Shown here: in pieces, positions 1 through 26,831 of the stretch
Numbering within the stretch: the stretch's first letter is position 1
Layout of the letters: the number at the start of each line of letters is the position of its first letter
NCBI GenBank assembly: GCA_964577735.1
Contig: CAZOAX010000001.1
Span: 348 to 27,178, forward strand
DNA: 26,831 bases
Origin: an uncultured bacterium
GTDB lineage: Bacteria > Chlamydiota > Chlamydiia > Chlamydiales > Parachlamydiaceae
Direction of reading: 5' to 3'
Made by a program: the position numbers and the translations under genes
The notes under the pieces: generated by a model
The model's database searches: none
What the model was told of the DNA's origin: nothing
What the model saw: only the letters and a program-made list of their open reading frames with translations

Positions 1-45
1 ATTATTGCGTTTTTAGTTATTTTAAATCAATTTATTTATTCGTTT

Positions 46-77
46 AAAATCCCTGCCCCGTGAGTGCGGAACAGAGA
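46..77 (-). terminator. Putative intrinsic terminator behind the displaced lysS 3'-end copy
   Basis: Minus strand reads TCTCTGTTCCG-CACTCA-CGGGGCAGGGA-TTTT: an 11-bp stem with three G-U pairs and a short U-tract, starting 5 nt after the TAA at 85..83. Confidence 0.55.
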
Positions 78-82
78 GAGAA

Positions 83-142
83 TTATCTGTCTGGTTTCAT
101 CCAGGGGAAGTAGAGGACGTCGCGGGAGGACGTCGCGGATGG
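83..142 (-). pseudogene. Displaced and frameshifted duplicate of the lysS 3' end (att-like direct repeat)
   Basis: 93..125 matches 469..501 at 32/33 nt. A 13-bp tandem duplication follows (gaggacgtcgcgg at 113..125 and 126..138), then atgg matches 502..505. Without the duplication it encodes IRDVLYFPWMKPDR*, versus IRDVLYFPWMKPEKESDDK* in lysS. Confidence 0.85.
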
Positions 143-150
143 TTATTAAA

Positions 151-387
151 TTAAAAAAAGTATTCGAAGTGAAGTGAGAGCAAAGGTGTGTTGTCGATTG
201 GCTTTTGCTTCACAGATTTGTGTTCAAAATAACGATATTCTGATTGGAGTGGCCAAGGGCTTTGCGCCTCTTGAATTGCATAGGTTCTAAGAATATTCAT
301 GCGGACACGAGTTTTCATCCGATCCGTATTTTGAGATTCTTTTAGAGAAAAATTCACCGATGGGTTTGAATTATTGTTAACAGACAT
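151..387 (-). CDS. Small orphan ORF (78 aa) or gene remnant lying between the two lysS 3' ends
   Basis: ATG at 387 is preceded by AAGGAA. The N-terminus MSVNNNSNPSVNFS is Ser/Asn/Pro-rich. No recognisable domain. The ORF track starts it at 420. Confidence 0.35.
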   Translation of the reverse strand: MSVNNNSNPSVNFSLKESQNTDRMKTRVRMNILRTYAIQEAQSPWPLQSEYRYFEHKSVKQKPIDNTPLLSLHFEYFF

Positions 388-443
388 AGGTTCCTTAATG
401 GTTGTGCTGAGCCTGACCATTCGCTGATGGCCAGGCGGTAGTG

Positions 444-2030
444 TTATTTATCGTCAGATTCTTTTTCGGGTTTCATCCAAGGGAAGTAGAGGACGTCGCG
501 GATGGAGGCGGCCTCTGTGAAGATCATGGTGAGGCGGTCGATGCCGATGCCGACGCCGCCGGTTGGAGGCATGCCTTGGCAGATGGCTTCGATGAACTCT
601 TCATCAAGTGGAGAGGCTTCTTCATCACCGCTTTCTTTACGCTCAGCTTGGAATTCAAGGAGCTTGCGTTGAAGTTCAGGGTCATTGAGCTCTGAGTAGG
701 CATTGCACATCTCTTGGGAAAGGATGAAGCTTTCAAATCGTTCGACGATCCCTTCTGCGCGCTCTTTTGGATCGCGATGGAGCTTGCAAAGAGGAGTGGT
801 TTCGATGGGGTGGTTGATGATGTGGTGCGGCTGAATGAGGTGAGGTTCTGCCTTGATCTCAAAGAGGGCTGCGATCAGTAACCCGCGTGAAAGCGTCGGA
901 ACTTTTTTTGGATCGATGTGGCCGCTATCGAGCAAGAGTTTTTTGATCTCTTCATCCGATAGGGTGTCAACATCGATTTTAGCGTAAGTGGAGATCGCTT
1001 CTTTCATCGTCATGCGCTTCCAGGGGGCTTTGACGTTGATTAGAACGGATTCCCCACGCTCAGATGAGTAAACGGGGATTTCTGTTTTGCCGTAGATTTT
1101 TAGTGCAAGGGATTCAAACAAGTTTTCCACAAGACGCATCATGTCTTGATAGTCCCAGTAGGCGGCATAGGCTTCCATCATGGTAAATTCAGGATTGTGG
1201 GTCCTATCGATCCCTTCATTGCGGAATACCTTGCCGAGTTCAAATACACGGTGCATGCCGCCGATGATCAGCTTCTTTAGAGGGATTTCAAGAGAGATGC
1301 GGAGGAACATTTCCTGATCGAGGGCATTGAGTTTTGTCTCAAAAGGGCGAGCTTCAGCACCGCCGTAGATCGATTGGAGTACGGGTGTTTCTACTTCCAT
1401 GAACTCTAGATTGTGCATGTAGTCGCGTACGAATTTAACGATCTCACTGCGGATCTTAAAGGTTTTTCTGACATCGTCGTTTGTGATCAGATCAAGCCAG
1501 CGTTTGCGATAGCGCAGTTCCTTGTCGGCAAGTCCTGCATGTTTTTCAGCTAAGGGGAGAAGGGTTTTTGTCAAAAGGGTGACTTCCTTTACAAAAAGGG
1601 TCAATTCTCCTTTCTGAGTACGGAAGAGATTGCCTTTGACGCCTATGATATCGCCGATGTCGAGTTTCTTTTCGATGAACTTGTAGGAAGTCAATTCTTC
1701 ATTTTCAAGTCCAATGACTTTTGAAATGTCGCGGTTGAACATCACTTGAAGGCGACCGGACTGGTCTTGAATATGTCCAAAGGCATTTTTCCCCATAGAT
1801 CTAAAAAGAACAAGTCTTCCGGCAGCAACAACTTCTTCTGTCGTGCCGCTAGCTGCATCTTCGCTTGAGCCGACCGGGAGGTCTTGGTATTTGGTTTCTA
1901 ACGTAAGAGAATCTGTATTGGGTTTAGAGTATGCAGGAAATGGGTCGATCGGAAGGGCCCGTATTTCTGCAAGTTTAGTTGATCGGTTGATAAATTCATC
2001 ATGTGCGTGGTAATCAGGCTTTTTAATCAT
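444..2030 (-). CDS. lysS: Lysine--tRNA ligase, class II
   Basis: N-terminal OB-fold anticodon domain (GRL..FRSMGKNAFGHIQD), RYRKRWLDL, motif 2 FRNEGIDRTHNPEFTMME, motif 3 GVGIGIDRL. Confidence 0.98.
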   Translation of the reverse strand: MIKKPDYHAHDEFINRSTKLAEIRALPIDPFPAYSKPNTDSLTLETKYQDLPVGSSEDAASGTTEEVVAAGRLVLFRSMGKNAFGHIQDQSGRLQVMFNRDISKVIGLENEELTSYKFIEKKLDIGDIIGVKGNLFRTQKGELTLFVKEVTLLTKTLLPLAEKHAGLADKELRYRKRWLDLITNDDVRKTFKIRSEIVKFVRDYMHNLEFMEVETPVLQSIYGGAEARPFETKLNALDQEMFLRISLEIPLKKLIIGGMHRVFELGKVFRNEGIDRTHNPEFTMMEAYAAYWDYQDMMRLVENLFESLALKIYGKTEIPVYSSERGESVLINVKAPWKRMTMKEAISTYAKIDVDTLSDEEIKKLLLDSGHIDPKKVPTLSRGLLIAALFEIKAEPHLIQPHHIINHPIETTPLCKLHRDPKERAEGIVERFESFILSQEMCNAYSELNDPELQRKLLEFQAERKESGDEEASPLDEEFIEAICQGMPPTGGVGIGIDRLTMIFTEAASIRDVLYFPWMKPEKESDDK

Positions 2031-2045
2031 ATTCTTTCTTGAAAA

Positions 2046-2213
2046 TTATTGTTTAGGCGCTTCTTGCGAAGCAGGAGGGGTTTTGTAGCTTCTGACAAAG
2101 TCAAGCCGCATATAGCAATAGAGAGTAGATGCAATCAGAACAAGGGCGTAAATAGCCCAGTTGAGCAGGAACCATTTGGTTTCCCTGCTCGAACGGTAAA
2201 ATTTGGAAATCAT
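2046..2213 (-). CDS. Small single-pass membrane protein (55 aa; 58 aa if started at 2222), missed by the ORF track
   Basis: Hand translation: MISKFYRSSRETKWFLLNWAIYALVLIASTLYCYMRLDFVRSYKTPPASQEAPKQ*. Basic N-terminus plus a ~21-aa hydrophobic segment. It fills the rimO-lysS gap co-directionally and ends 15 nt before the lysS ATG. Confidence 0.7.
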   Translation of the reverse strand: MISKFYRSSRETKWFLLNWAIYALVLIASTLYCYMRLDFVRSYKTPPASQEAPKQ

Positions 2214-2239
2214 GTTAATCATAATTTACGCACTATAAC

Positions 2240-3658
2240 TTATAGCACGCGTCCGATCAAGTCGTAATCTGCAACATCTGTGATTTCTACTTTAAAGATC
2301 TGTCCAAATCCGGTGACATTTCTGCAATCGTTGATGATCACCTGTCCATCGATATCCGGGCATTGTCCCATATGGCGACCGACCATCAACATTTTCGTTT
2401 CCGGGTGATAGCCTTCCACAACGACATCCAATGTTTTGCCGACCATCTTTTTGTTCAGTTTCTTCACTTGGGCTTTTTGTGCTTTCATCAGCTTGTTCCA
2501 GCGTTGCTCCTTTACCTCTTCTGGAATTTGATCAGGAAGGTCATAGGCTGCTGAATCTGGCTCGCGTGAGAATTTAAAGATCCCGACGTTATCAAGCGGA
2601 TATTGCTTAACAAAAGCGTGAAGTTCTTCAAATTGCTCTTCTGTTTCACCCGGGAAGCCAACGATCAAGCTTGTTCGAATGGAGATTTCAGGAATTTCTC
2701 TTCTTAGAGATTCGATTGTTTTTACAATGTCTTCTTTAGATGTAGCACGGCGCATCGATTTTAAGATGGTATTGTTCACATGCTGGATCGGCATGTCTAA
2801 ATAAGGGCAAATTCTTGCATCGCTCTTCATGAGGGCGATCAATTCATCTGTGATCTCATCTGGATAAAGATAAAGCAGGCGGAGCCAGAACGGCTTATCA
2901 ATCGCAAGGATCGACTTCAATAGTTCAAGCAAACCTTCCAGTTTCTTCTTGCCTTGGTCTTTGCCGTAATCACCTAAGTCTTGTGCGATCAGAACGACTT
3001 CTTTAACGCCTTGATTAAGAAGAATATTAAATTCTTTTAAGATCTGCTCTTGGTTTTTGCTCTTTAGCGGGCCTTTGATTGTCGGGATAATGCAATAAGC
3101 GCAGCGCTTACGGCACCCTTCTGCAATCTTTAAATAAGCAAAGTGTTTTGGCGTCGATAGTTTTCTTGGCGCTTCACCAGCTTCAAGATAGCTCTTGGCA
3201 CTTGTGATCCTTTGGCCGTCTTGCGTAGATTGAACGGCGTGCAAAATACCCTCGACATCTCCTGAACCAAGGAGATAATTAATGCCGGGAAAACGTTCTT
3301 TTAGCGGAGAGCTATGTGTTTGCACCATGCAACCGGTTACAATGAGCTTGGCTGTCTTTTTACGCGTTTTTAAGCACTCATCCACGACGTCCATGGACTC
3401 ATTGCGGGAAGCTTCCAAAAATCCGCAGGTATTGACCACGATAAAATCTGCTTCTTCAAGCAGTTCTTCATGTTGGTAGCCTGCGCGTAGTAGAATTCCG
3501 AGCATTACCTCGCTGTCCACTAAGTTTCTTGGGCAGCCCAAGCTGATAAAATGGATTTTATTCCCTTCAAAGATGAAAGGGTGGTCTTGAGTCTTTAAAG
3601 GCTCTTCAATTACTTCAATTGAAGGTCCACATTTATTCTTTCCGGCAATAGGTAACAC
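2240..3658 (-). CDS. rimO: Ribosomal protein uS12 methylthiotransferase RimO
   Basis: UPF0004 domain (SLGCPRNLVDSE, NTCGF), radical SAM CxxxCxxC (CRKRCAYC), C-terminal TRAM-like region with PDIDG typical of RimO rather than MiaB. GTG start preceded by GGAG. Confidence 0.93.
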   Translation of the reverse strand: MLPIAGKNKCGPSIEVIEEPLKTQDHPFIFEGNKIHFISLGCPRNLVDSEVMLGILLRAGYQHEELLEEADFIVVNTCGFLEASRNESMDVVDECLKTRKKTAKLIVTGCMVQTHSSPLKERFPGINYLLGSGDVEGILHAVQSTQDGQRITSAKSYLEAGEAPRKLSTPKHFAYLKIAEGCRKRCAYCIIPTIKGPLKSKNQEQILKEFNILLNQGVKEVVLIAQDLGDYGKDQGKKKLEGLLELLKSILAIDKPFWLRLLYLYPDEITDELIALMKSDARICPYLDMPIQHVNNTILKSMRRATSKEDIVKTIESLRREIPEISIRTSLIVGFPGETEEQFEELHAFVKQYPLDNVGIFKFSREPDSAAYDLPDQIPEEVKEQRWNKLMKAQKAQVKKLNKKMVGKTLDVVVEGYHPETKMLMVGRHMGQCPDIDGQVIINDCRNVTGFGQIFKVEITDVADYDLIGRVL

Positions 3659-3780
3659 TATAAACTCTCCTGATTTTCCAAAAAGATTATCACAAAATCA
3701 GATATGGGGAAATCTTTTTTTCATTAATTTAAAGTTTGTGTAGATGTAGTATTAATTTTTCTTAATTTAACTGGTTTTAG

Positions 3781-3808
3781 TTGTTTAATTGTTGTTAAAT
3801 GATATAAT
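3781..3808 (+). promoter_or_regulatory. Sigma66/70-type promoter with extended -10 for the paralog array
   Basis: TTGTTT-N16-TATAAT with TG at the extended position (TGaTATAAT, 3800..3808), in an AT-rich divergent intergenic region. Confidence 0.55.
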
Positions 3809-3841
3809 TAAGGTAAAATTATTTTTAATAAGGCGGATAAT

Positions 3842-5509
3842 ATGAGTAAAGTTAATGGCAATCAACCAGTTCAACTTAATAGTATCGATCAAATATTTAA
3901 CGGCAGAAGTGGTGGAGATACAGCGATCAATACGGGACTGATCAATGGTTATGGAAAAGACAATGATGTGACCTACCTTATTTCCCATTTGAAAAAAGAT
4001 GACACCATTACGGTTGATCGCGACGTGGATGGACATTTGAGCTGGAAGATTGGAACGACAGATGTAAAAATAGGATCTTCCTGGTGGACTCGTGTCAAAC
4101 ACTCCGTGAAGAAGTTTTTCTCAGCCAAATACAAGGATGCGTCAGACATCAAAGTGATGCAAAATGCCGATAAGATCAGAAGGGCTTACGCTGTTTGCTT
4201 GCAGCAGGAAGAAGCTAAAGCAGATGTTGATAATAATTACTTAGCAAATCTGAAAGATCTACGACAAGCAGCGGATGATGTCATCGCTCAAAATGAAAAG
4301 GATGCAAATGACCTAATCCTTCAAAAACAAGAAGAAATTAGAGTTGCCAAGGAAGCCAAAGATCAAAAAATTTCCGATTTGACCAGCCAAATTAACACCG
4401 GCGAAGGTGAACTTGCGGAGTTAAGGGAAAATCGAACAAATGCAAATGACAAGATTCAAGAGCAAAATGACAAGCTCACAGAGTTAAATACTTCTAAAGA
4501 TGCATTGCTAACCAAAGAAGCATATGAATCTCTTCTTGGAACCATCAAAACAGTCAGAGACACATTCAAAGAGATTAATCTTTATGCCAACGATGAAGAA
4601 AAACAAATCATTAGGACAAGCGAAGGTATTCTAGGTGTTAAATTAGTCAATAATATTGATGCATGGCCGCCTGTATTAAATGAAACGGTTGTAAAGCAAA
4701 AAGAAAATGAAATTAATCAAGCTCTCGAATCTCTCAATGGATATGTTACTGATATTGAGGAAAGAAATAAAATGATTATTAAGTATCAGGAGATTGTGCA
4801 AGCTCTTGAAACGCAAATTTCAGAAAAAGAAACAGCAATCAATACATTAAGAACTGATTTGCAAGCAGAACAGGCTGTAGAGGAAGAAGAAGTTTCAGAA
4901 GAGACTACAGTTGAAGAGCCTATTCCAAAAGTGATTGACGCAGAACCTGAGGTATCTGCAGAAGATCAAGCGATTGCAAATACGATGCAGAATCAAAGGC
5001 TAGATCGTGACGAGGCCATTTTCTACAACGGGCTCAATGCCAATGAAAAAGAGCTTTATGACAATCTGCGTAAACCGGCAGATAGGGCCACAGATTGCAC
5101 TCCGTTTGCCGATTTCTTTGTTTCAGTATTGAAAGGCAGAGGTGTGAAGAGGACTGCAAATGGCGCTACTTCAACAATTACATTGAGCAATCCTGGTGTT
5201 GTGTCTATGAGACTTGGAGGAGATCCTTCAACTATTACACTGCCAGCAAAGTTCACCATGACTTATGCAGTAGACAAGCAAACCTGGACCCTTAACGGTA
5301 AAGGTTTAAGAATTGAATTGTACGGGCATGATGTCAATCTGGATGAAACCAGATTTGAGATTCGGGCGAATGATCTGAACATCAAGGCCGAAAGTTCAAA
5401 ACAGTCATTTTTCGTCCGGATGGGGATTGCGACAGCTTACAAAAACATCCCTGTTGCCTACGACGTCGTCAAGCAGGATGCATTTCATTCTGATAATCAA
5501 GTGGTTTAG
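3842..5509 (+). CDS. Orphan coiled-coil protein, paralog 1 (555 aa), putative secreted effector with extra C-terminal domain
   Basis: Shares the head domain (VQLNSIDQIF...NDVTYL.SH...ITVDRDVDGHL.WKIG...GSSWW.RVK) with 5582 and 6717. Then a long heptad region, an acidic linker (EEEEVSEETTVEEP) and a ~170-aa beta-rich C-terminus. No signal peptide or transmembrane segment. Confidence 0.85.
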   Translation: MSKVNGNQPVQLNSIDQIFNGRSGGDTAINTGLINGYGKDNDVTYLISHLKKDDTITVDRDVDGHLSWKIGTTDVKIGSSWWTRVKHSVKKFFSAKYKDASDIKVMQNADKIRRAYAVCLQQEEAKADVDNNYLANLKDLRQAADDVIAQNEKDANDLILQKQEEIRVAKEAKDQKISDLTSQINTGEGELAELRENRTNANDKIQEQNDKLTELNTSKDALLTKEAYESLLGTIKTVRDTFKEINLYANDEEKQIIRTSEGILGVKLVNNIDAWPPVLNETVVKQKENEINQALESLNGYVTDIEERNKMIIKYQEIVQALETQISEKETAINTLRTDLQAEQAVEEEEVSEETTVEEPIPKVIDAEPEVSAEDQAIANTMQNQRLDRDEAIFYNGLNANEKELYDNLRKPADRATDCTPFADFFVSVLKGRGVKRTANGATSTITLSNPGVVSMRLGGDPSTITLPAKFTMTYAVDKQTWTLNGKGLRIELYGHDVNLDETRFEIRANDLNIKAESSKQSFFVRMGIATAYKNIPVAYDVVKQDAFHSDNQVV

Positions 5510-5516
5510 AGATTTT

Positions 5517-5546
5517 AGCCAAAATTGCGATTCAGCAGTTTTGGCT
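5517..5546 (+). other. Stem-loop between paralogs 1 and 2
   Basis: AGCCAAAATTGC-GATTCA-GCAGTTTTGGCT: 12-bp stem with one G-U pair and no real U-tract. A TATAAT follows at 5550..5555. Confidence 0.45.
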
Positions 5547-5581
5547 TCCTATAATTAATAGATAAAAAAAGGTGGTAATAT

Positions 5582-6577
5582 ATGAGTATGGTTTCAGGAA
5601 GTGGAGATCATCTAGTTCAACTAAATAGCATTGATCTGATCTTCGCAGGAAAAAAAGGCGGCGACAGTGTTGAGATCAATCAAGGGATTATGAAGGCTTA
5701 TGGAGATGACAATGATGTGACTTACCTTGTCAGTCATGTCAAATTGCCAAAGGGAGATAAAGAGCCTAAGGCTATCACGGTCGATCGCGATGTGGATGGG
5801 CACCTGACATGGAAAATTGGCGATAAAGAAGTTCATCTCGGATCTTCCTGGTGGGTACGGGTCAAGCATGCTATCATGTCGTTCTTCTCAAAGGACTATA
5901 GAATTAAGCATGAGATTGATGTGACAAGGAAAATTGATAGGATCCGAAATGCTTACGCTGAATGCTTGGACAAAGAATACCAAGCAGAGGAAGCTGCAGC
6001 AGAGGCACTTAGACAGCAGCAAGCAGATATAGACGATGCAGCGCTACTTGCTCAACAGCAGCAAGAAGCTGAGGATGCGGCGTTGTTACTGCAGCAACAG
6101 GAAGCAGCTAAGCAGGAAAGAATTGAGGATCTGAAAACAAATATCAGTACTCAAGAGGCAAGCTTGGAGGGCCTAAAAGCGGATCTAGGTATTTTAAATA
6201 CTACAGTGTCTGACTATGAAACTAAATTAGGGGAGATTGTAGATCGTCAAATAGAGCTTGCCACTAAGAAAAATAAAACACTAACGATGATTGACGATTA
6301 TAATTCATGGATCGTTTCAGAGATCAGTAAGAGGGCTTTGCAGGAATTGTATCCAGCATTGAATGGCTTGTCAACTGAGGAAGTGTTAACTGGGTTAAAT
6401 GCGGCCGCCAAGGATATAGATGATGAATCTAATCTGTTAGATCAAGAGTCTGCAACACGTAATACCATGATTGCAGAGATCAGAGATAATCAAATTCCGG
6501 CTAAAAATACAGAAATTACAAATAAGCAGAATGAGATTGCTCAACTTAAAACAGATCTTCTAGCAGAAGAAAGCTAA
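5582..6577 (+). CDS. Orphan coiled-coil protein, paralog 2 (331 aa)
   Basis: Conserved head domain, Gln/Ala linker, heptad-rich body and C-terminus IPAKNTEITNKQNEIAQLK shared with paralog 3. AGGTGG RBS. Confidence 0.88.
   Translation: MSMVSGSGDHLVQLNSIDLIFAGKKGGDSVEINQGIMKAYGDDNDVTYLVSHVKLPKGDKEPKAITVDRDVDGHLTWKIGDKEVHLGSSWWVRVKHAIMSFFSKDYRIKHEIDVTRKIDRIRNAYAECLDKEYQAEEAAAEALRQQQADIDDAALLAQQQQEAEDAALLLQQQEAAKQERIEDLKTNISTQEASLEGLKADLGILNTTVSDYETKLGEIVDRQIELATKKNKTLTMIDDYNSWIVSEISKRALQELYPALNGLSTEEVLTGLNAAAKDIDDESNLLDQESATRNTMIAEIRDNQIPAKNTEITNKQNEIAQLKTDLLAEES
6035..6109 (+). repeat. Two imperfect 39-nt coding repeats (DAALL(A/L)QQQ(Q)EA); equivalent repeat in paralog 3 from 7167
   Basis: Units start at 6035 and 6074. 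In paralog 3 they start at 7167 and 7206. Confidence 0.7.
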
Positions 6578-6588
6578 ACTCTGTTCTT

Positions 6589-6620
6589 TGCCCGACCAGT
6601 TCATGGCCGGGCATTTTTTT
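6589..6620 (+). terminator. Intrinsic terminator after paralog 2
   Basis: TGCCCGACCA-GTTCA-TGGCCGGGCA (one mismatch) followed by T7. Confidence 0.85.
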
Positions 6621-6716
6621 ATGCCAAATTCATTAAGATATTGTTAACAACTATTTTATTTTATTTATATTTAGTTTACAATTTTACAAAAACTTTTATA
6701 AAAAATAGGTGATAAT

Positions 6717-7757
6717 ATGAGTAAGATCTCAAATGGTGGAGCACCGGTTCAACTTAATAGTATTGATCAGATCTTCGTAGGTAAGAACGGCGGCGATAGC
6801 ATTGATATCAATCAGGGCTTTCTAAAGGTTTATGGGGATGACAATGATGTAACTTACCTCGTCAGCCATGTCAAATTGCCAAAGGGAGATAAAGAGCCTA
6901 AGGCTATCACGGTCGATCGCGATGTAGATGGGCATCTGACATGGAAAATTGGTGATAAAGAAGTTCATCTCGGGTCTTCTTGGTGGGTACGGGTCAAGCT
7001 TGCCATTATGTCGTTCTTTTCAAAGGACTATAGAATTAAGCATGAAATTGACGTAACAAGGAAAATTGATAGAATCCGCAATGCCTACGCTGAATGCTTG
7101 GACAAAGAATCCGTAGAAGAAGAAGCTACAACAGATCCTCTTGGACAAGAGCAAGCAGATACGGATGCTGCAGCACTATTAGCTCAGCAACAGCAAGAAG
7201 CTGCGGATGCGGCGTTATTGCTCCAGCAGCAGTTAGAAGAAGCTGCAGCAGCTAAGCTTGAAATAATTGAAAATTTGAACACGAAAATCACAGAAAAAGA
7301 ATCAGAGCTTAACGGTTTGCATGGCGACTTAGATACTCTAAACCAAAACCTGGCAACGGTTAATGAAAAGCTAGATGATAATGGTCGTTTTGTCGTAGAG
7401 CTTAATACGAATAAAAATAAAGCTAAACAGATCGTCAATATCTTAGCTCCAGTTTTTGTGTTAAATACAGATTCTATGTTTATTTCAAAGTTTGATGGAA
7501 ACGCCTTAGCTCTTTTTGACCTTGTTCCTGCTGTGCATAATGCCGATCTGTCAAAAGAAGACAAATTGACTGCATTAAATGTTTATATCAAACAACAAGA
7601 AGAAGAAGTTGAGTTGTTGACTAATGATAAGGAAAATCTTAGCAATGCAATTGAGCAATTGACCAATGTTGACATTCCAGCTAAAAATACAGAAATTACA
7701 AATAAGCAGAATGAGATTGCTCAGCTTAAGGCTGATCTTCAAACAGAAGAAGGCTAA
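6717..7757 (+). CDS. Orphan coiled-coil protein, paralog 3 (346 aa)
   Basis: 92/93 aa identical to paralog 2 over YGDDND...CLDKE, with the same C-terminal motif and a divergent middle. AGGTG RBS. Confidence 0.88.
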   Translation: MSKISNGGAPVQLNSIDQIFVGKNGGDSIDINQGFLKVYGDDNDVTYLVSHVKLPKGDKEPKAITVDRDVDGHLTWKIGDKEVHLGSSWWVRVKLAIMSFFSKDYRIKHEIDVTRKIDRIRNAYAECLDKESVEEEATTDPLGQEQADTDAAALLAQQQQEAADAALLLQQQLEEAAAAKLEIIENLNTKITEKESELNGLHGDLDTLNQNLATVNEKLDDNGRFVVELNTNKNKAKQIVNILAPVFVLNTDSMFISKFDGNALALFDLVPAVHNADLSKEDKLTALNVYIKQQEEEVELLTNDKENLSNAIEQLTNVDIPAKNTEITNKQNEIAQLKADLQTEEG

Positions 7758-7762
7758 TACTT

Positions 7763-7792
7763 TGCCCGGCTGTCATGGCCGGGTATTTTTTT
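7763..7792 (+). terminator. Intrinsic terminator after paralog 3, abutting the convergent priA stop
   Basis: TGCCCGGCT-GTCAT-GGCCGGGTA followed by T7. Clearly homologous to the 6589 terminator. Confidence 0.85.
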
Positions 7793-10004
7793 AAAAAAAC
7801 AGCGAGGTGGGATTGATATCAATACACACTTTGAATGGATCTTTTCTTTGATCTTTCACTTTCAGAATGGCACGTTGGATAGCTGCCATCTTCGGTCCTT
7901 TGATCACAAACTGCAAGCGGTACATCTCTTTTATCTTAGCATGGCCGGGTGCATCGACTACGGTCACCTCATATTCAAGAGGCAGTTCTTTGAGTATTTG
8001 CAAACGGAAATTTTCTGCGGCATTTCTTAGCGTGACCGGTTCCTTGCCGGTGAAGCGGATTTTAGCAAGGGAGGCGAATGGGGGATAGCCAAGGAGTTTT
8101 CTTGTATCGTATTCTTCTTTGAAAAAGCTTTCAAAGTCTTGCTTAGAGGCATGCTGGATAGTGCTATTTTCCGGGATGCAGGTTTGGATAAGCACTTCAC
8201 CGGGGTGGATGCCGCGACCTGCTCTGCCGGCGACTTGCGTGAGAAGTTGAAAGGTCGTTTCTCCAGATCTGAAATCGGGAAGATTAAGGCTGATATCGCT
8301 GTTGAGGATGCCGACAAGAGTGACTTCCGGGAAATGGAGCCCTTTGGCAAGCATTTGGGTGCCAATCAAAACGTCAGCTTTTCCGGTCCGGAAAGAGCGG
8401 TAGAGCTTTTGGTGGCTGCCTTTATGCTTTGTGGTATCAGCGTCAAGGCGCAGGATTCTAATTTCGGGGAAAATGGCATAGAGAGCCACTTCCACTTGCT
8501 CAGTGCCGATCCCTTTAAATTTCATGAGCCCTTCAGCTTTGCAGTGGGGGCAGTTTCTTGGGGGTGGGGAGATGGACTCATTGCAGAGATGACAACAGAG
8601 TGTATTGTCATTTTTGTGGAAGGTCAGTGAGAGATCGCACTTGGTGCATTTAATGCTTTCACCGCAAGATGTGCACATCATGAGCGTGTGGAATCCACGT
8701 CTATTGAGAAAGAGAATGGTTTGCTCTCCTTTTCGATACCGTTTTTCAATGCCTGTCAAAAGGGCATCTGAAAAGATCGTCATCCCTTTTTTCTTGTCAT
8801 ACTCCACTTTCATGTCGACAATATTCACAGTGGGCATAGGGGCGTGCTTCGGTCTTGCTTTCAACGTACTTAAAATATACTTACCAGAGATTGCATTGTG
8901 ATAGCTTTCAAGGCTGGGTGTGGCGCTACCAAGTAAGACAACAGCTTTTGAATAAAATCCCCGCATAACAGCCACGTCTCTTGCATGGTAGGCAGGCATC
9001 ATGTCCGTTTGTTTATAGGAGCTTTCATGTTCTTCATCGACGAGGATCAGGCCTAGATTTTGTACAGGGCTGAAAATAGCAGATCTCGCTCCGATCACAA
9101 TTTTAGCCTCTCCCCGCTGGATCCTTTTCCATTCGTCATATTTTTCACCGGCACTTAGGCGGTAGTGCAGGATGGCGGTCTTTCCTTCAAAGCGGCTTCT
9201 AAAATGTTCAATGGTCTGTGTGGTCAGCGCGATCTCCGGCACGAGCATGATCACGCCTTTATTCAGTTCCAATGCCTTTGCAATAGCTTGGAGATAGATC
9301 TCGGTTTTGCCGCTGCCTGTGACGCCATGGATCAGATGGGTCTCATAATGGTTTTTGTCGAGCCCTGCGTGGATTTTTTCCATGACAATGGATTGCTCTT
9401 CAGTCAACTGTTTTGGTTTGGAGCGGAAATATTCTTCGCCGACAAGAGGGGATCTATCGATCCGTGCTTTCTCTAAGTGCAGAATGCCTTTAGTCACGAG
9501 TGTATTTAATGAAGATCTTCCGGCTCCTGTTTTTTCTAATAGCTCGCTAAGAAAAACCTTGCCTTCAGCTTTTAGCATGTAGTCGAGGATCTCTGATTGG
9601 GGATGGGATTTTTTTCGAATGGTGACGAGGTCTTCTGCTATTTCCTTTCTTGTTTTTACACGGGAGACAAGGTATTGCTCTTTATGTTTTGTGTTTTTAA
9701 TGGCAGAGGGGACTAAAGATGGCAGGATAAGAGAAAGGGGTGTGCAGTAATAACCTGACATCCAGCCTGCCACTTGTAGTAAATCACTTGCAATGAACGG
9801 GATGGGGTCTAGAATTTTCTCGATCGACTTAAGCGCATAGGGAGGGGCTTTATCCGTGATATTTAACACAATCCCTTTTTTCATCACCCCTCTTAAGGGA
9901 ATTTCGACAAGCTGCCCAAGTTTAATTTGCGAAAGGAGGGATTCTGGAATTAGGTAATCAAAGGTTTTATCGATCTTTAGATCTAAAGCGATGTTTGCAA
10001 TCAT
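7791..10004 (-). CDS. priA: Primosomal protein N' (replication restart helicase PriA)
   Basis: N-terminal 3'-DNA-binding region (FDYLIP..GQLVEIPLR), Walker A HGVTGSGKT, VDEEHE, four CxxC pairs (CTSC, CTKC, CHLC, CPHC), QVAGRAGR. Confidence 0.98.
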   Translation of the reverse strand: MIANIALDLKIDKTFDYLIPESLLSQIKLGQLVEIPLRGVMKKGIVLNITDKAPPYALKSIEKILDPIPFIASDLLQVAGWMSGYYCTPLSLILPSLVPSAIKNTKHKEQYLVSRVKTRKEIAEDLVTIRKKSHPQSEILDYMLKAEGKVFLSELLEKTGAGRSSLNTLVTKGILHLEKARIDRSPLVGEEYFRSKPKQLTEEQSIVMEKIHAGLDKNHYETHLIHGVTGSGKTEIYLQAIAKALELNKGVIMLVPEIALTTQTIEHFRSRFEGKTAILHYRLSAGEKYDEWKRIQRGEAKIVIGARSAIFSPVQNLGLILVDEEHESSYKQTDMMPAYHARDVAVMRGFYSKAVVLLGSATPSLESYHNAISGKYILSTLKARPKHAPMPTVNIVDMKVEYDKKKGMTIFSDALLTGIEKRYRKGEQTILFLNRRGFHTLMMCTSCGESIKCTKCDLSLTFHKNDNTLCCHLCNESISPPPRNCPHCKAEGLMKFKGIGTEQVEVALYAIFPEIRILRLDADTTKHKGSHQKLYRSFRTGKADVLIGTQMLAKGLHFPEVTLVGILNSDISLNLPDFRSGETTFQLLTQVAGRAGRGIHPGEVLIQTCIPENSTIQHASKQDFESFFKEEYDTRKLLGYPPFASLAKIRFTGKEPVTLRNAAENFRLQILKELPLEYEVTVVDAPGHAKIKEMYRLQFVIKGPKMAAIQRAILKVKDQRKDPFKVCIDINPTSLFF

Positions 10005-10621
10005 AATAATGCAAGGATCTCATTCCATACATCGCGTCGTTTAGAAGGCTGTTCGATCAGTTCTAAAAGGGAGGGGATGGCAAGGGCGCCACTTTCTCCA
10101 ATGAGAAGCTTTCCTGAAGCTCCTTTTCTGGCATGCACTTTAATGTGCTGATGATTACTAAACGTCGTTCTTGAGCCTATCAAGACGTTGGAAGGGTTTT
10201 GCATGTGTTCATCTTTTAGATCAGATGCTGAAAAAAGATAGGCAGTGTGCCCCGCTTTTTTTAGAGCTGAAGTGATGTTCTCAAGCAGTTTCACTTCGGG
10301 TTCTGATTCCTGGTCAAAAAGAATGATTGCGGTCTTTTGAATCTCAATCGGTAAATCGACAAGCTTTAGTTTAGGACAATGAGTTTTTAGCATCTCCAGT
10401 ATCGGGTCTAGATTACAGGAAGCTGTTTCTACTTGAATGATTTCTTTGACAGCAGGCGGTTCTTTTTTAATCAAAATGGGTTTAGGAATGACTGTTGGAA
10501 TCACTTTGTTTTCAATGGGCAGGGCGGCTGGTTTTGGCAAGGGAGGAGCTTTTTTGGGAAGCTGCTCCATTAATAGCGATTTGGCAAGGCCAATGATTTC
10601 AAGATATTCCTGTGTTAGCAT
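10001..10621 (-). CDS. Hypothetical protein (206 aa), translationally coupled to priA
   Basis: ATGA overlap with the priA start. N-terminal helix, Pro-rich linker, alpha/beta domain ending PSLLELIEQPSKRRDVWNEI. Confidence 0.75.
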   Translation of the reverse strand: MLTQEYLEIIGLAKSLLMEQLPKKAPPLPKPAALPIENKVIPTVIPKPILIKKEPPAVKEIIQVETASCNLDPILEMLKTHCPKLKLVDLPIEIQKTAIILFDQESEPEVKLLENITSALKKAGHTAYLFSASDLKDEHMQNPSNVLIGSRTTFSNHQHIKVHARKGASGKLLIGESGALAIPSLLELIEQPSKRRDVWNEILALL

Positions 10622-11151
10622 CGGGTCAGGCCTGCAAGATAAGTGCGAATGGAAGGTGTGAGATGGGAAAAGCCTCTTTCCTGATATTTATTGATGAGGA
10701 ATTGTTCCGTTTGCTTGAGTCCCTGATGTTTTTTTTTGAAGAGGTTTAGTAAAAATACACGACCGAATATCTTTTTACATTCTTCCTGGTGGCGGAGTAG
10801 GAAAAAGTAAAGGTTTTCATCTGGTTCAAATGCAACCAGGAATTTTGCAATTAAATCATAGAGAGGTTGGATCTTGGTTTCATTAAACTTCTCATTTTCA
10901 ATTTCTTGAATGGTGAGGTCGATCCTTTTTTTCAAATTTGCCGATAGATCGCTTTCTTTAAGGTAATCGGCTTGGAATCTCAACTGATGAAAAAGCCCTA
11001 AATTTTCTTGCCAAGGCGGAGTGTCACTTGTCGATTTGACAAGTTCTGCTGCGGGTTTGGATTGAATGGCTTTCTGCAGACGGAACACTGTCGTTAGAAA
11101 GAGTTGAACTTGCAAGGCTGGCTGAAAACTAGAGAGTTTAAATCGATTCAT
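10615..11151 (-). CDS. Hypothetical helical protein (178 aa)
   Basis: Open frame whose stop overlaps the next gene's start by 7 nt. Protein-like composition. No family recognised with certainty. Confidence 0.7.
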   Translation of the reverse strand: MNRFKLSSFQPALQVQLFLTTVFRLQKAIQSKPAAELVKSTSDTPPWQENLGLFHQLRFQADYLKESDLSANLKKRIDLTIQEIENEKFNETKIQPLYDLIAKFLVAFEPDENLYFFLLRHQEECKKIFGRVFLLNLFKKKHQGLKQTEQFLINKYQERGFSHLTPSIRTYLAGLTRC

Positions 11152-11209
11152 CGTCTATATGATCTCGCCTTTCCTCATTTTTGGGAAGCACTAACCAAGA
11201 GCTGGAGGG

Positions 11210-11238
11210 AAAAAAGGCTCGGGACGAATTGCCCGAGC
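11210..11238 (-). terminator. Intrinsic terminator after the 39-aa small gene
   Basis: Minus strand GCTCGGG-CAATTCGT-CCCGAGC-CTTTTTT. Confidence 0.8.
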
Positions 11239-11247
11239 ACTAATTGC

Positions 11248-11367
11248 TTACCAGTTAGATTTCTTTTGCTGTTGGTTTTTATTTGATTGAGATTGAGCTG
11301 GCTTTTGTTGTTGAGTTTTTGTGTTAGCAGCAGGAGCTTTAGTTTGTGAATTTTGTTTTTTATCCAT
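11248..11367 (-). CDS. Small basic Gln/Lys/Asn-rich protein (39 aa), missed by the ORF track
   Basis: Hand translation: MDKKQNSQTKAPAANTKTQQQKPAQSQSNKNQQQKKSNW*. GGAG RBS 5 nt before the ATG, own terminator downstream, TTGACA upstream. Confidence 0.7.
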   Translation of the reverse strand: MDKKQNSQTKAPAANTKTQQQKPAQSQSNKNQQQKKSNW

Positions 11368-11405
11368 AATTTCTCCAAAAAAAGTTTAAGTTTAAGGACA
11401 AACCT

Positions 11406-11434
11406 TAATTTGCATGAGGTGCGAAAAATGTCAA
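11406..11434 (-). promoter_or_regulatory. Putative promoter of the 39-aa gene
   Basis: Perfect TTGACA (11434..11429) with a non-canonical -10 region (TGCAAATTA). Confidence 0.4.
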
Positions 11435-11442
11435 CTATTTTT

Positions 11443-13968
11443 TTATCCATTAAAAAGCGTCAGTTGAATTTCCTGCGAATTTTTTTGTATTCTATGCGGT
11501 TTTATTGGTTTTGGTGTTTCAAAAACATTTTTTTGGTTCGCATTCTCTTCTAAATGCTGCAAAATTTGTCCCGCTCTGGCGAGGACTTCCTGGGGGAGGC
11601 CGGCAAGTCTTGCGACGTGGATCCCGTAACTTTTATCTGTTCCCCCTTTGACGATTTTACGAAGGAAAAGAATGTCATCGCCGCTTTCATGGACAGCGAC
11701 ATTGTAGTTAACAGCACCTGGAACTTTTTCTTCCAGTTTGGTCAGTTCAAAATAGTGGGTCGCAAAAAGGGTCTTGGCCATTTTTCCGGGAGCTGTCAAA
11801 AGAAATTCAGCGATTGACCAGGCAAGCGAAATGCCGTCATAGGTACTTGTTCCCCTTCCGATTTCATCCAGAATAACAAGAGATCTGGATGTAGCGTGAT
11901 GCAAGATTGCGGCAGTTTCGATCATTTCCACCATGAAGGTTGATTGACCGCGGGATAGATCATCGCTTGCGCCGATTCTTGTGAATACCTTGTCGACAAT
12001 GTCGATATGGGCACTTTTAGCCGGGACAAAGCAGCCAATTTGCGCCATAATAGCAATGAGGGCCACTTGTCTGATGTAAGTGGATTTTCCAGCCATGTTG
12101 GGGCCGGTTATCAGCATCATGCGATTGTTATCACCATCTAATTTAGTGTCATTGGGAATAAACTTTTCTGTTTGTACAGCTGTTTCAATGACAGGATGGC
12201 GTCCTTCATAAATATCCAGTTTCTGCCCTGTGCCCATGCGGGGACGTACGTATCTATTTTTTAAAGCTACATGGGAGAGACTTGCAATACAATCCACTTG
12301 AGCTATAGCTTGGGCTGCTTGCAAAATGGTTGCTGTGTAAGCAGAAACTTTTTCTTTTAGCGTATTAAATAGTTCCCATTCGATCCTGGCTATTTTATCT
12401 TCAGCAGTTAGGATCTTATCTTCATAGGTTTTTAGTTCAGGAGCTGTATACCGTTCTGCGTTGGTCAAAGTCTGTCTTCTATGAAAGCTTTCAGGGATCT
12501 TTCCGGCTTGGCCTTTACTGACCTCAATATAAAACCCGCTGACCCGCGTATAGCCGACTTTGAGTGTTTTGATCCCACTTGTTTCTCTTAAATCATTTTT
12601 ATAGGTAGTCATCCAGTCTTTGCTGTTGGCCGAAAGCGTTCTTAATGTATCAAGCTCCTGATCAAAACCATCCTTAAAGGCTCCTCCATCGGAAAGACGG
12701 AAAGGAGGGTCTTCAACAAGTGCTTCTTCAATCAATTGAATCAGCGTGGTGAAATCTGCAATACGTTCAAGAGAGGCTTGCAATAGTGAAGATCTGGAAT
12801 GGTGAAGCGCATCTTTGATTGCATTTAAAGGCTTCAGTGAGTTTTTCAAGGCCACGATATCCCGTGGAGACGGAGTCGCAGCACCGATTTTAATAATGAG
12901 ACGTTCAATATCGCGAATAGGGGAAAGAAGCTCTTTTAGTTGTGTAAGCGCCCTATTTTCATGAAATAGTTCTTCCACAGCATCGTGCCTGTCATTAATC
13001 GCATCCAGTTGTAAAAGAGGTTCTGTGATCCATCGTTTTAAAGTCCTGCCACCCATCGGTGTTTCTGTATGATCCAGCACATGGAGAAGTGTGTATTTTT
13101 TAGATCCGGCGGAAGAGATAAGATCTAAATTTCTCATCGTTGTCCGATCAATTGTCATGAAAGAATCGCGCGTGTAGGGGAGAATGGCCTGAAGTTGCCC
13201 GATAGGCGTTCTCAGAGTTTCTTTGATGTGGGCAAGGAGAGCGCCACATGCATTGATGGCACTTGTCATCCCTTTTAGACCATAACCATCCAAGGATTTT
13301 GTTTGTAGCAGCCTTGTAAGAAACCCATAGGCAAGTTCATGATCAAAACGCCAGTTTTCAATGCAGTCGATCATGCAATTTAAGGATGCTTTTAATTCAT
13401 TGAAAAAAGCAGGATACTTACTTTGCATTTTGTTTGAGGAAATAATTTCCTTTGGTTGGAACCGGTAGAGCTCGCTTAATGCATGTTCAATTAAATCCAC
13501 TTCGATCACACGGCATTCAGCGCAAGTGACATCAAAAAAGGCAATTCCAATCCGGCTTCCAACCTCTGTGACAGATGCGATGTAGTTATGAGATTTCTCT
13601 TCGATAGTGGAAGAATTTAAGACAGTTCCAACAGTAACGATTCGGGTAATTTCTCTTTTGACAAGCCCCTTTGCTTCTCTCGCATCCTCCACTTGTTCTG
13701 CGATCGCAACCTTATAGCCTTTTGCAATGAGCTTATCAATGTAACTATCCAGTGTCTGGCTCGGAATTCCGCTCATTGGAATCGTCTGTCTCTTAGTTAA
13801 AGTCAGTTCAAGTTCCTTAGCGCAAATCACCGCATCTTCATGGAAAGCCTCATAAAAATCCCCGAGGCGAAAAAATACAATCGAGCCCTCTGCTGCCTTT
13901 TTGCACTCTTGCCATTGCAGCATCATCGGGGAAATCTTGACTTCAGTGGTGGCTTCTAGGGTTGTCAT
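11443..13968 (-). CDS. mutS: DNA mismatch repair protein MutS
   Basis: SPMMLQW, Phe-X-Glu motif GDFYEAF, Walker A TGPNMAGKST, Walker B LDEIGRGT, SYGIHVARLAG helix-turn-helix. Confidence 0.98.
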   Translation of the reverse strand: MTTLEATTEVKISPMMLQWQECKKAAEGSIVFFRLGDFYEAFHEDAVICAKELELTLTKRQTIPMSGIPSQTLDSYIDKLIAKGYKVAIAEQVEDAREAKGLVKREITRIVTVGTVLNSSTIEEKSHNYIASVTEVGSRIGIAFFDVTCAECRVIEVDLIEHALSELYRFQPKEIISSNKMQSKYPAFFNELKASLNCMIDCIENWRFDHELAYGFLTRLLQTKSLDGYGLKGMTSAINACGALLAHIKETLRTPIGQLQAILPYTRDSFMTIDRTTMRNLDLISSAGSKKYTLLHVLDHTETPMGGRTLKRWITEPLLQLDAINDRHDAVEELFHENRALTQLKELLSPIRDIERLIIKIGAATPSPRDIVALKNSLKPLNAIKDALHHSRSSLLQASLERIADFTTLIQLIEEALVEDPPFRLSDGGAFKDGFDQELDTLRTLSANSKDWMTTYKNDLRETSGIKTLKVGYTRVSGFYIEVSKGQAGKIPESFHRRQTLTNAERYTAPELKTYEDKILTAEDKIARIEWELFNTLKEKVSAYTATILQAAQAIAQVDCIASLSHVALKNRYVRPRMGTGQKLDIYEGRHPVIETAVQTEKFIPNDTKLDGDNNRMMLITGPNMAGKSTYIRQVALIAIMAQIGCFVPAKSAHIDIVDKVFTRIGASDDLSRGQSTFMVEMIETAAILHHATSRSLVILDEIGRGTSTYDGISLAWSIAEFLLTAPGKMAKTLFATHYFELTKLEEKVPGAVNYNVAVHESGDDILFLRKIVKGGTDKSYGIHVARLAGLPQEVLARAGQILQHLEENANQKNVFETPKPIKPHRIQKNSQEIQLTLFNG

Positions 13969-14083
13969 CGAATTCTCTCTTTTTGCCAGTACTTATACCA
14001 CACATCGGATAACTTCACCACTGAAGACCTTCCCCTTGCCCTTGCCCGATTTTTTTTTCTCTATCAGTTGTAAATTTAGAAGG

Positions 14084-14112
14084 TTGACAATTTTATTTAG
14101 ATTTGCAAGTGT
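14084..14112 (+). promoter_or_regulatory. Putative promoter of the BON/His-Cys pair
   Basis: Perfect TTGACA (14084..14089) with a non-canonical -10 region (TGCAAGTGT). Confidence 0.4.
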
Positions 14113-14140
14113 GAGGAAATCGAATTAAATGGAGGTTTAT

Positions 14141-14623
14141 ATGAAAAAATTAGCAGTTATTAGTTCTTTATTTGTAGTTTCATCACTAATGGGAGCTACA
14201 TACACAACACCGCAAACGACAACATCTACTTCAACTATCCCCAATACCCCGATGGGAACTCCGGTTAACACAGCTCCTTCAAGCCCATCTGGTCAAACTC
14301 AAGGCGTTCAAAGTCCATCCGGCAATAGCTACTTAAGTTCAGGTCGTGTGGTAGATGCAGCGCAAAAAGCAGACACAGCTGTAGAAAACAAAGATCGCTT
14401 TACATCAACAGATGACCACAAGCTTGGAAGCCAAATCCGTGTGCAGATCGCAGAAATCATCGGCGCGCCAAAAGCCAATGCTGTGATCCTCGTGATTGAT
14501 TCTGGCGATGTTAAGCTGATCGGTAAAGTGCCAAGTGAAGATGCTAAAGGAAAAATTGTTTCTGCGATTCACCAAGTAAAAGGTGTTAAGAGCATTAATA
14601 ACAAACTTGAAGTGGCAAAATAA
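14141..14623 (+). CDS. Exported BON-domain (OsmY-like) protein
   Basis: Likely start at ATG 14141 after GGAGG (the track starts at 14129). Signal-peptide-like MKKLAVISSLFVVSSLMG, Thr/Ser/Pro-rich linker, BON-type C-terminus DVKLIGKVPSEDAK...VKGVKSINNKLEV. Confidence 0.8.
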   Translation: MKKLAVISSLFVVSSLMGATYTTPQTTTSTSTIPNTPMGTPVNTAPSSPSGQTQGVQSPSGNSYLSSGRVVDAAQKADTAVENKDRFTSTDDHKLGSQIRVQIAEIIGAPKANAVILVIDSGDVKLIGKVPSEDAKGKIVSAIHQVKGVKSINNKLEVAK

Positions 14624-14644
14624 TATAAATTAAACGAGGTCATT

Positions 14645-14983
14645 ATGTCTCATCATTGTAATGATAAGAGCTGTGAAATCGATCACCATCATGAGCATTC
14701 ATCCGGATGCGGATGTGGTTGCGGCTGCAGTAACTGCAAATGCGCATGCCATCAAAAAGAAGCCTGTTTTTCTGAGCAGCTTCTTGAAATGGCAGACGAA
14801 GCTTGGATGGAACTGCTACATGAGAAGATCAAAAAGCACATTGAAACCATATCAGGTAAGCAATTAGATAAGCTTGCTGCCATTGTTTCAAAAGCCAACC
14901 ACGCGCGTTGGACAGAAAAGATGGACATTTGCAAAACCAAAGATGACTTCAAACAGCAGATTCAAGACTTCTTCCACAAGTAA
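14645..14983 (+). CDS. His/Cys-rich small protein (112 aa), putative metal binder
   Basis: N-terminus HHC...HHHEH..GCGCGCGCSNCKCACH followed by a helical domain (ADEAWMELL...ANHARW). GAGG RBS. Confidence 0.75.
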   Translation: MSHHCNDKSCEIDHHHEHSSGCGCGCGCSNCKCACHQKEACFSEQLLEMADEAWMELLHEKIKKHIETISGKQLDKLAAIVSKANHARWTEKMDICKTKDDFKQQIQDFFHK

Positions 14984-14989
14984 TCTATC

Positions 14990-15075
14990 AAAACGTACCC
15001 GTACGCGTACCCGTTCCCTTACCCGATTTCGCTTAAAACCGGGAAAGGGAACGGGTACGCGTACGGGTACGTTTT
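14990..15075. repeat. Perfect 31-bp inverted repeat (REP-like palindrome, probable bidirectional terminator) between convergent genes
   Basis: 14990..15020 is the exact reverse complement of 15045..15075. After one A-A mismatch there are 4 more pairs and a 14-nt loop. The arms are GTACCC-like hexamer arrays. Confidence 0.95.
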
Positions 15076-15079
15076 TATT

Positions 15080-16210
15080 TTAAATTAAATCATTTAAGAT
15101 TGCTTCTCGGTAGCGGGCCATGAAGTGGACCATGTAGTGGAGGTTGTGGGCGGTGGCGAGGATCATGGCGGTGACTTCATGGGCTTTGAAAAGATGATGG
15201 ACGTACGATAGGGAGTAGTTTTGGCAGGTGGGGCAGGTGCAGGATGGCACCGGAGGGCCGAAGTTTGTGGCATGTTCGGTACGGCTGAGTTTGACATTGC
15301 CCGTATCGCTAAGGAGGATCCCGTGGCGGGCAGCTTTGGTTGGATAGGAGCTATCAAAGGTGTCAATGCCGAGAGGGATGTTTTGGTGAAGGGATTCCAG
15401 ATCGCCGATGCCAAGAAGGTGGTTGGGTCTTTCTTTTGGAAGATGCGGCATGGTCGCACTTAGCATGTGATGCATTTCGTCTTTTGTCTTACCCATACTT
15501 CCGCCGATGGCAAATCCGTCAAAATCCTGGGCCGAAAGGATTTGGCAGCTTTGTTTTCTGAGCTCAAGGTCGACGCCCCCGTGAATGACGGCATACATGG
15601 CTTGATTTTGGACGTTAGATTTGTGCTCGGCGAGGGAGCGTTTTTCCCAACGGTGCGTGCGGTCGAAGGATTTTTTGAGGTCGGGGCCGGAAATGTGGTA
15701 AGGAGGAAGTTCATCAAAGGGGATGATGATATCGGCGCCGAGGTCTTTTTGTGCCTGAATGGAGCTTTCGGGAGTGAGGAGCACTTTTTTTCCATCGCGA
15801 TAGGAGCGGAATAGGACGCCATCTTCTGAGATTTTTAAGACAAGTTTGCCGTGTTTTTTAGTCCCGCGCCCTTTTAATTCATCTGCGACAGATCCGTAGG
15901 CAAGACTGAATACTTGAAATCCGCCGGAGTCTGTAATGATCGGAAATTTTCGATTGATGTACTTATGAAGTCCGCCGGCTTGTTTAACGACATCAGTTCC
16001 CGGCTGTAGCATCAAATGGTAGGTGTTGCAGAACATAAGCTGCAGGCCGATGTCGTTGACCATTGTATTATCGAGCGCTTTCAAAGTTCCATTGGTTCCA
16101 ACCGCTACAAAATTAGGCGTATCGATGATTCCGTGGGGTGTGTGGATTCGACCCACCCGGGCTCTTGATTTTTTTGATTCATGCAGGATTTCGAAGCGAA
16201 AGAAACTCAT
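15080..16210 (-). CDS. tgt: tRNA-guanine(34) transglycosylase, chlamydia-type (probably queuine-inserting)
   Basis: RARVGRIHTPHG, NTYHL, catalytic TDSGGFQ and DTFDS, Zn site CTCPTC...H. Likely start 16210 (ATGA overlap with yhhQ); the track starts at 16222. Confidence 0.95.
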   Translation of the reverse strand: MSFFRFEILHESKKSRARVGRIHTPHGIIDTPNFVAVGTNGTLKALDNTMVNDIGLQLMFCNTYHLMLQPGTDVVKQAGGLHKYINRKFPIITDSGGFQVFSLAYGSVADELKGRGTKKHGKLVLKISEDGVLFRSYRDGKKVLLTPESSIQAQKDLGADIIIPFDELPPYHISGPDLKKSFDRTHRWEKRSLAEHKSNVQNQAMYAVIHGGVDLELRKQSCQILSAQDFDGFAIGGSMGKTKDEMHHMLSATMPHLPKERPNHLLGIGDLESLHQNIPLGIDTFDSSYPTKAARHGILLSDTGNVKLSRTEHATNFGPPVPSCTCPTCQNYSLSYVHHLFKAHEVTAMILATAHNLHYMVHFMARYREAILNDLI

Positions 16211-16854
16211 TGTTTGATCCATTTTAGTATAGGCGCAGAAGAGCTTATCACAATCATTTTTATGGCGAAGCTAAAAAGGATGATCTCGGTGACTGATTCC
16301 ACGAGGCCGTATAAGCCGGCAAAGCTAAATAGCACAGTATCAAGGAATTGTGAAACAGTCAGCGCGATGGCAGCTCTTGTCGCAAATTTGGTATGGGGTA
16401 GGCGATTTTTTAAAAAGGCAAAGAAACGGATGTCAAATTGTTGAACGAGGAAAAAAACGCTTAATGACGCGATTAATAAACGGGGTGCCGGAGTTAAAAG
16501 TGTAGAGAAAGCCGCCTGGCTTTGGTCAAAGAAACTGGGTGCATAAAGAAGGTGCATTTGAGAGGCTACAGCAAAAAACAAGAGGTAGAAAAAACAGACA
16601 AGAGTGGCTTTTTGTGCGTCTTTTTGAGAGTGAAATTCCTGGAGCAGGTTTAAGCCAAGGAGACTTCCGATGATATAAGCATCGCCAGCTGTTACATTGA
16701 GCCCCAAAAGTTTGATCTGCTTAATAAAGAATAGGAAAGCGATGAGGGCGAGTACTTCAAAACAATAGAACAGTGCTTCTTTTCCTAGGCGATGGCAAAT
16801 AAAAGTGAAGCCTAATAATACAGCTATCTGTAGGAAAAAGATTAATTCGTTCAT
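16207..16854 (-). CDS. yhhQ: Queuosine precursor transporter (YhhQ/Vut_1 family)
   Basis: Multi-pass membrane protein with GD(A)Y...NLLQEF and VSQFLDTVLFSFAG motifs. Translationally coupled to tgt. Confidence 0.85.
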   Translation of the reverse strand: MNELIFFLQIAVLLGFTFICHRLGKEALFYCFEVLALIAFLFFIKQIKLLGLNVTAGDAYIIGSLLGLNLLQEFHSQKDAQKATLVCFFYLLFFAVASQMHLLYAPSFFDQSQAAFSTLLTPAPRLLIASLSVFFLVQQFDIRFFAFLKNRLPHTKFATRAAIALTVSQFLDTVLFSFAGLYGLVESVTEIILFSFAIKMIVISSSAPILKWIKQ

Positions 16855-16977
16855 TGATAATAGAATTTATAATTAAAAACAGTTCATTCTATCAAAATAT
16901 CTTTTTTTGGGATAGACATAAATCTTTGATCGGGGGATGGTGAGGTTATAGGCTAAAAATCATAATAGGGGGCATAA

Positions 16978-17343
16978 ATGAAATATTTACTAATGTGTCT
17001 AGGTGCTTTATCTCTAGTCGCTTGCGATAGAGATGATACACGTCATTTAGAGAAAGATAACACTGGGATCAATGTGCGGGATCGGGATTTGAATACCATC
17101 ACTCCAACCAATCAATCAGAAACTGAAGCAGATAGAGTGCTTACTCAAAGAATTCGTGCTGCGATCATAGAAGATAAAAATTTATCAACAGATGCACAAA
17201 ATATTAAAATAATCACCATTAACGGTGTCGTGACCTTAAGAGGTCCGGTTTTAAATGAGGCTGAAAAAGCCAATATCGCAAGAAAGCTCAGTTCGCTAAT
17301 CGGAGTTCAAAGAGTCGATAATCAATTAGAGTCCAAACAATAA
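16978..17343 (+). CDS. BON-domain lipoprotein
   Basis: Lipobox LVA-C (Cys16). BON domain D..LTQRIRAAI...NIKIITINGVVTLRGPV...GVQRVDNQLE. Confidence 0.88.
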   Translation: MKYLLMCLGALSLVACDRDDTRHLEKDNTGINVRDRDLNTITPTNQSETEADRVLTQRIRAAIIEDKNLSTDAQNIKIITINGVVTLRGPVLNEAEKANIARKLSSLIGVQRVDNQLESKQ

Positions 17344-17369
17344 TATTAATTTAATAATAGGAGGCCTTT

Positions 17370-17900
17370 ATGGATCGCTCAGTATTTTGTCTAGCAAGAG
17401 ATTCAAAAAAAGCTAATGCTATCGTGGATCAATTGATTAAAGCTGGATTTTCAAACGAAGAAATCTCTATTCTTCATCCGAATCAAACAGAACGAAAATT
17501 CGAAACAAAAAAAACAGAAAAACATACGAAAGCGCCTGAAGGCGGAGTGGCCGGAGCGACAGCCGGTGGAATTCTAGGTGGATCATTAGGCTTACTTGCC
17601 GGAATTGGCGCGCTTGCAATTCCTGGCGTTGGACCATTCATAGCAGCTGGCCCAATCATGGGTGCCCTCAGCGGATCTGCAGTGGGTGGAAGTGTTGGAC
17701 TTCTTTTAGGCGCTTTGATCGGTTCAGGAATTCCTGAATTTGAAGCTAAAAAATATGAAACAGCTCTCAGAGAAGGCAACACCTTGATCAGCGCACGCGT
17801 TTACAGCGAAGATGAAGCAACACGTGCAAGTGATATCATGAGAAAGAATGGCGGAGAGCAGATCTCCTCTTCTCGTGAAAAAACAAAATCCGGTTACTAA
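17370..17900 (+). CDS. General-stress-protein-17M-like / glycine-zipper membrane protein
   Basis: N-terminal A..IVDQL..AGF....ISIL, glycine zipper GATAGGILGGSLGLLAGIGALAIPGVGPFIAAGP, GIPEFEAKKYE...EG. GGAGG RBS. Confidence 0.75.
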   Translation: MDRSVFCLARDSKKANAIVDQLIKAGFSNEEISILHPNQTERKFETKKTEKHTKAPEGGVAGATAGGILGGSLGLLAGIGALAIPGVGPFIAAGPIMGALSGSAVGGSVGLLLGALIGSGIPEFEAKKYETALREGNTLISARVYSEDEATRASDIMRKNGGEQISSSREKTKSGY

Positions 17901-17907
17901 TCCATCA

Positions 17908-17939
17908 AGCTAAAGAAAACCTTCGGGTTTTCTTTAGCT
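17908..17939. terminator. Bidirectional hairpin terminator between convergent genes
   Basis: AGCTAAAGAAAACC-TTCG-GGTTTTCTTTAGCT: perfect 14-bp stem with a cUUCGg loop, overlapping the peptidase stop codon. Confidence 0.8.
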
Positions 17940-19439
17940 AAATTGTCTGAGCCAGGCGCTCGCATTCAATTTTTTTCCGGTGGCATGTACAATTAAATCA
18001 TTCCAATTCAGGGAATTTCCCGGTTTGAAAACTTTTTCAATTAGGAATTGTCCGGTTTTCTCAGATGGAAAGAGGTCGATCTGTTCTTCCAAGGTTGAGG
18101 CAAAAAGTTCACCAAGCAGATAGCTGAAGTAATAAACCGGTGCGACTGCGATATGGTATTTAGCTGCCCAGTCACATTTGGAGGGACTTCCGGATGAGAC
18201 GATCTTTTGATATTTTTCAACTATCTTCCACCAGAGTGTTTGGAGATCTTGCTCGGGATCGCGATAGAGCTCTCTCTCAAAATAGGTCATGACAAGCACC
18301 CAGCGGCTAAAGATCAATTGGCGCCTTTTCAGGCTGATCTCTGCTTTTTCCTGAAGGGCCTTAGATGACTCTGGTGTAAGGAACTGAAGCGATTTTGGAC
18401 GATAGGCCTGCCTGCCAGCAATCAAGGCGATGGCTTCTGTCGTGATCATGTGAGGGGGTTCCCTTAGAAGCCATGGAAGGGATGAGTCCATTCCAAGTTC
18501 ATAGACACCATGTCCGAGTTCATGCAAGACAGTTTCCTGCCACTTGCAGGTCGATTTCACATTATTTAATGTGCGGACGTCTTTTTCCCGGTCAATATTG
18601 ATGCAAAAAGCGTGCTGGTTTTTACCGGGACGTTCAAAATTGTCGCTTTTTTTTAGGATGTCGTCTGCCGGAAGATGCATCGCCTGATAGAATTTGCGGG
18701 AAGCTTCGATAATATCGATTCCATCAGTCAAATGATCAAGCTCTTTTGCATCAAGGGGATCTTCCTGGCAAAAAGGTTCTGCCCAAGCCCACGGAGCTGT
18801 CTCACCAATTTCTTTTAAAACTTGTGTATAACTTGCGTCAGAATCATGAGCTAGTTTGTCAAGGGTTTCAAATAGCCATGCCTCATCCACTTCCTGCAGT
18901 TGTAATTGCATAGAAAAATAATTGTCATAGCCTAAACTTTTAGCTGCCTGATTTCTTAATTCGACAAGTTTGAGGATGGATGGGGCAAGTTCCTTTCCGA
19001 TCTCTTTGGATGCATTCCAAGCGTATTTTCTTTTCATTACATCCGTTTCTTTCTTTAAGATGTCACGGATCTCATTTTCTGAAACGGATTTACCGGCTAT
19101 TTTGGGCCTGAAATTGGAATAAAGATAGGCGATATGTGATTCTAAGGTTGTGATCTTTTCAAGCAAATCTTTTGGGATTTGATTGGGAATAAAGCTCCTG
19201 ATCAGCACATTGAGCTGCCTCTTCAAAAGCGGATCATGATCTTCTTTCTCCCACTTTAAAAGCTGCTCAAACGTCTTCTTATCATTGAAAAGCATCCGTA
19301 ATTCAGTCTCAAGTTCAGCTTTCAAAACAGCTGCATCCTCCGATCCGGTCGTTTCCAGAACCCATGTGGCCAAGTTGACCTGCTTGGATTTCTTCTGCAG
19401 AACCGGAACAAACGTTTCAAGAAAGGATGAAAATGACAT
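17934..19439 (-). CDS. Zinc metallopeptidase, M2/M3-like (peptidyl-dipeptidase/oligopeptidase type)
   Basis: HExxH (LHELGH), downstream Glu in TTEAIA, and C-terminal AKYHIAVAPVYYFSYLLG. No signal peptide. Confidence 0.82.
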   Translation of the reverse strand: MSFSSFLETFVPVLQKKSKQVNLATWVLETTGSEDAAVLKAELETELRMLFNDKKTFEQLLKWEKEDHDPLLKRQLNVLIRSFIPNQIPKDLLEKITTLESHIAYLYSNFRPKIAGKSVSENEIRDILKKETDVMKRKYAWNASKEIGKELAPSILKLVELRNQAAKSLGYDNYFSMQLQLQEVDEAWLFETLDKLAHDSDASYTQVLKEIGETAPWAWAEPFCQEDPLDAKELDHLTDGIDIIEASRKFYQAMHLPADDILKKSDNFERPGKNQHAFCINIDREKDVRTLNNVKSTCKWQETVLHELGHGVYELGMDSSLPWLLREPPHMITTEAIALIAGRQAYRPKSLQFLTPESSKALQEKAEISLKRRQLIFSRWVLVMTYFERELYRDPEQDLQTLWWKIVEKYQKIVSSGSPSKCDWAAKYHIAVAPVYYFSYLLGELFASTLEEQIDLFPSEKTGQFLIEKVFKPGNSLNWNDLIVHATGKKLNASAWLRQFS

Positions 19440-19462
19440 ACAAACTCCGCTAAAAAAGAATC

Positions 19463-19492
19463 ATACTACGCGCCTGATGTATCCTTTGTCAA
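19463..19492 (-). promoter_or_regulatory. Sigma66/70-type promoter of the peptidase
   Basis: TTGACA-N18-TAGTAT on the minus strand, ending 23 nt before the ATG, which is preceded by GGAG. Confidence 0.55.
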
Positions 19493-19593
19493 ACCTCATG
19501 TTTAATCTTTACTCTTTCATTTCTAGTATGGAGAGGATTGCAGGAAAAAAAATCGAGGAGTAGAATGACGTTTTTTTATTTATGGAGGAAGAA

Positions 19594-20556
19594 ATGAGTG
19601 CCACTTTAACAAAACATCCTTTAGCGCATTTAATGGGGTCCATCCAAAGTAAAATAATCGGACAGCACCAGTTGATTGAGCAGATGCTTGTGTGTCTGCT
19701 TGCAGATGGACATGCGTTGATCGAGGGGATGCCGGGATTGGCTAAGACAAGATCTGCAAAAGCTGTTGCCGATGGTATTCATGCTGATTTTCACCGGATC
19801 CAATTTACACCGGATCTTTTGCCATCAGATCTGATCGGGACAGAGATCTACGTCCATGAAAAAAGCGATTTTATTTTTAGAAAAGGGCCCCTATTTAACA
19901 ATGTGCTGCTTGCAGATGAGATCAACCGCGCACCGGCAAAAGTACAGTCAGCTCTATTGGAAGCGATGGAAGAAAAGCAAGTAACTGTTGGCCATCATAC
20001 TTATAAGCTACCTGAACTGTATATGGTGATAGCAACGCAAAACCCGATCGAGCAGGAAGGAACCTATAATCTTCCGGAAGCGCAATTGGATCGGTTCATG
20101 ATGCATTTGGAAGTAGGATATCCGACGGCGGAAGAGGAGCTTCAAATTATTGGGCTTGATGAAGCTAAGCATGAACCTTTTGAAAATCATAAACTTACGT
20201 CTGTTGAAGAGGTGCTTAAAGCAAGAAAAGAGGCAGCTGCAATTTTTATCTCCGATGCATTAAAAAAATATGTGGTCTCATTGATCACAGCTACCCGTAC
20301 ACCGGAAAAATACGATGCAGACCTTGCGGAATGGATCGAATATGGCGCTTCTCCACGTGCAACACTTGCGATGATCCGGGCAGCAAAAGCGCTTGCTTGG
20401 TTAAGGGGAGAAGAATATGTGACTCCGGCCCATATTCATGCAATTGCGGCACCCGTTTTACGCCACCGGATCAAAGCTTCTTTTGAGGCAGAAGCGAAGG
20501 GTGTGACAAGAAGCGCTATAGTGAAAAAGTTGCTTGATGTCGTCGCAATACCGTGA
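19594..20556 (+). CDS. moxR: MoxR-family AAA+ ATPase
   Basis: Walker A GMPGLAKT, RIQFTPDLLPSD, Walker B LADEINRA, ATQNPIEQEGTY.LPEAQLDRF. Start at 19594 follows GGAGG; the track starts at 19582. Confidence 0.95.
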   Translation: MSATLTKHPLAHLMGSIQSKIIGQHQLIEQMLVCLLADGHALIEGMPGLAKTRSAKAVADGIHADFHRIQFTPDLLPSDLIGTEIYVHEKSDFIFRKGPLFNNVLLADEINRAPAKVQSALLEAMEEKQVTVGHHTYKLPELYMVIATQNPIEQEGTYNLPEAQLDRFMMHLEVGYPTAEEELQIIGLDEAKHEPFENHKLTSVEEVLKARKEAAAIFISDALKKYVVSLITATRTPEKYDADLAEWIEYGASPRATLAMIRAAKALAWLRGEEYVTPAHIHAIAAPVLRHRIKASFEAEAKGVTRSAIVKKLLDVVAIP

Positions 20557-20564
20557 GGTAACAA

Positions 20565-21449
20565 ATGCTCTATCCTGTTTTTAGTGATCTTGTAGCCTAT
20601 AAGAATCGCAAAAAAAGTAAAACGCGCACACTAGCTTCGGTGAAAAGTCAAACGCCTGGGCAGCACAGGTCGCCATTTAAAGGGCATGGTCTTGAATTTG
20701 ATTCTGTCCGGAAATATGTGGCGGGCGACGATATTCGCCGCATCGACTGGCGTGTCACAGCCAGAATGGGGACGCCTCATCTGAAGATCTTGAGAGAAGA
20801 AAGGGAACGGCAGCGGATGATTGTTGTCGATATGAATGCCGTAATGCGTTTTGGAACAAAGAAAACATTTAAATCAGTTCAGGCAGCTCATATTGCTGCA
20901 TGGCTTGGTTGGCAGGGTTTAAGTGAAAATGACAGAGTTGGCGCTTGCCTTTATGGAGATGTTAAGAACGGCGTGCAGTTTTTTTCACCTATGAGAACTT
21001 CCAGTAGCTTTTGTTCCGTCCTGCAAATGTTGTCTGATAGGCCGCAAGAAGAGCATGTGATTACATTTGATAAAGTTTTAGAGCCATTATCGCGATCGGT
21101 AAAAGGGGGTGCGCTCGTTTATTTTATCAGTGATTTTATGGAAGTACCCCCAAAAGAGCTCATGAGTCGTATTGCTAAAAAGAACGATGTCGTATTCATA
21201 GCACTACATGATCCAATGGATAAGTCCCTCTACCCAATAGGCTCGCTTGGTTTTTCAAGAGGGGGTTCAACACTTTTTCTCGATACGAAGAATAGTAAAA
21301 TTCAAAAATCGTATGAAGCGGACTTTGACAAAAGACGTAAAAATCTACATGCCCTTGCAGCAGATTTAAAAATTTCAGTGCTGGAACTGTCAACAGAATC
21401 CAATATCTCAGATGAGCTTAGAAAAATAGGTAGACGATGCAAAATTTAA
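20565..21449 (+). CDS. DUF58 family protein (MoxR partner)
   Basis: GLEFDSVRKYVAGDDIRRIDWRVTAR, ISDF motif, and position directly after MoxR. Confidence 0.9.
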   Translation: MLYPVFSDLVAYKNRKKSKTRTLASVKSQTPGQHRSPFKGHGLEFDSVRKYVAGDDIRRIDWRVTARMGTPHLKILREERERQRMIVVDMNAVMRFGTKKTFKSVQAAHIAAWLGWQGLSENDRVGACLYGDVKNGVQFFSPMRTSSSFCSVLQMLSDRPQEEHVITFDKVLEPLSRSVKGGALVYFISDFMEVPPKELMSRIAKKNDVVFIALHDPMDKSLYPIGSLGFSRGGSTLFLDTKNSKIQKSYEADFDKRRKNLHALAADLKISVLELSTESNISDELRKIGRRCKI

Positions 21450-21907
21450 TCGATCAACTGCATGATATTGATGGGCTTAAGAGCATCAGTAGATGGCCTC
21501 TTGCAATCGGGTTTAAGATCTTAATTGTGCTTGGAGTTCTGGTATTGATTGGACTCCTCATTCTGCTTTATCGCTGGATCAAGTTTAATAGAAGCTGGAA
21601 AAAAGAGACGCTACTCAGGCTTGCTGAACTCGATAAAAACCTTGCTCATGAAACATCAAGAGAAACTTTGATCGAGCTTTCCACCTATTTGAGGAGGATT
21701 GCACTTAAGCGCTTTTCTAGGAAAGAGTGTGCCGGACTTGTTGGAAAGGGGTGGCTTGATTGGCTGACAGCAAATGATATGGCAAAGTTCAATTGGAAAG
21801 AAAAAGGAAAAGTGTTGATCGATGCGCCTTATTCTCCTTTAAATGCCACGATTGAAGTGACCCATGTAAAAGAATTGATCCAAGCTACCAGAGGTTGGGT
21901 AAAATAA
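21437..21907 (+). CDS. DUF4381 family membrane protein
   Basis: QLHDI...ISRWPLA.G followed by a transmembrane helix, then YLRRIAL...GLVGKGWLDWL. Standard position in bat operons. Confidence 0.8.
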   Translation: MQNLIDQLHDIDGLKSISRWPLAIGFKILIVLGVLVLIGLLILLYRWIKFNRSWKKETLLRLAELDKNLAHETSRETLIELSTYLRRIALKRFSRKECAGLVGKGWLDWLTANDMAKFNWKEKGKVLIDAPYSPLNATIEVTHVKELIQATRGWVK

Positions 21908-22884
21908 TGCTCCAGTTCTACGCTCCTTTATTTATCTTACTGCTTCCGCTTCCCTATCTGATTCCAAAAAAAGCGACAAAGCAAGTGCCCGAAATTCATT
22001 TTCCTGCTTTGGACAGGCTAAAAAATGGCTCAAAAACAATCAAAGCAAGTTCAGGTGTTTTTTCATTTTTACTTTTTCTTTCCTGGACTTTTCTTATCCT
22101 GGCCTTAATGCAACCGGAAATGGTCGATCAATATAAGAAAGTCAACAGTAAAGGTTATGATCTGATGCTCGCAGTTGACATATCCGGATCGATGCAAGCA
22201 GTAGACATGAGTACCTCTTCAAAAGTCACTAGTCGAATCGATGCAACAAAAGAAGTAGTGGGTAAATTCGTCCATTCCAGAAATCAAGACAGGCTTGGCT
22301 TAATTACCTTTGGACAAAATGCTTATTTGCATGTCCCCTTGACAGTGGATACATTTGCCATCAAACGAATGCTCGATGATATCACCATCGGAATGGCCGG
22401 CAATGGAACGGCAATAGGAGATGCGATCGGGCTTGCTGTCAGAACATTGCGCACGCGGCCAGGAGATTCCAGGGTGCTTGTGCTGCTGACAGATGGCGCT
22501 GACAATGCCAGCAGCATCCCTCCTATTGAAGCTGCAAAACTTGCTAAACAGTATGGGATCAAGATCTATACGATTGGGATTGGAAAGAAGGGGCCCGTCC
22601 CTTTTCCCACTAATTTTGGCGGCTATACGCTGATTGAAACAGATATGGATGATGAGCTTTTGAAGCAAATCGCAGAGGCGACAGGCGGAGCTTATTTTCA
22701 TGCGACCGATAAGATGGCTCTTGAGGGGGTCTATAAACAAATTGATGCGCTTGAAAAAACAGAAGTGGAGCATTCTATTCATTTTGTGCGGGAGCCTCTT
22801 TTCCAATACCCATTAAGTGCATCTGTTTTAATATTATTACTCTTAACGTTTTATCCGTTGATGAGGAGGAAACATGCCATTTAA
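21907..22884 (+). CDS. batA: VWA-domain protein BatA
   Basis: N-terminal transmembrane helices, MIDAS DISGSM...T...LLTDG, KIYTIGIG, C-terminal transmembrane helix. Likely start overlaps the previous stop (TAATG); the track starts at 21895. Confidence 0.88.
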   Translation: MLQFYAPLFILLLPLPYLIPKKATKQVPEIHFPALDRLKNGSKTIKASSGVFSFLLFLSWTFLILALMQPEMVDQYKKVNSKGYDLMLAVDISGSMQAVDMSTSSKVTSRIDATKEVVGKFVHSRNQDRLGLITFGQNAYLHVPLTVDTFAIKRMLDDITIGMAGNGTAIGDAIGLAVRTLRTRPGDSRVLVLLTDGADNASSIPPIEAAKLAKQYGIKIYTIGIGKKGPVPFPTNFGGYTLIETDMDDELLKQIAEATGGAYFHATDKMALEGVYKQIDALEKTEVEHSIHFVREPLFQYPLSASVLILLLLTFYPLMRRKHAI

Positions 22885-24475
22885 TTTTTCCCACCCTGAG
22901 TGGTTGCTTGGATTGCTTGTTATTCCACTCGCTTGGACTATGAAGTCTATAGTGCATCCCAAGCATAACTTAGAAGCCTTTATTGATCGCCATCTTTTGC
23001 CTTATCTATTGATCGGAAAAGAGAAAGGGTCCAAGACGCGCAGTTTGATATTCTGGTCCATTGCATGGACGTGTTTACTGCTGGCCCTTTCAGGTCCGAG
23101 ATTTTCCTATCGGGAAGTCGATGTTCTTGCTCCAGGACAGAACCTTGTGATTGCGTTGGATCTTTCTGAATCGATGAATGCAGACGACGTCAAGCCCTCT
23201 CGGCTAAAACTTGCCAAATTGAAAATTGAGGATCTGATCAAGCAACAAAAAGGAGCTAAACTTGGATTGATCGGATTTGCAAAAGATCCCCACATGATCG
23301 CGCCCTTAACAGATGATAAGGAAACCCTTCGATCCTACTTGCCATCGATCAGTACAGACCTAGTGCATGTTCAAGGAAGCCGGTTAACCGAGACTCTAGA
23401 GATGGCCATACAAATGCTGAATGCTGAAGCCGGTGAGAATAAAGCCATCCTCCTTATCACAGACGGGGGATTTGAAGATGCCAGCGCACTTTCTATTGCT
23501 AAAGATATTAAAATCCATGTGATCGGAATGGGGACGCCAGAAGGCGCCCTTTTAAAAAACGCTAAAGGTAATGTTCTAAAAAAAGGAGGCACACCTGTTC
23601 TTTCCAAGCTTGAAAAAGAAAAACTCATGGAAATCAGCAAGCTTTCAGGTGGACGCTACTTTGATCCATATCAAGATGTGGACGTGTTTGATAGAACAGT
23701 TGCTGAAAACATCGATCGGAAAATGCGGATTTGGGATGAGCATTTTTACCTTTTTCTTTTTCCTGTCATTCCATTCTTCCTTCTCTGGTTTAGAAGGGGC
23801 TATATTACTTATGGACTGCTGCTGCTTTTGATTCCTACAGCAGATCTGAAAGCTTATTTCAAAAACGGTAATGAACTAGCGAAAGAGGCATTTGAAGCCG
23901 GGGAATATGAAGCTGCAGTTGAACTGTTTGATGAATGCTATCAAAAAGGGGTTTGTTACTACAGGCTTGGCGATTACGCAAAAGCAGAAGAGCAATTTAA
24001 ACAATCATCAGACTGTGGCTATAATTTGGGCAATGCCCTTGCCAAACAAATGACAAAAGAAAAACTGCAGGAAGCGCTTACTGCCTATGATGCTGTATTA
24101 GAAAAAGATCCTGAACATACTAGGGCCTATCAAAATCGGGAAATTGTCAAAAAACTTCTGGAAGAGCAGGAGCAGCAAGATAAACAGGATAAACAGGATA
24201 ATCAAGATCAGCAGGATAAAGAGGACAATCAAGATCAGCAGGATAAACAGGATAAGCAAGAGCCGCAAGATAAGCAACAAGATCAAAAGCAACAAGATCA
24301 AAAGCAACAAGATCAAAAGCAGCAGGAACAGAGAAATGAAGAGAAGGACTGCAAAGAACAAGATGCAGATCTTTGGCTAAATAGAATCCAAAACGATCCG
24401 AAAGAGTTTCTTAAAAATAAATTCCAAATTGAATCAAAGAAAAATGGAACAAAACAGGCGGTCGATCCATGGTGA
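22874..24475 (+). CDS. batB: VWA-TPR fusion (BatB/BatC-like)
   Basis: F.HPEWL N-terminus, MIDAS DLSESM...ITDG, TPR-like YNLGNAL...A..AYDAVLEKDP, Gln-rich linker, WLNRIQNDPKEFLKNKF tail. Confidence 0.82.
   Translation: MPFNFSHPEWLLGLLVIPLAWTMKSIVHPKHNLEAFIDRHLLPYLLIGKEKGSKTRSLIFWSIAWTCLLLALSGPRFSYREVDVLAPGQNLVIALDLSESMNADDVKPSRLKLAKLKIEDLIKQQKGAKLGLIGFAKDPHMIAPLTDDKETLRSYLPSISTDLVHVQGSRLTETLEMAIQMLNAEAGENKAILLITDGGFEDASALSIAKDIKIHVIGMGTPEGALLKNAKGNVLKKGGTPVLSKLEKEKLMEISKLSGGRYFDPYQDVDVFDRTVAENIDRKMRIWDEHFYLFLFPVIPFFLLWFRRGYITYGLLLLLIPTADLKAYFKNGNELAKEAFEAGEYEAAVELFDECYQKGVCYYRLGDYAKAEEQFKQSSDCGYNLGNALAKQMTKEKLQEALTAYDAVLEKDPEHTRAYQNREIVKKLLEEQEQQDKQDKQDNQDQQDKEDNQDQQDKQDKQEPQDKQQDQKQQDQKQQDQKQQEQRNEEKDCKEQDADLWLNRIQNDPKEFLKNKFQIESKKNGTKQAVDPW
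24185..24316 (+). repeat. Coding tandem repeats in the BatB/C linker
   Basis: Three imperfect 27-nt units (24185, 24212, 24239) and three perfect 15-nt units aagcaacaagatcaa (24272..24316) encoding Q/D/K runs. Confidence 0.9.
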
Positions 24476-25869
24476 TTTTTTTATATCTGCTTTTGCCTAT
24501 CCTTGCGTTTGCAGGGGATTTCACAAGCCATGTCAATCGCAATCCGACAAACTTAGGCGAAGGCTTTACCCTTACTCTAACTTTATCTAATCATACTCCA
24601 AAGGGGCATCCTGCGCTGGAACCACTTAGAGAGTCCTTTATTATTCATTCTCAATCGCAGTCCAATAGCTTTCAAATTACAAATGGGAAAACAGCTTCGA
24701 GCACCCTATGGCAGCTCACATTGATCCCGCAAAAAGCCGGAAAGTTGACTATTCCAGCGATTATCATTGCAACAGATAGCGGTATTCTTGCAACAGATCC
24801 GATCACGCTTGAGGTCTCCAATGAAAAGGCAAAAGAGCAAGATGTGTCCCTTGAAACAACTGCGTCGACGCGTAAACCCTATAAAAATGAAACCATACTC
24901 TACTCAGTCAAGCTCATTTCGCCCCATAATTTAAATAACATCTCCCTTGAAAATATTGCACTTGAAGATGCCATCGTTGAGCTTGCTGAAAAGCCCAAAA
25001 TTCAACAGGAAGTGATCAACGGCGTTAAAAACCATGTGGTGGAATATAATTACCTGATCACTCCCTTGAAGCCCGGCACCCTCATCATTCCATCCCTTGC
25101 ACTTCAAGGTGAAATCCCTGTCAGAAGCAAAGGCGGCCATCGCGACCTTTTTGCCATGATGCAAGGTTTTGATCAGATCAAACCCTTTGTCCTCAACACC
25201 GACCGGATCCAACTGGAAGTCAATCCGGCTGAAGACAACATCCAACCTTGGCTGCCGGCAGAATCCCTCGTGATTAAAGAGACCTTTCCTACTGGCCCTC
25301 TGCAAGCTCATGAGCCCTTCACACGCAGCTTTGAAATCAACGGTGAAGGCATCCTCGCCACCCACCTTCCCGACCTCAGTGCTCTCCAGAACGATCCTTC
25401 CTTTCGCATTTATTCAGACAACCCTGAGCTCAAAACCCAATTCCAAAATGGTAAAATCCTCTCCTCACGTAAAGAATTCTACACCCTCATTCCTCAATCA
25501 GATGGTAGCCTTACCCTCCCGGCCATCTCCGTCGAATGGTGGGATACCAGAAACCACAAGAAAAACATCACGACCATACCCGCCCGCACTTTGCAAGTCC
25601 TTCCTTCCGCAAGAACACCTGCTCCAGAAGCCCCTGCAGCAACAGTCATCACCGAACCCCAAAACACCACCTTGCTCTACACCCTGATTGTTGCCCTTGC
25701 CATCCTTCTAACCATCACCATGGTCGCGCTCTTTGTCCTCCAAAGACAGATCATTAACCTCAAAACACCACCCAAAGCAAAAACTACTTCATCCTACGCC
25801 CCAACAGTTCAAGTCCCCAAAGTCAAAAAGGAAAAGAAGGACAAGCTTCCAGACTTAAATCCAACCTAG
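24469..25869 (+). CDS. batD: BatD-like exported protein
   Basis: Signal peptide, beta-rich Ig-like segments (TLIPQKAGKLTIPA; YLITPLKPGTLIIP; TLPAISVEWWDT), C-terminal transmembrane helix, terminal position in the bat operon. Confidence 0.82.
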   Translation: MVIFLYLLLPILAFAGDFTSHVNRNPTNLGEGFTLTLTLSNHTPKGHPALEPLRESFIIHSQSQSNSFQITNGKTASSTLWQLTLIPQKAGKLTIPAIIIATDSGILATDPITLEVSNEKAKEQDVSLETTASTRKPYKNETILYSVKLISPHNLNNISLENIALEDAIVELAEKPKIQQEVINGVKNHVVEYNYLITPLKPGTLIIPSLALQGEIPVRSKGGHRDLFAMMQGFDQIKPFVLNTDRIQLEVNPAEDNIQPWLPAESLVIKETFPTGPLQAHEPFTRSFEINGEGILATHLPDLSALQNDPSFRIYSDNPELKTQFQNGKILSSRKEFYTLIPQSDGSLTLPAISVEWWDTRNHKKNITTIPARTLQVLPSARTPAPEAPAATVITEPQNTTLLYTLIVALAILLTITMVALFVLQRQIINLKTPPKAKTTSSYAPTVQVPKVKKEKKDKLPDLNPT

Positions 25870-25881
25870 AGCTTATAGGCA

Positions 25882-25934
25882 TGCAAGCAAGGGATTAGGT
25901 GCTGCTTGCAAATTAATGGAAACTTTGTTACCAT
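25882..25934 (+). promoter_or_regulatory. Promoter and candidate operator of the TA-like pair
   Basis: TTGCAA(25906)-N17-TACCAT(25929). The inverted repeat TGCAAGCA-N13-TGCTTGCA (25882..25910) has its right arm over the -35. Confidence 0.55.
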
Positions 25935-25955
25935 AAAGATGTAAGGACGAAAGTA

Positions 25956-26282
25956 GTGATAGCAAAGAGAAAGCCTGAAAAGATCGCAAATGTCTTAGTT
26001 AAGATCAAGGAATGCATAGGAAAAGGGCGGTATTTTGTCACTGCTCACGCATTCATTAGGCAAAACGAGCGCATGATCAGCTTGCCGGAAAGCTTACATG
26101 TGTTAGAAACAGGTTATGAAGAGAAGAAAAAAACTCGCTTTGATAGCGAGCACAACGCTTGGAAATATGCGATTCGTGGAAAAACTGTAAGGGATGAGTT
26201 AGATGTTCGGGTTATTGTCGCTTTTGATGAGGATGGTATGTTAATCATCACCGTGATGCACATAGGGGAGGAAATTCTATGA
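25956..26282 (+). CDS. DUF4258-domain protein, putative type II toxin
   Basis: T.HA..R..ER.I....L.VL..G...Y.IRGKT....RVIV.F...LIITVM pattern. GTG start and ATGA coupling to an HTH gene. Confidence 0.7.
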   Translation: MIAKRKPEKIANVLVKIKECIGKGRYFVTAHAFIRQNERMISLPESLHVLETGYEEKKKTRFDSEHNAWKYAIRGKTVRDELDVRVIVAFDEDGMLIITVMHIGEEIL

Positions 26283-26725
26283 AAGGTAGTAAGAAAGATA
26301 CAATAGTTTGGGAGGGTTTAGGGTTTCCTATTCGACTGATCAATGTGCCGATGAAAAAAGTTTTTGGTGAATGGGTTTTAGATATCAATTTAGATCATTT
26401 CCAAAAAGCTGTACTTCATACATTAGCAAGGAAAGCAACGTCTCTGAGCGGGGCAGAGCTTCGATTTATCATCGATTATCTAAAGATGTCTACACGTGGA
26501 TTTGCTCAGATTTTTGGGGTGACGCATGCTGCTGTCATCAAATGGGAAAATGAAAAATCAAGAATGGGGCCTAGCACAGAAGTTTGCCTTCGTTTGTACA
26601 TTCTCGATCATTTAAAAGTGGCTGATAAGGAATTTCGTAAATTATATTTGGAAATCAGTCATCAATCATTATCTGAAAATGACGATTCACTTCTAGAAAT
26701 TGATGCAAAGAAAATTGCATGTTGA
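26279..26725 (+). CDS. XRE-family HTH protein, putative antitoxin (MqsA/YgiT-like layout)
   Basis: LSGAELRFI...MSTRGFAQIFGVTHAAVIKWE helix-turn-helix, preceded by a beta-rich N-terminal module without Zn-finger cysteines. Confidence 0.75.
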   Translation: MKGSKKDTIVWEGLGFPIRLINVPMKKVFGEWVLDINLDHFQKAVLHTLARKATSLSGAELRFIIDYLKMSTRGFAQIFGVTHAAVIKWENEKSRMGPSTEVCLRLYILDHLKVADKEFRKLYLEISHQSLSENDDSLLEIDAKKIAC

Positions 26726-26755
26726 AATAACTAGGATATTCGTTACTTAGAGAGG

Positions 26756-26831
26756 ATGATGAGATTTCCGCAATTTGAAAATAAGCATCAGTTTGATGCA
26801 TTAGTGTCTCCTAAACGGTCGTTCGATTATC
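26756..26831 (+). CDS. 5' end of a gene running off the window
   Basis: GAGG then ATG ATG; the frame is open to the end: MMRFPQFENKHQFDALVSPKRSFDY. Loosely reminiscent of nucleoside-phosphorylase N-termini, unverified. Confidence 0.45.
   Translation, partial: MMRFPQFENKHQFDALVSPKRSFDY

Follow-up and report, generated by a model that had tools for sequence, protein, structure and literature searches.

C-rich gene ends beside variable cargo slots in an environmental chlamydia: a probable footprint of cassette exchange

Described exchange and repair systems closest to the C-rich tails

Minimal mobile elements and gene-transfer hotspots carry variable cargo between conserved recombining core genes, the cargo being exchanged mostly without duplication and leaving mosaic flanks. 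We know of no strand-specific base bias at minimal mobile elements, and our literature search found neither a bias of this kind at these elements or at gene-transfer hotspots, nor a description of C-rich tails at cargo slots. Strand-polar footprints have been described around meiotic double-strand breaks, where, over 1-2 kb, a given type of substitution is enriched to one side of the break and the complementary type to the other side, and translesion synthesis has been invoked to explain them (PMC7615360). In Neisseria, the SsnA/NTS system associates a small nuclease gene with its own dispersed hairpin repeat, which flanks it, and strand-specific cutting alters the adjoining recombination (PMC11893778); a search for terms in that paper gave no mention of codons or GC content. 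Mutagenic break repair by Pol IV and Pol V in E. coli is reported to involve error-prone resynthesis near the break (PMC5542668), and the spectrum of wild-type Pol V includes AT-to-TA and CG-to-AT transversions (PMC3401427). Finally, the known wobble bias driven by Rho makes coding sequence purine-rich and thereby avoids Rho (PMC13323073).

The tails described here appear, by analogy only, to resemble meiotic-break footprints in their working and Ssn nuclease systems in their architecture. Like the meiotic footprints, they show a strand-specific bias that decays away from a focal point, with a weaker and poorly replicated complement beyond it, but the former are eukaryotic, arise at programmed breaks and involve REV1/Pol eta (PMC7615360), whereas the tails are bacterial, lie at cargo slots, have saturated silent sites, are mostly one-sided and are known from composition alone. 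Like Ssn/NTS, the slots can hold a small nuclease-like gene flanked by a dispersed hairpin repeat. Ssn is, however, a GIY-YIG protein, and whereas the repeats of Ssn/NTS and RAYT/REP lie next to a cognate nuclease of GIY-YIG or Y1 type, those here flank GxxExxY genes (PF13366), whose nuclease activity is putative. The genome yields three GIY-YIG matches, the one neighbourhood viewed being free of the family repeat, and no Y1_Tnp match in an assembly that is 80% complete. Like minimal mobile elements, the slots hold variable cargo between core genes and have mosaic flanks, and the error-prone resynthesis that we propose for them would recall that of E. coli break repair (PMC5542668).

Three C-rich genes of the window and the contents of their slots

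The window, i.e., the whole stretch of 26,831 nucleotides under study, comes from an assembly of 482 contigs, and its relatives, going by the named matches, are environmental chlamydiae. The anchor gene of the first slot is lysS (444..2030, minus strand), encoding a class II lysine-tRNA ligase (NCBIfam PRK00484/TIGR00499), in whose tail (483..596, minus strand) the synonymous sites are saturated with C. The initial annotation had counted 30 C-ending codons out of 38 in 596..483, where C is possible in 33, and 27 C against 5 G in the mRNA of 781..840; both counts are right, as is that of C10/G14 for the batB control (23461..23520). For the priA control (7801..7860), the figures G12/C10 are correct for the plus strand but are not those of the mRNA, which has C12/G10. 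When each tail is set against the head of its own gene, C amounts to 33/44 versus 42/105 in lysS (p 1e-4), 36/51 versus 46/111 in tgt (p 7e-4) and 23/44 versus 29/111 in batD (p 0.003), while priA and rimO show no significant difference. The priA gene (7791..10004, minus strand), unit-final and devoid of both repeat and C tail, serves as a control. Change points fall at 596 in lysS, where the C fraction passes from 0.47 to 0.84, at 15853 in tgt and at 24892 in batD; they open a C-rich 3' part of tgt (15080..15853, minus strand; from 0.38 to 0.62, with 0.72 in the last 40 codons) and of batD (24892..25869, plus strand; from 0.22 to 0.53).

Between the same flanks, relatives hold different contents, as in a variable-cargo hotspot. 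Four different contents are found in the lysS slot when the loci L212, L213 and L220 are compared, the present cargo of the window being an orphan ORF of 89 aa (151..420, minus strand) without Pfam or NCBIfam match, and the C content of the lysS tail varies from 35 to 84% among relatives. Within lysS, a mosaic patch (738..931, minus strand) has at least 28 differences from a related strain, many of them transversions, with none among those listed in 932-1036. Beyond the orphan ORF lies a displaced copy of the lysS 3' end (82..141, minus strand), apparently an insertion scar, with an internal 13-nt tandem repeat that the related strain's copy does not have. An integrase-type att site would show a duplicated 3' end plus a cognate integrase; among C-tail genes the duplicate is present at lysS and four others only, and the stretch from lysS to its copy holds no evident integrase. 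Genome-wide, displaced copies of gene ends, that of lysS included, are rare but enriched (5/219 versus 7/1716, p 0.007). It is worth mentioning that the C-rich 3' end of an RNase Z-like gene (G000:C118:1875-3900) is copied 1 kb downstream (99 nt, 89% identical), and the gene is separated from the copy by half a repeat and a cargo gene of opposite orientation.

The tgt slot is occupied in the window by a hairpin repeat with 43-nt arms (14987..15078), from a family of about 31 members in the genome, and on the opposite side of this repeat a 112-aa gene also ends in a C-rich tail (14894..14983, plus strand; from 0.32 to 0.67). Elsewhere the slot holds a GxxExxY gene, a terminator-like hairpin only, a five-gene RHS island or two small ORFs, which makes five contents altogether. 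Five relatives, the close ones and the more distant L216, keep the tgt gradient, the last 40 codons having 57-73% C, even though their tails differ from the window in 39-54% of synonymous codons. The initial annotation had asked whether orthologues would keep the gradient despite synonymous turnover; that of tgt survives a turnover of about 50%. In L215, by contrast, tgt overlaps its neighbour without spacer, has 28% C and shows no gradient. The last 86 residues of Tgt (window 15080-15340) are about twice as divergent from the members of their cluster as these are among themselves, owing either to tail replacement or to faster change.

Behind batD, the cargo is a pair of DUF4258 and MqsA-like genes (25956..26725, plus strand), and L214 has another sequence there. 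A groEL gene with a C tail (G000:C235:38-3786) is followed by a gene pair that by eye looks like this one. At 3842-7757 of the window there is a set of three orphan paralogues that have their head in common, and relatives differ in the length and number of the copies. Given the differing contents, the varying tails and the mosaic patch, the lysS and tgt sites can be regarded as variable slots whose bias is dynamic, rather than one inherited patch. Many gene ends are slots with a changing content of hairpin repeats, nuclease-like GxxExxY genes, toxin-antitoxin pairs and other small cargo.

Genome-wide placement and base spectrum

A set of 2360 genes, called by a home-made model and assigned to the leading or lagging strand from contig skew, was scored for C at synonymous sites against a strand-specific expectation; a tail was called at z of at least 3 and a strong 25-site window at z of at least 5. 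Pooled z values take codons as independent, and per-gene tests are preferred where given. Tails are found in 2.5% of the genes inside operons but in 17-21% of those that end a unit, an odds ratio of 9 (p 3e-28), and among the 113 genes with a strong window, 97 have it ending at most 60 codons from the stop. The genome-wide check suggested by the initial annotation therefore places C-rich tracts mainly at unit ends, as it had supposed, but what predicts a tail is an adjoining repeat or cargo slot, not the unit end as such. Long hairpin repeats of several families, some of them flanking GxxExxY genes predicted to be nuclease-like, occupy 207 spacers of the genome and are found in half of all convergent spacers of at least 30 nt versus 4% of divergent ones. 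Genes followed by a repeat carry a tail in 47% of cases, against 9-10% of unit-final genes without repeat. For genes picked solely because they face a repeat, the observed/expected ratio of C falls with distance from 2.09 through 1.67, 1.40, 1.27, 1.19 and 1.14 to 1.06 (0-60 to 700-1000 nt), a decay over 1 kb as seen in break footprints; in the last 20 codons it is 1.94 for repeat-facing genes, 1.11 for unit-final genes without repeat and 0.98 for operon-internal genes. Where a C tail has no repeat, the next gene tends to be atypical and of low GC3 (p 8e-11). Tails are present in none of 38 genes whose downstream neighbour is conserved with G016, versus 24% of 33 non-internal genes whose neighbour has changed. 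No Chi-like motif stands out above the usual dinucleotide biases of the genome. The spacer from stop codon to repeat has a genome-wide median of 14 nt; in E. coli, REP hairpins at distances of this order are reported to stall ribosomes.

One might object that all genes share a codon gradient from start to end, or a translational speed ramp, to which slots are incidental, and the mild rise in unit-final genes without repeat (0.90 to 1.11) goes in that direction. Operon-internal genes nevertheless stay flat (0.96 to 0.98), head G and tail C of the same gene are negatively related, and highly expressed genes avoid GCC, ACC, CCC, GTC and TCC, the dominant codons of the tails. This explanation, already largely refuted for the present genome, appears highly improbable. 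Translational codon optimisation was likewise rejected: tail codons hardly follow those of highly expressed genes (rho 0.21, p 0.12) and go the opposite way in fourfold boxes.

Near repeats, fourfold sites have 0.69, 0.56 and 0.59 of the expected A, G and T and 2.17 of the expected C; Lys, Glu and Gln codons do not shift (observed/expected G of 0.96). No drift to C was seen at non-synonymous sites (ratio 1.04). The view that the signal is a gain of C and not a rise in GC is thereby borne out, as is the irrelevance of the replication strand, since tails are found on leading and lagging strands alike. A pure T-to-C mutational process, which the initial annotation had offered as the alternative, fails because fourfold A and G give way to C about as much as T does. 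The same gain from A, G and T alike, with unchanged G in Lys, Glu and Gln codons, excludes import of the tails from high-GC donors. The lysS motif does have matches of 44-53 nt, at 80% or more, in contigs of other organisms, but the codon spectrum already contradicts such import: G-ending codons do not rise (CTG unchanged at 0.11, GCG from 0.12 to 0.05, GGG from 0.16 to 0.06), and the C positions vary among relatives, so that a foreign origin is hardly credible. In sum, silent sites gain C from the three other bases alike on the strand whose 5'-to-3' direction leads to the slot; the gain is greatest beside the slot and fades within about 1 kb.

In being C-rich and G-poor near unit ends and in acting on synonymous sites, the tails are like rut sites, and the initial annotation had proposed that they may be selected as such. 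Extended to slots, the proposal is that transcripts entering a slot, sense upstream and antisense downstream, are made C-rich so that Rho silences incoming cargo, the hairpin being a pause site. Rho is encoded (TIGR00767 above cut-off), C-rich and G-poor RNA is rut-like (the purine excess of tails is -0.07 versus +0.05 for leading-strand genes), the effect peaks at 3' ends, A/G boxes are unchanged as selection for C predicts, and wobble positions in Bacilli are shaped by Rho (PMC13323073). Yet tails are not tied to missing terminators (21% with versus 19% without an intrinsic terminator, p 0.9, according to a simple home-made detector) and are commonest, at 49%, before the strongest hairpins. 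The CC/UC preference that constitutes the E. coli Rho signal (PMC13323073) is absent, the logit gain on the leading strand being 1.53, 1.30, 1.05 and 1.19 after A, C, G and T, with about equal values on the lagging strand. Moreover, the skew (C-G)/(C+G) ends near the stop, dropping from 0.35 just before it to 0.14 at +0..20, 0.02 at +20..50 and 0.00 at +50..100, and there is hardly any skew in the untranslated spacer (C 0.22, G 0.18), though past the stop a rut site would cost least; C tracts, for their part, extend up to 1 kb inside essential ORFs. The tgt gene of L215 has neither spacer nor tail, that of L217 has both a terminator-like hairpin and a tail, and Rho is encoded in 31 of 31 genomes while tails occur in some only. 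On these grounds we consider selection for Rho loading unlikely; were it right, insertion sites would be guarded by a silencing system encoded in codons, and this would be new as well.

A mirror beyond the slot, relatives and the exchange reading

A weaker gain of G appears beyond the slot. In the first 60 nt, genes starting behind a repeat have an observed/expected G of 1.66, with p 6e-4 per gene and p 0.009 within genes, the mirror is present in core-like genes (p 4e-5), and the tail C of the upstream gene correlates with the head G of the next gene (rho 0.27 at gaps of at least 150 nt), against a rho of -0.10 between tail C and head G of the same gene. Its strength is about one fifth of that of the tail, and it is significant solely in tandem and leading-strand genes, whereas divergent and lagging ones do not show it significantly, so that the direction of transcription matters. 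In other genomes the mirror is weak (G005 p 0.04, G004 p 0.12, G025 p 0.24), and it is absent in GxxExxY loci. The mirror favours a process acting on DNA while leaving a role for transcription; a Rho model that polices both sense and antisense RNA heading into the slot survives it.

Another process acting on DNA would be biased gene conversion in polar heteroduplexes formed at cassette exchange, either because G mismatches of the invading strand are the most stable or because C mismatches escape mismatch repair. The mosaic patch of lysS speaks for it, as do the presence of ComEC and MutS and the tgt tail of the window, whose distance to its cluster is about double that among the members (0.22 versus 0.08-0.11). 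Since each mismatch pair would be the same, however, both versions need a shift of A over G in Lys, Glu and Gln codons equal to that of C over T, and the observed values are 0.96 versus 1.86. In addition, DprA and ComM are not found in G019, which is 96% complete and has some tails, yet both are present in the tail-free G010. We hold conversion of this type to be quite improbable.

In samples of 60-400 kb per genome, G000, G025 and G005 have strong tails and four genomes weak ones, while none are seen in G010, G012, G029, G003 and G007. G010 is free of repeats as well as of tails; G029 has 67 GxxExxY matches and many repeats, yet no tails in 200 kb, and G019 has some tails without detected repeats. 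About 30 of the 67 matches in G029 are near-identical fragments, suggesting a non-autonomous element. In G019, the skew crosses non-coding DNA at one site: the spacer between lysS and its convergent partner (G019:C26:254494-254767, L124) is rich in C in its left part and in G in its right part. C tails beside GxxExxY genes were not found in Bacteroidota or other phyla. In the Bacteroidota GxxExxY loci (L160-L209), cassette-facing genes lean to G-ending tails, i.e., the opposite polarity (p 0.046, uncorrected), most strongly in L186, L194 and L209.

Judging from base composition throughout, we believe that the C tails are probably a lasting strand-polar DNA footprint, by mutation or conversion, of cassette exchange. 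Against this count the weakness and strand dependence of the mirror, the genomes G029 and G019, the absence of drift to C at non-synonymous sites and the negative outcome of a blind test for UmuC. It is tempting to picture a slot that is repeatedly nicked, broken or recombined and whose core flanks are copied anew in repair, with a bias. What would fit most simply is dG misinserted in the strand made outwards from the slot, or equivalently dC inwards, a step that we put forward only tentatively and with some doubt. Selection would purge amino-acid changes and leave saturated silent sites; the spacer would be little skewed because it is replaced together with the cargo; and the 3'-end bias suggests that cutting or insertion may be favoured where transcription runs into the slot. 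A broader version, which we find possible though still short of an even chance, is that environmental chlamydiae run integrase-free cassette exchange at hundreds of gene ends, repair miscopying or converting one strand towards G and thereby saturating the silent sites of essential genes. If so, base skew alone would map current and extinct slots, and its polarity would report the repair route of each lineage. The footprint points to a localized, strand-specific force of mutation or conversion, new for bacteria, that would rewrite about one tenth of the genome's gene ends, and it would give a marker of gene-exchange hotspots that can be read from a single genome. Caution is needed in that C-rich tails can be mistaken for signals of Rho; rut predictors may be biased by them, and so may codon-adaptation scores and the phylogenies of lysS, tgt and similar genes.

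Several candidate genes were set against the tails. UmuC occurs in 7 of 7 genomes with some tails and is missing in 4 of 5 without, an association noticed post hoc after six gene families, and its C-terminal domain is patchily distributed (19 of 31 genomes). UmuDC as the cause was not confirmed when 30 genes next to GxxExxY loci of chlamydiae were tested blind (p 0.33), and the Pol V spectrum (PMC3401427) does not match that of the tails; the UmuC link is a lead only. The presence of DprA, ComM, Ku or GxxExxY does not track tails either. Operons of umuDC exist in environmental chlamydiae (L098:906-2629, L113:10803-12503). Reverse transcription was dismissed as well, as the sole reverse transcriptase found resembles that of a group II intron behind a repeat and showed no link to tails. 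The element is intact and group II intron-like, with a 442-aa reverse transcriptase, and lies directly behind half a family-7 hairpin repeat (L052:55-1985, G000:C338); class C introns insert behind hairpins.

Follow-up and report, generated by a model that had tools for sequence, protein, structure and literature searches.

What are the three genes that lie between rimO and priA in an uncultured amoeba-type chlamydia of the Parachlamydiaceae, and where would their products act? Within the window, i.e., the whole stretch of 26,831 nucleotides that was analysed, three ORFs were found on the + strand exactly where the first-pass annotation had placed three co-oriented genes. Gene 1 (3842..5509) encodes a long form of 555 aa, with a head, two heptad arms, an acidic, Pro-containing linker and a C-terminal domain, and genes 2 (5582..6577, 331 aa) and 3 (6717..7757, 346 aa) encode short forms. 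The flanking genes are both on the - strand, rimO on the left (2240..3658; Pfam UPF0004, Radical_SAM and TRAM) and priA on the right (7791..10004). None of the three ORFs can be extended at its 5' end, since no start codon lies between the preceding stop and its own. Gene 1 and rimO have in common a 183-bp divergent region, which holds a promoter-like site for gene 1 (TTGTTA-16-TAAAAT, 3792..3819, + strand; 9/12 matches, as a class no better than shuffles), and an RBS-like GGCGGA is found 6 nt 5' of the gene 1 ATG. A terminator-like hairpin with a T run, read from the sequence, follows gene 2 (6590..6620, +) and resembles the one 3' of gene 3, and gene 3 is preceded by a promoter-like site of its own (TTAACA-16-TATATT, 6644..6671, +; 10/12 matches). 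The array ends in a strong intrinsic-terminator-like hairpin of 10 pairs (6 GC) with a T run (7763..7795, +), which faces the 3' end of priA. Short contigs of a wastewater 'RNA-Seq' library covered genes 1 and 3, and likewise rimO and priA; as DNA carry-over is possible, these contigs are no evidence of transcription.

The three proteins begin with a common head of about 130 aa, which the alignments place at aa 1-128 of gene 1 (3842..4225, +) and at aa 1-135 of genes 2 (5582..5986) and 3 (6717..7121). The heads of genes 2 and 3 are 87-88% identical to each other and 57-58% identical to that of gene 1, and in a search of 5.8 billion proteins the array paralogues matched each other at E 1e-35 to 1e-70, so that the similarity is far beyond chance. 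All head motifs quoted in the first-pass annotation are present in the alignment of the three proteins, and that it did not recognise the head as a named domain agrees with our profile and fold searches against known domains, none of which gave a significant match. Pfam and NCBIfam scans of the array proteins returned only sub-threshold coiled-coil noise and no enzymatic motif. The head profile had no match among PDB sequences at E <= 10, searching PDB sequences with the profiles of head and C-terminal domain gave nothing below E 0.08, and a language-model search with P0001 gave no usable match. Fold comparison of the head (Foldseek against PDB, AFDB clusters and ESM Atlas, and exhaustive VIA-align) yielded nothing significant either, the best Z being 4.4, for SipA. 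The head is an undescribed domain family without a known name. The description of these proteins as orphans holds for Pfam, NCBIfam and PDB, but not for metagenome assemblies, in which about 16 clusters of relatives are found.

In the structural models the head is a folded domain (pLDDT 71-77). It is predicted to be a novel alpha/beta domain that opens with some 10 disordered polar residues, followed by three short helices and a three-strand meander, after which a WWxRVKH..FFS helix would run into the stalk. The first 25 residues of the array proteins are polar, with 7-15 of S/T/N/Q/G/P and few acidic residues. The WWxRVK..FFS segment had been proposed to be an amphipathic helix; a helix is indeed modelled at residues 89-101, but its hydrophobic moment (0.27-0.44) does not exceed that of shuffles of the same residues, a fraction of 0.08-0.40 of which reach it, and we reject the amphipathic character.

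Beyond the head, gene 1 continues with heptad-rich arms (aa 129-345, 4226..4876, +). The long heptad regions of the first-pass annotation are recovered as raised periodicity in two arms, at about residues 170-235 and 281-336, with a Pro/Gly-containing break between them near aa 250-280. An acidic, Pro-containing linker (aa 346-385, 4877..4996, +) leads to a conserved C-terminal domain (aa 386-555, 4997..5506, +, from alignment and model), which the annotation had overlooked. This domain of about 170 aa is modelled as four helices and a ten-strand beta meander (pLDDT 83.5, pTM 0.81). As it is confidently modelled and no fold search gave it a neighbour among known structures (best Z 3.7, TM no higher than 0.44), it is a candidate new fold. 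Full-length relatives of gene 1 are P0006, P0012, P0013, P0015, P0019 and P0021. The short forms lack this domain, stopping at the linker with a conserved Glu-rich tail. In agreement with the earlier reading of the sequence, the array proteins have neither a Sec signal nor a membrane segment (top Kyte-Doolittle 19-residue means of 0.65, 0.69 and 1.51), and no lipobox, autotransporter domain or membrane anchor was found in them. The hydropathy profiles have no paired lobes, so that they were rejected as chlamydial Inc proteins, with their bilobed hydrophobic segment. SMC/Rad50/TrlF coiled-coil ATPases were also discarded, since the scores were 8-21 bits where the cut-offs are 350-567 bits, with matches mostly in the coiled-coil region.

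The family of three is real, but the number was understated, because at least nine further head or head-like genes are present on other contigs of the same genome, at least 12 in all. A pattern search with the head motifs gave no relatives in the genome_contigs collection, and repeating the search with full-length alignments gave no new members because coiled-coil words saturated the candidate list. When 1.84 billion representatives were searched with the profile, all true head matches began at residues 1-7, in proteins of 149-762 aa. The parts that follow differ. Besides the novel beta C-terminal domain of P0001 and others, the head is joined in P0014 to a GxSxG alpha/beta-hydrolase-like module (Abhydrolase_1, E 3e-4, below cut-off) and, in a protein on contig C17 of the same genome (E 3.5e-21), to a helical module of about 400 aa, for which a search with the C-terminal part matched only metagenomic relatives. 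In P0016 the region after the head resembles chlamydial LRR and BTB/BACK/LRR proteins, with language-model scores of 0.86-0.89 that are a lead only. A remoter head-like domain lies N-terminal to F-box-like and LRR modules on contigs C391, C173, C445 and C361. Aligned by hhalign, the head and the head-like domains of F-box/LRR proteins gave probabilities of 85% (E 6.6e-6) and 92%, and only 35% for the C173 protein, whose LRR scores over the Pfam cut-off. The F-box-like Pfam score in these paralogues is sub-threshold (E 0.019), while their F-box/LRR look-alikes have language-model scores of 0.93-0.95. LRRs occur among the head-like paralogues on C391 and C173 and in none of the three array proteins; in P0001-P0003, Pfam gave no F-box, BTB or LRR match even at E <= 1. 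The host-like character of these fusions is suggested by sub-threshold Pfam scores or language-model similarity. Heads joined to differing C-termini nest within the family tree. The head behaves as a modular, strictly N-terminal unit, and the C-terminal modules to which it is joined vary and are in part host-like.

The locus also evolves in an effector-like manner. Identity between the long form and its syntenic counterparts is 37%, 25% and 22%, against 95%, 83% and 87% for rimO in these comparisons. Values of dN/dS are 0.02-0.19 for the heads (0.02 for that of gene 2), 0.04 for the C-terminal domain and 0.26-0.52 for the arms, those of gene 1 reaching 0.52 against the sister strain. Among 73 species representatives of the family and 400 of the phylum, strong matches were found only in the genome itself. 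To judge from these comparisons, the family is lineage-specific, narrow and fast-evolving, and comes from an uncultured Parachlamydiaceae clade. Between strains dS is patchy (0 to 0.29 by segment), which points to recombination. Recent gene conversion alone is insufficient for the head identity of genes 2 and 3, as 17-20% of their identical-residue codons differ synonymously. In four of the five other Parachlamydiaceae genera checked, priA and rimO are directly adjacent, 40-400 bp apart, and the array is therefore an insertion, on the opposite strand. Three metagenomic relatives carry this insertion too, likewise as tandem arrays, and the head-gene copy number differs between close relatives in a birth-and-death pattern. 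In Parachlamydiaceae, lineage-specific genes of host-interaction type appear to have landed repeatedly at the priA|rimO junction.

What could such proteins be for? The genome encodes a non-flagellar T3SS (SctV, CopN/HrpJ and three CesT-type chaperones) and five NTT transporters. We think, on circumstantial grounds, that the array proteins have about an even chance of being T3SS effectors exported into the amoeba host, with the head as their shared N-terminal delivery or targeting module; what leads us to an injected effector is that the head is modular, strictly N-terminal and joined to different, partly host-like modules. The ancestral long form would have consisted of the head, two heptad arms with a variable break, an acidic linker and the C-terminal domain, and genes 2 and 3 would be recently duplicated short forms ending at the linker. 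The chlamydial type III secretion system would export the proteins into the amoeba cell, where the head would serve for delivery and/or host targeting. The arms, which would fold into an antiparallel coiled-coil hairpin, would act as a spacer or oligomerisation element that diversifies rapidly, and interchangeable cargo would be supplied by the C-terminal modules: the novel beta domain here, and hydrolase-like, BTB/LRR-like and F-box-like/LRR modules in paralogues and relatives. The family, its domain boundaries, the pattern of constraint, the modularity, the narrow distribution and the priA|rimO insertion are directly supported; we infer that the proteins are secreted, that the arms form a hairpin and that the head has the role described. 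The effector family proposed in the first-pass annotation thus survives as a real, unnamed domain family with a modular N-terminal head in a T3SS genome, without its amphipathic membrane-binding helix.

Coiled-coil-rich proteins serve inside bacteria too, and the array products might be non-secreted scaffolds (cytoskeletal, developmental or envelope-associated), anchored by head and C-terminal domain with the arms as spacers. We consider this rather unlikely, even if several observations suit it: the coiled-coil-rich architecture, the fact that the sole family matches are weak ones to SMC/Rad50/TrlF-type coiled coils, and the strong purifying selection on head and C-terminal domain. Moreover, no chaperone gene adjoins the array, none being seen in the window, and the three CesT genes are on other contigs. 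A complex prediction of the head with a dimer of one of the CesT-type chaperones (L070, contig C51) scored 0.01, which speaks neither for nor against binding. Classical chaperone-binding regions of T3S effectors are unfolded, whereas the head is modelled as folded, which also fits a scaffold. However, housekeeping scaffolds are rarely so lineage-restricted or so fast-evolving (37% identity where rimO has 95%), the copy number varies between close relatives in a birth-and-death pattern, and the LRR, F-box-like and hydrolase-like partners of the head have no obvious role inside a bacterium.

Export with retention at the bacterial surface or on the secretion apparatus, for instance in a surface layer of elementary bodies, in an adhesin-like fibre or in an extracellular T3SS-associated component, we judge very unlikely. 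Surface fibres commonly have an elongated coiled-coil stalk that ends in a globular domain, rapid evolution together with a tip that varies would be in keeping with exposure to the host, and the array genes carry no enzymatic motif; yet the proteins lack a Sec signal, lipobox, autotransporter domain and membrane anchor, the T3SS genes were found on contigs C269 and C179, not near the array, and the F-box-like/LRR partners point to the host cytosol. It is far-fetched that the array is mobile-element cargo, or is read by another route such as a type IV system recognising the acidic C-terminal tail, after horizontal insertion at priA|rimO: the opposite-strand insertion between otherwise adjacent genes, the IS110-family transposase that adjoins the head gene of one relative and the conserved Glu-rich tail of the short forms agree with it, but nothing that flanks the array within the window is an integrase, a transposase or a repeat, the GC content of the array (0.38-0.43) differs little from that of the genes around it, and the sequence comparisons point to an old insertion, vertically inherited in relatives that share just 67-88% identity in PriA.

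Returning to the injected-effector reading, its interest would be practical. T3S signals are not conserved in sequence, which makes the effectors of environmental chlamydiae hard to recognise; if the reading is true, a conserved, strictly N-terminal domain common to proteins that differ at their C-termini would be a sequence handle to list part of the effector repertoire in uncultured lineages, although the clade is narrow and uncultured and we infer the function of the family. A bolder version, which we regard as quite improbable, has the head as a portable N-terminal domain for translocation and host targeting that marks an effector repertoire of at least 12 genes, and the long form as a tether in which the head and a new-fold, possibly lipid-binding beta-groove domain would sit at the base of the coiled-coil hairpin, with the tip diversifying to track host targets.

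Among known structures, the best neighbour of the head in the exhaustive search is the N-terminal domain of Salmonella SipA (PDB 2fm9; 68 residues, rmsd 3.0 A), which also belongs to a T3S effector. The resemblance is a lead and not a match, as its Z of 4.4 is below noise (typical best Z 7-8) and it covers half of the model of the head at 15% identity. Among the shapes closest to the C-terminal domain of gene 1, the LptA/LptC/AsmA/YdbH-type beta-groove folds of lipid transport recur (TM 0.40-0.44; Z 3.0-3.2 for LptA, LptC and LolA). Both are long antiparallel beta meanders, but these folds lack its four N-terminal helices, the scores are below those of a shared fold (TM >= 0.5 or Z >= 8), and no sequence similarity to them was seen.

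The SPI-2 effectors of Salmonella have the N-terminal motif WEK(I/M)xxFF, from which the W-W-x-R-V-K-x5-F-F of the head differs in spacing. No sequence or fold relation was found between the head and the N-termini of SifA, SseJ and SspH or BteA; SspH1 (9h6w) matches the head only at Z 3.1, in SspH1 residues 624-688. The likeness is functional: SspH2, SseI, SifA and SseJ share their N-terminal ~100-140 aa, and the LRT domain of Bordetella BteA is its N-terminal 130 aa (review PMC3417404), so that there, too, a domain of ~100-140 aa at the extreme N-terminus precedes differing C-terminal activities and serves translocation and/or host-membrane targeting. If our reading is true, the role of the head would be akin to that of these domains, although the LRT of BteA is helical and the model of the head, with its three-strand beta meander, is not an all-helical bundle.

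Closer at hand is Chlamydiales bacterium STE3, an Acanthamoeba symbiont of the Parachlamydiaceae (PMC7225534). Its hypothetical protein KAF3362226.1 is remotely homologous to the head, in the latter's second half, and to the beginning of the stalk (hhalign 94.7%, E 5.6e-8). It likewise has an N-terminal motif, a coiled coil and a C-terminal domain, and it evolves fast (25-28% identity within the genus). It is unannotated, lies at another locus, 3' of a methyltransferase gene, and has a shorter head, and its C-terminal domain, tested on the counterpart P0032, is not detectably related to that of gene 1.

The nearest analogues in the same bacterial family are NEX1 and PEX1, F-box/BTB-LRR effector families of Parachlamydiaceae (Domman et al. 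2014, PMC4209131) whose first 20 codons carry T3S signals that were functional in experiments. Unlike them, the three array proteins have no F-box, BTB or LRR and continue as a coiled coil; moreover, the N-terminal module of NEX1 and PEX1 is the F-box or BTB, whereas here a distinct head of ~115-130 aa comes first. The families are alike in being lineage-specific and expanded in tandem by birth and death, in the F-box-like and LRR modules that the head-like paralogues on C391 and C173 carry, and in combining a modular N-terminal module with a variable C-terminal part, which in NEX1 and PEX1 consists of repeats.

Three co-oriented genes lie between rimO and priA, as the first-pass annotation had reported, and they form a real two-domain family that has neither a name nor a structural assignment. 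The open reading frames, all on the + strand and none of them extendable upstream, occupy positions 3842-5509 (gene 1, product P0001, the long form of 555 aa), 5582-6577 (gene 2, P0002, a short form of 331 aa) and 6717-7757 (gene 3, P0003, a short form of 346 aa). They are flanked on the - strand by rimO (2240-3658, with UPF0004, Radical_SAM and TRAM domains) to the left and by priA (7791-10004) to the right. The products share an N-terminal domain of about 130 residues, the head, whose alignment contains every one of the motifs originally quoted for it; identity within the head is 87-88% between genes 2 and 3 and 57-58% between either of them and gene 1. When 5.8 billion proteins were searched through a word index, P0001-P0003 retrieved one another with E values from 1e-35 to 1e-70. 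Heptad regions had been claimed behind the head, and periodicity is indeed raised at roughly residues 170-235 and 281-336, in two arms separated by a Pro/Gly-containing break. The claimed lack of membrane segments holds as well, since no hydrophobic stretch of membrane-spanning strength is present in P0001-P0003. A conserved tail motif is common to all three aligned proteins. Gene 1 extends beyond this tail into a linker (aa 346-385) that is acidic and contains Pro, and then into a C-terminal domain of about 170 aa, which is conserved in the alignment of all long relatives and was overlooked in the first reading of the sequence; the short forms, genes 2 and 3, are truncated.

Searches of P0001-P0003 against Pfam and NCBIfam returned nothing but sub-threshold coiled-coil noise, and profiles of the head and of the C-terminal domain gave no match to PDB sequences below E 0.08. 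The head is modelled with moderate confidence (pLDDT 70.8, pTM 0.59; pLDDT 75-77 with a second predictor) as a disordered stretch (residues 1-9) followed by three short helices and a meander of three strands, after which come a helix formed by WW..FFS (residues 89-101) and a long one that runs into the stalk. Fold searches with the head gave no significant structural match, the best neighbour being the N-terminal domain of the Salmonella type III-secreted effector SipA with Z 4.4, which is under the noise level of the tool itself. These sequence, profile and fold searches agree with the original view that the head is not a recognised domain. The amphipathic membrane helix proposed at WW..FFS is not supported, as the hydrophobic moment of the segment is not above that of shuffles; it is more likely that the conserved aromatics pack inside the folded head as its core. 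A single complex prediction of the head with a CesT-type chaperone yielded no answer on binding. The C-terminal domain of gene 1 is modelled well (pLDDT 83.5, pTM 0.81), with four helices in front of a run of ten strands, and it has no structural neighbour (best Z 3.7 among 48,161 chains; TM at most 0.44). The only recurring shapes are beta grooves of the LptA/LptC/AsmA/YdbH type, all sub-threshold, and we take this likeness as a lead only.

The array is an insertion that splits priA from rimO, because the two genes adjoin, co-directional and 40-400 bp apart, in four of the five other Parachlamydiaceae genera checked. The fifth genus (L066, G254:C1:560800-563800) has a 2.7-kb priA-rimO gap with unrelated opposite-strand ORFs of 363, 197 and 138 aa, and the 197-aa one bears a paired hydrophobic segment of Inc-like type. 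The junction may repeatedly take up lineage-specific genes. The same insertion, again with tandem long and short forms, is found in three metagenomic relatives, whose rimO is 95%, 83% and 87% and priA 88%, 67% and 72% identical to those of the window; the syntenic long forms have only 37%, 25% and 22% identity to gene 1. Between priA and mutS, two overlapping ORFs on the - strand (10001-10621, 206 aa, and 10615-11151, 178 aa) are devoid of Pfam matches; counterparts of similar size occupy the same place in the related loci L052 and L053, and thus they are conserved proteins without an assigned family.

A hairpin with a T-run follows gene 2 (6590-6620, +), and a strong terminator-like one follows gene 3 (7763-7795, +). 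Since these are alike in sequence, as are the ribosome-binding/start regions of genes 1, 2 and 3, the short form seems to have been duplicated as a whole gene-plus-terminator cassette. Against the sister strain (contig L050), dN/dS is 0.02 for the head of gene 2, 0.19 for the head of gene 3 and 0.04 for the C-terminal domain of gene 1; the values are 0.26 for arm 1 of gene 2, 0.33 for arm 2 plus tail of gene 3 and 0.52 for the arms of gene 1. In the same comparison dS per segment ranges from 0 to 0.29, and this unevenness suggests recombination. The proteins of genes 2 and 3 do not differ at all over residues 45-120, yet 17-20% of the codons there differ synonymously; the middle of the pair is saturated.

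The array had been described as a family of three orphans. The three tandem genes stand, and the family is larger and more modular than first noticed. A head profile gave 18 matches among 1.84 billion cluster representatives, and the true ones originate in this genome, in Logan assemblies or in JGI metagenomes; P0018 and P0020 were discarded as spurious repeat proteins. None of the relatives looked up has an informative name. The 73 species representatives taken from the family and the 400 taken from the phylum include only one genome with strong head matches, that of the window; weak ones point to remote relatives in other genera. One of these is KAF3362226.1 of Chlamydiales bacterium STE3, a symbiont of Acanthamoeba that has been assigned to the Parachlamydiaceae (PMC7225534) and is placed in the same GTDB family. 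Its similarity covers the latter half of the head and the beginning of the stalk (E 5.6e-8 at an hhalign probability of 94.7%); the protein shares the overall layout at a different locus, and shows only 25-28% identity within its genus.

Further copies are found on other contigs of the same genome. C102 carries two more short forms in tandem (288 and 320 aa; C102:1196-3100, L005), with a 376-aa all-helical repeat protein upstream. On C17, a 798-aa protein (E 3.5e-21) combines head, coiled coil and a helical module of about 400 aa; its adjoining twin (L065 712-3088, -) has a frameshift in the head helix that divides it into a 102-aa ORF with the head and a 727-aa ORF; it is a pseudogene unless the assembly is wrong here. 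C391, C173, C445 and C361 encode a remoter head-like N-terminus (hhalign 85% and 92%); C173 reaches only 35% against the head and is linked to C391 at E 1e-22. Where the sequence continues, an F-box-like motif (E 0.019, below the cut-off) and leucine-rich repeats (over the cut-off in C173) follow, with F-box/LRR look-alikes scoring 0.93-0.95.

The head starts at residues 1-7 in every true profile match, in proteins of 149-762 aa, and the module behind it varies: the beta domain in the long forms, none in the short forms, the helical module in the C17 protein, a GxSxG alpha/beta-hydrolase-like module in P0014 (a sub-threshold or transitive assignment) and, as a lead only, a region with chlamydial LRR and BTB/BACK/LRR look-alikes in P0016 and P0017. 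Both the F-box and the hydrolase identities are sub-threshold or transitive. Hydrolase-type and BTB/LRR-type heads nest inside the family in the tree of heads, and therefore a single head has been joined by recombination to different cargo. The P0016 gene (L072 334-6875) lies between an IS110-family transposase and aas (acyltransferase/AMP-binding), and in L052 aas precedes the rimO-priA array by a few genes.

The assembly is 80% complete, with 482 contigs and 2.5 Mb. Its SctV homologue adjoins a CopN/HrpJ gatekeeper and a CesT-type chaperone, and two further CesT-type chaperones are encoded. On C51 (L070 1423-3073, -), the gene of a 157-aa CesT-type chaperone is directly downstream of that of a 388-aa protein that has a hydrophobic hairpin at its N-terminus and a lipase-like motif, GHSHGG; the arrangement looks like a chaperone-effector pair. 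The TLC nucleotide-transporter family has five matches, two of them full-length tandem genes and the rest cut at contig ends. Near-identical DNA occurs in an unspecified metagenome, likely the source sample, and a related strain in a bioreactor metagenome. Related sequence is also found in wastewater, where a library labelled RNA-Seq contains short contigs that match rimO, priA, gene 1 and gene 3 (window 2000-10200) at 90-99% identity, which places the organism or a close relative in that sample and does not show transcription.

We think that the chances are about even that the array proteins are exported by type III secretion and act on the host. This reading draws on four features: the head is always N-terminal, its fusion partners are host-like, the proteins lack a Sec signal in a genome equipped with a T3SS, and the tandem evolution is of the birth-and-death kind. 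The idea of a secreted family survives as a predicted effector reading, which the N-terminal head and the T3SS context fit, and is not supported in its membrane-binding helix. A serious rival, which we consider less likely, is a non-secreted scaffold; in its favour, no chaperone gene is adjacent to the array. Under the effector reading, the head would be a common N-terminal module for delivery and/or targeting, and the arms a diversifying spacer, probably an antiparallel hairpin bringing the head together with interchangeable C-terminal modules. In our opinion, the family probably consists of effectors and belongs to a narrow uncultured clade. Birth-and-death evolution is known for the F-box/BTB-LRR families of Parachlamydiaceae (Domman et al., PMC4209131), in which the first 20 codons drive type III export in Cya-fusion assays (PMC4209131). 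No homology was found between the head and the N-terminal domains of Salmonella SspH2 and SseI or the LRT domain of BteA; in function, the shared N-terminal domains of SspH2 and SseI would be its closest analogues, together with the 130-aa LRT domain of BteA-like proteins (PMC3417404).
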